A stretch of DNA of 64,000 nt, from the NCBI GenBank assembly GCA_013378375.1, contig JACAFT010000002.1, positions 13,802 through 77,801 on the forward strand, read 5' to 3'. Below, in pieces: positions 1-64,000 of the stretch. The first letter of the stretch is position 1; each line of letters starts with the position of its first letter. The notes beneath the pieces are model-generated. The model searched no databases, had not been told where the DNA came from, and saw only the letters and a list, made by a program, of their open reading frames with translations. The stretch is from Nitrososphaerota archaeon. GTDB taxonomy: Archaea; Thermoproteota; Nitrososphaeria; Nitrososphaerales; UBA57. The position numbers were made by a program, and so were the translations under genes.

Positions 1-2
1 TC

Positions 3-560
3 TACGGTGGTTTCATCAACAACAAGAATGATGAAGCTCCATTCGTACAAGAATTCAACCATACAGTTACTGCAATTGATGCAAGAACTGGTGAAGTCAA
101 ATGGGACTACTTCGTTGATACTGTTGCGCACCGTGGTGGTGTAATTGCTTCTGGCGGAGTAATTTACTGGAACGGCTTCGATGGTATCCTTCGAGCAGTT
201 GCTGGAGATAACGGTGAACTTCTACATGAATTCAAACTAGGCACTGCATTAGACACACAACCTTCTCTTGGTAAAGATGCAAATGGTAAAACATTGCTCA
301 TACAAGGATATGGAGGTAGAGGTCTAAGTAGTCAAATTCCATCATTACGAGGATCCGTTCCTGGTGCTATAATGGCATTTGGTCTACCTGATGACTTACC
401 AGAAGGTATCAGTCGAGAAGTCGAAATTAGAGAAGTTATCGTAGAGAAAGAAGTCGAAGTAGAAACAATTAGTCCAATTTCATATGTTGCAATTGGTCTA
501 GGTGTTATTCTAGTCGTCGTCTCTGGAATTCTCTTCAGTAGATCTCGAGCAAGCACTTAA
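3..560 (+). CDS. C-terminal part of a PQQ-type beta-propeller (quinoprotein dehydrogenase-like) protein with a C-terminal membrane anchor; 5' end is outside the window
   Basis: The frame of ORF 294..560 stays open back to nt 3. Motifs TAIDARTGEVKWDY and GGVIYWNGFDGILRAVAGDNGELLHEF look like PQQ propeller blades. Hydrophobic tail ISYVAIGLGVILVVVSGILF. Confidence 0.55.
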   Translation, partial: YGGFINNKNDEAPFVQEFNHTVTAIDARTGEVKWDYFVDTVAHRGGVIASGGVIYWNGFDGILRAVAGDNGELLHEFKLGTALDTQPSLGKDANGKTLLIQGYGGRGLSSQIPSLRGSVPGAIMAFGLPDDLPEGISREVEIREVIVEKEVEVETISPISYVAIGLGVILVVVSGILFSRSRAST

Positions 561-567
561 TAATTTA

Positions 568-601
568 GTTGTCCCGAAAGGGACAACGACTCTTTTTTTT
601 T
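568..601 (+). terminator. Perfect 8-bp stem-loop (GTTGTCCC gaaa GGGACAAC) followed by a T9 run
   Basis: Read directly from the sequence, 8 nt after the stop at 558-560. The oligo-T tract at 593-601 matches archaeal termination signals. Confidence 0.55.
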
Positions 602-651
602 AATAACTTAATTCAGTTACACTTATTATTGTAAAAATCAACTAATTCTCA

Positions 652-948
652 ATGAAAATTGTTGCGTTAGGATCTCGGGCTTTTGTATCTGGTTTTATGT
701 TATCCGGTGTCAATGGAATTCAAGTTTCTAGTTCTCCAGAAGCTCTTCAACAAATCCAATCTCTTGTAAATGATAAAGAAATTGGTTTAGTTTTAATCAG
801 CAATGACATATCTAGTGCTATATCTGATCAGATTACAGATATTCGTTCGGAACATCCAATTCCACTTATTTATGAAATTCCTGCACCTGGTACAAAAGCA
901 GAATCTGTTGATTATAGAGAATTAATTAAAAAAGTTTTGAAAATGTAA
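652..948 (+). CDS. atpF: A/V-type ATP synthase subunit F
   Basis: 98 aa. N-terminus MKIVALGSRAFVSGFMLSGV and the LVLISNDI core are typical of subunit F. Other ATPase genes are nearby. Confidence 0.8.
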   Translation: MKIVALGSRAFVSGFMLSGVNGIQVSSSPEALQQIQSLVNDKEIGLVLISNDISSAISDQITDIRSEHPIPLIYEIPAPGTKAESVDYRELIKKVLKM

Positions 949-969
949 ATAGAAGTTAAAAAAATGTAA

Positions 970-2208
970 TTACGTTGGTGTTAATTTAAATTTTTTCTTT
1001 TGCTCTTCTGATTCATTCCATGCAGATGAGAGGTTCCCTCCTGCACTGTCCACTATTGCCTTGACCGCTATTTTATCTTTCTGATCAATTATCGTTTTCT
1101 TAATTATATTTACACATTTGGTAATTCTATCGTTCTTATATTCTTCTATTTTTCCATTATCACATAGTCCTGGTATTTCTGGATCAAATGGCAATGTCGC
1201 AATTAATTCTGTTTTTAATCTACTTGCAAATTCCTCACTTTTTGACTCTCCTAAAATATAATTATGTTCTCCACAGTTTTTACAACTGACATAAGACATG
1301 TTCTCAACTAATCCGATTAGTGGTATTTTTAACATTTCCGCCATATTTGCAGATTTACTTACTATCATTTTTGCTAAATCTTGAGGTGTAGTGACGATTA
1401 CAATTCCTGATAACGGTAATGATTGAAAAACTGTAAGTGGTGCGTCTCCTGTTCCTGGTGGAAGGTCAACTAACAAATAATCAATATTTCCCCAATTAAC
1501 ATCCGTATATAATTGTCTGATTAAATTATTAATTATTGGTCCTCGCCAAACTGTTGGCATTTCTGGATTATCTAACATTAAATTTACTGAAATTAATTTT
1601 AATCCTGAATCTGTTTCTGCAGGAATAATTCCAGTTTCTCCTTTCATTATTCGTTTGTTTACACCAAAAATTTTTGCAATACTTGGTCCAGTAACATCTG
1701 CATCCAAAATTCCTACGTTATATCCTTGTCGATTTAATTCTACAGCAAGTAGTGCAGTCATAAGTGATTTACCAACTCCTCCTTTTCCTGAGACAATTGC
1801 TATAAGATCTTCATTATTTTTCTTGTCTAATCTTGCAATAAGATCATCGTTTCCTTGTTTTTCTCCGGAATTTTTTCTTACTTTTACTTTTAACTCATCT
1901 AATTCCTCTTTTGACATTACTGTTGTTGTCACATTGACATTGTTTATCCCTTCTAATTTCATTATCTCATTTTTTACATCTTTTTTAATTGTCTCTGCTA
2001 ATGGGCATCCTGCAACAGTCAATGCCACGATTACTTCTACATTATTATCATCAATAGTGACTTTCTTGACCATGTTGAGTTCTATTATATTCATATGTAT
2101 CTCTGGATCCATTACATTCACTAATACATCTCTGATTTCTTTCTCTGATTGCAAGTCTTTCAAAATTAATTTGTAATTGACCCTTATTATTGTTATTATG
2201 ATTTTCAA
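970..2208 (-). CDS. apbC: Mrp/ApbC/NBP35-family Fe-S cluster carrier ATPase with N-terminal DUF59 (MIP18) domain
   Basis: Deviant Walker A SGKGGVGKS. DUF59-like VMDPEIHMNIIELNMV at the N-terminus. CKNCGEH CxxC cluster-ligand motif. Confidence 0.85.
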   Translation of the reverse strand: MKIIITIIRVNYKLILKDLQSEKEIRDVLVNVMDPEIHMNIIELNMVKKVTIDDNNVEVIVALTVAGCPLAETIKKDVKNEIMKLEGINNVNVTTTVMSKEELDELKVKVRKNSGEKQGNDDLIARLDKKNNEDLIAIVSGKGGVGKSLMTALLAVELNRQGYNVGILDADVTGPSIAKIFGVNKRIMKGETGIIPAETDSGLKLISVNLMLDNPEMPTVWRGPIINNLIRQLYTDVNWGNIDYLLVDLPPGTGDAPLTVFQSLPLSGIVIVTTPQDLAKMIVSKSANMAEMLKIPLIGLVENMSYVSCKNCGEHNYILGESKSEEFASRLKTELIATLPFDPEIPGLCDNGKIEEYKNDRITKCVNIIKKTIIDQKDKIAVKAIVDSAGGNLSSAWNESEEQKKKFKLTPT

Positions 2209-2284
2209 TCTAAAAATTATAATTAATTAAATTTTTATATATGTAAATATTGAATTTTATATTGATATTACTGGTGTATGAAAG

Positions 2285-2887
2285 TTGGTAAAAAATACGT
2301 ATAACAAGACAGTTTTGGACGATGTTTCAAATAGTATTGTGAATGAAATTGAAGTTGTTTTGAACGAAGGTCTAGATGCTGCTAATAAGATGATTGAAGA
2401 ATCTGAATCAAAGACTAATAATGAGCAATTGGTTATCGAGTCTCAACAAGTAAAAGAATCAGATATTAAATCCCGTCAGATTTTAGGCGCTGCTGAAATT
2501 CAAAGTCGTAACTCAACTTTAAAACTTCTTGAAAAGAATATAAATAATGTTTTTACAACTGCCTTAAAAGAACTTTCAAAAGATAAAGGAAAAAATTATC
2601 AAGCTGCTCTTGCCGCATTTATTGAAGAAGGCTTGAGTTCAATTGACTCTGACGATGTTTTAATTTCATGTAATAAACAAGATAATTCTGTTGTTAAAAC
2701 TTTAGTTTCTAAATTATCTGCTAAACATAAAAGAAATATTAGCGTATCTGACGAACCTCTCAAGACATCTGGAGGTGTTATTGTTAGCAATCTCGATGAT
2801 ACTATTAGTGTAAATAATACTATTGAAGCAAGGTTGGAACGAATGAAGGCTGAATTACGTACTGATATTGTTAATAAATTTAAATAA
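2285..2887 (+). CDS. atpE: A-type ATP synthase subunit E (peripheral stalk)
   Basis: 200 aa, TTG start. Charged coiled-coil N-terminal half. C-terminal GGVIVSNLDDTISVNNTIEARLERMKAELRTDIVNKF resembles the archaeal AtpE C-terminus. Confidence 0.8.
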   Translation: MVKNTYNKTVLDDVSNSIVNEIEVVLNEGLDAANKMIEESESKTNNEQLVIESQQVKESDIKSRQILGAAEIQSRNSTLKLLEKNINNVFTTALKELSKDKGKNYQAALAAFIEEGLSSIDSDDVLISCNKQDNSVVKTLVSKLSAKHKRNISVSDEPLKTSGGVIVSNLDDTISVNNTIEARLERMKAELRTDIVNKFK

Positions 2888-2901
2888 ATATTTCTTGTAC
2901 T

Positions 2902-4083
2902 TTGTTTTCAAATAAATTTTCCCAAACATCAAAAACATCAATTATATTATATGTAATTGTATTTTTTACTGCTACTGGATTATCTAATATTGTTCCAGCA
3001 TTGCCTCTTTATGCAAAAGAATTGGGCGCGAATAATTTTATGATTGGAGGTTTGATATCTGGATTTGGATTAGCTCGTGCTTTAACAAATATTCCATCAG
3101 GAATTCTTGCTGATAGAATTAATCAAAAATATTTAATGCAAGCTGGACTTTTTGTTGTAATTATATCATCTATTGCGGCTGCTTTTGTAAATTCATATTA
3201 TTTATTGTTATTTTGCAGAATCATTGAAGGTGTGGGATCTTCATTTTTTATGGTTTCTGCTTCTACAGTTTTGAATTCAATGGCTCCTACTAACAAACGT
3301 GGACAAATAATGAGCTATTTTACGGCATCAATATTAATTGGTGTTATATTTGGACCATCTCTTGGAGGTCTTGTTATACCATTATTTGGTAAGAGTTCAC
3401 CATTTTTACTATATGCTTTGATGGCATTTATTGGATTAATTATTACAACTCTTTTTATTAATATTAAACACAATTCTATAAATGAAGAAAGAACTTTTGG
3501 ATTAGACGTATTTAATAATCGTTCTATAATATTAATTTCATTAGCCACTTTTGCTTTTGCTTTTAGTTGGACCGGATTGGAACTTACAGTTATTCCAATT
3601 TTTGCTTATGAATTTCTAAATTTAACTCCATTCGATCTTGGTCTTGCAATTAGTATTGCCGCTGCATCAAATCTTTCTTGTACTATTCTTGCAGGTCGAT
3701 TAACTGATTCCTTAGGGCGAAAAAAGCCTATAGTTGTTAGTTTATTTTTTACTGGTCTTGTTTCATTATTGCTCTCATTATCTAGTTCAGTATCCTCTTT
3801 TACGCTGTTGATGGTCTTCTTTGGGTTTGCTAGTGGATTTTGGGGTCAAACACAAGCTTGGGTTGCTGATTTAGCTCCAAAAAAGCACTTGGGTAGTGTT
3901 TTAGGATATAACCGTACTATGGGTGATCTTGGTTTTGTTGTAGGTCCCTTAGTTCTTGGATATCTATCTTCATCAAACGATCAAATAATCATTAGTTCGA
4001 TTCCATTTTATTTTAATGCAGTTGTTTTAGTGATTGTTTCTTTGTTATTAATTTTTGCTAAAGACAGTATTAGAAAGAACTAG
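2902..4083 (+). CDS. Major facilitator superfamily transporter
   Basis: 393 aa, about 12 hydrophobic segments. MFS loop 2-3 motif GILADRINQKYLM. Confidence 0.75.
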   Translation: MFSNKFSQTSKTSIILYVIVFFTATGLSNIVPALPLYAKELGANNFMIGGLISGFGLARALTNIPSGILADRINQKYLMQAGLFVVIISSIAAAFVNSYYLLLFCRIIEGVGSSFFMVSASTVLNSMAPTNKRGQIMSYFTASILIGVIFGPSLGGLVIPLFGKSSPFLLYALMAFIGLIITTLFINIKHNSINEERTFGLDVFNNRSIILISLATFAFAFSWTGLELTVIPIFAYEFLNLTPFDLGLAISIAAASNLSCTILAGRLTDSLGRKKPIVVSLFFTGLVSLLLSLSSSVSSFTLLMVFFGFASGFWGQTQAWVADLAPKKHLGSVLGYNRTMGDLGFVVGPLVLGYLSSSNDQIIISSIPFYFNAVVLVIVSLLLIFAKDSIRKN

Positions 4084-4084
4084 T

Positions 4085-4687
4085 TTAGATCTTTGTTAAT
4101 ATCCATGCTTTTATGTCGGTCGATTTTGTTATTGTTTTTGTAATAGAAAACGCTATTGGAATGGAATAGATTATAGTTGTTGCATTAAATATTGCTATTA
4201 ATCCTAATGTTGTTGGCATAGCTTCCATTGGTATTGAGAACCCAATTGGTGGAGGTCTTGGCAGAGCTATGTAATTTACTATAGTCATTATTAACGTCCT
4301 TAAAATCATTGATGAGGCTGTAACCATTATAATATTTTTGAACGAAATTTTGTAATCAAATTTATGATTCTTAATTATTGTTCTTTTTACTAGAATTATT
4401 CCTAAATATGAACTATAAATTGCAATTAAATTGTAAATTGGTCCTGAAATTAGTTGCCCAGGGAAAAAAATCAATAATGATATAAAATTAATTATTCCTG
4501 ATATAACAGCTGCCGTAGGACCAAATAATAATAAACATATGAACAACGGTATTTCCCATATTTGATAAATCAGGAATGGTGCATATGGAGCAGGTATTCC
4601 TAATGGAAGAAAAGGCGGATGTAATACTAATGCAATTGAAGAAAATAGAATTGAAGCTGTTAATGACTTCCGATTTAATGTTATCAT
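4085..4687 (-). CDS. Polytopic membrane protein, function unknown (possibly ECF-transporter S-component-like)
   Basis: 200 aa, 5-6 hydrophobic helices, no recognisable catalytic motif. The functional guess is weak. Confidence 0.45.
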   Translation of the reverse strand: MITLNRKSLTASILFSSIALVLHPPFLPLGIPAPYAPFLIYQIWEIPLFICLLLFGPTAAVISGIINFISLLIFFPGQLISGPIYNLIAIYSSYLGIILVKRTIIKNHKFDYKISFKNIIMVTASSMILRTLIMTIVNYIALPRPPPIGFSIPMEAMPTTLGLIAIFNATTIIYSIPIAFSITKTITKSTDIKAWILTKI

Positions 4688-4753
4688 ATATGATTGTTAT
4701 TTTAATTTATTATTAAGTAATAAATATTTTGTTGTTACAGAAATATTTGTAGC

Positions 4754-5275
4754 TTAGTCTACAACTATTATTTTACCGATCATAAACGGATGAGGTTCAC
4801 AATAAAATTCAAATTCGCCAGTTTCGTTGAATGTAAATGAAAATGCTCCATTGAAAGTAAGTTCTGGGGATTTGAATACATGATCTCCTCTTTTACCTGG
4901 AGGTCCTTCCATAACATTATGCCAATCAACACCGCCTCCGCCACCATCTATTGTCAAGTCCTTTTGTCTCCAGACTACTTTAGTTCCTTTTTTAATAGTA
5001 ATTTCAGATGGTTTAAATTTTAAATTTTCCATTGTAATTTCAACCTTACCTGATAATACTTCACCATCTTCTGGTTTTACTTCTTGAGCTTCTACTGGTT
5101 CTGGTACAGGTTCTGGTACAGGTTCTGGTACAGGTTCTGGTACAGGATCTATATCTGGGTCAAAATTACCTTGTTCTTCATTTATGTTAGTTTCTGTATC
5201 TCCCGGTAACAAAATTATAATTGATAATGCCCCAAGTCCTATTACTAAAACTAATGCAATTATTTTTGCATCCAT
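4754..5275 (-). CDS. Membrane-anchored type-1 (blue) copper protein, plastocyanin/cupredoxin family
   Basis: N-terminal TM helix, (PEPV)n linker, C-terminal cupredoxin with ligand pattern H...YCEPHPFM (Cys-x2-His-x3-Met). Confidence 0.75.
   Translation of the reverse strand: MDAKIIALVLVIGLGALSIIILLPGDTETNINEEQGNFDPDIDPVPEPVPEPVPEPVPEPVEAQEVKPEDGEVLSGKVEITMENLKFKPSEITIKKGTKVVWRQKDLTIDGGGGGVDWHNVMEGPPGKRGDHVFKSPELTFNGAFSFTFNETGEFEFYCEPHPFMIGKIIVVD
5097..5144. repeat. Four perfect tandem copies of a 12-nt unit (GGTTCTGGTACA) encoding the PEPV linker of the cupredoxin
   Basis: Counted directly: 5097-5108, 5109-5120, 5121-5132, 5133-5144. Confidence 0.95.
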
Positions 5276-5408
5276 TGTTTATTGAATTAATTTGTAATGG
5301 ATTTAAGATTTACTATCTGACTTGTTAATATTTCTTTTGATGTATATGTTGGAAAAAATAGAATTGTTTTTAAACATTAAACTATGACGAAAATATAGTT
5401 GAATATAA

Positions 5409-7199
5409 TTGCAAGCAAAAGGTAAAATAATTTGGATTAGCGGTCCTGCCGTTAAGGCCGATGGTATGTCAACCGCACAAATGTACGAAACTGTTGAAGT
5501 GGGCAAAGATAAAATTGTTGGAGAAATTATTCGACTTACTGGGGATACTGCATTTATTCAAGTTTACGAATCTACTAGTGGTTTGACACCTGGAGAACCA
5601 GTAGTTAGTACTGGAAGTCCATTATCTGTAACACTTGGACCTGGTATGATGGGTACTATTTATGATGGTCTACAAAGACCTCTTGATAAGATTGCTGCAA
5701 AAGCTGGTGCATTTATTACTAGAGGTATTCATGTAGCTCCCATTCCAAAGAAAAAATGGACTTATACTCCTGAAGTTAAAGTTGGTGATACAGTTCATGC
5801 TGGTAGTATTCTTGGAACTGTAAAAGAAACAAATTTAATTGATCATAAAATACTTGTTCCGCCTACACATTTTTCTGGAAAAATTACCGAGGTTGTTAAA
5901 GAAGGAAATTATGATAAAGATCAGATTGTTGCAATTGTTGAAAGTAAGGGTAAAAAATCTGAACTAAATATGTATCATCAATGGCCTGTAAGAAAACCTA
6001 GGCCATATACTCAAAGATATGATCCTGAACTGCCTCTTGTAACAGGACAACGTGTTCTTGATACATTTTTCCCTATTGTAAAAGGAGGTACTGGTGCAAT
6101 ACCTGGAGGTTTTGGCACTGGTAAAACTGTAACTCTTCATCAAGTAGCTTCTTGGTCTGACGCAAGCGTTGTTTTTCACGTTGGCTGTGGTGAAAGAGGT
6201 AATGAAATGACAGAGGTTTTGATTAAATTCCCTGAATTAAAAGATCCAAAAACTGGAAAATCATTAATGGAAAGAACAGTTCTTGTTGCTAATACAAGTA
6301 ATATGCCTGTTGCTGCACGAGAAGCGAGTATTTACACTGGAATCACAATGGCTGAATATTATAGGGATATGGGTTATGACACTGTTTTAGTTGCTGATTC
6401 CACTAGTCGATGGGCAGAAGCTCTTCGTGAACTAAGTGGAAGATTAGAGGAAATGCCTGCAGAGGAGGGATATCCTTCTTATCTTGCGTCAAGATTGGCT
6501 GAATTTTATGAACGAGCTGGACGAGTAAAATGCTTAGGTTCTCCAGATAGGGATGGTTCTGTCACTGTAATTGGCGCTGTATCTCCTCCAGGTGGTGATT
6601 TTACGGAACCTGTTTCTACACACACTATGAGGTGCATCAAAACTTTTTGGGCTCTTGATACAAAACTTGCTTATTCTAGACACTATCCGTCTATAAATTG
6701 GATGACTAGCTATTCTGGTTATTCTGAATCTGTTGATAATTGGTGGGTTGAAAATATTGATAAAGACCGACCTAAATTGAGATTAGATACATATACTATA
6801 TTACAACGTGAGGATGTTCTCAAAGAAATAGTTAGGTTATTGGGTCCTGAAGCATTACCTGACGAAGAGAAATTAATTCTTGATGTAGCACGTATGATAA
6901 AAGAAGGGTTCTTACAACAAATGGCATTTGACAAAGTTGATAGATATTGTAGTCCTGTTAAACAAGTTAAAATGATGAGGTTGTATAATGAATTTTATGC
7001 CGAATCTCAAAAAGCACTCAAGAACGGCATAAAGTTAGAATCTATTCGTTCATTACCTATAGTTTCTACGATAATTAGATCTAAATACGAAATTTCAGAT
7101 AACGAAATGGATAAAATGGATGAATTAATTTCAAATGTAAAAACTACATTTAATGAATTATCTAATAAGGAGGTAGAGGCAGTTGTCAACACAAAATAG
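5409..7199 (+). CDS. atpA: A-type ATP synthase catalytic subunit A
   Basis: 596 aa, TTG start. P-loop GGFGTGKTV. Strongly conserved blocks, e.g. [34 protein letters not shown]. Confidence 0.95.
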
Positions 7200-8580
7200 A
7201 TCTGCAGGTCTAGAATATAGTAAGATTTCAGAAATCAAAGGTCCTTTGTTGATTATTGATGGTGTGACTAATTCTGCTTTCGACGAATTGGTTGAGATTC
7301 AAACACCAGACAATGAAAAAAGACTTGGACGTGTTCTTGAGATAGGAGGAGGTACTGCTGTTGTACAAGTCTTTGAAGGTACTACAGGTTTATCTGTTTC
7401 ACAAACAAAAACTCGATTCTTAGGAAAGACAATGGAAATTCCAGTTTCTGATCAATTATTGGGAAGAGTATTCGATGGTTTAGGAAGACCTATTGATGGA
7501 CTTCCTGATCCTGTTGGAGAAAAATTCCTTGATATTAATGGGGAATCAATTAATCCTGAAAGACGTGACTTTCCAGAAGATTTTATTCAAACTGGTGTTT
7601 CTTCAATTGACGGTTTAAATACTCTTGTCCGAGGACAGAAATTGCCTATATTTTCTGGAGCCGGACTTCCACATAATTTACTTGCAGCACAAATTGCACG
7701 TCAAGCAACTGTTCCAGGTAAAGGAGAAGAATTTGCTGTAGTCTTTGCTGCAATTGGTGTTCAAAATAGCGAAGCAACTTTCTTTAGGAGGTCATTGGAA
7801 GAAAGTGGAGCAATTAAAAGAAGTATTCTATATATTAATTTAGCAGACGATCCAGCTATAGAAAGAATCATTACTCCTCGTGTGGCTCTTACTGCTGCTG
7901 AATATTTAGCGTTTGAGAAAGATACACATGTGCTAGTCATAATTAGTGATATGACTAATTATGCAGAAGCACTTCGTGAAATTAGTGCCGCAAGAGAAGA
8001 AGTTCCTGGACGTAAAGGATATCCTGGTTATTTGTATACTGATCTTGCAACTATATACGAACGAGCAGGTAAAATAAAGGGAACATCTGGAAGCTTGACT
8101 CAAATCCCTATACTTTCTATGCCTTCTGATGATATTACACATCCTATTCCTGATCTTACTGGTTATATTACTGAAGGACAAATAGTATTGGGAAGAGACC
8201 TTCATAGAAAGGAAATTTATCCACCTGTAAGTATACTTTCTTGTTTGAGTCGTTTAATGAAAGAAGGAGTCGGCGAAGGAAAAACTCGTAACGATCATCA
8301 AAATGTTAGCAGTCAATTATATAGCGCTTATTCTCGTTCATTAGAGCTAAGAGCTCTTGCAGAAATCGTAGGAAAAGCAGGTCTTGCACCAACTGATATT
8401 AAATACTTAGAATTTGGAGATTTGTTTGAAGAAAAATTCCTAAAACAAGGATTTGATGAAAATCGTACTCTGGAAGATACACTTGGTATTGCTTGGGATC
8501 TTTTCAGTACATTGCCAACAGATGAATTAACAAAAGTCAAACAAGACGAAATTGATTCGTATCTAAAGGTAAAGGAATAA
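7183..8580 (+). CDS. atpB: A-type ATP synthase subunit B
   Basis: 465 aa. TTG start with AAGGAGG (7167-7173) 9 nt upstream. Conserved [34 protein letters not shown]. Confidence 0.95.
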
Positions 8581-9212
8581 TGTCAAGTTCTAACAAGAGA
8601 CCTCCTCCAACTAAAATTGAATTAATTAAGATTAAACGCAGTCTTACTGTTGCTAAATCTGTTTATAAAATTCTTGAAGATAAAAGAGACGTTCTCTTGA
8701 AAAGTATTGATGAAATGATCGACGAGGCCGGTAAAGCACGAAATGAGATGACCGAACCACTTTCTAATGCATATAGATCATTGTTTAAGGCTTACATGTC
8801 ACTTGGTTCATCAAAATTAGAATCAATCGCATTGACATCTCCTCCACATATTGATGTAGACGTTGATGTCAAAGTCGTCGTTGATGTGAGAACTCCAACA
8901 ATTTCTATCAATGAAAAGAAAATTGGATTAAATTATGGTTTTGCGGACTCTAATTCAAAACTTGACGAAGCAACACAGATGATGAGATTGGCTCTTCCTA
9001 GAATTCTTCGTGCGGCCGAATACGAAAATTCCATTCTGGAACTTGCACGATCTCTAGAAAAAACACAAAGGTTACTTAATGCATTAGATTATGTTATTAT
9101 GCCCGGATACCAAGATTCTATAAAGTATATTTCTTCAATCTTGGAAGAAAGAGAACGTGAGGACTTCGCAAGACTTAAACATGTCAAAAAAGTTCTCGAA
9201 AGTAGGAGATGA
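8580..9212 (+). CDS. atpD: A-type ATP synthase subunit D (central stalk)
   Basis: 210 aa, TAATG overlap with atpB. PTKIELIKIKRSLTVAKSVYKILEDKRDVL is typical of the subunit D N-terminus. Confidence 0.9.
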   Translation: MSSSNKRPPPTKIELIKIKRSLTVAKSVYKILEDKRDVLLKSIDEMIDEAGKARNEMTEPLSNAYRSLFKAYMSLGSSKLESIALTSPPHIDVDVDVKVVVDVRTPTISINEKKIGLNYGFADSNSKLDEATQMMRLALPRILRAAEYENSILELARSLEKTQRLLNALDYVIMPGYQDSIKYISSILEEREREDFARLKHVKKVLESRR

Positions 9213-9218
9213 TCAAGT

Positions 9219-9344
9219 TTGGATAATAAAAAATATAAAGATTTAAACAAAAAAATTGAAGATAAATATCAATCTGATTTAAACGAACTAAAAAAAGAAA
9301 TTATTACAGCAAAAGAAAATGCTTATAAGGAATTGGAAAAATAA
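9219..9344 (+). CDS. Unannotated 41-codon ORF between atpD and atpK; lysine/glutamate-rich predicted helix, possibly a minimal stalk (H-like) subunit
   Basis: Hand translation: LDNKKYKDLNKKIEDKYQSDLNELKKEIITAKENAYKELEK. TTG start with AGGAG (9204-9208) 10 nt upstream. It fills the atpD-atpK gap but is below the ORF-track cutoff. Confidence 0.3.
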   Translation: MDNKKYKDLNKKIEDKYQSDLNELKKEIITAKENAYKELEK

Positions 9345-9358
9345 TTCCAATAATCAAA

Positions 9359-9658
9359 ATGAACTACAAAACATCATTGATATTTATCGCAATTGTATCA
9401 GCAATATTCCTACAATTTGTACCTATTGCACATGCACAAGAGGCCTCTTCTGAATCTGGAGATAAATACTTGGGCGCAGGTATTGCCTTTGCTGGCGCTG
9501 CTATTGGTGCAGGTATGGCCGTTGGTCGTGCAGGTTCAGCTGGTTTAGCTGCAGCCGCAGAAAATGAAAGTATGAAAACGCAAGGTCTTATCATTACTGC
9601 ATTAGGCGAAGCTATTGCCATCTATGGAATAGTTGTTGCTTTACTAATGTTATCTTAG
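9359..9658 (+). CDS. atpK: A-type ATP synthase proteolipid subunit K (c subunit), single hairpin with N-terminal hydrophobic extension
   Basis: 99 aa. Gly/Ala-rich helix GAGIAFAGAAIGAGMAVG and carboxylate helix ALGEAIAIYGIVVALLML. Confidence 0.85.
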   Translation: MNYKTSLIFIAIVSAIFLQFVPIAHAQEASSESGDKYLGAGIAFAGAAIGAGMAVGRAGSAGLAAAAENESMKTQGLIITALGEAIAIYGIVVALLMLS

Positions 9659-9671
9659 TCATCTAGAATAA

Positions 9672-9881
9672 TTATTTTATAATTTTTCTAGCAAACTTAG
9701 ATATTAGTATAATTGAAATTACTAGTCCTAATGTTGATAATACAAACGGCAAAATTATTGCTAGTGGACTATTAATAATTTCCCACAAATATATTCCAAT
9801 TAATGTTCCACTAATTACTAATGATACAATTAATAAAACCGGAAAAACTCTGAATATTTTATTTTTTATTTGTTTATCCAA
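9672..9881 (-). CDS. Small two-TM membrane protein, unknown function
   Basis: 69 aa with two hydrophobic helices; no motif recognised. Confidence 0.4.
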   Translation of the reverse strand: MDKQIKNKIFRVFPVLLIVSLVISGTLIGIYLWEIINSPLAIILPFVLSTLGLVISIILISKFARKIIK

Positions 9882-9896
9882 TAAACTAGATTTCAG

Positions 9897-10361
9897 TTAC
9901 TTGCTTAATAATATCTCTTCTGGAAGTGAAATCCTTGTACAATACTTACACTGGAGTTTTGGAGGGTGCTTGCTGATAATAATTAGTTCAGAATTAATTG
10001 GTTCATTTGTATTTGATATACACGTTGGATTTGTACATTTAAAAACATCTACGAACCTTTCTGGTAATTCTATATTTCTTTTTTCAGTTATATTATAGTC
10101 CTTAATTATGTTAATAGTTGAATTTGGAGAAATTAACGCTAAACGGTTTGTTTCTTCCACGGCTAGTACTCTATTTTCTATTTTTATTATGTCTTTCTTT
10201 TCAAATTGCTTACTTGTGACGTTTATTGCAACTGACACTTGATTGCCGTCTGTCCCATTAATATCTAAAGCTGTTAATACGTTAAATGCACTTCCTGATT
10301 TGATATGGTCTATTACTGTTCCATGTTGAATTCTATTGATTCTTAATTCCTTTTCTATCAT
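9897..10361 (-). CDS. pyrI: Aspartate carbamoyltransferase regulatory subunit
   Basis: 154 aa. INRIQHGTVIDHI motif and C-terminal Zn site CTNPTC...CKYC. Confidence 0.9.
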   Translation of the reverse strand: MIEKELRINRIQHGTVIDHIKSGSAFNVLTALDINGTDGNQVSVAINVTSKQFEKKDIIKIENRVLAVEETNRLALISPNSTINIIKDYNITEKRNIELPERFVDVFKCTNPTCISNTNEPINSELIIISKHPPKLQCKYCTRISLPEEILLSK

Positions 10362-10384
10362 TATGTATTATTTTCAATGATTAT

Positions 10385-10396
10385 ATTTATATAAAT
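10385..10396. promoter_or_regulatory. Perfect 12-bp palindromic TATA element (ATTTATATAAAT) midway between the divergent pyrI and pyrB start codons
   Basis: Palindrome centre is 10390.5. The pyrI start is at 10361 and the pyrB start at 10421, each about 30 nt away. Confidence 0.45.
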
Positions 10397-10420
10397 GGAT
10401 TTTATACATTAATCAAAAGA

Positions 10421-11347
10421 TTGAATAATCCATTTTATAATCGTGATGTAGTTTCAATTAAGGATTTTCAACGTTCCGATCTAGAATATCTCTTTGATGT
10501 TGCAAATAAGCTTGAAACGGGAAAGCCATTGAATTCTCTTACTGGTAAGTTACTTGGTCTGATGTTTCTTGAACCAAGTACTCGAACAAGATTAAGTTTT
10601 GAATCTGCTATGAATTCATTAGGTGGAAAGTCGATTAGCTTTGGAGACCCTTCATCAACATCAACTGAAAAAGGTGAGAATCTTGCTGATAGTTTATCTA
10701 CTGTGGATCGATATGTTGATGCAATAGTTTTACGCCACTCTCGAGAAGGTGTTTCACGTTTTGCTTCTGAGATATGTCAAAAACCTGTCATTAATGCTGG
10801 GAGTGGAAGTGAGGAACATCCTACTCAAGCTATGTTAGATGTTTTTACTATCATGAAAGAATGTGGTAAAGTTGACGATCTTAATATTGCTATTTTTGGA
10901 GATTTAAAATATGGAAGAACTGTTTATTCTTTATTATATGCTTTGTCTAATTACAAACCTAATATTTTTCTTGTATCTCCTGCACTTCTACAACTCCGTA
11001 AAGATCCTTTAATTGATATTCAAGAAAATCTGAATATCTCACAACATGATAATATTTCTGATATAATTTCAAAACTTGATGTTATCTATACAACACGTAT
11101 ACAAAAAGAACGCTTTCCTGATCTTCAAGAATATGAAAGAGTGAAGGGTTCTTATAAAATTGACGAAGAGTTACTTGATCAAGCAAAAGAAAGTTTGATT
11201 CTTCTCCACCCAATGCCTAGATCTGAAGAAATTCCACCTAGTATAGATAAGACTAAATTTGCAAAGTATTTCCAACAAATGAGTTATGGGAAATTAATAA
11301 GATCTGCCTTATTACATCTTGTTTTTAATGAAAATCCTAGTTTCTAG
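10421..11347 (+). CDS. pyrB: Aspartate carbamoyltransferase catalytic subunit
   Basis: 308 aa, TTG start. STRTR carbamoyl-phosphate motif, HPTQ, HPMPR. Confidence 0.95.
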   Translation: MNNPFYNRDVVSIKDFQRSDLEYLFDVANKLETGKPLNSLTGKLLGLMFLEPSTRTRLSFESAMNSLGGKSISFGDPSSTSTEKGENLADSLSTVDRYVDAIVLRHSREGVSRFASEICQKPVINAGSGSEEHPTQAMLDVFTIMKECGKVDDLNIAIFGDLKYGRTVYSLLYALSNYKPNIFLVSPALLQLRKDPLIDIQENLNISQHDNISDIISKLDVIYTTRIQKERFPDLQEYERVKGSYKIDEELLDQAKESLILLHPMPRSEEIPPSIDKTKFAKYFQQMSYGKLIRSALLHLVFNENPSF

Positions 11348-13767
11348 CCACAGCTCGAGTATGAGCATGATAAACATTTACTACACCCTTCTGCATATAT
11401 CAAACTCATTTCTCCACAAGCCCCACATTTACTTTTATTGTGATTGATATCTTTTTCTGCTATATTGACCTCAATTTCTTCTTCTTTTTTTACATCTTGG
11501 ATTTCTATAGCTTTTTGTCCATTTTCTGTATGTATGGAATCTGCAAGTGCATGTGCTATTGCATCTGGTACAGATCTAATTGCTATACTGTTTCCTTTAG
11601 TTTGATGCCATGATACATTCCTTGTTTGTATTCCTCTCATTGTTTTAATTATTGAAGTTACATTAACATTTGATTGTAGTGCTATTGAAATCAATCTCCC
11701 CATTCCTTCATACGCTGCCTTTTCTTCATCTCCTGATTTTCCTCTTTCAATGAATACTTCTCTTGGTATTCCATTTTCATCTTTGTTGATTGTTATAAAT
11801 AATCCGCTGTTTGTATAGGTGAATCTATATGTTCTACCTTCTAGGTATTCTGGCCTTTTATATCCTCCAGATAAAACATGTAAACTTTCATTCTCGGATT
11901 TTGAACTACGTAGATTTTTTGTTTTATCTGTTTCTAAAACTTGTTCATCTAAACATCCATCTCTATATACTGTTATTCCTTTACAATGTGTTTTGTATGC
12001 TAATTTGTACGCATTGTTTACATCTTCTATTTTTGCTTCATTTGGTAAATTGATTGTTTTACTTACTCCATTATCTACAAATTCCTGAAATGCTGATTGC
12101 ATTTTTACATGTTGTTCTCCGGATAAATCTGCGGCAATTGGAAACATTTCTTTTATTTCATTTGGAATCCATGACAAGTTTTGAATACTTCCTCCGTTCT
12201 TTGATATTTCATTTATTTTTTCTCTATCTAATGCAATGTTTTTTTCTTCTAATGCTAAAGAAAATGATTCGTTTAAATAATGAAGTTCTTCAAATTCTTC
12301 ACTTCTTTCTTTGATCCTCGAATGTCTAACAAATACTAAAGCAAAATGTGGTTCTATTCCAGGTGAGCAATTGGCTATTGTACCAATTGAACCTGTTGGC
12401 GCAATAATTGTACAATTAACATTTCTGACTTTTTTATCAACTTTTGCAAAGTCACTTTTATCCCAATTTACAAATGTTCCCCTTGTTTCAGCTAATTCTT
12501 CTGACATTTTCCAAGATACTTCTGAAATAAATTTCATTAATTTTCTTGCTAATATATATGATTGTTCAGTTCCATATTTTATTTTTAATTTACTTAATAA
12601 ATCCGCAAAACCCATTACACCTAATCCTAATCTTCTCATATCTTGTGATAATTCTTGAATTTCTTTTGTCGGATATTTATTTGCAGTAACAACATTATCC
12701 AAGAAATGTATTGCATCTCGTGTACATTTTTTTAATTTATCCCAATCAATATCATCTTCTTTTTCATTTACGAATTTAGAAATATTTATTGAACCTAAAT
12801 TACAACTTTCATTAGGAAGTAATGGAACTTCACCACAAGGGTTGGTTGATTCAATTTTATAATGTTCTCTTAATGGATTTGAATTACTGTTATTTATTTT
12901 ATCAATAAATATTAAACCTGGATCTGCACATTCCCATGCACATTTTATAATTTTTTCCCATAGTTCTTTTGCTTTAATTCTTTTTGCTTCTCCTCCACAC
13001 AGTTTGCATTTTGGTATTGAGCTTATATCTACTTCTGGAAAAATATTTTTTGAACATTTATTACATTTTAAAACTTCGTTCCCTGTTCTTGGATTTATAA
13101 ATACATGATCATCATTGTTTTCTAATTCTCTCATAAATTCATCTGTTATTGCTACTGAAACATTAAATTCTTTCATTATTTTTGCTTCGCTTTGTAGATT
13201 CATATTATTTTTTTTCATTTCAATAAATTCTAATACATCTGGATGTTCGATATTTAATATTCCCATGTTTGCTCCTCGTCTTTTTCCTCCTTGTTTGATA
13301 ACTTGTGTACATTTATCAAATAATTGCATAAATGATACTGGTCCTGATGCTACTGAACCTGTTGAACCTACTTGGTCGCCCTCTGGTCTTAAGTTCGAAA
13401 ATGAAAAACCTGTACCTCCTCCTGTTTTTTGAACTATTGCTTGTGTCTTTACAGCATCTAATATGGAACTTGTGTTATCATTTACTGGTAGTACAAAACA
13501 TGCTGATAATTGACCTAAAGACGCACCGGCATTCATTAATGTTGGAGAATTTGGCAAAAATTCAAAATTTTTCATCATTTTATAAAATATTTCTTCTGTT
13601 TCTTCATGTTTAAAATCATTATATTCTTTGTCTGAATTTGCTATAGCTTTTGCAACTCTTCTAAACAAATCATCCGGATTTTCCTGCCTGCCATCTTCAA
13701 ATTTTAGCAAATATCTTGCCTTTAATACTTTCATTACATTTTCAGGTAAAGTTTCACTTATTTCCAA
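11344..13767 (-). CDS. nrdJ: Class II (adenosylcobalamin-dependent) ribonucleotide reductase, no ATP-cone, Cys-rich C-terminal Zn-finger tail
   Basis: 807 aa. TTG start with AAGGAG about 9 nt upstream. Blocks LPNSPTLMNAG, CFVLPV, NPCGE. Tail CGACGEMSLIYAEGCSKCLSCSYSSCG. Confidence 0.9.
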   Translation of the reverse strand: MEISETLPENVMKVLKARYLLKFEDGRQENPDDLFRRVAKAIANSDKEYNDFKHEETEEIFYKMMKNFEFLPNSPTLMNAGASLGQLSACFVLPVNDNTSSILDAVKTQAIVQKTGGGTGFSFSNLRPEGDQVGSTGSVASGPVSFMQLFDKCTQVIKQGGKRRGANMGILNIEHPDVLEFIEMKKNNMNLQSEAKIMKEFNVSVAITDEFMRELENNDDHVFINPRTGNEVLKCNKCSKNIFPEVDISSIPKCKLCGGEAKRIKAKELWEKIIKCAWECADPGLIFIDKINNSNSNPLREHYKIESTNPCGEVPLLPNESCNLGSINISKFVNEKEDDIDWDKLKKCTRDAIHFLDNVVTANKYPTKEIQELSQDMRRLGLGVMGFADLLSKLKIKYGTEQSYILARKLMKFISEVSWKMSEELAETRGTFVNWDKSDFAKVDKKVRNVNCTIIAPTGSIGTIANCSPGIEPHFALVFVRHSRIKERSEEFEELHYLNESFSLALEEKNIALDREKINEISKNGGSIQNLSWIPNEIKEMFPIAADLSGEQHVKMQSAFQEFVDNGVSKTINLPNEAKIEDVNNAYKLAYKTHCKGITVYRDGCLDEQVLETDKTKNLRSSKSENESLHVLSGGYKRPEYLEGRTYRFTYTNSGLFITINKDENGIPREVFIERGKSGDEEKAAYEGMGRLISIALQSNVNVTSIIKTMRGIQTRNVSWHQTKGNSIAIRSVPDAIAHALADSIHTENGQKAIEIQDVKKEEEIEVNIAEKDINHNKSKCGACGEMSLIYAEGCSKCLSCSYSSCG

Positions 13768-13887
13768 ATCTTATTTCTCCTTCTGGACAATGTAATAACA
13801 CATCCTAGTATATCTATATTTGGTTGTGGAAATTTCCTTTGATGTGTATTTACCGGCAAATACTTAAGATATGTGGTGTTAAAAATA

Positions 13888-13931
13888 AAATACAAATTTA
13901 ACATATACTATGATATGTGAATTTTGTATTT
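13888..13931. promoter_or_regulatory. Nested inverted repeats in the nrdJ upstream region: outer AAATACAAA/TTTGTATTT, inner ACATAT/ATATGT
   Basis: Outer arms 13888-13896 and 13923-13931; inner arms 13901-13906 and 13913-13918; read directly. GATATGTG also occurs as a direct repeat at 13868 and 13912. Confidence 0.35.
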
Positions 13932-14101
13932 CATACTTTGTTGTTAAATAAGTTGACAAGAATTTTTTTTTTATTTTATCCGGTATATAATTCAACACGT
14001 AAACGATTAGAAATTCAAAAAATGTGCTTATTTTGACCTTTTTCTTTCTAGTGTTTATAATTTAAGTGTCAATTGTTTATGACTTTCGAGTTATAACGTA
14101 A

Positions 14102-16189
14102 TTATCTTATTGGATATTCTTCTAATGAAGTTGAATTACAATTTTTACATTTATCGGTGTTATGAGTGTTTTTCACTGTACATGAAATACAAACTTTCAT
14201 TCTATTATAAAATTTGAAATATGAAATTTTATTGGACGTTTTTTTCGTAATTCCTATGAACTTCTTTGATGAAATATTGGATGTGTCCAAATAAATAGAA
14301 TATCCTCCTTCAAATTTATTTATATAATTGCTTATTTGATCTACTTTTTCAAGCTCATTAGGATTGATCGTGATAGATTGTGAATAGTAATTACTTTCTG
14401 ATTTCACTCTACTTTTCCCAAATTTCTCAATATCTATGTTTGTGAACCTCTCACTTGAGTCGTCTCGTATTGAGGATAATCCAAATTCTTCTCCTGTTTT
14501 TTTACTAAATTTTGCAATTTCTTCATTTGCTGTATCCAAAATTTTACCTGCTAACTTTGTTTTCTCTTTATTTGTTGATTCTGAGCCTAAAAGATTATTT
14601 ATTGCTTCATTTATTCCTGTTAAATTTATTATTAAAGGGATTTTCTGACTTGAAATAATTCCAATATTTGTATTTAAAAATGGTAATAATCCTTTTCCTG
14701 TTATATCGTCAATAATTGATCTTCTTTTTGAAAGAGTAGAAATTGCGATTTTTAACATTAAAGCTACTTTTGCGCGAAAATATGCTTCATCTTTATTTGA
14801 TTCATATGAAAGTTTTGGGAGATTGATTGCTACTTCGTGTAATGAAATATTTCCTCCTACTATTTTCTTATTTAGTGATTTACTAATTCCTGAAAATGCA
14901 AATATATTTTTTGAATTATTATTTATTCCAATAAATCCGCCATTTTTTACCGTCGATAAAATTTTTATAATTACTTCTTCTTCATTTTTTTGGAATTTAC
15001 ACGGAATTATTAATGCTATTTTGGGCATTGCAATAGAATCTAAATAAGTGTTATAACTTTCTAAAATAATTTTTTTAATCTTGATTAATTTTTTTTCATC
15101 AATTTTTGAATCTTTTGTTATGGATAGATCTAGTGTAATGAAAGGACTGTCTTTTTCAGATACTATTTGAGATATCATTTTGAACATTTGTACTATGCTA
15201 TCCTTTGCATCTGTTATTGTTTTATTATCAATTAGATCTGAAATATATCCTAAAAAATTATTATAGACTATTTCTTTATTGATTTCATTATTTAATTCAG
15301 ATGTTATTAATATTATATTTGTTAAACTATCAGTAAATTTTTTTGGTGTTGTTATATGTATTGAATTAAGTAATTTTCCTTGAATTTTAATTCCTTGTGC
15401 AGGTAATGAATATAAATCAATAAATATAGTATCTGGTTTTAATCCCCACGATCCTACATTTGCAATATTTATATCTCCAGAAAAATGTGCGTCAGTTACA
15501 TCTCTTGATAATTGATTTAATAGCAAGTATTCTGAAAATACTCTTTTTGATGTTTGTTTAATTAAAGAATTGATTGCATCTGTACTTCTGGAATATTGAT
15601 TAAACATTTGAGTTATGTCATGAATTGGTAATCCTATTCTTGTTAGTTTATGCCTGTATTCTTCATGTCCATGTTCAATTAATAAAGCGTTCACTATTTC
15701 TCTAATCAATGGTGCGGTTAGGTAACTTGTTTGAAATTTATGTACTCTAGCTTCTGCTTCACCTGTCATTTTCTCTGCCAATTCCATCGGCATACCTGCT
15801 TCTTTTACTAATACTTGTAATATTTTATCTGGTTTGAATTCTTCCATTGTTTCCCTTGATGTTCTAACATAAGTTTTTCCACTTTCTATTACACTTTGTT
15901 CTTCTATCTGTCTTGTTAGGTTAAGTATTAACCTTCCCAAATTTGTTACTACATAACGTCTTTCTGCACGGTTTAAACTAACGAGTTGCATTCTAACTAA
16001 TTTTCTTAAATGATATGCAAATTTTCCTGATTCTTTTTTTGATTTAAATCCTGCTAGTGTTTTTAATTCAGAATAACTTAATGGCCCTTTAGAGTTTAAT
16101 ATTTTTAAAATATCGAGCCTATTATCTGAAGCAATTACTGAATATATCGCCCTTACTCTTTTTGTTGTTCTGTAAGGTCCACTTGACAT
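14102..16189 (-). CDS. Multidomain protein: N-terminal ArsR-like winged HTH, then ATP-cone, then a large uncharacterised domain ending in a CxxC-x10-CxxC Zn ribbon (class III RNR-like layout without a glycyl-radical motif)
   Basis: 695 aa. wHTH: NRLDILKILNSKGPLSYSELKTLAG...FAYHLRKLVRMQLV. ATP-cone-like: YVRTSRETMEEFKPDKILQVLVKEAG...LIREIVNALLIEHGHEEYRHKLTRIG. C-terminus: CISCTVKNTHNTDKCKNCNSTSLEEYPIR. Confidence 0.7.
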   Translation of the reverse strand: MSSGPYRTTKRVRAIYSVIASDNRLDILKILNSKGPLSYSELKTLAGFKSKKESGKFAYHLRKLVRMQLVSLNRAERRYVVTNLGRLILNLTRQIEEQSVIESGKTYVRTSRETMEEFKPDKILQVLVKEAGMPMELAEKMTGEAEARVHKFQTSYLTAPLIREIVNALLIEHGHEEYRHKLTRIGLPIHDITQMFNQYSRSTDAINSLIKQTSKRVFSEYLLLNQLSRDVTDAHFSGDINIANVGSWGLKPDTIFIDLYSLPAQGIKIQGKLLNSIHITTPKKFTDSLTNIILITSELNNEINKEIVYNNFLGYISDLIDNKTITDAKDSIVQMFKMISQIVSEKDSPFITLDLSITKDSKIDEKKLIKIKKIILESYNTYLDSIAMPKIALIIPCKFQKNEEEVIIKILSTVKNGGFIGINNNSKNIFAFSGISKSLNKKIVGGNISLHEVAINLPKLSYESNKDEAYFRAKVALMLKIAISTLSKRRSIIDDITGKGLLPFLNTNIGIISSQKIPLIINLTGINEAINNLLGSESTNKEKTKLAGKILDTANEEIAKFSKKTGEEFGLSSIRDDSSERFTNIDIEKFGKSRVKSESNYYSQSITINPNELEKVDQISNYINKFEGGYSIYLDTSNISSKKFIGITKKTSNKISYFKFYNRMKVCISCTVKNTHNTDKCKNCNSTSLEEYPIR

Positions 16190-16369
16190 AATATAATTCG
16201 TACTTCAAAAACACATTTAAAGGTTAAGTAAAGTTGACTAAAAATGACCTTTTGTGTTTTGGGTGAAAAATCTTTAACGTAACTGGAAAATATTCATATT
16301 TTCTTCTGATCTAATTATATTTTTGGATATTCTTTTTATTTTTCTCTTTTCTATTAGTGTTACAATAAT

Positions 16370-16445
16370 GGGGTGGTAGTCTAGTTTGGTCTAAGATGTT
16401 AGCTTTGGGAGCTAGTGATCGGGAGTTCAAATCTCTCTCACCCCA
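16370..16445 (+). tRNA. tRNA-Pro (anticodon UGG), no intron, CCA not encoded
   Basis: Hand fold: acceptor GGGGTGG/TCACCCC, D stem GTCT/AGAT, anticodon arm TTAGC-TTTGGGA-GCTAG, T arm GGGAG-TTCAAAT-CTCTC, discriminator A. Confidence 0.9.
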
Positions 16446-16461
16446 TCCTTGTACAATCTTA

Positions 16462-17886
16462 TTATTCTTGAATTATTCTAATTGGAATTGATTGAGTTAT
16501 TGATTCACTTTTTACACTTATCATAATGGTGTAAATTCCTGGATCTAAATTCTGTGATTCGATAATTACTTTATTCTGATATTTGTTTTCTATGAATTTC
16601 TCTACAGGTTCAAATGACACAGAAATATTTTCTAATTTGCCATTGTTTGAAAATGTACCTGAAGATTTAATATCTATTTCAATTCTTTTTATTGGATCAA
16701 TAGTAATAAAAAATTCAACCGGCGTATCTGATTTTAGACTAATTTCTCTTGTTGAAGTAGTTACTGAAAAATCAAGTGGTTTATTTGCATCTAAAAATCC
16801 AATTTTATTTTCTGTCCATTCTGTAAACCATATATTTCCTTGTTTATCTATATCAAATTGCAGATGATTGGATATACCTCCCCAATCTGCATTTTTCGTT
16901 GGTATTTCATATTCTATTAATATTTGTTTATTTAAATCAAATTTTCCTATTGTATTTGCTTGATGTATATTTAACCATAAATTGCCATGTATATCGAATT
17001 TATTCCAATATGGCAAAGTAGTTGAATAATATGTATCGCTTGACGATGTAACAAATTTCGTAAATGATTTGTTAATTAAATTCATTACCACAAACTGACT
17101 CGATCCATGATCATTGATCCATATATTGTTATTATTTATAGAAATTCCTACCGGTGATGAAATACCTTTTGGTAATTCATAGAAATTAAATTGATTATCT
17201 TTGTAACTTCCAAGATATCCCTCAATTGGCCAAGTAAGCATTGTAAACCAAATTGTATTGTTTGAGTCGACAGCTATGCCTCCAAGAACTTCTAATTCTG
17301 TTTGAGGTTGTATTTCTATTATTCCTTTACTTGAATTTACTTTTGTTTGATTTGGATCTACGATTGCTATTTTTTTACCAAAAATTTCTGAAACAATTAA
17401 ATGATTATTTGTATTTTTTATTATTTGTACAGGATAACTGTTTTGTGTTTCAAGTCTATAATTAACAAATGAATTATTTTGTTTGTAAAATCTCCATATG
17501 AAATTATTTTTATGATCTGTAAACCAAATTTCATCATCTAGGGATAATATACTCCAAGATTCTATGTTTTGATAATAGTTTGATATTGTATAATCTGTGA
17601 ATATATTTTTACTTGGGTTAAAAGAAACTAGTTTACTATTGTTATTTTGTATAAACCATACGATTCCATTGTTGTCTGTAGTTATTGCTATTGGCGCTGA
17701 GCAACTATCCGGGATTAAATATTCTGATATGTATCTATTATTATTTACTTTTCTTTCATTACATGTGTTTTCTAATGTATTTGATTTTGAACCGTTGAAA
17801 TCATTTGTTAAGATTGTTCCAACTAATAATCCCGAAATTACAGGTATTAATATAATTAATATCATCTTTTTCTTCTTTATATTCAA
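16462..17886 (-). CDS. Secreted or membrane-anchored beta-propeller repeat protein (Vgb/NHL-like blades) with C-terminal Ig-like region
   Basis: 474 aa. N-terminal signal/TM helix. Recurring blade signature: GIVWFIQ, EIWFTD, TIWFTM, NIWINDHG, NLWLNIH, NIWFTEW. Confidence 0.6.
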   Translation of the reverse strand: MNIKKKKMILIILIPVISGLLVGTILTNDFNGSKSNTLENTCNERKVNNNRYISEYLIPDSCSAPIAITTDNNGIVWFIQNNNSKLVSFNPSKNIFTDYTISNYYQNIESWSILSLDDEIWFTDHKNNFIWRFYKQNNSFVNYRLETQNSYPVQIIKNTNNHLIVSEIFGKKIAIVDPNQTKVNSSKGIIEIQPQTELEVLGGIAVDSNNTIWFTMLTWPIEGYLGSYKDNQFNFYELPKGISSPVGISINNNNIWINDHGSSQFVVMNLINKSFTKFVTSSSDTYYSTTLPYWNKFDIHGNLWLNIHQANTIGKFDLNKQILIEYEIPTKNADWGGISNHLQFDIDKQGNIWFTEWTENKIGFLDANKPLDFSVTTSTREISLKSDTPVEFFITIDPIKRIEIDIKSSGTFSNNGKLENISVSFEPVEKFIENKYQNKVIIESQNLDPGIYTIMISVKSESITQSIPIRIIQE

Positions 17887-17972
17887 AAACTACTCACTCA
17901 CTACTCACATTTTATTAATATTATAGAATCCTTTTAATTTATTGTAATGTACTCAATTCCATAATAATTGAA

Positions 17973-18092
17973 GCCGGGGTTGCCGAGCCAGGTCAAAGGC
18001 GCTGGACTTAAGATCACTCTCAATTGAGAGTCATGCAATATGACATCCCGTCACTTAGGTGTTCGTGGGTTCAAATCCCACCCCCGGCACCA
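17973..18092 (+). tRNA. tRNA-Leu (anticodon UAA), class II with long variable arm, 32-nt intron at the canonical 37/38 position (18013-18044), 3' CCA encoded
   Basis: Acceptor GCCGGGG/CCCCGGC. Anticodon arm CTGGA-CTTAAGA-TCCCG after removal of ATCACTCTCAATTGAGAGTCATGCAATATGAC (one U-C mismatch). Variable arm CAC-TTAG-GTG. T arm GTGGG-TTCAAAT-CCCAC. Confidence 0.8.
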
Positions 18093-18136
18093 TTTTTGTA
18101 GAAAGACTAATACATGTGATGTAATGAATATATTTT

Positions 18137-18340
18137 ATGTCACTTATTACTGAAAGAAAATTTGATTCAGATCTTATGTTTCGATTCATTGGTTTGATTA
18201 TGATTGTTATTGGATTACTTACTGCACTTTATGCTTCTGATACTGGTCTTTCACAACAGATAGTTCCTGTTTATTATTTTATCTCATTTGTACTGGTTTT
18301 TGTAGGTATTTACGGATTAGTTTCTATTATTCGTGATTAA
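18137..18340 (+). CDS. Small two-TM membrane protein, unknown function
   Basis: 67 aa with two hydrophobic helices. Confidence 0.4.
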   Translation: MSLITERKFDSDLMFRFIGLIMIVIGLLTALYASDTGLSQQIVPVYYFISFVLVFVGIYGLVSIIRD

Positions 18341-18375
18341 AGTATAAATCCAATTGTTTACAGCTCATAAATAAT

Positions 18376-19422
18376 ATGATTAGAACTGTATTATTGGGCG
18401 TTGGTAATTCTACTAGTGCATTAGTACAAGGGTTGGAATATTATAAAACTAATAATTCTAAACCAGGATTATGGCACAACCTTGTTGGTAAATATGGAGT
18501 TTCTGATATTGAATTAGTTGGTGCATATGATATAAATAAAAATAAAATTAATAGTGATGTCTCTGAAGCAATTTTTACATCACCAAATCAATTGGAAGAA
18601 TATGTTAAACTAAAAAATTGTGGAATTGTTGTGGAAAAAGGAATATTAGAAGATGATGTTAATACAAACCTTAAATCTTCTATCGATATATCAACAAATT
18701 CTACAGAAGAATTTAAAAAATCATTATTAGAAAAAAAACCTGATGTAATACTAAATTTAATTTCTTCTGGTTTGGATACGACATCTAAAAAATATGCAGA
18801 AATTGCTTTTGAAGTAAATTCAAATTTCTTAAATGCCACACCTACTAATATCGCGAATGATGAAAAAATTATTGATGATTTTAAAAATAAAAATCTTATA
18901 CTTGTAGGAGATGATTTAATGAGTCAATTTGGAGGTACTGCTTTTCATAAAGGCATAATGAATTTAATCAACGAACGCGGTATTCATGTAAATAAAAGTT
19001 ACCAACTTGATGTAGGAGGTGGTCTAGAAACTAATAATACCCTTGATGAAAATCTTAGAGCTATAAAACGCAAAGTTAAATCATCTACAATTGAATCCGA
19101 GTTACCATATGATGTTCAAACTGTTTCAGGAACTACTGATTATGTTGATTTTATGGGTAATTCAAGAACTAATTATTTTTGGATTGAAGGTGATTCATTT
19201 CTTGGTTCAAAAATAACTTTTGATATTTATCTCCGAAGTAAAGATGGTCCTAATGCTGGTGGATTATTATTGGATCTGATACGAGGAATTCAATATTCTA
19301 GAGATCTTAATGAATCAGGTAATATTCAGGAATTATCTAATTTTGGATTTAAATCAACTTTGTTTGATAATAAATTAAGAAATTCCTATAAAGAATTTTT
19401 TAACAAATACATAGTAAATTAA
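18376..19422 (+). CDS. ino1: myo-Inositol-1-phosphate (inositol-3-phosphate) synthase
   Basis: 348 aa. N-terminal Rossmann motif LLGVGNSTSALVQGLEYY closely parallels the prokaryotic Ino1 motif VGVGNCASSLVQGVEYY. Also GDDLMSQFGGT. Confidence 0.85.
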   Translation: MIRTVLLGVGNSTSALVQGLEYYKTNNSKPGLWHNLVGKYGVSDIELVGAYDINKNKINSDVSEAIFTSPNQLEEYVKLKNCGIVVEKGILEDDVNTNLKSSIDISTNSTEEFKKSLLEKKPDVILNLISSGLDTTSKKYAEIAFEVNSNFLNATPTNIANDEKIIDDFKNKNLILVGDDLMSQFGGTAFHKGIMNLINERGIHVNKSYQLDVGGGLETNNTLDENLRAIKRKVKSSTIESELPYDVQTVSGTTDYVDFMGNSRTNYFWIEGDSFLGSKITFDIYLRSKDGPNAGGLLLDLIRGIQYSRDLNESGNIQELSNFGFKSTLFDNKLRNSYKEFFNKYIVN

Positions 19423-19440
19423 TTTAATTAAATGTTTGAG

Positions 19441-19543
19441 CGCCGCCGACAGGATTTTCATTATAATCTTGAACCTGTGGCCAGCTGATTAACAGTCAGC
19501 TGCTCTACCACACTGAGCTCTCACCATTTTTTGTTACGGCGGC
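19441..19543 (-). tRNA. tRNA-Asn (anticodon GUU) with two non-canonical introns: about 16 nt after position 9 (19519-19534) and about 13 nt inside the T-loop (about 19456-19468)
   Basis: Reverse complement: GCCGCCG TA [ACAAAAAATGGTGAGA] GCTC AGTGTGGTA GAGC A GCTGA CTGTTAA TCAGC TGGCC ACAGG TTCAA[GATTATAATGAAA]AT CCTGT CGGCGGC G. Confidence 0.8.
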
Positions 19544-19827
19544 TAACGGCACTCAAATTACGAAAGATTCAATTATTTATATCAATTTCTTTATGTTTTC
19601 TGTTTATTTTCATTATGCTGCTTTAACCTTCTTGTCATTTTTGTCAAAGCTTTATTACATGACTTTGTAAATTCATTTTTTCATTACTAATTGTTATGTC
19701 TTGGAAATTGGTTCACAAAAAAATGAGAAGAAAGGCTAAATCAAAATCTCTTGAGTGGAAAAAATAAGTTCCTTTCATTTATTCTCTATTTCTCAATTTT
19801 TCATGTTTATATATTCTTAATTAATAA

Positions 19828-19927
19828 TGGGCCCGGTGGGCTTCGATCCCACGGCAAACCGATATCTCCAGTGATATGAGTCGGTCACTTTTAGCGAAAT
19901 TATTCTACCAAGCTGAGTTACGGGCCC
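19828..19927 (-). tRNA. tRNA with CAU anticodon (elongator Met or Ile2) carrying two introns: 15 nt inside the 3' D-stem (19889-19903) and 11 nt at 37/38 (19864-19874)
   Basis: Reverse complement: GGGCCCG TA ACTC AGCTTGGTA GA[ATAATTTCGCTAAAA]GT G ACCGA CTCATA[TCACTGGAGAT]A TCGGT TTGCC GTGGG ATCGAAG CCCAC CGGGCCC A. Confidence 0.8.
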
Positions 19928-20041
19928 TATGAATTTCATCACTAGTCTCATTTTTAGGTTTATTCTTTAAACTTATTTTTATATGTATTAATTTCCATAG
20001 CATTTAACTCAAAGTACTTACTAATTTAACATGGTAAAAAA

Positions 20042-21073
20042 TTGCTTCAAGGATGTTATACTGCTCTAATAACTCCATTTACTAATGATTGTCAGGTGGA
20101 TTATGAAGGCCTTTCAAGTATTATAGATTTTCAAATCTCTGAAGGCGTTTCTGGTATTTTGGTTGCTGGAACTACTGGGGAAAGTCCTACATTATCTTGG
20201 TCTGAACATGAAAAAGTGATTAAAACAGTATATGATGTAGCCGGTGATCGCACTGTAGTTATTGCTGGTACTGGAAGTAATAATACTGAAGAAAGTCTTA
20301 AAGTCACAAAATTCGCTCATAATTTGGGCATAGAAAATATATTACTTATTGATCCATATTACAATGGTCCTAGTTCTCTTGAAATACGTAAAGAATATTT
20401 AGAAGTTATTGCAAACGAATTTCCTTCCTTGACAATTATTCCTTATATTATACCTGGTCGTACGGGTACTAAATTACTTCCACAAGATCTTGCTCTTTCA
20501 TATAAAAATTATCCAAATATTAATACTGTGAAAGAAGCTACTGGTGATTTTGAAAATGCAAAATTAACTAGAAAACTATGCGGGGATTCTTTTTCTATTT
20601 TATCTGGTGACGATGATAAAACTGTTTCCTTAATTCAAGATTCTGACATTAAAGCTAATGGTGTTATTTCAGTAGCTTCGAATTTAGTTCCTGCTGCAAT
20701 AACTGATCTTGTTTCTTTTACATTAGCTAATGATGGGAATTTGACTACTCTTCAGGATTCCGTATCTCCATTATTCAAAATCATTGGTGTACAAACTAAT
20801 GAATCAACAGAACTTGGATCAGTTATTACTAAATCTCGTAATCCTGTCCCTACAAAAACTCTTATGAGATTGTTTGGCATGCCTTCAGGTCCGTCTCGAA
20901 AACCACTTGGTCTTGTTACCTATCAAGCATTGCAGTTTATTTTAGAAAAAGCACGGATAGTTTACGAAAATAGTAGTTTATTCAAGCCTATTGAGGACTT
21001 TTTTGATTTAAATATACAGGAAAGATTATACTCTGATAAGTACTTGAAGGGATTGTATTATGAATCGTATTAA
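20042..21073 (+). CDS. dapA: 4-hydroxy-tetrahydrodipicolinate synthase
   Basis: 343 aa, TTG start. ALITPF, VAGTTGES and AGTGSNNT motifs. About 40 aa C-terminal extension. Confidence 0.9.
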   Translation: MLQGCYTALITPFTNDCQVDYEGLSSIIDFQISEGVSGILVAGTTGESPTLSWSEHEKVIKTVYDVAGDRTVVIAGTGSNNTEESLKVTKFAHNLGIENILLIDPYYNGPSSLEIRKEYLEVIANEFPSLTIIPYIIPGRTGTKLLPQDLALSYKNYPNINTVKEATGDFENAKLTRKLCGDSFSILSGDDDKTVSLIQDSDIKANGVISVASNLVPAAITDLVSFTLANDGNLTTLQDSVSPLFKIIGVQTNESTELGSVITKSRNPVPTKTLMRLFGMPSGPSRKPLGLVTYQALQFILEKARIVYENSSLFKPIEDFFDLNIQERLYSDKYLKGLYYESY

Positions 21074-21857
21074 ACTTTGTATTGTTGGAGCTTGTGGAAG
21101 ACTTGGTAGGTCTATAATCCAAGAAAGTGTAGATGATTTTGAAATAGTTGGTGCTGTAGAAGCTCCAAATAGTCAAAATCTTGGTAAATCCTTAACTAAT
21201 CTTGGTCTAATTGATTCTGACGTTCAGATTTCCAGTTCTGACGATTTGTCATCTGCTATATTAAATGCCGATGTTACTATCTCTGCTACTATTCCTGATT
21301 CTGAGCTTGTTAATGCACCTATTTACGTACAGAACAATCAAAAAATTATTATTGGTACCACTGGTTTTTCTGAAACTCAATATTCTAAACTTGTTTCTAT
21401 TCTTGATCAAAAAGTTCCATCTATTATAACTTCAAATTTCTCTATTGGAATGAATTTCCTATATCGTATATCTGAATTAGTTGGACTATTGCCAGAAGAA
21501 TTTGAAATTAGTATTAATGAAAAACATCATTCTCAAAAAATTGATTCGCCCAGTGGAACTGCTCTTTCAATCGCTAAAATTATTTCAGAATCTAAAGGAT
21601 ATGAAGATCTTATTTTTGATCGTAGTAAACATGGCAAGAGAAAGAAATCTGAACTTGACGTAACATCTGAGAGAATAGGTGGTACTCCTGGAATACATGA
21701 AGTTAGTATTGCTGGTCAGTATGAAATACTTAGATTTGAGCATATAGCATTTTCCAGATTGGCATTTACACGTGGCGCGCTGTCTGCTGCTCGTTGGCTT
21801 CACAATATGTCTGAACCACGAATTTATAGCATGCAAGATGTAATATCTCGTCAGTGA
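21060..21857 (+). CDS. dapB: 4-hydroxy-tetrahydrodipicolinate reductase
   Basis: 265 aa. N-terminal Rossmann motif KLCIVGACGRLG; EKHHSQKIDSPSGTA motif. Confidence 0.85.
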   Translation: MNRIKLCIVGACGRLGRSIIQESVDDFEIVGAVEAPNSQNLGKSLTNLGLIDSDVQISSSDDLSSAILNADVTISATIPDSELVNAPIYVQNNQKIIIGTTGFSETQYSKLVSILDQKVPSIITSNFSIGMNFLYRISELVGLLPEEFEISINEKHHSQKIDSPSGTALSIAKIISESKGYEDLIFDRSKHGKRKKSELDVTSERIGGTPGIHEVSIAGQYEILRFEHIAFSRLAFTRGALSAARWLHNMSEPRIYSMQDVISRQ

Positions 21858-21864
21858 CCTCAAT

Positions 21865-23148
21865 ATGTGGAAAATCGAAACTCCTTTAAAGAATTTAAAC
21901 GGTAAACTCTTCTTTGCAAATGTTAGTGCTAGTAAGCTTGCAAGTAAATTTGGCACTCCCGTATTTGTTACTGATTCTGAACGAATTATATATAATTATA
22001 ACAGACTTTATTCAGCTTTCTCTTCACATTATGATAAATTTAAAATTAATTATGCGGTGAAAGCTAATAATAATCTATCAATTCTTAAATTATTCAACTA
22101 TTTAGGCAGTGGCGCTGACTGTTCTTGCCCTGAAGAGATATTTCTTGCTAAAAAAATGGGTTTTTCAAGTAAAGATATTTTATATACTGGAAATTATAAT
22201 TCTAACGATCAACTTTCTTATGCACTAAAACAAAAAATCATTATTAATATTGATAGTTCATCGATTCTTCCAAGACTTCTTAAACTTGGAACTCCAAATT
22301 TTATTTCACTTCGAATCAATCCTGGAATTGGCGGTGGTTCACATAGTGGGTTAGTCTTTGGTGGAAAACATACAAAGTTTGGTATGAGTAGAAAAGATGC
22401 TATTCATGCTTACAATCTCGCAAAAAAATCTGGTGTAAAACAATTCGGTATACACATGATGACTGGTTCATCAATTCTTGATTCTTCATATTTTAAGAAA
22501 GCCACTAACAAATTAATTGATATTGCAGTAGAAATTGTAGAAGAATGTAAGATATCAATTGATTTTATTAATATTGGTGGTGGTTTTGGTATACCATATA
22601 AACCTCCAGAAAAGTCACTTGATATAAAGAAAGTCGGTTCAGATATCGGTAAAATTTTTAATGGAAAGAAATCTTCTAAAATTCTTAACAATCCTTGGTT
22701 GTTTGTTGAACCTGGTCGATATCTAGTGGCAGATTCTACTATTCTATTAACTAATGTTCATTCAATAAAATCTGGTCCTGAGAAATATGTTGGTATTGAT
22801 GCAGGAATGAATACATTACTTCGACCAGCATTGTATGGTGCTTATCATCATATTGTTAATGCTAGTCGACTTAATTCTCGTAACAAAGAAGTTGTAAATA
22901 TCTGTGGACAAATTTGCGAAAATACTGATATTCTTGCTAAAAATAGAAAACTTGGTAATATAAAAGAAGGTGATTTATTGGCAATTCTTAATGTTGGTGC
23001 ATATGGTTTTTCAATGAGTTCACAATATAATACCCGTCCACGAGCTGCAGAAGTAATGATTAGTAAAAAAAACTGTAAAATAATCAGACAAAGAGAAACT
23101 ATAAATGATTTAATAAATGGACAAAAAGTTGTTGCGTGGTTTAAATGA
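21865..23148 (+). CDS. lysA: Diaminopimelate decarboxylase
   Basis: 427 aa. PLP lysine context INYAVKAN. Also GGGFGIPY and EPGRYLVA motifs. Confidence 0.9.
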   Translation: MWKIETPLKNLNGKLFFANVSASKLASKFGTPVFVTDSERIIYNYNRLYSAFSSHYDKFKINYAVKANNNLSILKLFNYLGSGADCSCPEEIFLAKKMGFSSKDILYTGNYNSNDQLSYALKQKIIINIDSSSILPRLLKLGTPNFISLRINPGIGGGSHSGLVFGGKHTKFGMSRKDAIHAYNLAKKSGVKQFGIHMMTGSSILDSSYFKKATNKLIDIAVEIVEECKISIDFINIGGGFGIPYKPPEKSLDIKKVGSDIGKIFNGKKSSKILNNPWLFVEPGRYLVADSTILLTNVHSIKSGPEKYVGIDAGMNTLLRPALYGAYHHIVNASRLNSRNKEVVNICGQICENTDILAKNRKLGNIKEGDLLAILNVGAYGFSMSSQYNTRPRAAEVMISKKNCKIIRQRETINDLINGQKVVAWFK

Positions 23149-24305
23149 AAATTTCTTCTCGATTAAATGCTCTTCCTCCTTATCCTTTTGCAAAGCTTGA
23201 AAATCTAATCTCTCAAAAACGCCAAGAAGGAATTGATCTGATAAGTTTTGGTATTGGAGATCCTGATTTAACTACTCCTGATTTTGTAAATCAAGCTTTA
23301 ATTGACGGTCTTTCTATTCCTGGTAATCATAATTATTCATCCAGTGCAGGTGAAAAGTCATTCCGAGATAGTATATCTGTGTGGTTTGAAAAACGATTCA
23401 ATGTATCTCTTAATCCTGATAAAGAAATATGTGCATTGATTGGCTCTAAAGAAGGACTTGCTCATATTTTTCGTGCATTTTTAAATTCTGACGAAACAAT
23501 TGCTGTGCCTAATCCCGGTTATCCACTTTATGAACATGGAGGTACTATGTTAAACGGCTTTAAACCATTAATTCTTGATTTATCTGAAGAATATAATTAC
23601 ATTCCACAAACTAATCAATTACAAGAATCTAATTTTTCTGGTATTTATTTAAACTATCCTAACAATCCTACTGGAGCTGTCATTCAACAGTCCGAACTTA
23701 ATAATATAGTTAATATTTGCAATGAAAAAGATTCTATAATAGTTTATGATAATGCATATTCGGAAATCACTTATGGAGATTATAAAGCTCCTTCTATCAT
23801 GCAATGTACAAATGCCAATCAAAATAGTATAGAATTTCATTCTCTCTCCAAGACTTTCAACATGACTGGTTATAGAATTGGTTTTGCTGTGGGTAATGAG
23901 TTTCTCATTGACGGTCTTAAAAAAATAAAAAATCAAATTGATTCTGGTTCACCAAAATTCATACAATATGCAGCTACAACTGCACTTGATAGTTATTCTA
24001 ATGGAGTTCCTCCTAAAGAAATTCTTGATAATATAAAAATCTATGAAACCCGAATGTCTCTTCTTTATAATGGCTTGTCAAAGCTTGGATATGATGTAAA
24101 AATGCCTTCTGGTACATTTTATTTATGGATGAAAATTAATGAAGATTGTGAAAGTTTTGCAATGAAATTATTGGATAAAGGAATAGTTGTTACTCCTGGT
24201 TCAGGATTTGGAAACGCTGGATCTAATTATGTCCGATTCTCGCTCACAGTTTCAGAATCTGATATTTCTCGCGCATTGGAAAAATTTCCTGAGAATTCGA
24301 AATAA
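23145..24305 (+). CDS. Class I/II PLP aminotransferase, probably the LL-diaminopimelate aminotransferase of this operon
   Basis: 386 aa. NYPNNPTG and SLSKTFNMTGYRIG motifs. The assignment to DapL rests on operon context only. Confidence 0.65.
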   Translation: MKISSRLNALPPYPFAKLENLISQKRQEGIDLISFGIGDPDLTTPDFVNQALIDGLSIPGNHNYSSSAGEKSFRDSISVWFEKRFNVSLNPDKEICALIGSKEGLAHIFRAFLNSDETIAVPNPGYPLYEHGGTMLNGFKPLILDLSEEYNYIPQTNQLQESNFSGIYLNYPNNPTGAVIQQSELNNIVNICNEKDSIIVYDNAYSEITYGDYKAPSIMQCTNANQNSIEFHSLSKTFNMTGYRIGFAVGNEFLIDGLKKIKNQIDSGSPKFIQYAATTALDSYSNGVPPKEILDNIKIYETRMSLLYNGLSKLGYDVKMPSGTFYLWMKINEDCESFAMKLLDKGIVVTPGSGFGNAGSNYVRFSLTVSESDISRALEKFPENSK

Positions 24306-24320
24306 ATAATATGCGTCGGT

Positions 24321-24335
24321 TATAACTGGTGTTAT
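24321..24335. promoter_or_regulatory. 15-bp palindromic motif TATAACTGGTGTTAT (ATAAC-N4-GTTAT), copy 1, upstream of ferredoxin and the DUF59 gene
   Basis: Identical 15-mer recurs at 52114-52128 upstream of sufC. Read directly from the sequence. Confidence 0.4.
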
Positions 24336-24435
24336 TATATACAAGTTCGTAAATATGTATAATATTTCTGTTTTATACCGTCTTCAGGCGACATATCTTA
24401 TATATTAACCATAACCCTTTTTTACTTTTGATTGT

Positions 24436-24882
24436 GTGAAATGTACTATGCCTATTGATCAAGAATTCTATAAATCGTTAAAACCTGTGGCACGTTCCGA
24501 ACATGGTTATCTTATCTGGGGGCCTGGTAAGGATGGTGCTGCTGCCGAAAGTGACGAAGTTAAATCTGCTTATGAAGCAGCTGGCGAAAAATTTGAACCA
24601 TTAGGTGTTCATGGTACGTATGTAGCTGTTGATTTTGACGATTGTGTTGCAGATGGTGCATGTCTGCCTGCTTGTCCAGTCAGTGTTTTTGAATGGACTA
24701 AAAATCCTGGTTACAGTGGTACTGAAGAAAAACTTGATTTAACTGATAAAGCTGCTCCAGTTCGTGAATCTGATTGTATTTGGTGTATGGCTTGTGTTAC
24801 TGTATGTCCTACAGAAGCAGTCAAAGTTGACGAATCATTAGTTTCTGTAGCAGAAAATGCCGAAAGTAGTCTTGATGAATAA
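24436..24882 (+). CDS. Sulfolobus-type zinc-containing dicluster (7Fe) ferredoxin
   Basis: 148 aa. The start may be GTG 24436 or ATG 24448. LGVHGTYVAVDFDDCVADGACLPACPVSVFEW and CIWCMACVTVCPTEA parallel the Sulfolobus Zn-ferredoxin. Confidence 0.85.
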   Translation: MKCTMPIDQEFYKSLKPVARSEHGYLIWGPGKDGAAAESDEVKSAYEAAGEKFEPLGVHGTYVAVDFDDCVADGACLPACPVSVFEWTKNPGYSGTEEKLDLTDKAAPVRESDCIWCMACVTVCPTEAVKVDESLVSVAENAESSLDE

Positions 24883-24896
24883 TCAGGTCAGTTTAA

Positions 24897-25208
24897 ATGT
24901 CACAAACCTTTTCTGAAGAAGATATTTTAGAAGCCGTATCTGAGGTAGTAGATCCAGAAATTAATGTACCTATTTTAGAAATGGGTGAACCAAACGGACT
25001 TGTAGACGAGGTTGTTATTGGTACTGATAATTCTATAGAACTAAAATATCATGCTACAACTCCTTATTGCCCTCCAGTTTTTGCTTTACAAATATCTATG
25101 GATATAAAACGAAGTATTGAAAAAATGGAAAATATTGGACCTGTTACAGTAATTGTTTCAGGACATTCTATGTCTAAACAAATTAATGATAAAATAAATG
25201 AAAAATAA
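24897..25208 (+). CDS. DUF59/MIP18-family (SufT-like) Fe-S assembly protein
   Basis: 103 aa. VVDPEINVPILEMG motif and conserved Cys context TTPYCP. Confidence 0.7.
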   Translation: MSQTFSEEDILEAVSEVVDPEINVPILEMGEPNGLVDEVVIGTDNSIELKYHATTPYCPPVFALQISMDIKRSIEKMENIGPVTVIVSGHSMSKQINDKINEK

Positions 25209-25211
25209 ATA

Positions 25212-25511
25212 TTAAGGCATGTATACTTTTTCGTATATTCCTGCATTAAATGACAAACATTCTTGATGTATCCAACCTGCTTTGATTACTTTTCCCTTAC
25301 TAATTCCTTCATTCCAGTAAGTTCTTCTACCACCTTCTACTTGTTGTCTAGTGATTATTTTATCACACATTACACAAATTACTAAATTTTTAATATCTTC
25401 TTTCTCATGCTCATCTATTTGATTTCTTTTTGAAGGAACTTTTATTACCCCGTCTAATTCATCCAACCATCTTCTTGATTCTGGTTCCCAACGTCTGACT
25501 GGTAATTTCAA
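25212..25511 (-). CDS. Hypothetical protein with a possible CxxC...HxxC metal site
   Basis: 99 aa. VICVMCDKI...WIHQECLSF. No family recognised. Confidence 0.4.
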   Translation of the reverse strand: MKLPVRRWEPESRRWLDELDGVIKVPSKRNQIDEHEKEDIKNLVICVMCDKIITRQQVEGGRRTYWNEGISKGKVIKAGWIHQECLSFNAGIYEKVYMP

Positions 25512-25614
25512 TATACTCTAAATATTTATTCGACTATATATTGATTATTCTTATTATCCAAGAAATATTATTTTATTAGTCAATCTTTTTACATAGTGAA
25601 TAATCCTATGAAAT

Positions 25615-26832
25615 ATGGAAGAAAAAAATTCAAAGATTGATTTTCTTATATTTCCATTTTTGTGGCTCTTTAAAACACAACAAGGCAACCGTTTGATGGA
25701 TAGACTTGCACAGTATAGGATTATATCTTTTCTTAGTTATTTTTCTTTAATGTTGATGCCAATCTTTTCTATTATTGCTATTCTGGTATTATTACTTACT
25801 GTATCATTATATTTGTCCTTCTCTGAAGTTCGTGAAATCGCACGTGATGTTGGACCTCAAGGGGCTTTATTAATACCTGGATTAAATCCTTATTTACCTA
25901 TTGTTTATGGTTGGATTGCTATTTTTATTGGAATTGTCATTCATGAACTTTCACATGGAGTTGTTGCTAGGAATATTGGTGTTCCTGTTAAATCTGCAGG
26001 TTTGATGTTTTTTGTATTACTACCAATTGGAGCATTTGTTGAAGTTGACGATGAAAAAATGGATTCTATTTCATTTAAAAAAAGTGGACGTATTATAGCT
26101 GCTGGTTCTGGAAGTAATATTTTGGTTGCATTCTTGTCATTACTTTTGTTAGTTGGCGTAGTTAACACAATGCAACCTGTAGCTCAAGGTATAGCTGTTG
26201 GACAAATATTTGCTGATTCTCCTGCACATGAAGCAGGTATACTTCCCGGGGATATTATAACTCATTTAAACCAAGTTCCTACTCCTGATTCTGCTGTTTT
26301 TAGTTCAAATTTTGATAATTTTGGCCCTGGTGAAGAAATTGTTCTTACAGTTCAACGCCAACATCAGCAATATGACTTTGAATTAATACTATCTACTCAT
26401 CCTGATAATCAAGATCTTCCCTTTATTGGAGTTGTTCGTCCTCCTGTTGATATTAATAATTCTCTTGAAATGTATCAATCTGGATTGGGGTTGTCTACAA
26501 ATTTTCTCTTGTACTTGTCTTTTCCTACAAGTTCGAGTTTTTTAATTCCTTTTTCTGATTCAATGCAAAAATTTTATACATCTAGTCTTGGTGATCAATA
26601 CGTTGTATTATCTAATTTATTTTTCTGGATATGGTTCATTAATTTTAATTTAGGTATCTTTAATGCATTACCTTTGGGACCTTTAGATGGAGGTCAGGCA
26701 TTTAAACGTGGATTAAAATCTTTTACTAAAAATAAACTTTCAGAATATCAAATTAGTCTTATTGCTAGATTTGTTACCTTGTCTATTGTTTCGTTATTAC
26801 TTATGATGTTTTTACTTCCTTATCTTTTATAA
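25615..26832 (+). CDS. Site-2 protease (M50 family) with an inserted PDZ domain
   Basis: 405 aa. HELSHG zinc motif, PDZ-like GILPGDIITHLNQ, C-terminal NALPLGPLDGG motif. Confidence 0.85.
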   Translation: MEEKNSKIDFLIFPFLWLFKTQQGNRLMDRLAQYRIISFLSYFSLMLMPIFSIIAILVLLLTVSLYLSFSEVREIARDVGPQGALLIPGLNPYLPIVYGWIAIFIGIVIHELSHGVVARNIGVPVKSAGLMFFVLLPIGAFVEVDDEKMDSISFKKSGRIIAAGSGSNILVAFLSLLLLVGVVNTMQPVAQGIAVGQIFADSPAHEAGILPGDIITHLNQVPTPDSAVFSSNFDNFGPGEEIVLTVQRQHQQYDFELILSTHPDNQDLPFIGVVRPPVDINNSLEMYQSGLGLSTNFLLYLSFPTSSSFLIPFSDSMQKFYTSSLGDQYVVLSNLFFWIWFINFNLGIFNALPLGPLDGGQAFKRGLKSFTKNKLSEYQISLIARFVTLSIVSLLLMMFLLPYLL

Positions 26833-28074
26833 TTATATAACATATGATTCGCCATAGTCTTTTTGTTCTTGTGTTTGTGTATCTATATTTATTTTCATTC
26901 CATCTAATGCATATTTTGCTACTTTATTATCAATTTCTTTTGGCATATTGATTAATCCTTTTAGTTTATTGTGGTCTTGTTTAATTTTTACTGCTCCTAA
27001 AAGTTGATTTGAGAATGACATTGACATTACTTCAGGTGGATGTCCTTCTGCAGCAACTAAATTAGCTATTCTTCCTTTTGCTATTAGTACTAATTTATTA
27101 CCATTTTCTAATTCATATTCTTCTAAATTCTCTCTAATTACTCGAACATTTTTTGTTATATCTTGTAAAAATGCTACATCTATTTCTAAATCAAAATGTC
27201 CTGCATTAGCTAATATTGCCCCATCTTTCATATTTTTTAGACTATTTTTGTCTATTACATGCTTCTGCCCTGTAGCAGTAATAAAAATATCAGATTCTTT
27301 CGCTAATTCGATAATTGGTTTTACATCAAATCCATCCATAACTGCTTCTATTGCTCTAATTGGATTAATTTCTGATACTGAAACTATTCCACCTAATCCT
27401 TTTGCTCGAGCTGCTATTCCTCTTCCTACCCAACCATAGCCACAAACTGTTATTTTTTTACCTGCTATTAGTAATGCTGTTGATCTCAATATCCCATCAA
27501 ATGTACTTTGACCTGTTCCATACCTATTATCAAATAGATGTTTTGTGTATGCATTATTTACTGCAATGATTGGATATTTTAATTTCCCACTCTTTTCTAG
27601 AGCTTCTAATCTCACGACTCCTGTTGTTGTTTCTTCTGTTCCTCCAATAATTTTTAATTCATTAAATTCATTTTTCTCATGACATGTAATATGTGCGTCC
27701 GAACCATCATCCATAATAATTTCTGGTTGGGCCTTTAATATATCATCTATACACTCTTGATATTCTTTATCATTTTGACCTCTCCAAGCAAAAACATTTA
27801 TGCCTTCTGAATCTAAGTATGCTGCTATATCGTCTTGTGTTGATAATGGATTCGCTCCTGCTAGATAAACATCTGCTCCTAGTTCCTTTAGCCCCATTGC
27901 TAATACTGAAGTTTCTTTTGTTACATGTAGACACACAGCAATTTTGGTCCCATTAAAAGAAAAATTTTTTGCAGTATTGTTTATTGTTGTTACTAATGCT
28001 GGCATATTATTACGTGCCCATTCGTACGATTTTTTACCTTGTTCCGCTAATTCTTTGTGTGTAATTTTGCTCAT
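26833..28074 (-). CDS. ahcY: S-adenosyl-L-homocysteine hydrolase
   Basis: 413 aa. GYGWVGRG NAD motif and other conserved blocks (DDGSD, ETTTGV). Confidence 0.95.
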   Translation of the reverse strand: MSKITHKELAEQGKKSYEWARNNMPALVTTINNTAKNFSFNGTKIAVCLHVTKETSVLAMGLKELGADVYLAGANPLSTQDDIAAYLDSEGINVFAWRGQNDKEYQECIDDILKAQPEIIMDDGSDAHITCHEKNEFNELKIIGGTEETTTGVVRLEALEKSGKLKYPIIAVNNAYTKHLFDNRYGTGQSTFDGILRSTALLIAGKKITVCGYGWVGRGIAARAKGLGGIVSVSEINPIRAIEAVMDGFDVKPIIELAKESDIFITATGQKHVIDKNSLKNMKDGAILANAGHFDLEIDVAFLQDITKNVRVIRENLEEYELENGNKLVLIAKGRIANLVAAEGHPPEVMSMSFSNQLLGAVKIKQDHNKLKGLINMPKEIDNKVAKYALDGMKINIDTQTQEQKDYGESYVI

Positions 28075-28119
28075 GATTATATTCAGTTTAGTCGATATTA
28101 AAAAATATTTTCTATTTAA

Positions 28120-28902
28120 TTAAATTGCCTCATCTAAAGCATGAGCGCATAGACAATCTCTTTCTGACTTAATATTGGGTATTATATTCTTGATTATGTT
28201 GCTTGTTTTTTCAACATTTTTCTCTAGTGTTTTTAACACTTCGTGATGTGAGACTGCCGTTCCACCCAAATTATCGTAATCTGTTATTGTTGCGATTGCT
28301 ACATAACAAATTTGTGACTCTCTTGCCAAAACACATTCTGGAAATAAAGTCATATTTATTGTATCAGCTCCCCAATTTCTAAACATATTAGATTCTGCTC
28401 TCGTTGAAAATCTTGGCCCTTCTATACACACTTGTGTTGCTTTTTCATGTATTTTGTAATTCAAATTATTTCCTTCTGAAATAGCTATGTTTCTAAGTTC
28501 TGGACAAAATGGATCTGCTGTTGAAATATGAGCTACTGTATCTTTCTCATAAAATGTACTTGCCCTGTCTTTTGTTCTATCTATAAATTGATCTGGTATT
28601 GCTATATCGCCTGGTTCCATTTCTTCTCTTAAACTTCCTACTGCACAAGGAGCAATTATTCTAGTAACACCTAGTTCTTTTAATGCCCATATGTTTGCAA
28701 GAAAATTAATTTTATGCGGTGCTACACTGTGTTTTTGCCCATGTCTTGGAAGAAATGCTATTTTTTTATCCATAAAAACACCAGTTGTTATTTGATCTGA
28801 AGTTTCACCATATGGTGTTTGAATATTAATCTTTTCTTCATTGGTTATTATATCTGTATTATAAATTCCTGTTCCTCCAATAATTGCTATTTCTGCATTC
28901 AT
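28120..28902 (-). CDS. mtnP: 5'-methylthioadenosine phosphorylase
   Basis: 260 aa. IAIIGGTG, FLPRHG and NMT motifs typical of MTAP. Confidence 0.9.
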   Translation of the reverse strand: MNAEIAIIGGTGIYNTDIITNEEKINIQTPYGETSDQITTGVFMDKKIAFLPRHGQKHSVAPHKINFLANIWALKELGVTRIIAPCAVGSLREEMEPGDIAIPDQFIDRTKDRASTFYEKDTVAHISTADPFCPELRNIAISEGNNLNYKIHEKATQVCIEGPRFSTRAESNMFRNWGADTINMTLFPECVLARESQICYVAIATITDYDNLGGTAVSHHEVLKTLEKNVEKTSNIIKNIIPNIKSERDCLCAHALDEAI

Positions 28903-28903
28903 C

Positions 28904-29413
28904 TTAATCGTAACTCACTATCGAAAATATGTTATAATTTGTAAGTGTATCTCTAGCTTTAAGAAATTTTAATTCTATTAAGAAACCCAAACTAATAATT
29001 GTTCCATCCAAACTCTCAATTAATTTTATTGCAGCTTCTACCGTTCCACCTGTTGCTAGTAGATCATCTATGATCAGAATTTTCTTATTTTTCAAAGATT
29101 TATTTGTTATTTCTATTTCTGCACTTCCATATTCTAGTTTATAATCTCTTGAAATTGTTTCGCCTGGTAATTTACCTTTTTTTCGTATTGGCATGAAACT
29201 TATTTTCATTTTATTTGCTAATGCTGCACCAAATACAAATCCTCTTGATTCTATTCCTATAATTGTATCTATTTTCTCATTGAATTCTTTTTCAAAAGTT
29301 GTTAAGATAAAATTAAATGCTTCAGGATCTTCTAATACTGGCCACATATCCTTGAATATAATGCCTTTTTTTGGATAATCTGGATAGTCTTTAATTATAT
29401 TTTTTATATCCAT
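28904..29413 (-). CDS. apt: Adenine phosphoribosyltransferase
   Basis: 169 aa. PRPP loop ILIIDDLLATGGT. Confidence 0.9.
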   Translation of the reverse strand: MDIKNIIKDYPDYPKKGIIFKDMWPVLEDPEAFNFILTTFEKEFNEKIDTIIGIESRGFVFGAALANKMKISFMPIRKKGKLPGETISRDYKLEYGSAEIEITNKSLKNKKILIIDDLLATGGTVEAAIKLIESLDGTIISLGFLIELKFLKARDTLTNYNIFSIVSYD

Positions 29414-29500
29414 GTTTCTTATGAAATTTACTTTACATATAATATTTTTCTATTAAATGTGGAAACTATTATATTCTCTAATTCTTATTCTCATTACTTG

Positions 29501-29917
29501 ATGGCTGATAAAACTTATGATGAATTATTAGATCGTATTTCAGATAACTTATCTAAGGTCGAAGTTAAATCAGATGTTAGACTCGAAATTCCTAAAGCAG
29601 AGACTTTTTGGATAGGCCAAAAAACATTCTTTAGAAATTTTAATACATATCCTAAATTATTACGTCGAAACGTCGAACATTTTCTTATGTTTCTTTCAAA
29701 GGAATTTGCAACTTCTGCTTCTGTTGACGGAGATAGAGCTATTTTTATTGGTAGAAAAACCCCTGATTCTTTTGATTTTATAATTAATAGGTATATAAGA
29801 TCGTTTGTATTGTGTTCAGTTTGCGGTAGCTATGATACTACTCTTGACAAGGTAAAACGATTATATTTTGTTATCTGTGAAGCTTGCGGTGCTAAATCAA
29901 CAGCCGGTTCTAGATAA
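29501..29917 (+). CDS. eif2b: Translation initiation factor aIF2 beta subunit
   Basis: The ORF track opens at 29459 (GTG). ATG 29501 (MADKTYDELLDRI) fits the family length. C-terminal Zn ribbon CSVCGS...CEACGA. Confidence 0.85.
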   Translation: MADKTYDELLDRISDNLSKVEVKSDVRLEIPKAETFWIGQKTFFRNFNTYPKLLRRNVEHFLMFLSKEFATSASVDGDRAIFIGRKTPDSFDFIINRYIRSFVLCSVCGSYDTTLDKVKRLYFVICEACGAKSTAGSR

Positions 29918-29918
29918 T

Positions 29919-30230
29919 ATGACAAATAATTTGTTTAACTATAAATCTATTTCTAATAATGAAGTTAAAGTAGTGAATCTTTGTGATTCAGAATGTATTG
30001 GAAAAACTCTTTCTGATGGAACCTTTGAAATTGATATTTCTGATTCTTATTTTGGTGGACAATCTATTGGTAAAACTGAAGCAATTGACTTATTGAATAA
30101 TTCTAATATGTTGAATCTTGTGGGAAATCGGATTGTTAAACTTGCTCTCGAACTTAATCTTGCATCGATTGAATCAGTTAAAGAAATTGACGGTATTTCT
30201 TTTTTATTAATTTATAAATTTACACAATGA
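29919..30230 (+). CDS. Conserved archaeal small protein (DUF424-like) downstream of aIF2 beta
   Basis: The ORF track opens at 29868 inside the previous gene; ATG 29919 follows the aIF2-beta stop. The family call comes from memory of the gene neighbourhood and is tentative. Confidence 0.45.
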   Translation: MTNNLFNYKSISNNEVKVVNLCDSECIGKTLSDGTFEIDISDSYFGGQSIGKTEAIDLLNNSNMLNLVGNRIVKLALELNLASIESVKEIDGISFLLIYKFTQ

Positions 30231-30265
30231 CTTAAGTAATGATTTTTGCAAATATAAGTGATATA

Positions 30266-30577
30266 ATGGGTAAGCGTAAAGTTCTTAATGAAAAGGCATT
30301 AAAAGAAGTTGTTTTACCGCAAGAAGGTGAAATGTTTGGTCGAGTTGTAAAACATCTTGGTAGTGAATTAATACAAATAAAATGCACTGATGGTAAAATT
30401 CGTATTGGTCGTATACGTGGAAAATTAAAACGTCGGGTTTGGATACGTGATAATGACGTGGTCCTTATTGCGCCTTGGGATTTTAAAGCAGATGAAAGAG
30501 GTGATATTCTTTGGCGATATACTATTGGTCAAGTTGAATGGTTACAATCTCAAGGACATCTTCCTAAGGATTTGTAG
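30266..30577 (+). CDS. eif1a: Translation initiation factor aIF1A
   Basis: The likely start is MGKRK at 30266. S1-like core GEMFGRVVKHLGSELIQIKCTDGKIRIGRIRGKLKRRVWIRDNDVVLIAPW. Confidence 0.9.
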   Translation: MGKRKVLNEKALKEVVLPQEGEMFGRVVKHLGSELIQIKCTDGKIRIGRIRGKLKRRVWIRDNDVVLIAPWDFKADERGDILWRYTIGQVEWLQSQGHLPKDL

Positions 30578-30579
30578 TT

Positions 30580-31380
30580 ATGAATTCAACAGATTATCTT
30601 GATAATCGTGCAATTAAAAAAGCATTAAATAAAGTTGAGAAATCTGAAAAAGCAACAAGATTTCTAAATAAACGTTCAGAGGATTTTCAGGTGTTTCAAG
30701 ATGTTTTTAACAAACCTACACTTATCACTTTATATAATTTATTTAACGATGGTACATTGTCTTATCTGAATGGTATTGTGAATTCTGGAAAAGAATCAAA
30801 TATTTTTTGGGGTGTTACTCCTGATGGTAATGACGTTGCCGTCAAAATATATATGACTGTTGCTTCAGAGTTTAGAAAAAGACTTCAGTATGTTGAAGGA
30901 GATAATAGGTTTAGGAATATTAATCGTAATGGCCACAAGTTAATTGAACTATGGGCTCGAAAAGAATATAAAAACCTATTAAAGGCTTATTCCCTAAAAA
31001 TCCCTGTTCCAAAACCTGTTACAGTAAAGCGAAATGTTTTGGTAATAGAATTTAAAGGAATAAAAGGCAAATCATTTCCAACATTTGCTGAAACAGAAGT
31101 TACTGAACTCGATCTAGAAAAAACTCTATCTATTGTAGATCGTTTATATAATGAATCAAAACTTGTTCATTCTGATCTTTCTGAATTCAATATTTTTAAA
31201 AATTCAACTGAAGTGATATTTTTTGATTTTGGTTCTGCCATAGATATATCTCATCCTATGTCAAAAGATTTCTTATTGAGAGATCTGAATAATATTAATA
31301 GATTCTTTTCAAAACGTGGTATAAATGGATTTGATCCCAATAAAAAATTTGGAGAAATAGTTCGAAATGATGTTTCGTAA
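30580..31380 (+). CDS. rio1: RIO-type serine protein kinase (Rio1)
   Basis: 266 aa. SGKESNIF nucleotide loop, VAVKIY, HSDLSEFNI catalytic loop, FDFGSA. Confidence 0.85.
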   Translation: MNSTDYLDNRAIKKALNKVEKSEKATRFLNKRSEDFQVFQDVFNKPTLITLYNLFNDGTLSYLNGIVNSGKESNIFWGVTPDGNDVAVKIYMTVASEFRKRLQYVEGDNRFRNINRNGHKLIELWARKEYKNLLKAYSLKIPVPKPVTVKRNVLVIEFKGIKGKSFPTFAETEVTELDLEKTLSIVDRLYNESKLVHSDLSEFNIFKNSTEVIFFDFGSAIDISHPMSKDFLLRDLNNINRFFSKRGINGFDPNKKFGEIVRNDVS

Positions 31381-31936
31381 AACCCTTAGAATTTCTGTTG
31401 ATCGTGTCGGTGCATTAATTGGTCAATCTGGAAAAACAAAAACCTGGATTGAGCAAAAATGCCGAGTTAATCTTGTGATTGATAGTAATACTGGTGAAGT
31501 AATTGTATCTAGTGACAATTTACATTCTAATTCTTTATGTGCTCTTGACATAGTTCAAGCAATTGCACACGGATTTTCACATGTTCGAGCTTCTAGTTTA
31601 TTAGACGAAAATAAATATCTTGATACCATTGATCTTAAACAATATTGTGGAAAATCATCTAATTCATTGTCAAGAATTAAGTCTCGTCTTATTGGTGAAA
31701 AAGGTAAAGCTCGAAGAGTTATGGAAGAAACTACTAATACATATATTTCTATTTATGGACATTTTATCTCTGTGATTGGTACGCCTGAAAAAATTAAATT
31801 AGTTGAAGATGCAGTTGGTATTCTTGCATCTGGCGGTCAACATAAAACAGCTTATGATTTGTTACAACGTAGTCGGACTCGAGCTAAATTAGATCGTTTA
31901 CAGTTGTGGGAGGATTCGCCAGTTGTCGAAAACTAA
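31367..31936 (+). CDS. Double-KH-domain RNA-binding protein (Dim2/Pno1-like)
   Basis: 189 aa. GxxG loops GQSGKTK and GEKGKAR. The conserved archaeal aIF1A-Rio1-KH neighbourhood is present. Confidence 0.7.
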   Translation: MMFRKTLRISVDRVGALIGQSGKTKTWIEQKCRVNLVIDSNTGEVIVSSDNLHSNSLCALDIVQAIAHGFSHVRASSLLDENKYLDTIDLKQYCGKSSNSLSRIKSRLIGEKGKARRVMEETTNTYISIYGHFISVIGTPEKIKLVEDAVGILASGGQHKTAYDLLQRSRTRAKLDRLQLWEDSPVVEN

Positions 31937-33464
31937 AACAACCTTTTCTGGTATTTCACCTAGTGAATTCTTTTATAGAAATAGAGATCTTGCTGGTTTT
32001 AGTAATCCTGCCAAGGCTTTGTATACTGCCACACGAGAATTAGTAGAAAATTCTCTTGACGCCTGTGAATCGTCACAAATTTTACCTAATATTTATGTTA
32101 GAATGACTCCAATTGTAGAACATCTTCATGAATCTGAACCTAGAACTTATTTGCTGAAAGTCAGTGATAATGGCCCTGGAATAGATCCTAGTCAAACTCC
32201 TAATGCTTTTGGACGTGTATTTTATGGAAGTAAATACAAATTACGACAAGCACGAGGGATGTTTGGAATGGGAGGGACTATGGCTGTTTTGTACGGACAG
32301 ATCACGACAAGTAAACCTGTTATAATACATACCTCTATTGATGGAAAGAAATTCTATAAATTTACCTTAAGGATAGATATTCAAAAAAATGAACCAGTTG
32401 TTATAAACAAAGAGATAATTGACGGAAACGGTTCTACTGGTACGACTGTTGAATTACTATTAACTGGTGATTCATTCCGCGCATCCGCAAAAGTACATGA
32501 CTATTTCTTGGAATCTGCATTAGTTACCCCTTATGCAGATATTACTTTTCTTGATGCTCAAGGAAAAATATTTTATTATCCTCGTAGCACAAACACTTTA
32601 CCAAAACGTCCTGAAGAAACTCAACCTCATCCCCATGGTTTTGATTTTGAAGGAATGAGAAGATTAATTCATGAAACTGACGATAAAACTTTGCGTAAAT
32701 TACTTGTTAATAATTTTCATCGTGTTGGCCCAACAACCGCTGTTAATTTTTTTAAATTTGCCAATCTTGACTATAATAACAATCCTTCTGATTTATCCTA
32801 TGAAAATATTGTTACTATGGTTGACGCAATGCACAAATATGATTCCTTTCTTCCTCCAGATTCTCATTGTTTATCACCTCTTGGCAGAGAAATATTAAAT
32901 GCCGGGATAATGAATGAATTATCTCCTGAATTTTCTACAATAGCTATACGTCCTCCTTCTGCATATTCTGGATTCCCATTTATTGTCGAAGTTGGATTAG
33001 CTTATGGAGGCAAAGTCGCTCATGGCGGAGTTAAATTATATAGGTATGCAAACCGTATTCCTTTACTTTATGATGAAGGAAGTGATATCGCTTGGCAAGT
33101 TGTAAAAGATCTTGTCATTGATAAGAAAAAGGCTTATAAAATTCCAGATAATGCGCCATTAGCACTCATTACCCATGTTTGCTCTACTAAAATTCCTTTT
33201 AAAACTGCTGGTAAAGAATTTCTTGCTGACCGACCAGAAATCGAACGAGAATTAAAAAATGCAGTCCGAGAAGCTCTTCGAAAGCTTCGTTTACACTTGT
33301 CTCGTAAATCTTCACAGGAAGCTGTTAAAAGAAGACGTGATATATATTCAAAATATCTTCCATTGATTGCCGAATTTTCTAAAGACTTGTCAGGAAAAAA
33401 AACTTTACCAAATTTTCAACCAATGTTAAAAACACATCTTGAGGAATTAGAGCGTGATAATTAA
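31923..33464 (+). CDS. top6B: DNA topoisomerase VI subunit B
   Basis: 513 aa, TTG start. Bergerat fold motifs ELVENSLDA and DNGPGI; GMFGMGG. Confidence 0.9.
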   Translation: MSKTKTTFSGISPSEFFYRNRDLAGFSNPAKALYTATRELVENSLDACESSQILPNIYVRMTPIVEHLHESEPRTYLLKVSDNGPGIDPSQTPNAFGRVFYGSKYKLRQARGMFGMGGTMAVLYGQITTSKPVIIHTSIDGKKFYKFTLRIDIQKNEPVVINKEIIDGNGSTGTTVELLLTGDSFRASAKVHDYFLESALVTPYADITFLDAQGKIFYYPRSTNTLPKRPEETQPHPHGFDFEGMRRLIHETDDKTLRKLLVNNFHRVGPTTAVNFFKFANLDYNNNPSDLSYENIVTMVDAMHKYDSFLPPDSHCLSPLGREILNAGIMNELSPEFSTIAIRPPSAYSGFPFIVEVGLAYGGKVAHGGVKLYRYANRIPLLYDEGSDIAWQVVKDLVIDKKKAYKIPDNAPLALITHVCSTKIPFKTAGKEFLADRPEIERELKNAVREALRKLRLHLSRKSSQEAVKRRRDIYSKYLPLIAEFSKDLSGKKTLPNFQPMLKTHLEELERDN

Positions 33465-34582
33465 TGCCAAAATCAAAAAAACAAATAAAATCTAACCAAC
33501 ATAAGAATAATCTACAAGAAAATAAAATTCAAATTAAATCGCAATTAAAAAAACTTGGCGAAAAAATCTATTCTGATTTAAATTCGCAAAAATTTCCTAC
33601 AATTCATTTTCCTAGTCGATCTGTAAGAAATATTGTTTATGATAAACAAACTAAACAATATATTCTTGGTTCTAATACAGTATCAAGAACTGCATCGAAT
33701 ATTAAACACATTCGACCATTTACTCAATTAACTTGGCTTGCATTTTTTGCTAATGAATTAATGTCTAATAAAAAGTCATCTACTCTTCGAGATGTTTATT
33801 ATTCGTCTCAAGCTTATGCTGTTGATTATGACGATCAATCTGAATCTGACTCCATAATTACTGATCTTGAATCTGTTATATCTACTGCCAGAGAACGTTT
33901 GAATATCTATCCAGAGGAACGTTCAGCTATATTCGGAGATCTTGATATTGAATACACCGTTCCTGGTTATGAAGGCAATAGATTAAATCTTTCTTCACAT
34001 CCTGATGGATATCTTATTGGACCTAGTCTTAGTACTGCCGATTTTGTAGATACTTCTGCAGAAATGATTATTGCTATAGAAAAAGGCGGACTGTTTAATC
34101 GATTTGTCGAAGAAAAAGTTCATTCAAAATATAAAGCTATAATTATTGATACTGCAGGACAGGCACCTCGAGCTACTCGATATATGCTAAAACGTCTTAG
34201 CAAAGAACTTAATCTTCCAGTTTATATTATGACTGATGGGGATGTCTATGGAGAACATATTGCTATGGTGATTGTTTCTGGTTCTGCTGGAGCTGCACAC
34301 CTACGTGATTTGACCGTACCTTCTGCAAAATGGTTGGGTATTTGGGCCTCTGATATTGCAAAATATAAACTTCCCACTATTCCTATGACTGAAATGGACT
34401 TAAAAAGAGTCTCAGAATTAAAACGAGATCCAAGATATCAAAAAGGAGTTTGGAATAAAGAACTTGACGTATTTATGAAAATAAAAGCAAAGTGTGAATT
34501 AGAAGCTTTTAGTAAATATGGATTAACAACTATTGTAGATAAATATCTGCCTGAAAAATTAGAGCAAGCAAAAAGTATGTAA
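33464..34582 (+). CDS. top6A: DNA topoisomerase VI subunit A (Spo11 family)
   Basis: 372 aa, TAATG overlap with top6B. Catalytic Tyr context LRDVYYSS and Toprim MTDGDVYGEHI. Confidence 0.9.
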   Translation: MPKSKKQIKSNQHKNNLQENKIQIKSQLKKLGEKIYSDLNSQKFPTIHFPSRSVRNIVYDKQTKQYILGSNTVSRTASNIKHIRPFTQLTWLAFFANELMSNKKSSTLRDVYYSSQAYAVDYDDQSESDSIITDLESVISTARERLNIYPEERSAIFGDLDIEYTVPGYEGNRLNLSSHPDGYLIGPSLSTADFVDTSAEMIIAIEKGGLFNRFVEEKVHSKYKAIIIDTAGQAPRATRYMLKRLSKELNLPVYIMTDGDVYGEHIAMVIVSGSAGAAHLRDLTVPSAKWLGIWASDIAKYKLPTIPMTEMDLKRVSELKRDPRYQKGVWNKELDVFMKIKAKCELEAFSKYGLTTIVDKYLPEKLEQAKSM

Positions 34583-34592
34583 TATTTTTTAC

Positions 34593-34862
34593 TTATATTC
34601 GTAATTCTGTAGATCCACCTGCGCAATCTACTTCTCCCATGACTCTTCTTATGAATGATTTACAGGCAAAACATTCTACAAAATTTCTTTCTTCGTTTAA
34701 AACTGGACAATGTATTGCTTGTTTTTTTAATTTACCAATCTTTTTTGTACTGACTACTCCTTTTAATGATTCTGTAATTTCTTTTGAAACTCTCTTTGGT
34801 TTTTCTCCCTCTGGGTAATCATACACTTTTACTTTGAATTTTGTTTCTGGCGCATCGCTCAT
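34593..34862 (-). CDS. Hypothetical small Cys4 protein
   Basis: 89 aa. Lys-rich N-terminal half; four Cys at residues 52, 64, 67 and 80 (HCPV...CFAC...CAGG). Confidence 0.45.
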   Translation of the reverse strand: MSDAPETKFKVKVYDYPEGEKPKRVSKEITESLKGVVSTKKIGKLKKQAIHCPVLNEERNFVECFACKSFIRRVMGEVDCAGGSTELRI

Positions 34863-34905
34863 ATTATTTACTTAAAAAATTACTTTATAATATTATGTTT
34901 TATTT

Positions 34906-35718
34906 TTAAATTATATTCTGACTGATTATTTCAAATAAATATGGTATTAGTATTAATGTACCAATAATTATTGAAAATATCCAAAATTTAATTTTTTGTG
35001 CAATTTTTATGAAACTACTTATTGAAATTAATCCTGATATGCATGAAAACATTATTGCAATAATTAATTCTATATACTGTAAATCCTGAATGCCTTCAAA
35101 TAATAATACATATAAATTTGCTAAGAGTACTGCAGGAATACTCATAATAAAAGACAGTCTTAAAGCAGTACTTGGGTTAAACTTTCGAACAAGTAAATAT
35201 GAAGTTGTTATTCCTGATCTTGAAATTCCTGGTATTACTGCAAATCCTTGTAGAATTCCAGTTATTATGGATATGTCGTGACTTAGATTCTTTGTATTTC
35301 TTAAATCGGATTTGATTGTTTTCTGTAATATTCCTGTTATAATTAATCCTGCACCTATGATTGCAGTAAAAAATACATTTTCTGCTATTTCTAGAAGACT
35401 GGAGAATAAAATCAATCCTATTATGCTTGATGATATGGTTGATAAAATAACAAATGTCGTTAAAGAATTAATTTCATTATTATATCCAATTTTATAATTC
35501 TTCAAATTTGTTGTTATTTGAATTATTTCTTTTCTAAAATATATACTGGCTGACATTACAGTTCCTAGATGTAAAATTATTGATAGTTTTAATGCGTTTT
35601 CTATATTATAATCGAATACTTCTGACATTAAAATTATAATATTTCCTTGACTTGAAATTGGTAGCCATTCAATCATTCCTTGTATTATGCTAATAATTAT
35701 TGTTTGCAACAAATCCAT
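34906..35718 (-). CDS. uppP: Undecaprenyl-diphosphatase (BacA/UppP family)
   Basis: 270 aa polytopic protein. N-terminal EWLPISSQGN and PGISRSG motifs. Confidence 0.85.
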   Translation of the reverse strand: MDLLQTIIISIIQGMIEWLPISSQGNIIILMSEVFDYNIENALKLSIILHLGTVMSASIYFRKEIIQITTNLKNYKIGYNNEINSLTTFVILSTISSSIIGLILFSSLLEIAENVFFTAIIGAGLIITGILQKTIKSDLRNTKNLSHDISIITGILQGFAVIPGISRSGITTSYLLVRKFNPSTALRLSFIMSIPAVLLANLYVLLFEGIQDLQYIELIIAIMFSCISGLISISSFIKIAQKIKFWIFSIIIGTLILIPYLFEIISQNII

Positions 35719-35756
35719 TATGTTGTTTACACGTTATACAAGAATAAATAATTAAT

Positions 35757-37196
35757 CTAATATGATTTTGCAAAATAAACTGCGTTTGTTGCATTTTTTC
35801 TACAAACAATACACGCCGAATCTATTATTTCGTCTTCAATTAGTCTTATATCTGCTCCTGTTTTATCTTTTATTTTATCTTCACACTCTCTATTTCCACA
35901 CCAGACTGATTTGACAAATCCTCCTTCACTATTTAATTTACTGCATAATTCATTATAGTCCTCGATTCTGTGTATCATCTCATTATGTTTCTTTTTTGCA
36001 CTTTCAAATAATTCATCCTGAATAGTATTCAATTCTTTCAGTATATGGTCTGATAAATTATCATTTATAGTAATATTTTTCTTGTCTCGTGAGGTTCTTT
36101 TTACTACAACTAATGAATTATTTTCTAAATCTTTTGGTCCTATTTCTATTCTTATAGGGACTCCTTTCATCTCCCATTGATTGAATTTCCATCCTGGTGT
36201 GTGATTTTCACTAGAGTCTGCATAACTTCTTATTCCTTTTCCATCTAATTGTTTTGTAATGTCTTCAATTACGCTCAAAATCTCCTTTTTCTTTACTTCA
36301 TCATAGTAAATTGGAATAATAACAACTTGTATTGGAGCAATTTTTGGTGGTAAAATTAGACCCTTGTCGTCACCATGTATCATTATCAAAGCTCCTATTA
36401 ATCTCCAAGATACTCCCCAAGATGTTTGCCATGTGAAGTGCTGTTTTTCATCTTTTCCTAAGAAATTTATATCAAAGGGTTTTGAGAAATTTTGTCCTAG
36501 ATGATGTGATGTTCCCATTTGTAATGCTTTTCCGTCTGGCATAATTCCTTCTAATGTCAATGTATAATCCGCTCCTACGAATTTTTCTTTGTCACTTTTT
36601 CTTCCAGTTAATATTGGCAGAGCTAAATATTCATTTACAAAATTTTTATATAATTTTAACATAAAGTCAACTTGTTTCGTTGCATCTTCTTTAGTTTCAT
36701 GTACTGTATGTCCTTCTTGCCATAAGAATTCTGAAGTTCTAATGAATGGTTTTGTATCTTTTATTTCTGCTCTTAGTACTGAGTTCCAAAAATTTAATTT
36801 TAATGGTAGATCTCTCCAACTCTTTATCCACTTTGAATATGATTCATAAGCTATTGTTTCTGACGTTGGTCTTATTGCTAATTTATTTTCTATATCATTG
36901 TCTCCAGTTCTTGTTACCCAAAATACTTCTGGAGTAAAACCTTTGAAATGATCTGATTCTCTATTTAATAATGATTCAGGAATTAATAATGGGAAATATG
37001 CATTCTTTGTATTATCTTTTTTAAATTCCTTATCTAGAATTGATTGTATGTTCTCCCATATTGAAAAACCATATTCTCTTAAAATAATGAATCCTTTTAC
37101 TGAAGAATAGTCAACTAATTCTGCTCTTGTTACAACTTGTGTATACCATTCTGAGAAGTTATCATTTTTCTTTTCTGTTATTCCAATTTTTGTCAA
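35757..37196 (-). CDS. proS: Prolyl-tRNA synthetase, archaeal/eukaryal type
   Basis: 479 aa. Class II motifs, C-terminal Zn-binding domain (CGNRECE...CIVC) and terminal Tyr. Confidence 0.95.
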   Translation of the reverse strand: MTKIGITEKKNDNFSEWYTQVVTRAELVDYSSVKGFIILREYGFSIWENIQSILDKEFKKDNTKNAYFPLLIPESLLNRESDHFKGFTPEVFWVTRTGDNDIENKLAIRPTSETIAYESYSKWIKSWRDLPLKLNFWNSVLRAEIKDTKPFIRTSEFLWQEGHTVHETKEDATKQVDFMLKLYKNFVNEYLALPILTGRKSDKEKFVGADYTLTLEGIMPDGKALQMGTSHHLGQNFSKPFDINFLGKDEKQHFTWQTSWGVSWRLIGALIMIHGDDKGLILPPKIAPIQVVIIPIYYDEVKKKEILSVIEDITKQLDGKGIRSYADSSENHTPGWKFNQWEMKGVPIRIEIGPKDLENNSLVVVKRTSRDKKNITINDNLSDHILKELNTIQDELFESAKKKHNEMIHRIEDYNELCSKLNSEGGFVKSVWCGNRECEDKIKDKTGADIRLIEDEIIDSACIVCRKNATNAVYFAKSY

Positions 37197-37377
37197 TTTA
37201 ATTTTAACCTATTTTTCTGCGTAACATTAGATTTTCTTATTATTAATAATTTTATTACTTGATCTTAATTACCATTATATAAAAATATCACAAAATTTAT
37301 ATATAACATCTACACAACAACCGGAATATCAAGTATAAGAATACTTAAATATGAATATAAAATTGGTTGATGTTTAA

Positions 37378-38325
37378 TTGAAAAAAGATGAATTAGGTTC
37401 CGTAGTTAACGACGATAGAGCTATTGGTAATAAAGTTCAAAGTTGTCAGAGATGTGGCAAGGGTCCTATAGTTGTTGATTCTTCTGGCGGAGAAATGACT
37501 TGTAGTCATTGTGGTTTTGTTATAGTTGATAAAATTGAAGAAGAAGGTCCTGAATGGCGTGCATTTTCTAAAGAAGAAAAAGATGATAGATCTAGGACTG
37601 GTGTTCCGTCTTCATTAGCTATGCATGATATGGGTTTAGCTACTGTTATTGGTGCAGAAGATCGTGATGCTGCTGGACGTTCATTGCCCGCATCTATGAA
37701 AGCTGCCATTGAAAGATTACGTACCTGGGATGGAAGAAGTCAAGTTCATGAACCTGTTGATAGAAATCTTCGACAAGCTTTTAGTGAATTAGATCGATTG
37801 GCTGATAAATTAAATCTTAGTGATGCAGTTATTGAGAAAGCTGCATATGTGTATAGAAAGGCACTTGAAAAAGGGTTGGTTCGAGGACGTTCTATTTCTG
37901 CATTAATTGCCGCATCATTATATGCTGCTTGTCGTGACACTGAAACTCCTAGAACTTTAAAAGATGTTGCTGCCGCTTGTAATATTAAGAAAAAAGATAT
38001 TGCTCGTTGTTATAGATTACTTTTACGAGAAATGGATCTTCGGATGCCTGTTGTTGATCCTACTAAATGTGTTTCTCGAATTGCCAGTAAAGCTGGTTTA
38101 TCTGAAAAAACAAAACGTAGTGCGTTATTAATTTTAAAGAAAGCCGAGGATACTAGGACTTCTGCTGGTAAAGATCCTATGGGTCTTGCTGCTGCTGCTT
38201 TATACGTTGCTTGCGTAATGGAGGGTGAAAATAAAACTCAGAAAGACGTTGCGGAGGCTGCTGGAGTAACTGAAGTTACTATTCGTAACCGTTATAAAGG
38301 CTTGAAATCAGCATTACAGCTCTAG
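37378..38325 (+). CDS. tfb: Transcription initiation factor B (TFB)
   Basis: 315 aa, TTG start. Zn ribbon CQRCG...CSHCG, B-reader, two cyclin folds. Noticeably less AT-rich than its neighbours. Confidence 0.95.
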   Translation: MKKDELGSVVNDDRAIGNKVQSCQRCGKGPIVVDSSGGEMTCSHCGFVIVDKIEEEGPEWRAFSKEEKDDRSRTGVPSSLAMHDMGLATVIGAEDRDAAGRSLPASMKAAIERLRTWDGRSQVHEPVDRNLRQAFSELDRLADKLNLSDAVIEKAAYVYRKALEKGLVRGRSISALIAASLYAACRDTETPRTLKDVAAACNIKKKDIARCYRLLLREMDLRMPVVDPTKCVSRIASKAGLSEKTKRSALLILKKAEDTRTSAGKDPMGLAAAALYVACVMEGENKTQKDVAEAAGVTEVTIRNRYKGLKSALQL

Positions 38326-38362
38326 AAGTATTGTTTTACCTTTCAAAATTTAGGCCGTGAGT

Positions 38363-38791
38363 TTATCTACCCTTACTCATGTCAATTAGTTCTATTCCAG
38401 TTTCTTGAGCAAATGTAAATATTTTATTATCTCGATAAAACTCTCCAAAATAGATCTTCTTGATTCCACTATTTGCTAGTATTTTAAAACATGGCCAACA
38501 AGGACTTGCTGTAAGATATATACTTGAATTATTAATATTTGTTCCATTCATTGATGATTGTGCTACTGCATTAACTTCTGCATGAACTGTTCTTACACAA
38601 TGTCCGTTTTCAATTAAATGACCTATCTCATCACAATGTTTTACGCCTCTAATACTTCCGTTATATCCTGTTGACAGTATTACCTTATCTCTGACAATTA
38701 CTGCTCCGACATGTTTTCTATCACAAGTAGATCTTTTCGATACTTGTAATGCAATTTCCATAAAGTAATTGTCCCAAGTTGGTCTAGTCAT
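38363..38791 (-). CDS. dCMP/cytidine deaminase family protein
   Basis: 142 aa. HAEVNA and PCWPC zinc motifs. Confidence 0.85.
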   Translation of the reverse strand: MTRPTWDNYFMEIALQVSKRSTCDRKHVGAVIVRDKVILSTGYNGSIRGVKHCDEIGHLIENGHCVRTVHAEVNAVAQSSMNGTNINNSSIYLTASPCWPCFKILANSGIKKIYFGEFYRDNKIFTFAQETGIELIDMSKGR

Positions 38792-39743
38792 ATCTTGATA
38801 AATAATTTCTGTAGGTATTAAAATTTAGTATAATCAGTAATATCATTATTAGTCCTAACATATTAAACACGATAGAAATAATTTGATACAAATTATTAAA
38901 AATCCATATTTGACTATCATAATATACATAGACATAAAGAAGGTAATTGAAACTCCAATGCAATAGTATTGCCATTCCAAATCCATAATGTATGTATACT
39001 AAGCCAATGATTATACCTAAGAACGAAGCAATTATTGCCTTTCCTACTAACCAGTTTGAACTATAAATTATATGTGCAATGCCGAAATATATTCCAATAA
39101 TTATTGCTATTGCATAAAGCAATTTAATATAATATTCTGCTTTACTCTTCTCCAGTTTATTTATTTTTGAAATTGGATGAATTGCTCCTATTAATGCTTC
39201 TTTCGTTCCTAATTTTGTTTTTAATATTAAGAATGTAAACAGTCCAAGGGTTGATAATCTAAATCCTATTTCTTCCGTAATTGGAGCTAAAGAAATTTGA
39301 AATAAATTTACTATGTATGAGTTTTCTTGAATATTTCCTGTTTGTATTCCCATATTAGTCTGAATGAATTCCATTACATTTACAATAAAAAAACACATAA
39401 CAAATAAAACTGCGAAAATACAAGCCTTATTGTTGATTGAATTCTTTGTAAATTTCTTATTTACATTTATGGATTTAATTAATGTAAATAATATGGTTCT
39501 TACAAAGATTGCCAGATAAATAATACTTAATATAGAAAAACCAAGTGTAATGTTGTTGATTTCGTTTGTTGTAATCTGATAACCAAATAGAAATATTGGT
39601 ATGCTTACCGTTATATTTTCTAATCCTGAATTTATTTCATTAATTAATGCAAAAAATGCTAATGGGAATGAAATTAACATTAATAAAATAACTAATGTCG
39701 AAATTCCACCTACAAATAAATAAATATTATTTCTGTCTGACAA
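38784..39743 (-). CDS. CPBP-family intramembrane glutamic endopeptidase (CAAX protease-like)
   Basis: 319 aa polytopic protein. EEIGFR motif (APITEEIGFRL), later H at GAIHP, and LLHWSFN. Confidence 0.7.
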   Translation of the reverse strand: MSDRNNIYLFVGGISTLVILLMLISFPLAFFALINEINSGLENITVSIPIFLFGYQITTNEINNITLGFSILSIIYLAIFVRTILFTLIKSINVNKKFTKNSINNKACIFAVLFVMCFFIVNVMEFIQTNMGIQTGNIQENSYIVNLFQISLAPITEEIGFRLSTLGLFTFLILKTKLGTKEALIGAIHPISKINKLEKSKAEYYIKLLYAIAIIIGIYFGIAHIIYSSNWLVGKAIIASFLGIIIGLVYIHYGFGMAILLHWSFNYLLYVYVYYDSQIWIFNNLYQIISIVFNMLGLIMILLIILNFNTYRNYLSRYD

Positions 39744-39752
39744 ATTTAACGT

Positions 39753-39950
39753 CTATTTTTTATTATCTTGTTTTTCAAAATAAACACTTCCTTTATAACC
39801 ACATTTCTTACAATGAAATTCTTCTGGTAATAACCAATTGGTAAAATGATCATTCACCCAATCTAATTCCGAAGTGCATTTTGGACATACTTTAGTTTTT
39901 GAATTTGGCGCTGTATATTTAATTTTGAGATTTTTTATTTTGTCAAACAT
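39753..39950 (-). CDS. Small zinc-ribbon protein
   Basis: 65 aa. CPKC...CKKC. Confidence 0.5.
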   Translation of the reverse strand: MFDKIKNLKIKYTAPNSKTKVCPKCTSELDWVNDHFTNWLLPEEFHCKKCGYKGSVYFEKQDNKK

Positions 39951-39955
39951 GTGTA

Positions 39956-40273
39956 TTATTGTACCTCTATTGAAGATTCATTAAATCCTAGATCTACTAG
40001 GTGAGATTTTAATACATCTCTATGATCTCCTTGAAGTATTACTAATTTTCCCTTTCCAGATCCGCCACACGCTAATATATTTTTTAATTTTTTGGTTATT
40101 TCTATTATATCTGTACTCTTTGATTCTAAACCCTCTATAATCGTTGTTGGCTTTTTGAATCTTCTCATTTCTAATCTTACAATAATTCTCGAATCATCTT
40201 TTTCAAGTTCTTGACAGACACATAAATCCGTCGGTAACCCACATTTATTACATACTTCCATGATTTGACACAA
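39956..40273 (-). CDS. sui1: Translation initiation factor SUI1/aIF1
   Basis: 105 aa; may start at the internal MEVCNKCG. N-terminal Zn knuckle, then the SUI1 fold RRFKKPTTIIEGL...ACGGSGKGKLVILQGDHR. Confidence 0.85.
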   Translation of the reverse strand: MCQIMEVCNKCGLPTDLCVCQELEKDDSRIIVRLEMRRFKKPTTIIEGLESKSTDIIEITKKLKNILACGGSGKGKLVILQGDHRDVLKSHLVDLGFNESSIEVQ

Positions 40274-40440
40274 CTTGATAATAATTACTATTTATTTTAG
40301 ATAATTGATATTTTAACAGTGTTAATTCTCTTCTCCGATTCCTCAGGTTACAAGAAGTCTTTACGTCATAGATAAGTATTGTTATTCAATATAAACGCCA
40401 AAAAATTATATATAGTGGTATAACTCATTATTTTGAACAC

Positions 40441-40662
40441 TTGAATATTAATCAAATCTCATATTTTGGCTATTTGCTAGTTATTTTTGGAATTATTCTC
40501 ATTTTCTTACCTATGATTATCAGATATTTGCCTTTTATTGATTCTGAACAAATTCCTTGGTTTATACTTTATGTATATAAAAAGGGTGATTTTGTATTTG
40601 CTACTTCTCCATTTCTTATTATTATTGGTTTAGTTCTGTCTTATTTTTTTATATCTAAATGA
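40441..40662 (+). CDS. Small membrane protein, unknown function
   Basis: 73 aa, TTG start, two or three hydrophobic helices. Confidence 0.4.
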   Translation: MNINQISYFGYLLVIFGIILIFLPMIIRYLPFIDSEQIPWFILYVYKKGDFVFATSPFLIIIGLVLSYFFISK

Positions 40663-40706
40663 TTTTTTTAATTTACTATTTTTTTAACCTTATAAATTGA
40701 CTTTAC

Positions 40707-41426
40707 ATGATACTTATTATGCTTGGATCTTACTTTCTATTTTCAGAATATAAGTTAATTGAAGGTTTGTTGTATCTTATCGGTTCTTTTATTGGATATC
40801 GAGTTTTTCGAATAGCACGAGAAGGTTATAGGGATACACGTAGCCCTACTATGCTTAGACTTACTATTTCTTTTATTGCACTTACAATTGGATTCTTTAT
40901 GACTGCCTTTACCTACATCTTTCCTATATTTACACAACTCACTTTCAACTCCAATTTTCTATTTAATTTTCGTTTTGAATTATTAGGAATATCAATTGCA
41001 TTAACTTCTTTGTTTTTTATAATTGCGGCATCATTTGAACTCTTGGGTTATTTTATTCTGGCATTGGGGCATGGTATTAAATCATATCAAAGATCTGCTT
41101 TAGTTCCTGCTGCATTTGGCTTTTTAACTACCGTATCTGTTTTATCTATTTTGAAATCAATTTCTTTCGTTTTTCTTCTTTACGGGGCATTTGAAACCTT
41201 TTTATCATATTTAGAAGCAAAAAAACGTCCTATTTTGTATATGTTTCTTGGTTTTGCTATGTTGTCTATAGGTGAATTTATAAGGTGGTTAGCATTATTT
41301 TACTCAGGTTTAACTCCGTTAATGATATCTTCTATTTTAGTCAAATTAATTGGATTCATAATGCTTTATACCCCAGTAAGTAAATATAACTCGTTAAAAG
41401 GAATTAATCAAAATGTCGACATATAG
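40707..41426 (+). CDS. Seven-helix membrane protein, unknown function
   Basis: 239 aa. About 7 hydrophobic segments by eye. The 3' end overlaps the following wHTH gene by 14 nt. Confidence 0.5.
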   Translation: MILIMLGSYFLFSEYKLIEGLLYLIGSFIGYRVFRIAREGYRDTRSPTMLRLTISFIALTIGFFMTAFTYIFPIFTQLTFNSNFLFNFRFELLGISIALTSLFFIIAASFELLGYFILALGHGIKSYQRSALVPAAFGFLTTVSVLSILKSISFVFLLYGAFETFLSYLEAKKRPILYMFLGFAMLSIGEFIRWLALFYSGLTPLMISSILVKLIGFIMLYTPVSKYNSLKGINQNVDI

Positions 41427-41700
41427 AACTCAAGTCAAAATAGTTGCAGATGTACTCTCATGCATTAGTGATGGTAATGCTGGAGAACAAGGACTTGGTA
41501 TTACTCGTATTTTACAAAAAGCAAATCTGTCTTATTCTAGAGCTACAAATATTTTGAATCGTCTAATTAAGTTTGGTTTAGTAGAACAAATTAATATAGA
41601 CAATAGTCAAAGATATGTTATTAGTCATAAAGGTATAGAATTTTTACAATCACATTCAGACTTTGCTGACTTTGCTGAAAGTTTCGGTATGAAGCTCTAG
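41413..41700 (+). CDS. Small winged-helix DNA-binding protein (COG3432-like archaeal regulator)
   Basis: 95 aa. GITRILQKANLSYSRATNILNRLIKFGLVEQ helix-turn-helix, followed by a beta wing (RYVISHKG). Confidence 0.6.
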   Translation: MSTYRTQVKIVADVLSCISDGNAGEQGLGITRILQKANLSYSRATNILNRLIKFGLVEQINIDNSQRYVISHKGIEFLQSHSDFADFAESFGMKL

Positions 41701-41710
41701 TTTTCTTTAC

Positions 41711-42556
41711 ATGAAACTAGGAGTACATGTATCAATTGCAGGTTCGATAGATCTTTCTATTGATAGAGCTAAATCTTTAGGTCTAGATACTTTTCAAATA
41801 TTTACAAGGAACCCAAGAGGTTGGAAGTTTACCGATCTTAAATCTAATGATGTTGATAATTTTCAAAATAAAATTCTAACTGAGAAAATCCAATCTGTTG
41901 TATGTCACATGCCTTATTTACCAAATTTATCTTCTCCGAAAGATTATGTTCATAAGCTATCAATTGAAGCGTTAACTTCTGAATTAAATCGATGTAATCA
42001 GTTAGGCATTAAATATGTTGTTACTCATATAGGAAGTCATTTAGGTTCAGGCGTGGAAGAAGGACTTAAACGAGTAATTGATGCTTGTAATCAATCTCTT
42101 GCTAATTCCAAAGGGGATTCAATGATTATTCTAGAAAATACTGCAGGAACAAAAAATAGTGTAGGTTCGAAATTTGAAGAATTGAAACACATTTTTGACA
42201 ACGTTGATGATAATACGCGTTTGGGTTTTTGTTTTGATACTTGTCATGCATTTGCCGCAGGATATGATCTGTCTACAAAAAATGCCGTTCATAATACTAT
42301 CAGTGAATTAGATCATATTCTTGGTTTGAATAATCTAAAAGTAGTTCATCTTAATGATTCCAAAGGTGGTCTTGGTGAGCACCTGGACCGGCATCATCAT
42401 ATTGGTCAAGGCTATATAGGAGAAAAAGGATTCCGGGAGATTTTAAAAAATCAATCAATTACCAATCTGCCTATGATCTTGGAAACTCCAATAGATGAAA
42501 ATACTGGAGATTTAGATAATATTAAAAAAATACAAATTTTACATTCTCATTCATAA
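41711..42556 (+). CDS. nfo: Endonuclease IV (AP endonuclease, TIM barrel)
   Basis: 281 aa. VTHIGSH, CFDTCHAFAAGYD, HLNDSK and HHHIG metal-ligand motifs. Confidence 0.9.
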   Translation: MKLGVHVSIAGSIDLSIDRAKSLGLDTFQIFTRNPRGWKFTDLKSNDVDNFQNKILTEKIQSVVCHMPYLPNLSSPKDYVHKLSIEALTSELNRCNQLGIKYVVTHIGSHLGSGVEEGLKRVIDACNQSLANSKGDSMIILENTAGTKNSVGSKFEELKHIFDNVDDNTRLGFCFDTCHAFAAGYDLSTKNAVHNTISELDHILGLNNLKVVHLNDSKGGLGEHLDRHHHIGQGYIGEKGFREILKNQSITNLPMILETPIDENTGDLDNIKKIQILHSHS

Positions 42557-42626
42557 ATTTTTTGATAAAAACAGCTTCGGCATTATGGTTATATATGGAC
42601 TAAATCATTTTTTTAAATGGGGTAAA

Positions 42627-42893
42627 GTGGCAGCAACTTCGGAATTCAAAATCGACGTTTTGATTTCGAACAAACCGGATATTAAAGATCCGGAAGGCGA
42701 AACAATTTTACAAGATTTGTTTTTACGAAATAATTTTGATGATGTAACTTCTGTTAAGACTGCTAAAGTAATTCAATTAATTATTAAAGCAAATAATATT
42801 GAAGATGCTAAAAGTAGAGCATTATCTATTTGTGATGAGTTGAGAATATATAATCCATTAGTAAGTGTTTGTAATATTCGGAGTTCGGAATGA
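42627..42893 (+). CDS. purS: Phosphoribosylformylglycinamidine synthase subunit PurS
   Basis: The ORF opens at ATG 42585. GTG 42627 gives an 88-aa product that aligns with the family N-terminus (FKIDVLISNKPDIKDPEG). The start is uncertain. Confidence 0.75.
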   Translation: MAATSEFKIDVLISNKPDIKDPEGETILQDLFLRNNFDDVTSVKTAKVIQLIIKANNIEDAKSRALSICDELRIYNPLVSVCNIRSSE

Positions 42894-42894
42894 T

Positions 42895-43608
42895 TTGAAG
42901 GTTGCTATTATACAATTTCCAGGAACTAATTGTGATATAGATACTTATCGTGTTTTTACTAATGAACTTGTTATTGATACTTCTTTAATTTGGCATGAAA
43001 AAGATGTGGATCTACAAGAATATGATGCTGTTATACTTCCAGGTGGTTTTTCTTATGGCGATCATCTTCGTGCAGGTATTATTGCAGCACATAGTCCTAT
43101 TGCAAAACAATTGAAAAAACTTTCTCTTAGAGGAAAACCAATTATTGGAATATGTAATGGTTTTCAAATTTTGGTAGAATTGGGTTTACTTCCTGGTGCT
43201 TTGTTACGTAATTCTAATTTAAGATTTGTTTGTAAATGGACTACGTTAAAAGTTGAAAATACTAATTTGTTTACAAATTGTTTTGAATCTAATTCATTAA
43301 TTCGTATGCCTATTGCGCATAATGAAGGTAGATATTATGTTACTGATGAGACATTACAAGATTTAGAAATTAATAAACAAATTATTTTACGTTATGTTGA
43401 TTCTTCAGGAAAAGTGTCAATTAATAGTAATCCAAATGGTTCAGTTTCAAACATTGCCGCAGTTTCAAATACTGAAGGTAATGTTCTTGGAATGATGCCT
43501 CATCCAGAACGTGCGTCAGAAAATATTCTTAGTCCATATTCTACGAACGACGGTTTAGGTATTTTTAGATCAATGGCTCTTTCTTTGGAGGTAATGCTTA
43601 AAGAATGA
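42895..43608 (+). CDS. purQ: FGAM synthase glutaminase subunit PurQ
   Basis: TTG 42895, just after the purS stop, gives LKVAIIQFPGTNCD. Catalytic GICNGFQ and the HPER triad are present. Confidence 0.9.
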   Translation: MKVAIIQFPGTNCDIDTYRVFTNELVIDTSLIWHEKDVDLQEYDAVILPGGFSYGDHLRAGIIAAHSPIAKQLKKLSLRGKPIIGICNGFQILVELGLLPGALLRNSNLRFVCKWTTLKVENTNLFTNCFESNSLIRMPIAHNEGRYYVTDETLQDLEINKQIILRYVDSSGKVSINSNPNGSVSNIAAVSNTEGNVLGMMPHPERASENILSPYSTNDGLGIFRSMALSLEVMLKE

Positions 43609-43781
43609 GCGACCATTTCTGTGAGTCATGTAAGTTAATCGATTCCGTGAGTGAAAATATAATTCATCGTCACGAACATTTCTGCGAATCTTGTAACAAT
43701 AATGAAATAAGGATAGCAGAGGCTTTGGAGAAGATAGCTCTTGAATTAAGGACGATAAAAGATGAGGTGTTTAAAGCATGA
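43605..43781 (+). CDS. Unannotated 58-codon ORF with duplicated HFCESC (CxxC) motifs and a C-terminal amphipathic helix, translationally coupled to purQ and purL
   Basis: Hand translation: MSDHFCESCKLIDSVSENIIHRHEHFCESCNNNEIRIAEALEKIALELRTIKDEVFKA. ATGA overlaps at both ends (43605-43608 and 43778-43781). GGAGG lies at 43587-43591. Confidence 0.55.
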   Translation: MSDHFCESCKLIDSVSENIIHRHEHFCESCNNNEIRIAEALEKIALELRTIKDEVFKA

Positions 43782-45988
43782 GCAAAACTGAATTTGTAGA
43801 TCATTCTCTTACTGATACTGAATTAGCGTATATTGAAAAATCCCTTCAACGTAAAGCAAATCTTGTTGAATTGACAATGATTGATGCACAATGGTCTGAA
43901 CATTGTAGTTATAAATCCTCTAAATCATTACTCAAACTTCTTCCAACTAAAGGAAAGAGAGTGTTGCTTGGACCTGGTTATGAGGCTGGCGTCTTAGACG
44001 TTGATAATGGACAAATTCTTACTATGCATATAGAAAGCCATAATCATCCTTCTGCAATTGATCCCTATGGAGGTGCAGCAACTGGTGTTGGTGGAGTACT
44101 TCGTGATATTCTATCAATTGGAACTAGACCCTTGGCCGTTCTTGATTCTTTACGCTTTGGTAATCTTGACAGTACTAATAGTAAATGGCTACTTCGAAAT
44201 GTAGTTCGTGGTATTGCTGATTATGGAAATTGTGTTGGAATTCCTACTATCGGTGGTGAATTGTCATTTGATTCTTGTTTTGAAACTAATTGTTTAGTTG
44301 ACGTTGTTTGTATTGGCGTTGGAAAAAGAAAACAATTGATATATTCAGAAGCAAAAAATGTAGGCGATATTCTAATATTGTTAGGTGGAAGAACTGGTAG
44401 GGATGGAATTCATGGTTCATCATTTGCCTCAAAAGATTTAGAAGACGAACCTGAAGATCGTTCTGCAGTTCAAATTCCTGATCCACTCATGAAAAAATTA
44501 ATTATCGAAGCAACACTTGACGCACTGTCCACTGGATATGTTTCTGGACTTAAAGATCTTGGAGGTGGAGGTCTTGCGTGTTGTTTATCAGAAGTTAGTG
44601 ATATGGGGAATACTGGTGTTGAAGTTGATCTTGGTAAAATCCACTTACGTGAATCTAATATGGAACCTTATGAGATCCTTATATCTGAATCACAAGAAAG
44701 AATGCTCTTTATTGTAAATCCAAATAATTCTACAGAAATTTTAAAAGCTTTTGATAAATATAATCTTCCTTATTCAGTTATTGGTAAAGTAACTGATAGT
44801 AAAAGTGTAGTTATTAAACAAAATAACAAAATCATTGTTGATTTACCCACATCTCTTATTGCAAATGCTCCTTTGATAAATTGGCCTAAAACTAAACCTG
44901 ATCATTTAAATAATATTTCTCATTCGAAACCTGAATTACCATCAAATATTCAAGAAACTATATTGAAAGTTTTATCGTCTCCAAATCTTGCTAATAAATC
45001 TTGGATTTTTAGTCAATATGATCATGAAGTTGGCACAAATACCGTAATAAAACCCGGTGAATCTGGAGCTTCGGTAATGCGTATTTCTAACGAAAAATTT
45101 ATTGCAATATCTGTTGATGGGAATCCTTCTCATTGTTATCTTGATCCTTATCATGGTGCCGCAGGTGTTGTAGCTGAAGCAATGAGGAATGTAATTTCTG
45201 TTGGGGCAGAACCAATTGCAATGCTTGATCATTTACAATTTGGCAATCCTGGTAATTCTGATGTGTTTTGGACATTCAATGAAACCATTAATGCTCTTTC
45301 AGATTTTTGTTATTATATTGATTTGCCTTGTGTTGGTGGGAAAGTAAGCTTCTATAATGAAGATGCAAAAACTCATGAAGCAATTAAACCCAGTCCTGTG
45401 ATTTCTGTCGCTGGTTTGATTAAAGGTTCGCATAATATTAGAACACGGAAAATTTCTACATCACATCCTGTCATTGTTTTGGTTGGAACTACATTTGATG
45501 AATTAGGAGGTTCTGAATATTATTCAGTTATGAACAATAAGAACTCTGGTATTGTTCCTAAACTAAATTTTGAACTAGAAAAGAAAGCACAAAAACTAGT
45601 ACGTGATGGAATTAAAGTTGGATTGTTTGGAGCAGTGACTGATTGTTCTAAAGGCGGTTTAGTTCATTCTTTGTTACAAATGTGCATGAGTGGTGATATT
45701 GGTGCTAGTGTTGATCTTTCTAAAATTCCAACTAATTGTAAACGCTGGGATGATATCTTATTTTCCGAATCTCATTCTCGTTTTCTTGTAACTATTAAAG
45801 AAAAAAATCTTGTTAATTTATTGAATATTTCTAGAAATCATAATATTCCTGTCTCAATTATTGGTTATGTCGGAGGTAAAGATCTGGAACTTAAAAATAA
45901 CGACGATGTACTTTTTTCAAGTGAAATTACTTACATTTCAGATTCTGTATATTCAAGTTTATCTAAATTAATGGATGATGCTGTTTGA
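43778..45988 (+). CDS. purL: FGAM synthase II, large subunit PurL
   Basis: 736 aa. Conserved ESHNHPS, GGAATGVGG and DLGGGGL blocks. Confidence 0.95.
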   Translation: MSKTEFVDHSLTDTELAYIEKSLQRKANLVELTMIDAQWSEHCSYKSSKSLLKLLPTKGKRVLLGPGYEAGVLDVDNGQILTMHIESHNHPSAIDPYGGAATGVGGVLRDILSIGTRPLAVLDSLRFGNLDSTNSKWLLRNVVRGIADYGNCVGIPTIGGELSFDSCFETNCLVDVVCIGVGKRKQLIYSEAKNVGDILILLGGRTGRDGIHGSSFASKDLEDEPEDRSAVQIPDPLMKKLIIEATLDALSTGYVSGLKDLGGGGLACCLSEVSDMGNTGVEVDLGKIHLRESNMEPYEILISESQERMLFIVNPNNSTEILKAFDKYNLPYSVIGKVTDSKSVVIKQNNKIIVDLPTSLIANAPLINWPKTKPDHLNNISHSKPELPSNIQETILKVLSSPNLANKSWIFSQYDHEVGTNTVIKPGESGASVMRISNEKFIAISVDGNPSHCYLDPYHGAAGVVAEAMRNVISVGAEPIAMLDHLQFGNPGNSDVFWTFNETINALSDFCYYIDLPCVGGKVSFYNEDAKTHEAIKPSPVISVAGLIKGSHNIRTRKISTSHPVIVLVGTTFDELGGSEYYSVMNNKNSGIVPKLNFELEKKAQKLVRDGIKVGLFGAVTDCSKGGLVHSLLQMCMSGDIGASVDLSKIPTNCKRWDDILFSESHSRFLVTIKEKNLVNLLNISRNHNIPVSIIGYVGGKDLELKNNDDVLFSSEITYISDSVYSSLSKLMDDAV

Positions 45989-47400
45989 GGGAAAAGTGTG
46001 GTCTTTTTGCGGCATTTTCTACATCAAAAACTGATGTTATTCCTCTTGTAACCATTGGTCTAAGAGGTTTGCAACATAGAGGTCAGGAAGCTTGGGGCAT
46101 AGCTACTCCAACCATGAATCCTTTCAAACAAAACGGACTCGTTAGTGAAAATTTGGATCAATCGGCCCAAGTTCTTCAACAAATGAAAACTAATATTGCA
46201 ATTGGACATGTGCGGTATTCAACTGCAGGTGGTACATCTCTTTCTAATGCGCAGCCCCTTTCTATAAATAAAAAATTCTGTCTAGCACATAACGGTACTG
46301 TTTGTGATCTTAATTCAGTAAATATTAAGCTCACCAACCAAAAACCTAGACGAATTAATGATACATCAATCGTTGGTAAAAGATTGTTATCTATACTTAA
46401 GGCAAATAAATTCGATTGGTTCAAATCAATCGAATTATTATGCGACGAACTAGTTGGCGCCTATTGTTTTGTAATATTAACTCCTAATAATGAAATCTAT
46501 GCATTTAGAGATACTCGTGGTTTTCGACCTTTATGCATTGGCTGGCACAAAAAATCAAAAACATATCTTGTATCTTCAGAAAGTTGTGCATTTTCAATGA
46601 TTGGTGCTGAATTGAAACGTGATATTAAACCTGGTGAAATAGTTAAAATTTCAAATCAAGGTGTGGAGTCGTATTCCTTTTCACGCGGAGAACGAACTGC
46701 TCATTGTTCTTTTGAATATATCTATTTTGCACACCCTAGTTCTGTTATTGATCAAACAAGTGTTTATGAGAGTAGACGTAAATTGGGTCAAATGCTTGCT
46801 GAGCTGTATACAGTCAAAGGAGATGTTGTTGTTCCTGTACCTGATTCTGCACGACCTGCTGCTCTTGGATTTTCAGAAAAATCAGGAATTCCTATGGTGG
46901 AGGGACTAATGAAAGATAGATATACAAAACGTGGAAGTCAAAGAAGCTTTATTCAACCAAAATATAAAGAACGTTTAAAAATTAATCGTTGGATTATGCC
47001 TGTTAAAAGTGCAATAGATGGGAAAGATGTGATTGTTATAGATGATAGTATAGTTCGTGGAATAAGTTCTAAAGCAATAGTAAAAACACTTCGTACTTCT
47101 GGCGCAAAAAGTGTTAAAATTCTTGTTACTTATCCTCCAATTCGTCATCCTTGTCGTGCAGGAATTGATTTTCCAACACATGAAGAATTGATTGCATATA
47201 ATACGTCTGGTAAAAATTCTGATATAGATACTATAAATAAAAAAGTTTGTAAATCTGTTAATGCAGATTTTGTTGGATATAATACTGTGGAAAATCTTTC
47301 TGCTGGTATAGGAAAAAAATCATCTGAGTTGTGTATGGCTTGTCATGATGGTGAATACGGAGTACTCAATCGTAATCTTAGTAATGAAACCTCGGAGTGA
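45985..47400 (+). CDS. purF: Amidophosphoribosyltransferase
   Basis: 471 aa. N-terminal nucleophile context KCGLFA, PRPP loop VIVIDDSIVRG, C-terminal Cys residues. Confidence 0.9.
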   Translation: MREKCGLFAAFSTSKTDVIPLVTIGLRGLQHRGQEAWGIATPTMNPFKQNGLVSENLDQSAQVLQQMKTNIAIGHVRYSTAGGTSLSNAQPLSINKKFCLAHNGTVCDLNSVNIKLTNQKPRRINDTSIVGKRLLSILKANKFDWFKSIELLCDELVGAYCFVILTPNNEIYAFRDTRGFRPLCIGWHKKSKTYLVSSESCAFSMIGAELKRDIKPGEIVKISNQGVESYSFSRGERTAHCSFEYIYFAHPSSVIDQTSVYESRRKLGQMLAELYTVKGDVVVPVPDSARPAALGFSEKSGIPMVEGLMKDRYTKRGSQRSFIQPKYKERLKINRWIMPVKSAIDGKDVIVIDDSIVRGISSKAIVKTLRTSGAKSVKILVTYPPIRHPCRAGIDFPTHEELIAYNTSGKNSDIDTINKKVCKSVNADFVGYNTVENLSAGIGKKSSELCMACHDGEYGVLNRNLSNETSE

Positions 47401-47406
47401 TTTATT

Positions 47407-48657
47407 CTGAATGTATTAGTTATTGGAGGAGGTGGACGAGAACATGCTATTTGCCTTTCTATCTCTAATTCAAATCTATTAGACGAACTTTATTGTATGC
47501 CTGGTAATCCAGGTATCGAGAATATCGCAACTTGTATACCTGGTGACATAATGGATAATGATTTTATTCTTAATACATGTAAAGAAAATTCTATTGATTT
47601 TGTAATTGTTGGCCCTGAGGCTCCTTTAACAAATGGAGTCACTGACATACTTCAAACTGAAAACATCTATGTTTTTGGACCTGATTCCAAGGCAGCTGAA
47701 CTCGAAGGCTCAAAAATCTTTATGAAAGATTTATGTAAAAAATACGAAATTCCTAGTGCTGATTATGAGACTTTTTACGATGCAGATTTAGCAATTTCAT
47801 ATCTTGAATCTAAAACCCTGCCTATTGTTGTTAAAGCAAATGGTTTAGCTGCAGGTAAAGGCGTTATAATTGTCGATGAAAAATCTCAGGCTGTAGATGC
47901 CATCAATGACATGTTAATTAATAATAAATTTGGTTCTGCAGGAAGTTCTATAGTTATAGAAGAGTTCTTGGAAGGAAGAGAAACTAGTTTCTTTATTATT
48001 TCCGACGGAAATACTGTATTGCCATTGGGATTTGCTCAGGATTATAAACCAATTTTTGAAGGAAATAAAGGTCCAAATACTGGTGGAATGGGTTCTTACA
48101 GCCCTGTTGAATATGTAGACGAAAATTTAGAAAAAGAAATCTTGTCTCTTGCTCAAAAAACCATTGATTCGATGAATAAGGAGGGTCGTACTTATCGTGG
48201 TGTACTATATGTTGGATTGATGCTTACTAAAAATGGACCTAAAATATTAGAATACAATGTACGTTTTGGCGATCCAGAATGTCAAGTACTCCTTCCTCGT
48301 ATTAAAAATGACTTACTTGAAATCTTGTATCTCTCTAGTAAAGGAGAATTGAATACAGTTACTGATTATGAATTATATCCGGACTCAACTATATGTGTTG
48401 TCATATCTTCTCCTGGTTATCCTGAAAAACCAATAACTGGTTCTGAAATAATAATAGAAAATAATCATAATATATTACATGCCGGAACTGAAAAGAAAAA
48501 TAATAAATTATATTCTAAAGGCGGTCGTGTTTTAAATATTCTTGGTAAAGGCTCTAATCTTTCAATTGCTAGAGATGAAGCATATAATTTAATAAATGGC
48601 ATTACATGGAAAGATATGTATTATAGAAGGGATATAGGTTTAATTGAAAATGAGTAA
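47407..48657 (+). CDS. purD: Phosphoribosylamine-glycine ligase; conserved N-terminus requires a non-canonical start (CTG 47407 or ATT 47404)
   Basis: The first in-frame ATG (47497) would delete NVLVIGGGGREHA. The frame is open from 47401, directly after the purF TGA. GGAG at 47394-47397. ATP-grasp motifs lie downstream. Confidence 0.8.
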   Translation: MNVLVIGGGGREHAICLSISNSNLLDELYCMPGNPGIENIATCIPGDIMDNDFILNTCKENSIDFVIVGPEAPLTNGVTDILQTENIYVFGPDSKAAELEGSKIFMKDLCKKYEIPSADYETFYDADLAISYLESKTLPIVVKANGLAAGKGVIIVDEKSQAVDAINDMLINNKFGSAGSSIVIEEFLEGRETSFFIISDGNTVLPLGFAQDYKPIFEGNKGPNTGGMGSYSPVEYVDENLEKEILSLAQKTIDSMNKEGRTYRGVLYVGLMLTKNGPKILEYNVRFGDPECQVLLPRIKNDLLEILYLSSKGELNTVTDYELYPDSTICVVISSPGYPEKPITGSEIIIENNHNILHAGTEKKNNKLYSKGGRVLNILGKGSNLSIARDEAYNLINGITWKDMYYRRDIGLIENE

Positions 48658-49093
48658 AAAAGTAGCTGTAATTTCTGGCAGTAAATCTGATTCAAATATC
48701 ACAGATTCAATCGGCAAAGTTTTTGATGACTTTGGCGTTGATCATGAGATTCGTGTAATTTCAGCACATAGAAATCATGATGAATTACAAGAATATGTGT
48801 CAAATTCTGACGCTGATATATTTATTGGTGTTGCAGGTCTTTCTGCACATCTTCCTGGAGTTTTATCTGCTCTCACAACTAAACCTGTTATAGGCGTTCC
48901 CGTTAAAGCCGCATTAGGAGGAATTGATTCCTTACTTTCTATTGCACAAATGCCACCTGGTATTCCAGTTGCTGCTGTTGGAATCAACAATGGTAAAAAT
49001 GCAGCTTTATTGGCAATTGCTATATTATGCCTAAATGACGAAACACTTCATAACAAACTCGTCGAATATCGAAAAAGTTGGAAAATCCAATGA
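48644..49093 (+). CDS. purE: Phosphoribosylaminoimidazole carboxylase catalytic subunit / N5-CAIR mutase (PurE)
   Basis: 149 aa. VAVISGSKSD, SAHR and GVAGLSAHLPG motifs. Confidence 0.9.
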   Translation: MKMSKKVAVISGSKSDSNITDSIGKVFDDFGVDHEIRVISAHRNHDELQEYVSNSDADIFIGVAGLSAHLPGVLSALTTKPVIGVPVKAALGGIDSLLSIAQMPPGIPVAAVGINNGKNAALLAIAILCLNDETLHNKLVEYRKSWKIQ

Positions 49094-49935
49094 GCACTTC
49101 AGATTCTGACTATTCTTTAATTAAACAAGGTAAAGTAAAAACTGCCTATGAATCTCCTTCTAATCCTGATACTATAATGTTTGACTTTTCAGATCGTATA
49201 TCTGCCTTTGATGTAGTTATTCCAACTGACATTCCAAAGAAGGGAGAAAATTTGCGTGATTTTGCAAAATTCTTTTTTGATAATCTTAATGTACCTCATC
49301 ATTTAATCGACATAGTTGATTCTACAAAAATGATTGTTAAAAAACTAGATATGATTCCAGTTGAATGTATTGTACGTGGTTATCTTTATGGTGGTCTATT
49401 TGATCGAGTCAATAATGGTGAAATAGAAATTGATTGCGATAATGTTTTAGCTACTAAATTGTCAGAACCTATTTTTGACCCAACAACAAAATCCGATATT
49501 AAAGACGAACCAATTACTGAATCAGAAATTATCTCTCAGAAAATTGTTTCGGAAGAAGAATTGAATTACCTCAAAAACACTTCTATTGACATCTATAAAA
49601 AAATACTTGACATGGCATCTAAGTCTGGATTTCTAATTGCGGATTTGAAACTTGAATTTGGTAAGGACGAATCAGGAAATATACTTCTTGCTGATTCAAT
49701 TGGCCCTGATGAATTCAGGTTGTGGTCTCTAGCTAAATATGAAGTTGGAAAAACTCAAGAGAGTTACGACAAACAGATTCTTCGTGATTGGCTCATTGAT
49801 TCTGGTTATAAGAAACAACTTGACGATGCCCGAAAAAATAAATCTGATTTACCTCCTCCACCTGTACTTCCTCAAGATCTCGTAGATTTGATCCAGGAAA
49901 GATACGCAACCGCTTATGAGAACTTTTCAAACTAA
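49090..49935 (+). CDS. purC: SAICAR synthetase
   Basis: ATG 49090 forms an ATGA overlap with the purE stop; the ORF opens at TTG 49078. GKVKTAY, DRISAFD and LADLKLEFG motifs. Confidence 0.9.
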   Translation: MSTSDSDYSLIKQGKVKTAYESPSNPDTIMFDFSDRISAFDVVIPTDIPKKGENLRDFAKFFFDNLNVPHHLIDIVDSTKMIVKKLDMIPVECIVRGYLYGGLFDRVNNGEIEIDCDNVLATKLSEPIFDPTTKSDIKDEPITESEIISQKIVSEEELNYLKNTSIDIYKKILDMASKSGFLIADLKLEFGKDESGNILLADSIGPDEFRLWSLAKYEVGKTQESYDKQILRDWLIDSGYKKQLDDARKNKSDLPPPPVLPQDLVDLIQERYATAYENFSN

Positions 49936-49941
49936 CTGAAA

Positions 49942-50982
49942 ATGACTAAATCTTGGTCCTACAAAAAAGCTGGCGTAGATATTCGTAGTATCAAGTCTAG
50001 TCACTCTGAAATCTCTAAATTACTGGGTTCAACACTTTCTCTTCGAAATGGACGAATAGGCGAAGTAATCGCTGGTTCGGGTCACTATGCAGGCGTTATA
50101 AAACTTCGAAACGACGATTATCTTGCTTTGCATACTGATGGGGTTGGAACTAAAGTTCTAATTGCTCAACAATATTCAAAATTTGATACCGTTGGAATTG
50201 ATTGTATAGCAATGAATGTAAATGATCTTATCTGTGTCGGAGCTGAACCGATATCTCTTGTTGATTACATTGCTCTGAAAAAGAACAATCCTGTTTTAGT
50301 AAAAGAGATAACTAAAGGATTAGTTAAAGGCTCGAAATTATCTGATACTCCTATAATTGGCGGTGAAACTGCAATCATGCCTGACGTAATCGAAGGATAT
50401 GGAAACAAAGCGTTTGATCTTGCTGCATCTGCTATTGGTATAATAAACAAAAGAACAAACATGCTTAATAGAAAAATTAAATCTGGTGACATAATCATTG
50501 GATTAAGAAGTTCTGGCATTCATTCTAACGGAGCTACACTTGCCCGCAAAGTCTTATTGGAAAAATATTCTCTTCGTAAAAAAATATACAAATCAAAACG
50601 ATTAGGAGATATTTTGCTTGAACCAACTGTAATTTATTCCAAAGCTGTTATGGATATCTTGAATAATATAAAATCAATTCATGGACTTGCTCATATTACT
50701 GGTGGAGCATTTACTAAGTTGCCTCGTATAGGTTCAGTTGGATTTTCTATCGATTTACCAGACCCTCCATTAATATTTGATTTAATTCAGAGAACTGGTA
50801 ATGTATCCGACAAAGAAATGCATAGAACATTTAACATGGGTTATGGATTCGTTGTTGTTTGTCCAAAATCCCAACATAATAACGTTGTATCTATTTTAGA
50901 TGAATACAAGATAAAGAGTGACGTTATAGGTGAAATATTCGCTGGTTCAGGCGTAAAAGTTAACGGTAAATCTGTACTCTGA
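49942..50982 (+). CDS. purM: Phosphoribosylformylglycinamidine cyclo-ligase (AIR synthetase)
   Basis: 346 aa. YKKAGVDI, DGVGTK and GGETA motifs. Confidence 0.9.
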   Translation: MTKSWSYKKAGVDIRSIKSSHSEISKLLGSTLSLRNGRIGEVIAGSGHYAGVIKLRNDDYLALHTDGVGTKVLIAQQYSKFDTVGIDCIAMNVNDLICVGAEPISLVDYIALKKNNPVLVKEITKGLVKGSKLSDTPIIGGETAIMPDVIEGYGNKAFDLAASAIGIINKRTNMLNRKIKSGDIIIGLRSSGIHSNGATLARKVLLEKYSLRKKIYKSKRLGDILLEPTVIYSKAVMDILNNIKSIHGLAHITGGAFTKLPRIGSVGFSIDLPDPPLIFDLIQRTGNVSDKEMHRTFNMGYGFVVVCPKSQHNNVVSILDEYKIKSDVIGEIFAGSGVKVNGKSVL

Positions 50983-50992
50983 TCTTCAACTG

Positions 50993-52042
50993 TTAATTTA
51001 TTTTACACAAATCTTCTGGGTTATCGTTTGAATATGTACAAGTAAAGCAATTATTCTTTGATTCATTTAATCTCGTGTCGAATTCTTTTTCTGAATATAC
51101 TCCAAATTTGCTGTAAATGCTCTTGTATTTTGCTGCATTATCTCCAAATAACAGTACTATTTTTCCTTCTAATTCACCTATGGTTTTGTTTAATGTTGCT
51201 AAAACCGAACCTGTTGACGGACCTGCAAATAAATTCTCGGTTACCAATAATTTCTTTATCATCTCAAAAGATTCTTTATCGGTCACTGTAATTTTTTCAT
51301 CAATAACATTTATTCTTCTTTTTAATAGCTCTGGTTTTTCCGATTCTTCTAGGTTTCTAAGACCTTGTATGTTGTGGTTCTTTTGTGGTTCTGCTGCAAT
51401 TATTTTGATATTCTGATTTTTCTCTTTTAGAAATGTACCTACTCCAGTAATTGTTCCGCCTGTTCCAATTCCAGTAATGAATGCTCCTACTTCTCCGTTG
51501 GTTGCTTTCCAGATTTCTGGACCAGTTCCGTAATAATGAGATCTAAAATTTGCATCATTATTGTATTGATCTGGAGAATAATATTCATCTGGATGATTTT
51601 TTATCAATGCTGAAGCCAACGCTATTGCTTGATCAGTTCCAGGTCCAACTCTTGGACACAAATCATCTTCCGTCTCCAACAGTTTTGCGCCGTTTGTTTT
51701 TAGAATGTCCTTTGTTTCATCACTCATTCTTTCTGGTACTGCTAATTCTATTTTATACCCAAGTGATTTTGCGAAATGACTTAAAGCAACTCCAGTATTT
51801 CCTGAAGTTGGTTCGATAACTGTTGTTTTATCTCTAATTAAATTTCCTTGTTCTTTACCTTCGTTTAACATCCATGCTGCAGGTCTTGCTTTTACTGATC
51901 CAGATGGATTACACCATTCGATTTTTGCATATATTTCTTTTTCTTTATCAAACAACTTGTCTAATTTAACGAGAGGTGTTTTTCCTACACTGTTTACAAT
52001 ATCTTCTATATTCTCAATTTCAGGTGGATGTTGAGTTTGCAA
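50993..52042 (-). CDS. PLP-dependent cysteine synthase family enzyme (CysK/CysM/O-phosphoserine sulfhydrylase) with a Cys-containing C-terminal extension
   Basis: 349 aa, TTG start. PLP-lysine context NPSGSVKARPA, EPTSGNTG, GIGTGGTITG. Confidence 0.8.
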   Translation of the reverse strand: MQTQHPPEIENIEDIVNSVGKTPLVKLDKLFDKEKEIYAKIEWCNPSGSVKARPAAWMLNEGKEQGNLIRDKTTVIEPTSGNTGVALSHFAKSLGYKIELAVPERMSDETKDILKTNGAKLLETEDDLCPRVGPGTDQAIALASALIKNHPDEYYSPDQYNNDANFRSHYYGTGPEIWKATNGEVGAFITGIGTGGTITGVGTFLKEKNQNIKIIAAEPQKNHNIQGLRNLEESEKPELLKRRINVIDEKITVTDKESFEMIKKLLVTENLFAGPSTGSVLATLNKTIGELEGKIVLLFGDNAAKYKSIYSKFGVYSEKEFDTRLNESKNNCFTCTYSNDNPEDLCKIN

Positions 52043-52113
52043 TATTTTCCGATTATTAAGCCGTTATATATTTATATAAGTTATTCTATGGAAAAAATAC
52101 TTTGATTGTTTGA

Positions 52114-52128
52114 TATAACTGGTGTTAT
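52114..52128. promoter_or_regulatory. 15-bp palindromic motif TATAACTGGTGTTAT, copy 2, in the divergent cysteine-synthase / sufC promoter region
   Basis: Identical to 24321-24335. Lies just upstream of a TATA-like AAATATATTTTA (52135-52146), which sits about 20-30 nt before the sufC ATG. Confidence 0.4.
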
Positions 52129-52165
52129 ACACTTAAATATATTTTAATGTAATTGATAACGAATT

Positions 52166-52921
52166 ATGAAAAACACTCTTGAAATTATTGATTTGCATGT
52201 TTCTGTTGAATCGAAACCAATTCTTAAAGGTGTAAATCTGACTGTTAACAAAGGAGAAACACATGCTATAATGGGGCCTAATGGTTCTGGTAAAAGTACT
52301 TTGGCGAATACTTTGATGGGACACCCGAAGTATATTGTTGATCAAGGTGATATATTGCTTGATGGGGAAAGTGTATCTAAGCTTTCGCCTGATAAAAGAG
52401 CAAAAAAGGGTTTGTTTCTTGCCTTTCAATATCCTCATGAAGTATCTGGAGTTAGTGTTTTTAATTTTTTACGTTCGTCATTAAACTCTTTAGACCTGCA
52501 AAATAATAGCAAGCCTATGTCTATAATTGCTTTCAGAAAGTATCTACGTGAACGAATGGAAGTTCTTAATGTAGAAGAAAGTTTTGTTAAGAGATATTTG
52601 AACGAAGGTTTTTCTGGCGGTGAAAAGAAAAAGAGTGAAATACTACAAATGGCTGTTTTGAAACCAAAAATTGCTATACTTGACGAAACAGATTCTGGTC
52701 TGGATATTGATGCATTAAAAACTGTTTCCGACGCTGTAAATAAAATGACAGGTCCTGATCTGGGAATATTGATGATTACTCATTATCAAAGAATTCTAAA
52801 ATATGTCCAACCCGGATTTGTTCATGTTTTAATGGATGGAAAAGTTGTAAAATCTGGTTCAATCGAATTAGCACAAACATTAGAAAACAAAGGCTATGAT
52901 TGGATTCGTGAATCTCTCTAA
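52166..52921 (+). CDS. sufC: Fe-S cluster assembly ATPase SufC
   Basis: 251 aa. Walker A GPNGSGKST, signature FSGGEKKK, Walker B ILDETDSGLD. Confidence 0.9.
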   Translation: MKNTLEIIDLHVSVESKPILKGVNLTVNKGETHAIMGPNGSGKSTLANTLMGHPKYIVDQGDILLDGESVSKLSPDKRAKKGLFLAFQYPHEVSGVSVFNFLRSSLNSLDLQNNSKPMSIIAFRKYLRERMEVLNVEESFVKRYLNEGFSGGEKKKSEILQMAVLKPKIAILDETDSGLDIDALKTVSDAVNKMTGPDLGILMITHYQRILKYVQPGFVHVLMDGKVVKSGSIELAQTLENKGYDWIRESL

Positions 52922-54150
52922 TGAGCGGTAACATACTTCGAGATATTAAAAACGATTTTCCTATATTCTCAAGGCAAATTAATGGAAAAAATCTTGTTTA
53001 TCTTGATAGTGCTGCTACCACTCAAAAACCTAATGCGGTCATCGACTCGATTATTAATTATTATAAGAATTGTAACTCCAATATTCATCGTGGAATATAT
53101 TCAATTAGTATTGAAGCAACTGAGCTTTATGAAAATGCTCGTGCTAATATTGGTAAATTCATAAATGCTAACTCGTCTCATGAACTTGTCTTTACACGTA
53201 ATGCAACTGAAGCTATAAATCTAGTTGCTAATACCTGGGCATCTCAGAATCTGAAGGAAGGCGACTCTATAATATTAACCGAGATGGAACATCATAGTAA
53301 TCTTGTACCTTGGCAAATTCTTGCTGAAAAACTGAAACTTAAACTCAATTTTATTGAAATTCAACCTGATGGAGAACTAATTCTTGATAAATTGGATGAT
53401 TTATTCCAAGACAATGCAAAATTTCTTTCACTTACTCATGTATCTAATGTCTTGGGAACAATTAATCCAATTAAGGATATAATATCAAAAGCCCACTCTC
53501 AAGGAATTACTACTCTTATAGATGCTGCACAATCAGTTCCTCATATGTCTGTTGACGTTCAAGATTTAGACAGTGATTTCTTTGTCTTTTCAGGACATAA
53601 AATGTTGGGTCCATCTGGTATAGGTGTTTTACATGCAAAGGAACCATTACTTGAAAATATGAATCCGTTTCTTTATGGCGGTGATATGATTTCGAGTGTT
53701 AGTTTACGAGAAGCCCAATGGAATGAAATACCTTGGAAATTTGAAGCGGGGACACCAAATATTGTTGGCGCTATAGGTTTGGGCAAAGCCGTAGATTATC
53801 TTAATCAAATTGGAATGGAAGTTGTCCACAAACACGAACAAGAATTATATAATTATGCTATTGATAAATTCTCTGAATTAAAAGATTTCAAAATATTTGG
53901 GTTAGAAAACAAACACTCTACCGGAGGTGTTATATCGTTTTCATATTCTGATTTTCATCCTCATGACATTGCATCAATTCTTGATGGTGAATCTATAGCT
54001 GTCCGTGCTGGTCATCATTGTGCACAACCTCTTATGGAAAAGCTAGGTGTTCCTGCTACTACTAGAGCTAGTTTTTATATTTATAATAATCAATCAGATA
54101 TTGATAAATTATTTAATGGTTTACAAAAAGTAAGAAGTGTATTGACTTAA
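52921..54150 (+). CDS. sufS: Cysteine desulfurase SufS (group II)
   Basis: 409 aa, TAATG overlap with sufC. PLP-Lys context SGHKMLGPSG; catalytic Cys context RAGHHCAQP. Confidence 0.9.
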   Translation: MSGNILRDIKNDFPIFSRQINGKNLVYLDSAATTQKPNAVIDSIINYYKNCNSNIHRGIYSISIEATELYENARANIGKFINANSSHELVFTRNATEAINLVANTWASQNLKEGDSIILTEMEHHSNLVPWQILAEKLKLKLNFIEIQPDGELILDKLDDLFQDNAKFLSLTHVSNVLGTINPIKDIISKAHSQGITTLIDAAQSVPHMSVDVQDLDSDFFVFSGHKMLGPSGIGVLHAKEPLLENMNPFLYGGDMISSVSLREAQWNEIPWKFEAGTPNIVGAIGLGKAVDYLNQIGMEVVHKHEQELYNYAIDKFSELKDFKIFGLENKHSTGGVISFSYSDFHPHDIASILDGESIAVRAGHHCAQPLMEKLGVPATTRASFYIYNNQSDIDKLFNGLQKVRSVLT

Positions 54151-54560
54151 TGAGCGAAGATATTTACAAAGAAATTATTCTTGATCACTATAGAAATCCT
54201 AGGAATAAAGGTAACATCAACGATGCTGAAATTTCAGCAAAAGATTACAATCCTGTATGCGGTGATAAGTTGACTCTTGATATTAAACTCGAAAATGACG
54301 TCGTTTCTGATATAAAGTTTGATGGAGAGGGATGTGCAATAAGTCAAGCATCTGCCTCAATACTTACTGAAATGCTAATGGGTAAAACTCTTGAAGATTT
54401 ATCAAAATTCTCAAAAGACGCTCTATTGGAAGAATTAGGAACTCCTTCTCTCGGCCCTGCACGAATAAAATGCGCTCTTTTATCTCTCAAAGTTCTCAAG
54501 ATTGGAACTTACAAATATCTTGGAGATGAATTACCAAAGGACTCTGCTGATGAGTTATAA
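54150..54560 (+). CDS. sufU: SufU/IscU-type sulfur acceptor / scaffold
   Basis: 136 aa, TAATG overlap with sufS. DHYRNPRN, NPVCGD, GEGCAIS and RIKCALL motifs. Confidence 0.85.
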   Translation: MSEDIYKEIILDHYRNPRNKGNINDAEISAKDYNPVCGDKLTLDIKLENDVVSDIKFDGEGCAISQASASILTEMLMGKTLEDLSKFSKDALLEELGTPSLGPARIKCALLSLKVLKIGTYKYLGDELPKDSADEL

Positions 54561-54572
54561 TTTTGTAATGGC

Positions 54573-54589
54573 TTTTATTTTTTTTCTTT
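54573..54589 (+). terminator. Oligo-T tract after sufU (TTTTATTTTTTTTTCTT)
   Basis: T-rich run 13 nt after the stop, between convergent genes; it matches the archaeal oligo-T termination signal. Confidence 0.4.
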
Positions 54590-54621
54590 AATTATTTTTA
54601 TGATGATTTGGCATGCTATGT

Positions 54622-55890
54622 TTAGATTATAATTTTATCTCCTAATTCTGGGGCAATTGCTTCATATCCAAAATCTTTCTTAACTTTATTTACAAAATTA
54701 ATTGACTGTTCTTCTTCTCCGTGTACTGCTACTATTGTTGGTTCTCCTTTAATTCCTGATATCATTTCAAATAATTCTTTACTTCCACTATGTGATGAAA
54801 AATTGAAATGTTCGAATTCTCCTTTAATTTTTTTTAACTTTCCACTTACACGTATCATTTTCTTTTCTAATAACGTTCTTCCTGGAGTGCCTTCAGCTTG
54901 ATAAGATACTAACGCTATTGCATTTTTTTCATTCATTGATATGCGTTCTTTATAATAAGAAGACAATCCTCCTACCATCATTCCTGCAGGTGCTATTATT
55001 ACTCCTGGTTTATCTACTAATTCTTTTCTCTGCTTCCAATTTTTTAATACAGTAAGTTCATCTATTGTTTTTTCGAATAGTTGAGCATCTTTCAGGTACT
55101 CTAAATTATTGAGTAATATCTGATTTGTCTTTAAAGCCATTCCATCCATTGCTACAGGTAATGAAAATTTGTGTGCTTTTAATACACATGCAATTTCTTG
55201 AGATCTACCAACTGCAAATGCTGGAATTAATAATGTTCCTCCTTTTTCCGCTATTTCTTTTGCAAATAAAACAAATTTTTCTTCTACTTCTTCTCGTTCT
55301 GGATGGTCACTTGTTCCGTATGTTGCTTCTGTAATTAATAGATCTAATTCACCATAATTAGTATCCGCTCCTTTTACCAAATTTTGATCTGACGCGTTTA
55401 TGTCTCCTGTATATGCAATTCTTTTTCCTTCTCCCTCTATTATCATGGATACACTTCCAGGCATATGTCCTGCATTTATGAATTTTATATTTACATCTCC
55501 GATATTGAATTCTGAATTCATTTCAATGTTGTTGATATTTTCATTCATTCTTTTGAGTTCTTGATGTTGAAATGGCAAATATTGTTTTGTCACATCATTT
55601 GAAAGATTTATGAAATCATCAATTAATAAATTGCTGATTTCTGCAGTCGGATTTGTACAATATACGTCTATGTTATTAGATACAAAAAAGGATGGGGCTG
55701 CTCCACTATGATCTAAATGGGCATGACTCAATATTATTGCATCTATCTTTTTTGGGTTGACATGCAATGGAAATGTCATTGGTTGTCTAATTTGAACTCC
55801 AAAATCCAATATTATGCTCTTGTTTTCAATTTCTAATAGAAAAGCAGAACGTCCTACTTCTCTTGACGCTCCTAATGTTGTTACTTTCAT
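54622..55890 (-). CDS. Metallo-beta-lactamase / beta-CASP ribonuclease (aCPSF2-like, no KH domains)
   Basis: 422 aa. HAHLDHSG motif, beta-CASP region; size and lack of an N-terminal KH domain fit aCPSF2. Confidence 0.75.
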   Translation of the reverse strand: MKVTTLGASREVGRSAFLLEIENKSIILDFGVQIRQPMTFPLHVNPKKIDAIILSHAHLDHSGAAPSFFVSNNIDVYCTNPTAEISNLLIDDFINLSNDVTKQYLPFQHQELKRMNENINNIEMNSEFNIGDVNIKFINAGHMPGSVSMIIEGEGKRIAYTGDINASDQNLVKGADTNYGELDLLITEATYGTSDHPEREEVEEKFVLFAKEIAEKGGTLLIPAFAVGRSQEIACVLKAHKFSLPVAMDGMALKTNQILLNNLEYLKDAQLFEKTIDELTVLKNWKQRKELVDKPGVIIAPAGMMVGGLSSYYKERISMNEKNAIALVSYQAEGTPGRTLLEKKMIRVSGKLKKIKGEFEHFNFSSHSGSKELFEMISGIKGEPTIVAVHGEEEQSINFVNKVKKDFGYEAIAPELGDKIII

Positions 55891-55933
55891 TCATTTATCA
55901 GTAAGATTTTTACTTATCTTCAATATATAATCA

Positions 55934-56641
55934 TTGATGAATTCTACAAGATTGTTTCCAGACGATCTCTCAGTTGATGGGTTGTCTTTGATTACAGGTT
56001 TCCATGGTATTGGATCTACTGGTTTTCTTGCAATCAATCATTTGATTGAAATACTCAAACCAAAACGTATAGGTGTATTCGAAACTGATCATATGGCTCC
56101 GATCTCTACTATCAGTTCAGGGAAAATTATTACTCCGTTTGAACTTTATGTACAAAACAATCTTGCTTTTCTTCGTGTTGCAGTTCCTCCGTTACAAGGT
56201 AATGAAATTGAATTTTTACGCGAAGTTTGTGATATAATTATTTCACGTGGTTTTAAAGAATTGATATTGATTGGAGGATTGGATTCTCAATTAAAATCAG
56301 ACAATTCTAATTTTAGATATGTAAAAACATCTTCTTATGAACTTCCTAAATCGTTAATTGATTCTTCTCCATTGGAAGATGGAAGAATTATTATTGGACC
56401 TGTTGCACAGATGTTGAACTTTATGGAAATACGTAATTTTCCTGCTTTGGGTTTGCTTCCTTTTGCAACTTCTCTTCGTGCAGATCCTAGAGCTGCTTCT
56501 GATGCTATTGACATAATTTCAAGTCTTTTTAATATTGAAGTTGAAGTAAGTACTCTTATCGACCAAGCTAGTAAACTCGAATTGGATTTGCCTTCTTCTG
56601 TTGATAATGTGAAACCTCGTCCTACTGATATATACACTTAA
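55934..56641 (+). CDS. PAC2-family (proteasome assembly chaperone-like) protein
   Basis: 235 aa. N-terminal LITGFHGIGSTGFLAINHLIE resembles the PAC2 family signature. Tentative. Confidence 0.55.
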   Translation: MMNSTRLFPDDLSVDGLSLITGFHGIGSTGFLAINHLIEILKPKRIGVFETDHMAPISTISSGKIITPFELYVQNNLAFLRVAVPPLQGNEIEFLREVCDIIISRGFKELILIGGLDSQLKSDNSNFRYVKTSSYELPKSLIDSSPLEDGRIIIGPVAQMLNFMEIRNFPALGLLPFATSLRADPRAASDAIDIISSLFNIEVEVSTLIDQASKLELDLPSSVDNVKPRPTDIYT

Positions 56642-58200
56642 TTTTTTTGAAGAAGTTCATCCAAACTTGTATAGATGTTAGTTTCTTTCTCGATTATTAT
56701 ATTTGGTTTTAGTATTCGTATTACAAAATTAATTATTTTTTGATTTAATTTACTATCTTTAATGAAAGAAATAGACTCTGGATCTAATATTTTAAACTGT
56801 CTCATCAACAGATCTAACATAGCATCAATTTGCACGTTATCATATTTCATAGTTTCAGATATTTCATAATGAGAAATGGGATAAATATCTGTAAGTTGAT
56901 ATGGCACAAAACCAAAAGGTGGAATAATATATCCTATAATTGCATTGTTCTTGTATTTTTCTAAAATTGATTGTAATTTTTTATCATAAAATAATGGTCT
57001 GTTTCTAGTGATTGGTATTATTATCACTTTTTGATTTACAAATTGATTGAACAATTCCATCATTTTTGTTTGATATATGTATAATTCGGGTCTTTTGTTA
57101 TCTGGAACTGACGAAAGAAATATTCCTTTTGATTTAAATCTTGATTGAAAATTATTCATACTTTCCAAATTTTCTGACAAGTATTTGAAAGCATCCCACA
57201 TTTTTGGATGAGTGCGTGCACGTGTCCCGACCAATTCCCATAATCTTCCTTCTTTTATTGCCTGTCTTGTGGACATTATTTCTTTCCATAATGCCCATAA
57301 GTTATGAATACCAATTGTTTTTGTCTTTTCTATTTTTTCCATTGATCTTATTTCTCTCACCGAATATTTCTTACAAATTTCACATATACATGGTAGGTAT
57401 TCTAATTCATCAATATTTCTTGTTCCATTTTCAGTAAAGTATCTTCCATGTTTTGCATATAATATATAAGAAGCAGAATCAAAAGTGTCACATCCAAGAG
57501 CTACTGCCATTGATAATGGAGCAGGATGACCTAGTCCAAACAAATGAAATGGTTTTTCTGCTGAAATGTTCTTTTTTGCAGTTATAATCATTTTTGCTAA
57601 AAGCCTGTAATCATAACTTTCCATAATTTCTGTTGGACTTCCTAGTGTGTACATATCAAAATTCATTCCGTTAATTCTTTTGGCAGAAAATTCAACTAAA
57701 TCTAAAAACTTACCTCCTTGAATTGGTCCCATCCACGCTGATTTATGTTCAATATTATTTAGAGTATTTTCACACGAGTCTAATGTTTTTAATACACTAT
57801 TTCTAGCATCTTTCCAATCATCTTTCAGACTTGTCGGTTTATCTAATATGTTGCATAAATCTGATTTTATATTTTCTTGAAATCTTGCTATTTCTATTTC
57901 TTCAACATCAACTTTACCATATTCTAATATTTGATAACCTCCAGAATCTGTCATGATTGGACCGTTAAATTTTACTATTGAATGTATGTCCATATCTGCC
58001 AAATCTGTTCCATATTTCTGCCATGTTATATAGGAATTAGTCATTACTGCTTCGAATCCCATATTCTTAATTATTTCTGTATCAATCAATTGATTAACTG
58101 GATGAAGTACAGGTAAAAGTGTTGGTGTTTCAAAACTTCCACTATTTGTATGAATTTTTCCTATTCTTGCAGCTAAATCTGAAGATTTTATCTCAAACAT
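56638..58200 (-). CDS. tgtA: Archaeosine tRNA-guanine transglycosylase (ArcTGT), no evident C-terminal PUA domain
   Basis: 520 aa. N-terminal ARIGKIHT...FETPTLLPV, DSGGYQ, LFGLGHP, Zn site CICEICKKY. Confidence 0.85.
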   Translation of the reverse strand: MFEIKSSDLAARIGKIHTNSGSFETPTLLPVLHPVNQLIDTEIIKNMGFEAVMTNSYITWQKYGTDLADMDIHSIVKFNGPIMTDSGGYQILEYGKVDVEEIEIARFQENIKSDLCNILDKPTSLKDDWKDARNSVLKTLDSCENTLNNIEHKSAWMGPIQGGKFLDLVEFSAKRINGMNFDMYTLGSPTEIMESYDYRLLAKMIITAKKNISAEKPFHLFGLGHPAPLSMAVALGCDTFDSASYILYAKHGRYFTENGTRNIDELEYLPCICEICKKYSVREIRSMEKIEKTKTIGIHNLWALWKEIMSTRQAIKEGRLWELVGTRARTHPKMWDAFKYLSENLESMNNFQSRFKSKGIFLSSVPDNKRPELYIYQTKMMELFNQFVNQKVIIIPITRNRPLFYDKKLQSILEKYKNNAIIGYIIPPFGFVPYQLTDIYPISHYEISETMKYDNVQIDAMLDLLMRQFKILDPESISFIKDSKLNQKIINFVIRILKPNIIIEKETNIYTSLDELLQKN

Positions 58201-58289
58201 TAGATTAGATTTGTTATACTTACTATTATCTTGTTTTCAATATCTTATCAGATTAAAAAATTTTAATATCATTTCTTTTCACTATTATT

Positions 58290-58586
58290 ATGAGTAATAA
58301 TCAAGAACGAAACCTTCCTGACGAAATTGAATTCAAAATGCTGGATTCAAAACCTGATGGTGTTGACGAAGTTGTTTTTAAAATAGAAGATGGTTCAACA
58401 ATCAGAATTCGAGTACATATTGATCGTGTCGGTGTAGCAACTAATTATAATAATCCTGATGGTTCACAACATTATAATGTACAAGCATCAATGGCAGTTA
58501 ATGTAATTTCATCTGACAGAAAATATACAATTTCAAAACCAGGAATTAATAAAAATAAATCAGTTACATCAAAACCATACAAATAA
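58290..58586 (+). CDS. Hypothetical protein
   Basis: 98 aa, no recognisable motif. Support is only the ORF length and intergenic placement. Confidence 0.35.
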   Translation: MSNNQERNLPDEIEFKMLDSKPDGVDEVVFKIEDGSTIRIRVHIDRVGVATNYNNPDGSQHYNVQASMAVNVISSDRKYTISKPGINKNKSVTSKPYK

Positions 58587-58587
58587 T

Positions 58588-59991
58588 CTAACTAAGTTTT
58601 ATTCTAGTTCCTTTTTCAGTATCTTCTACAATGTATCCTCTTCTTGACAACTCTTCTCTAATTTCATCTGATTTCTTCCAATCTTTCATATTTCTTGCTT
58701 CATCTCTTTCTGCTACTAAAATCTTAATGTCATCAGAGATTTCAAAATTTATTGTTTCATTTGATAAAACTCCTAATATCTTATTTATTGATTCAAAATA
58801 CTCTGTAATCTCTAACTTATTTTCTTCTAAAATTTGTTCTTTATCTAGGTATTTGTTAATTTCTCTAACAAATCTAAAAATTGATGCTAATGCAACAGGC
58901 ATATCTAAATCGTCATCCATTGCATTTTCAAACTCGATTTTCGCTTCTTTAGTAATTTTTGATAAATCTGAATCTCTTCCATTTTTAGTTTTATCGTCTA
59001 TGATCTTTGAATAAGTCTCTTGAATTCTGTCTATATTCTCTTTTGCTTGATTTATTCCATCTAAAGTAAAGTTAAGTTGAGATCTATAATGAGATGAAAT
59101 TAATAAAAATCTAATTGCTCTTTGGTCATATCCTTTTTCCAAAAGATTTCTTAATGTAAAATAATTTCCTTCTGATTTAGACATTTTTTTTCCTTCTACA
59201 ATTAGATGTTCTGAATGAATCCAATATTTTACAAATTGTTGACTTGAAACTGCTTCTGATTGGGCTATTTCATTTTCATGATGAGGAAAAATTAAATCTG
59301 TTCCTCCTGCGTGTATGTCTATTTGTTTGCCTAGAATTTTTGTCGACATTACGGAACATTCTATATGCCAGCCTGGCCTTCCTTTTCCTAGAATATTGTT
59401 CCAGTATATGTCTCCATCGTTCTCTTCCCAGGCTTTCCACAATGCAAAATCTTGTACCTCTTCTTTTGAATATTCGTCATTTGTTAGTCGACTTTTTGTT
59501 TTTGATGGATCTATATTAATTCCTGATAATTTTCCATATTCTTTAAATTTTGATATTGAAAAATAATATGAGGCATCGCTTTGATACGCATATCCTTCTT
59601 TTTCTAATTTTTTTATATATTCTTCGATTTCTTTGATGTAATCCGTTGCTTTTGGATATAAAGTGGCCTTTGTTATCTTTAGACTATCTAAATCTTTGAA
59701 AAATTCTTCTGTAAATTTATTTGTATATTCTTTTAATGATTTGCCATTTTTTATTGATGCAGCAATTGTTTTATCATCAACGTCTGTTATATTCATTACA
59801 AATTTTATTTTATATCCTTTGTATTTGAGATATCGTATAATTATATCTTCACATAGAAATGTTCTGAAATTTCCTATATGTGCAAAATCGTATACTGTTG
59901 GTCCACAACAATATATTGATACTTTATTGTCTTGGTTTGGTTTGAATTCTTCTTTTTTCTTACCTAATGTATTGAACAGTTTTAAGACCAT
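58588..59991 (-). CDS. cysS: Cysteinyl-tRNA synthetase
   Basis: 467 aa. HIGN (HIGH) and KMSKS motifs, Zn-ligand Cys residues. Confidence 0.95.
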   Translation of the reverse strand: MVLKLFNTLGKKKEEFKPNQDNKVSIYCCGPTVYDFAHIGNFRTFLCEDIIIRYLKYKGYKIKFVMNITDVDDKTIAASIKNGKSLKEYTNKFTEEFFKDLDSLKITKATLYPKATDYIKEIEEYIKKLEKEGYAYQSDASYYFSISKFKEYGKLSGINIDPSKTKSRLTNDEYSKEEVQDFALWKAWEENDGDIYWNNILGKGRPGWHIECSVMSTKILGKQIDIHAGGTDLIFPHHENEIAQSEAVSSQQFVKYWIHSEHLIVEGKKMSKSEGNYFTLRNLLEKGYDQRAIRFLLISSHYRSQLNFTLDGINQAKENIDRIQETYSKIIDDKTKNGRDSDLSKITKEAKIEFENAMDDDLDMPVALASIFRFVREINKYLDKEQILEENKLEITEYFESINKILGVLSNETINFEISDDIKILVAERDEARNMKDWKKSDEIREELSRRGYIVEDTEKGTRIKLS

Positions 59992-60007
59992 TGTAGAAAT
60001 ATGTGTA

Positions 60008-60055
60008 AAAGCACTATTTATAATGACATTATGATTAGTTAAAGCACTATTTATA
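60008..60055. repeat. 15-bp direct repeat AAAGCACTATTTATA x2 (60008-60022 and 60041-60055), each containing a TATA-like box
   Basis: Read directly. Copy 1's TATA lies about 27 nt from the cysS start (minus strand). Copy 2's TATA (60050-60057) lies about 40 nt upstream of the uORF ATG. Confidence 0.6.
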
Positions 60056-60093
60056 TATGAAAAATCTTCTTATCTAATTTATACAGTGTTAAT

Positions 60094-60147
60094 ATGATGG
60101 AAAATAGAAATTACCGATATTGGTTTTTCAACTATTCCTTTAGTTAG
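60094..60147 (+). CDS. 17-codon aromatic-rich upstream ORF (candidate leader peptide) in the shikimate-operon leader
   Basis: ATG ATG GAA AAT AGA AAT TAC CGA TAT TGG TTT TTC AAC TAT TCC TTT AGT TAG = MMENRNYRYWFFNYSFS. 7 of 17 codons encode Tyr, Trp or Phe. Confidence 0.35.
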   Translation: MMENRNYRYWFFNYSFS

Positions 60148-60180
60148 GACTCTAAACTTTATCTCACTGTTATTTTATTG
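60142..60180 (+). terminator. Imperfect hairpin (AGTTAG / CTAAACT, loop GACT) overlapping the uORF stop codon, followed by a T-rich stretch; candidate attenuator
   Basis: Stem 60142-60147 pairs with 60152-60158, with one bulged A. Downstream sequence is TTTATCTCACTGTTATTTTATTG, whose longest T run is only T4. Confidence 0.25.
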
Positions 60181-60194
60181 AGGTTATGATTATA

Positions 60195-60950
60195 ATGACT
60201 AATATTAAACGTAATGAAAAAATACTTGCTGTTACCTTAGACCATGGTCTAACTATTGGTCCTGTTTCTGGATTAATAGATATTAATGGAATTGTAGATG
60301 ACGTACGAAGAGGTGGTGCATCTGCTATAGTTACACATAAAGGATTCATAAAAAATCTTGATACTATTCCTGATATTGGAAAAATAATTCATTTATCTGC
60401 TAGTACTAGTCTTTCTGTATTTCCAGATGATAAAGTTCTTGTAGGAAATCCTGAAACTGCTATGAATATGGGAGCTGACGCAGTTTCTATTCATGTAAAT
60501 ATTGGTTCAAGTCATGATCAACGAATGATTAAAGATTTAGGTATGATCGTCGATCAATGCAAAGATTTAGAATTACCTGTACTTGCAATGATGTATCCTA
60601 GAGGTGAGAAGGTTTCTAATCCTTTTGATCCCGAAGTGGTTGCGCATGTTGCTCGTATTGGAGCTGAATTAGGAGCTGACGTTGTGAAAACTCTATATAC
60701 TGGCAATCCTGATACTTTCAAAACCGTTGTAGAAGGATGTCCTGTTCCTGTTATAATTGCCGGTGGCCCTAAATCTAATACAGACGATGAACTTCTAAAC
60801 ATGGTTAAAGGAGCAATGGATTCTGGAGCTGTTGGCGTTGCCATGGGTAGAAATATTTTTCAGCATTCCCATCCTGAAAATATTACTAGGGCTATTTCTA
60901 ATATTATTTTCGATAATAGTTCTGTAGAATCTGCTCTGGAGGTTATTTGA
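60195..60950 (+). CDS. aroA': 2-amino-3,7-dideoxy-D-threo-hept-6-ulosonate (ADH) synthase, class I aldolase family (archaeal AroA')
   Basis: The ORF opens at ATG 60186, but GAGGT (60180-60184) is better spaced for ATG 60195. Long identity runs to M. jannaschii MJ0400 as remembered (GADAVSIHVN, AMMYPRG, GAELGADVVKT, AGGPK, GRNIFQH). Confidence 0.85.
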   Translation: MTNIKRNEKILAVTLDHGLTIGPVSGLIDINGIVDDVRRGGASAIVTHKGFIKNLDTIPDIGKIIHLSASTSLSVFPDDKVLVGNPETAMNMGADAVSIHVNIGSSHDQRMIKDLGMIVDQCKDLELPVLAMMYPRGEKVSNPFDPEVVAHVARIGAELGADVVKTLYTGNPDTFKTVVEGCPVPVIIAGGPKSNTDDELLNMVKGAMDSGAVGVAMGRNIFQHSHPENITRAISNIIFDNSSVESALEVI

Positions 60951-62033
60951 TTGACGGAGAAATTACGCACTATTATAGTCGAACCTAGGACTTCTGTTGA
61001 TAATATTGACGATTTTACTCAATTACTCTTTGAATCTGGAATAAAAAGCATATTTCTCTCTGAAATTGACGATGTTGGGAAATGCGACTTTTCTAAATTC
61101 GAAACTTATTCCTTTTCAAGTGATTCAGATGTTAAGGTTGTAGATTCAAAAACCCTGAAATACGTTGAACCTAATCAGAGATTTGCTTATTTTGCTAAAT
61201 TGAATGATGATTCAAATCTTGATGAAATCGTAAATGCTGCAAAAAATAATGCCGAATCTGTGATTATTGAATTTGAAGAAAATACAGAATGGAAAATCAT
61301 TCCTCTAGAAAATCTAATTGCTGAATTACATGGATTGAAAACTAAGATATTTACTGTAATTAATGAACCATCTGAAATTAAAATGATGTTTACTATTTTG
61401 GAATTGGGAGTTGATGGTGTTTTACTTCGAACTTCAAATATAGACGACGTTAATAAATTAAATTCTGAACTTGGCGAACTGTCAAAAATTGATCTTAGTG
61501 TTGCAGAAATCCTTGAAATCAAAGAAGTAGGTATTGGTGAACGAGCTTGTGTTGATACTGCATCTATGCTTAATCAAGGTGAGGGGTTATTAGTTGGTAA
61601 TCAAGCGAATTTTATGTTCTTAATGCATAACGAATCTGCAGGTTCTGGATTTACATCGCCCCGACCATTTCGTGTTAATGCTGGTGCAGTACAGTGCTAT
61701 ACCTTGTTGCCTGATGGTCGTACAAAATATTTGTCCGAACTAGAAAGTGGTACAGAAGTTATGATTGTTTCACATAAAGGTCTTGTGAGAACTTCTATTG
61801 TAGGAAGATTGAAAATTGAAAGTAGACCGTTATTTCTTGTTAGAGCTAAATCCGATGATAAAATCGGCGGTGTTCTAATACAAAATGCTGAAACTATTGC
61901 ATTTGTAAAAGATAATGGAAAACCTATCTCCACTACTTCACTCAAAGTTGGCGACAAAATTCTTGTTAAAACTGAATTAAATAAGGGTCGACATTTTGGA
62001 ATGGAAGTAGAGGAGTATATTCTTGAGAAATAG
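60951..62033 (+). CDS. aroB': 3-dehydroquinate synthase type II (archaeal AroB')
   Basis: 360 aa, TTG start directly after the ADH synthase stop. Size and operon position fit; family resemblance is from memory. Confidence 0.85.
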   Translation: MTEKLRTIIVEPRTSVDNIDDFTQLLFESGIKSIFLSEIDDVGKCDFSKFETYSFSSDSDVKVVDSKTLKYVEPNQRFAYFAKLNDDSNLDEIVNAAKNNAESVIIEFEENTEWKIIPLENLIAELHGLKTKIFTVINEPSEIKMMFTILELGVDGVLLRTSNIDDVNKLNSELGELSKIDLSVAEILEIKEVGIGERACVDTASMLNQGEGLLVGNQANFMFLMHNESAGSGFTSPRPFRVNAGAVQCYTLLPDGRTKYLSELESGTEVMIVSHKGLVRTSIVGRLKIESRPLFLVRAKSDDKIGGVLIQNAETIAFVKDNGKPISTTSLKVGDKILVKTELNKGRHFGMEVEEYILEK

Positions 62034-62748
62034 TTCATTGATCAAACCACGATTTTGTGTTTCTATAGCCGAGTCAAGTACGACTAAATTAAATTCAACT
62101 GTTAAGCGTGCATTTGTTTCTGGTTCTCATTTTGCTGAAATACGCTTAGATTACTTGTCTTCATTTTCTATTGAAAAAATTCAGAATTTATCAAATACGT
62201 ATAAAAATCGATTGATTTTGACTTTTCGTAGTAAGAATGAAGGTGGTTTTTCTAATATATCAGAATCTGACAGACTTGATATATTGTCTCAATTGTTGGA
62301 TCTAAAATATTCTATTAAAGACATTGAATCTAGTACATATCTGAAGCATTATTCATTATTCCACAAAAAGAAAAACCTGCTCATTTCGTGGCATAATTTC
62401 AAATCAACTCCATCTTATAATGAACTAGAAACTCGAGTACGAACTATATCGAAGAAATTCTCTAACAATCCCGAGAATAATGGTAATTGGCAACTTGGAA
62501 AAATCATCAAAATCGTTACCAAAGCAAATACCATGGATGATTGTAATAAAATCTTCAAGTTGTACAAGAAATTTAATAAATCTAGATTTCACTTATTGGC
62601 ATTTTGTATGGGTGATAATGGTTCTACTACACGAATTTTATCTCCTTTTCTTGGAGCGCCTTTTGTCTACTGTTTTATTGGAAAAAATCCGATAGCTCCT
62701 GGACAAATCCATATAAATACACTGAAGGAAATATATTCTAATTTCTAG
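62023..62748 (+). CDS. aroD: 3-dehydroquinate dehydratase, type I
   Basis: 241 aa; alternative TTG start at 62038. AEIRLDYL motif and a KIV lysine context typical of type I DHQase. Confidence 0.8.
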   Translation: MRNSSLIKPRFCVSIAESSTTKLNSTVKRAFVSGSHFAEIRLDYLSSFSIEKIQNLSNTYKNRLILTFRSKNEGGFSNISESDRLDILSQLLDLKYSIKDIESSTYLKHYSLFHKKKNLLISWHNFKSTPSYNELETRVRTISKKFSNNPENNGNWQLGKIIKIVTKANTMDDCNKIFKLYKKFNKSRFHLLAFCMGDNGSTTRILSPFLGAPFVYCFIGKNPIAPGQIHINTLKEIYSNF

Positions 62749-62769
62749 TAATTATTTACAGGTGTTGTC

Positions 62770-63606
62770 ATGAAAGATACTTCAAATCGACTATTTTGCT
62801 TATTGGGTGATAAAGTAGATAATTCATTGTCTCCAGTTATTCATAATTCTTTTTTTAATTATTATGATATTAGTGGATTCTATATTCCATTAAATGTCTC
62901 ACAATCAAATTTGGAAGACATTGTTTTATTGTTAAATAAATTAAATTTTCAAGGAGCTAATGTAACTATTCCACATAAAGAAAATATTATAAAATTTCTT
63001 GATGTATTAGATCCTGTTGCAAAACAAATTCACGCGGTTAATACAATTCTACGAAAGAACGATAAATTAATTGGTTATAATACTGATATTGGTGGATTTC
63101 TTGAACCACTGGATAGAAAAATTTCTTCCTTGAATGATAAAAAAATCTTAATTTTGGGTGCAGGAGGTGCTGCTAAAGCTGTATTTCGTGCTTTGGTCAC
63201 TAAAAATTGTAAAGAAATTGTGATCTTGAATCGTACTGTTGAGAATATTAAAAAATTATTTCATAATGATGATTCTCTTACTAAATTATCCTATGATGTT
63301 TTAACTCAACAGAATTTAGATGCTTTATTTGACGTGGATATTGTTATTAATACAATTCCTCTAAGTAGAACTGGTACTAATTTTGAGTTTAATAATCTGA
63401 AATCAGATATTAGTCTTGCATATGATCTCGAATATATTCCCAAAGAAACTAATTTTATTAAAAAAATGAAAATGCTTGATGCTGAGATTGTATATGGTTA
63501 TGAAATGCTTTTATCCCAAGCTAAATTATCTTTTCAAATCTGGAATGATGTTATGCCTGATGAGAATATAATTCATGATAAAATACTTTCATTATTGAGT
63601 GATTAG
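62770..63606 (+). CDS. aroE: Shikimate 5-dehydrogenase
   Basis: 278 aa. SLSPVIHN, GANVTIPHK, NTD.GG and GAGGAAKAV motifs. Confidence 0.9.
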   Translation: MKDTSNRLFCLLGDKVDNSLSPVIHNSFFNYYDISGFYIPLNVSQSNLEDIVLLLNKLNFQGANVTIPHKENIIKFLDVLDPVAKQIHAVNTILRKNDKLIGYNTDIGGFLEPLDRKISSLNDKKILILGAGGAAKAVFRALVTKNCKEIVILNRTVENIKKLFHNDDSLTKLSYDVLTQQNLDALFDVDIVINTIPLSRTGTNFEFNNLKSDISLAYDLEYIPKETNFIKKMKMLDAEIVYGYEMLLSQAKLSFQIWNDVMPDENIIHDKILSLLSD

Positions 63607-63607
63607 T

Positions 63608-64000
63608 ATGAATGGAAAAGCAAAAGTTCATGGGGCTATTTCTGTTGTCAATGCAATAGCTACTGGCAAAGGTTCAGCTCTGGGTATTTCTTTAGAAACT
63701 AATGCTGAAGTTACTCTTCATTCTGATGATCTTATACAAGTTATTATTAATGATGATCTTTCTGAAGACTCTACGCTTGCAAAAGAATGTTTTAAAATAG
63801 TTCGGAAAAAAACCTCACAAACTAGTGGAGCAAAAATTGTTATTGATTCAAATATTCCTATTGGTAAAGGCCTAAAAAGTTCAAGTGCCGCTGCTAATGC
63901 AATTATTTTAGCATCTCTTAATGCGTTTGATATGAAATTACCTGATTTAGACGTTCTAAATTTATCAGTAGAAGCTTCTAAGAAATCCAACGTTACTATT
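63608..64000 (+). CDS. aroK: Archaeal GHMP-type shikimate kinase, 3' end outside the window
   Basis: Not in the ORF track because there is no stop in the window. ATG 63608; MNGKAKVHGAISVVNAIATGKG and the GHMP motif PIGKGLKSSSAAANA. Confidence 0.8.
   Translation, partial: MNGKAKVHGAISVVNAIATGKGSALGISLETNAEVTLHSDDLIQVIINDDLSEDSTLAKECFKIVRKKTSQTSGAKIVIDSNIPIGKGLKSSSAAANAIILASLNAFDMKLPDLDVLNLSVEASKKSNVTI

What the first reader, a model, noticed from the sequence alone, without database searches (positions are those of the whole stretch)
60041..60195. Aromatic-codon-rich uORF (MMENRNYRYWFFNYSFS) plus hairpin in the leader of the shikimate operon: a possible leader-peptide attenuator in an archaeon
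The cysS / aro-operon spacer is 194 nt, long for this compact window. It contains a 17-codon ORF (60094-60147) in which 7 codons are aromatic. All three end products of the pathway are represented within a 10-codon block: Tyr x3, Trp x1, Phe x3 (YRYWFFNYSF). The uORF lies downstream of a TATA-like element (60050-60057), so I predict a TSS near 60080. It lies upstream of an SD-like GAGGT (60180-60184) that serves the ADH-synthase ATG at 60195. The aro mRNA would therefore carry a roughly 110-nt leader, whereas several other first genes here look leaderless. The uORF stop codon sits inside an imperfect hairpin (60142-60147 / 60152-60158) followed by T-rich sequence. A ribosome stalled on the last aromatic codons would occlude that hairpin. 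This is the logic of bacterial pheL/trpL attenuators, and to my knowledge ribosome-mediated attenuation of an amino-acid operon has not been established in archaea. Caveats: TTT and TAT codons are frequent by chance in AT-rich DNA, the T tract is weak (T4 at most), and I found no clear antiterminator alternative by eye.
Basis: partly seen in the sequence, partly recalled or inferred. Interest (0 to 1): 0.8.

Follow-up and report, generated by a model that had tools for sequence, protein, structure and literature searches.

The report
Aromatic-codon leader ORF before archaeal shikimate operon
A 17-codon reading frame packed with Phe, Tyr and Trp codons sits at the start of the aromatic amino-acid operon of a marine archaeon and is conserved as a translated frame in all related lineages, which makes it the best candidate so far for bacterial-style, ribosome-sensed amino-acid control in archaea, though without the bacterial terminator hairpin.

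Summary
The uORF at 60094-60147 (MMENRNYRYWFFNYSFS*, 7 of 17 codons aromatic) lies between a BRE/TATA (TTTATATA, 60050-60057) and the SD (GAGGT, 60180-60184) of ADH synthase.

In one sequence this is only about a 1-5% chance event. The comparative evidence is much stronger. Every relative whose ADH synthase is at least 64% identical carries a 15-17-codon ORF at the same place with 5-7 aromatic codons. These relatives form six sequence lineages of heterotrophic marine Thaumarchaeota (HMT).

- The aromatic positions turn over between lineages. One lineage lost Tyr and Trp and gained two Phe.
- Within lineages the changes are silent third-position changes at about the neutral rate, with no replacements. 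This holds only in this frame.
- Ammonia-oxidising relatives lack the uORF and look leaderless.
- Many Desulfobacterota carry a canonical Phe/Tyr leader-peptide attenuator before the same operon.

There is no terminator hairpin, no significant fold, and its small hairpin is not conserved. The only recurrent structure is a weak helix that brackets the uORF.

Best reading: a translated, aromatic-tRNA-sensing leader ORF whose output step is still unknown. It is a new variant of a known kind.

The parts
60005..60023 (.). First copy of the BRE/TATA block (GTAAAAGCACTATTTATAA). Its TATA lies 23 nt from the cysS ATG (59991, minus strand), so it probably serves a leaderless cysS.
   Evidence: The direct repeat was found and the spacing was read. 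Relatives have a single copy at this distance from cysS.
60038..60057 (+). Second copy of the BRE/TATA block (GTTAAAGCACTATTTATATA; TATA box 60050-60057). This is the promoter of the leader/aro transcript.
   Evidence: AAAAG[YR][RM][MY]TATTTATATA is conserved in all lineages, 31-41 nt upstream of the uORF ATG. The purine-rich BRE lies on the plus-strand side.
60080..60082 (+). Predicted transcription start, 23-25 nt after the TATA box. It would give a 5' UTR of about 12-14 nt before the uORF.
   Evidence: This is an inference from the 23-24 nt TATA-to-ATG spacing of leaderless first genes in this window, e.g. cysS and the gene at 9897-10361. It has not been mapped.
60085..60093 (+). el1: the 5' flank of the uORF start (AGTGTTAAT). 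It is (G)AGUG-like, a possible weak SD, and is complementary to el2.
   Evidence: AGTGTAA is conserved. It pairs with el2 in the MFE and centroid folds of the window, L001, L003, L005 and L082. For the duplex test.
60094..60147 (+). Leader ORF (uORF), 17 codons plus TAG: MMENRNYRYWFFNYSFS*.
   Evidence: It is conserved in position, frame, start codon and aromatic richness in six lineages. Substitutions within lineages are synonymous only, and only in this frame.
60112..60141 (+). Aromatic codon block: TAC CGA TAT TGG TTT TTC AAC TAT TCC TTT (Y R Y W F F N Y S F). These are the presumed stalling (sensor) codons.
   Evidence: Y9, F12 and Y14 are invariant. F11 varies as F/S/Y. Y7 and W10 are lost only in the L090/91 lineage, which gained two other Phe codons. 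A Y7C SNP is present in one conspecific MAG.
60142..60153 (+). el2: AGTTAGGACTCT, spanning the stop codon and the invariant ACTCT just after it. It can pair with el1, or weakly with the SD.
   Evidence: TAGT and ACTCT are invariant columns. The el1:el2 duplex beats shuffles in the L001, L003, L004-6 and L082 lineages but not in the window itself, where it is -5.4 kcal/mol with p = 0.15.
60142..60158 (+).
   Evidence: It is present in the window and in the L001 and L082 groups. It is disrupted in the L004-6 and L090/91 groups, by inspection. It was not detected as terminator-like.
60170..60179 (+). U-rich tract (TTATTTTATT) directly 5' of the SD. It is T5 in most relatives. It could be an archaeal oligo-U termination or pause signal, or simply an unstructured spacer.
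   Evidence: Its position is conserved, but T5 runs are common in this DNA. Its function has not been tested.
60180..60184 (+). Shine-Dalgarno sequence of ADH synthase (GAGGT; GGTGTG in relatives).
   Evidence: It is conserved in all lineages 8-10 nt from the start codon. It is the same motif type as the internal cistrons of this window, whereas first cistrons lack it.
60195..60950 (+). ADH synthase (aroA'), the first enzyme gene of the operon. Public annotation starts at 60186.
   Evidence: NCBIfam TIGR01949 at 2e-92. Alignment of N-termini and SD spacing favour 60195. P0001 is annotated as 254 aa, which corresponds to a start at 60186.
60951..63606 (+). DHQ synthase II, aroD and aroE. The operon continues beyond the window with aroK (GHMP type), aroA, aroC and a chorismate mutase/prephenate dehydrogenase fusion.
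   Evidence: For the continuation see the conspecific contigs L175-L177.

Best explanation
The 17-codon ORF is a translated leader cistron that makes expression of the eight-gene aromatic amino-acid operon depend on how fast ribosomes read Phe, Tyr and Trp codons, and so on the supply of charged aromatic tRNAs.

Proposed sequence of events:
1. Transcription starts about 23-25 nt after the TATA box at 60050-60057, near 60081. This step is inferred.
2. The uORF (60094-60147) is the first cistron. ADH synthase (60195) is a second, SD-dependent cistron. This is supported by the signals and by conservation.
3. When aromatic aminoacyl-tRNAs are scarce, the leading ribosome dwells on the seven aromatic codons at 60112-60141. 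This step is inferred by analogy.
4. A ribosome held on the last aromatic codons covers or unwinds the invariant stop-proximal segment (TAG..ACTCT, 60142-60153). That segment can otherwise pair with the 5' flank of the uORF, closing the uORF into a loop, or weakly with the SD. The position of the ribosome would therefore set whether the SD and AUG 35-50 nt downstream are used, and possibly whether RNA polymerase passes the U-rich tract at 60170-60179. This step is weakly supported.

The logic is that of bacterial leader-peptide attenuation. The output device is not the bacterial terminator/antiterminator pair. It is more likely translational, as in ermC or the mycobacterial polycysteine leader ORFs, or tied to archaeal oligo-U or factor-dependent termination.
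For: (1) The ORF is present at the same place in all 30 loci examined of the clade (ADH synthase 64-100% identical). These fall into six sequence lineages: MMENRNYRYWFFNYSFS, MIRYSSYRYWYFSYP, MIQRPSYSYWSFSYP, MKQCTSYRYWFFSYS, MQEFNNRYTFFGYFF and MTMQEFNNRYAFFGYFF.

(2) The aromatic count is held at 5-7 although positions turn over. L090/91 lost Y7 and W10 and gained F4 and F14.

(3) Neutral divergence is high. Four-fold-site identity is 0.66 within the L001 group, 0.49 between groups and 0.25-0.41 to L090/91. Even so, close pairs show pS 0.13-0.38 with pN 0 in the uORF frame. The same changes are replacements in the other two frames.

(4) The uORF and the stop-to-SD segment are more conserved than four-fold sites. 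They are also more conserved than the TATA-to-uORF spacer in most lineage pairs.

(5) ADH synthase carries an SD like the internal cistrons of this window, while first cistrons are leaderless with a TATA 23-24 nt from the ATG. All 11 Thaumarchaeota analysed by GeneMarkS-2 fall in the 'leaderless first gene plus RBS for the remaining genes' class (PMC6028130).

(6) The operon makes chorismate and includes chorismate mutase/prephenate dehydrogenase, which matches a Phe/Tyr-dominated sensor.

(7) Independent precedent exists for the same operon. Thirty-one Desulfobacterota loci carry M..W.R.YFYFSYYYF..CASTFKR leader peptides, and the five folded show a canonical terminator.

(8) The el1:el2 helix beats shuffles in the L001/L003, L004-6 and L082 lineages, with p from at most 0.002 up to 0.05.

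(9) The last aromatic codon lies 3-9 nt before the stop and el2 lies 5-15 nt after it. That is within reach of a stalled ribosome's footprint (geometry).
Against: - There is no experimental evidence for the TSS, for translation of the uORF or for any response to amino acids. The organisms are uncultured.
- No significant RNA structure was found. z-scores run from -1.3 to +1.6, the consensus fold energy is -0.02 kcal/mol and there is no terminator-like site.
- SD pairing with the uORF 3' end or el2 is no better than shuffles, p 0.10-0.89.
- el1:el2 is not significant in the window itself or in L090/L161, and no clean compensatory changes were seen.
- The six lineages share ancestry, so they are not six independent trials.
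- The uORF has at best a weak SD (AGUG) and a short 5' UTR of about 7-17 nt, so how it initiates is unclear.
- The next-most distant group (61% identity, L167/L007) has only a 9-codon uORF, MTGDRIY[YC]N, with 1-2 Tyr.
- One conspecific MAG has a Y7C change.
- TTT and TAT are common codons in 32% GC DNA.
Confidence: 0.6

Rival explanations
1. The uORF is translated but does not sense amino acids. It would be a constitutive first cistron that loads ribosomes, keeps the leader unfolded or protects the 5' end, and so boosts or tunes ADH synthase translation. Its aromatic richness would be a by-product of U/A-rich sequence under nucleotide-level constraints.
For: - Leader genes have been proposed to raise translation of downstream genes by reinitiation (PMC4833913, listed).
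- The el1:el2 helix involves the predicted 5' end of the transcript.
- No switch-like structure was found.
Against: - It does not explain why aromatic codons in particular are retained through synonymous changes and replaced by other aromatic codons (F/Y at codon 11), nor the compensating gains in L090/91.
- It does not explain why the bacterial version of the same operon uses an aromatic leader peptide.
- Aromatic content of 33-47% compares with a 13% background.
Confidence: 0.15
2. The conserved feature is a non-coding DNA or RNA element and the open frame rides on it by accident. Candidates are a promoter-proximal or transcription-factor site, a second promoter at TAAACTTTA (60154-60162) giving a leaderless ADH synthase mRNA from 60186, or a 5' UTR structure.
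For: - The nucleotide blocks outside the ORF (AGTGTAA, TAGT, ACTCT, the U tract and the SD) are as conserved as the ORF.
- A 1-nt insertion in the window shifts the frame near the stop, yet the TAGTTAG nucleotides are kept.
- The stop is always TAG although TAA is the commonest stop here, 38 of 65.
- TAAACTTTA sits about 27 nt before the ATG at 60186.
Against: - Within-lineage substitutions are third-position synonymous at about the neutral rate with zero replacements, and only in this frame. A nucleotide-level element would suppress all positions equally.
- The ATG, the frame and the stop are kept in all lineages despite indels.
- The candidate proximal TATA lacks the AAAAG BRE of the strong promoter.
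- A leaderless mRNA would leave the invariant SD GGTGTG/GAGGT unexplained.
Confidence: 0.12
3. The peptide itself is the active part. It would be either a nascent arrest peptide that senses free aromatic amino acids in the exit tunnel, like TnaC or the fungal arginine attenuator peptide, or a small trans-acting peptide.
For: - SY[RS]YW[FSY]FSY[SP] is fairly conserved in four lineages.
- Two lineages end in Pro-stop, as TnaC does.
- Leader peptides can act in trans (PMC7298713).
Against: - The L090/91 lineage replaces Trp, Tyr7 and the C-terminus while keeping only the aromatic count.
- Residues 2-6 are free to vary.
- A 15-17-residue peptide without a conserved motif across the clade fits codon sensing better than peptide sensing.
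Confidence: 0.08

Closest known systems
Enterobacterial pheL-pheA and trpL-trpE leader-peptide transcription attenuators
   Same: - A short ORF in the 5' leader of an amino-acid biosynthetic operon.
- Enrichment in codons for the end products.
- A variable N-terminal part with the regulatory codons near the 3' end.
- The stop codon lies next to a segment able to form alternative pairings.
   Different: - No G+C-rich terminator hairpin with a U run and no clear antiterminator.
- The host is an archaeon with a TATA/BRE promoter.
- The codons are mixed Phe/Tyr/Trp for the common pathway rather than one amino acid.
- No Rfam leader family matches.
Aromatic leader-peptide attenuator upstream of the ADH synthase/DHQ synthase II operon in Desulfobacterota (found here; no Rfam family)
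   Same: - The same operon: the orthologous first gene at about 50% identity.
- A Phe/Tyr-rich run (YFYFSYYYF) with an occasional Trp.
- The leader ORF is the first translated element of the transcript.
   Different: - The bacterial version has a sigma-70-like promoter, a strong SD, a 27-36-codon peptide with a conserved CASTFKR tail, and a textbook terminator (GCCGTGGC...GCCACGGCTTTTTT) with an antiterminator.
- The archaeal version has none of these.
- The two share no sequence similarity, so they appear to have arisen independently.
Mycobacterial polycysteine leaderless short ORFs (bioRxiv 10.1101/834739)
   Same: - A cognate-codon-rich short ORF is the 5'-most cistron of a polycistronic biosynthetic mRNA.
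- It occurs in an organism where leaderless or short-leader initiation is common.
- The output proposed there is translational, through SD availability with polar effects, not a terminator hairpin.
   Different: - In mycobacteria the Cys tract forms an exceptionally stable duplex with the SD region.
- Here SD pairing is weak and not above chance.
- The uORF here is not strictly leaderless, since the TATA-to-ATG distance is 31-41 nt.
ermC/cat-type translational attenuation
   Same: A stalled ribosome on a leader ORF is proposed to remodel nearby pairings and expose a downstream SD.
   Different: - Those systems sense drugs through the nascent peptide.
- They also have well-defined stable hairpins, which are absent here.

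Membership tests
Leader-peptide transcription attenuators (trpL/pheL/hisL class) | Short ORF in the 5' leader of an amino-acid biosynthetic operon, downstream of the promoter | tested here: met
   The uORF at 60094-60147 lies between the TATA (60050-60057) and ADH synthase. The placement is the same in six lineages.
Leader-peptide transcription attenuators (trpL/pheL/hisL class) | Enrichment of the ORF in codons for the pathway's end-product amino acids | tested here: met
   7 of 17 codons here and 5-7 of 15-17 in relatives, against a 13% background. The operon makes chorismate and includes CM/PDH.
Leader-peptide transcription attenuators (trpL/pheL/hisL class) | The ORF is translated | tested here: inconclusive
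   The evolutionary signature of translation is present: pN = 0 with pS 0.13-0.38 in close pairs, in frame 0 only. Direct translation cannot be tested with these tools.
Leader-peptide transcription attenuators (trpL/pheL/hisL class) | Intrinsic terminator (stable hairpin plus U run) between the leader ORF and the first gene | tested here: not met
   No terminator-like sites were found. Fold z-scores run from -1.3 to +1.6. The consensus fold energy is -0.02 kcal/mol.
Leader-peptide transcription attenuators (trpL/pheL/hisL class) | Mutually exclusive antiterminator structure controlled by ribosome position | tested here: inconclusive
   Two alternative weak pairings share el2. el1:el2 is significant in some lineages. 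el2:SD is significant only in L090/L161. No covariation was seen.
Leader-peptide transcription attenuators (trpL/pheL/hisL class) | Operon expression rises on starvation for the cognate amino acid | not testable with these tools
   This needs reporter assays or transcriptome and ribosome-profiling data.
Translational attenuation by a leader ORF (ermC; mycobacterial polycysteine ORFs) | The downstream gene's SD is sequestered by a segment in or next to the 3' end of the leader ORF | tested here: inconclusive
   The best SD partner is el2 ((G)CACUCUAAU, +5..+15 after the stop) in 7 of 8 sequences. The energies of -3.9 to -9.9 kcal/mol are not better than shuffles, p 0.10-0.89. RNAalifold found the same 7 pairs with no net energy.
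Translational attenuation by a leader ORF (ermC; mycobacterial polycysteine ORFs) | Stalling codons lie close enough for a stalled ribosome to cover the masking segment | tested here: met
   The last aromatic codon is 3-9 nt before the stop and el2 starts at the stop. The footprint reach assumed here is textbook knowledge, not measured.
Nascent arrest peptides sensing free amino acid (TnaC, AAP) | Invariant peptide residues required for arrest, independent of codon choice | tested here: not met
   Trp10, Tyr7 and the C-terminus are replaced in L090/91 while only the aromatic count is kept.
Rfam leader families (Phe_leader, Trp_leader and others) or any Rfam RNA | Match to a curated covariance model | tested here: not met
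   Only noise-level C/D-box hits at E about 8-10 in 59900-60300. Nothing in the spacer reached gathering score.

The most novel reading that the evidence does not exclude
This would be the first ribosome-mediated, amino-acid-responsive attenuator of a biosynthetic operon in Archaea. A leader ORF would read out charged Phe/Tyr/Trp-tRNA supply and couple it to downstream expression without a terminator hairpin. The output would run through archaeal-specific means such as SD or 5'-end remodelling, oligo-U termination or factor-dependent polarity. It appears to have evolved independently of the bacterial attenuator that controls the orthologous operon in Desulfobacterota.
Probability: 0.5. Interest if true: 0.85.

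Novelty: new variant of a known kind. Interest (0 to 1): 0.72.

Why it matters
- Leader-peptide attenuation is a textbook consequence of coupled transcription and translation in bacteria.
- Archaea also couple the two processes. However, full-text searches here found no archaeal amino-acid operon shown or predicted to be controlled this way.
- A conserved candidate with a clear comparative signature turns the question of whether archaea use ribosome-sensed attenuation into a testable one, on a defined 115-nt leader.
- Because no terminator hairpin is present, the answer would also show what replaces it in an archaeal transcription and translation system.
- The parallel bacterial attenuator on the same operon gives a natural comparison of convergent solutions.
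- The host clade has genomes of about 1 Mb (PMC7300363). Regulation that needs no regulatory protein would fit such reduced genomes.

Tried and rejected
- **Rfam.** Scans of the spacer at a permissive E-value and of the whole window at gathering score found no family.
- **C/D-box sRNA.** The ATGATG in the window resembles a C box, but it is not conserved in relatives and there is no D box.
- **Bacterial-type terminator or promoter scan.** No terminators were found.
- **RNAalifold and single-sequence folds.** No significant structure was found.
- **SD sequestration by the aromatic tract, as in mycobacteria.** It is not above chance.
- **MAFFT alignment for formal pair counting.** It misplaced the el1 register of the window and of L090 by 2 nt. 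I therefore used duplex-versus-shuffle tests instead of the count of structure pairs.
- **Ammonia-oxidiser orthologues.** The apparent short aromatic ORFs (L077 MITFYGIWASD; L119-132 LFFCNFYGY) lie upstream of the predicted TSS or inside or antisense to a neighbouring gene. They are not leader ORFs.
- **Other leader ORFs in the 64-kb window.** No convincing case was found. The only other amino-acid operon, lysine, has no cognate-codon ORF in its leader.
- **Frameshift fusion of the uORF to ADH synthase.** The +1 frame is open only in the L091/L161 group, where gene callers produced a 276-aa product. It is not conserved.
Full report
**What is there**

- cysS starts at 59991 on the minus strand and the spacer is 194 nt.
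- TTTATATA is at 60050-60057.
- An ATG-initiated ORF at 60094-60147 encodes MMENRNYRYWFFNYSFS*. It has 3 Tyr, 1 Trp and 3 Phe codons.
- GAGGT is at 60180-60184 and ATG codons are at 60186 and 60195.
- NCBIfam confirms cysS, ADH synthase (TIGR01949, 2e-92), DHQ synthase II, aroD and aroE.
- Conspecific contigs show the operon continuing with GHMP-type shikimate kinase, EPSP synthase, chorismate synthase and a chorismate mutase/prephenate dehydrogenase fusion. The leader therefore precedes the whole common pathway plus the Phe/Tyr branch point.

**Chance in a single sequence**

- Aromatic codons make up 8.3% of codons in the window's genes and 12.9% of codons in its 572 short spurious ORFs.
- Only 5 of those 572 ORFs reach 41% aromatic.
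- In 20,000 dinucleotide-preserving shuffles of the spacer, an ORF of at least 10 codons that was at least 41% aromatic arose in 0.96%. One with at least 7 aromatic codons of all three kinds arose in 2.1%.

**Comparative evidence**

One scan each of species-representative genomes and of metagenome contigs with the ADH synthase protein gave 160 loci. Exact-protein look-ups gave 17 more.

Every locus whose ADH synthase is 64-100% identical to the window's has the same layout: divergent cysS, then BRE/TATA, then a 15-17-codon ATG ORF, then a U-rich stretch, then the SD GGTGTG, then ADH synthase.

| Lineage | Leader peptide |
|---|---|
| window, L081, L175-177 | MMENRNYRYWFFNYSFS |
| L082 | MIRYSSYRYWYFSYP |
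| L001-3, L083-86, L171 | MIQRPSYSYWSFSYP |
| L004-6, L087-89, L172, L174 | MKQCTSYRYWFFSYS |
| L090, L169, L170 | MQEFNNRYTFFGYFF |
| L091, L161-166 | MTMQEFNNRYAFFGYFF |

- The N-terminal residues vary freely.
- The aromatic count stays at 5-7.
- The L090/91 lineage lost Tyr7 and Trp10 but gained two new Phe codons. What is conserved is aromatic content rather than a fixed peptide.
- L005 (ASW8) and L006 (ATL) are published genomes of the heterotrophic marine Thaumarchaeota, a sister clade of the ammonia oxidisers with genomes of about 1 Mb (PMC7300363). The window belongs to that wider clade, not to Nitrosopumilales.

**Is it constrained as a translated frame?**

Four-fold degenerate sites of ADH synthase give the neutral yardstick.

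| Comparison | Four-fold-site identity |
|---|---|
| L001 vs L003 | 0.66 |
| Between groups | about 0.5 |
| L090/91 vs the rest | 0.25-0.41 (saturated) |

- Against this yardstick, close pairs differ in the uORF only by TAC/TAT, TTT/TTC and CCT/CCC changes. That gives pS 0.13-0.38 and pN 0.
- The single replacement is Thr/Ala at the position where Trp had been lost.
- Read in the other two frames, the same differences are mostly replacements.
- A synonymous rate near neutral with no replacements is the signature of selection on translation. It is not what a DNA or RNA motif would produce.
- The transcribed leader is more conserved than four-fold sites. It is also more conserved than the TATA-to-uORF spacer in most lineage pairs.
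- One conspecific MAG carries a Tyr7Cys SNP, so Tyr7 is dispensable. L090/91 shows the same.

**Transcript architecture**

- In this window, first genes have a TATA 23-24 nt from the ATG and no SD. cysS and the gene at 9897-10361 are examples.
- Internal genes carry GGAGGT or GGTG 5-9 nt upstream of the start.
- GeneMarkS-2 placed all 11 Thaumarchaeota it analysed in this class, with leaderless first genes and an RBS for the remaining genes (PMC6028130).
- ADH synthase has the internal-cistron signal. The uORF ATG lies 31-41 nt from the TATA, which predicts a 5' UTR of about 7-17 nt containing a conserved (G)AGUG.
- Ammonia-oxidiser orthologues at about 50% identity have a TATA about 24 nt from their ATG and no uORF.
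- A group at 61% identity (L167/L007) has only a 9-codon uORF, MTGDRIY[YC]N, behind a GAGGA SD.
- At 57% identity (L173) the gene follows aspartate kinase on the same strand with an 11-nt gap.

**Mechanism: what the data do and do not show**

- The bacterial device is absent. No terminator-like hairpin was found. The folds of eight leaders have z-scores from -1.3 to +1.6. RNAalifold gives -0.02 kcal/mol.
- The one recurrent structure is a helix between the 5' flank of the uORF start (el1, 60085-60093) and the stop-proximal segment with the invariant ACTCT (el2, 60142-60153). It appears in the MFE or centroid folds of the window, L001, L003, L005 and L082.
- As a duplex, el1:el2 beats shuffles in L001/L003 (p at most 0.002), L004-6 (0.01-0.05) and L082 (0.016). 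It does not in the window (0.15) or in L090/L161.
- el2 is also the best partner of the SD in 7 of 8 sequences, but that pairing is not above chance (p 0.10-0.89). The exception is the region-restricted test in L090/L161.
- The U tract before the SD keeps its position, but T5 runs are common in this DNA.
- I therefore commit to the sensor and hold the output step loosely. The sensor is a translated leader ORF whose ribosome occupancy reports aromatic tRNA charging.
- The most likely output is that a ribosome held on the last aromatic codons occludes el2 and so changes access to the SD and AUG, or changes passage of the polymerase through the U tract. Only the geometry of this step is shown. 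The rest is inference.

**Comparison with known systems**

- The logic matches pheL/trpL. Membership of that family fails on the terminator and antiterminator features.
- The closest mechanistic analogue may be the mycobacterial polycysteine first-cistron ORFs, which act on SD availability (bioRxiv 10.1101/834739).
- A new comparison emerged here. Thirty-one Desulfobacterota loci in the same scans carry a conserved leader peptide (for example MQ..W.RYFYFSYYYF.G..CASTFKR) 110-250 nt upstream of their ADH synthase homologue. The five I folded show a textbook terminator, GCCGTGGC...GCCACGGCTTTTTT.
- Rfam has no family for it in the five loci tested. The same operon has therefore acquired an aromatic leader ORF at least twice.
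- Full-text searches found no archaeal amino-acid leader-peptide attenuator. Archaeal ribosome-profiling papers mention uORFs only in general terms.

**Verdict**

- Confidence that the uORF is a functional, translated element is about 0.8.
- Confidence that it senses aromatic aminoacyl-tRNA supply to control the operon is about 0.6.
- The output mechanism is unresolved.
- Novelty: a new variant of a known kind, and potentially the first archaeal example.

Noticed in passing
L019, L020, L024, L026, L031, L040, L047, L053, L056, L064, L065, L068, L074, L078, L096, L098, L104, L111, L113, L121, L129, L133, L137, L140, L141, L145, L149-151, L155, L158 (110-250 nt upstream of the ADH synthase homologue): Desulfobacterota/deltaproteobacterial loci carry a conserved aromatic leader peptide (for example MQSCWRRYFYFSYYYFPG.ECASTFKR). 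In the five loci folded it is followed by an antiterminator/terminator pair (GCGCCTCGACTTTTAAAAG ... CTTTTAAAAGCCGTGGCGC ... GCCACGGCTTTTTT). This is a canonical attenuator of the 'archaeal-type' shikimate entry operon. Rfam found no family in the five loci tested.
   Followed up: partly
window 60005-60022 and 60038-60055; also 60018-60027 and 60190-60199: The BRE/TATA block is duplicated 33 nt apart only in the window's species; relatives have one copy shared by cysS and the leader. The inserted segment also repeats TTATAATGAC from the ADH synthase start region, which suggests a local duplication or recombination.
   Followed up: partly
window 60186 vs 60195: The public annotation (P0001, 254 aa, named fructose-bisphosphate aldolase) starts at 60186. 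Alignment with relatives and SD spacing favour 60195. In the L091/L161 lineage the canonical ATG is ATA. There gene callers extended the protein to 276 aa through a frame that overlaps the uORF.
   Followed up: partly
L167 1226-1500 and L007 (upstream of 686): The 61%-identity group has a longer spacer (274 nt in L167). It holds a 9-codon uORF, MTGDRIY[YC]N, behind a GAGGA SD, followed by CTCC. A second TATA-like element lies about 21 nt from the ADH synthase ATG. This may be a reduced or ancestral form of the leader.
   Followed up: partly
window 60145-60147 and the homologous positions in all lineages: The uORF stop is TAG in every lineage, although TAA is the commonest stop in the window's genes (38 TAA, 15 TAG, 12 TGA). 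By hand count, C-ending Phe/Tyr codons make up about half of those in the uORFs, against about 18% in genes. Both points suggest an added nucleotide-level constraint.
   Followed up: partly
L176 (GCA_002693165.1), position homologous to window 60113: A conspecific MAG has TAC changed to TGC (Tyr7Cys) in the uORF. It is the only difference in the 206-nt leader region compared.
   Followed up: no
window 19696-19767: A 23-codon ORF, MSWKLVHKKMRRKAKSKSLEWKK (8 Lys, 3 Arg), lies about 270 nt upstream of the lysine operon (dapA-dapB-lysA-dapL, 20042-24305). A tRNA-like sequence on the other strand separates it from the operon. It has no Pfam match. It could be a small basic protein rather than a leader.
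   Followed up: partly
window 19437-19560 and 19829-19927: Two tRNA-like sequences have acceptor and T-arm features (for example GGGCCCG...GGGATCGAAGCCCAC...CGGGCCC on the minus strand). Neither ARAGORN, with or without introns, nor Rfam calls them. They may be tRNA genes with non-canonical introns.
   Followed up: partly
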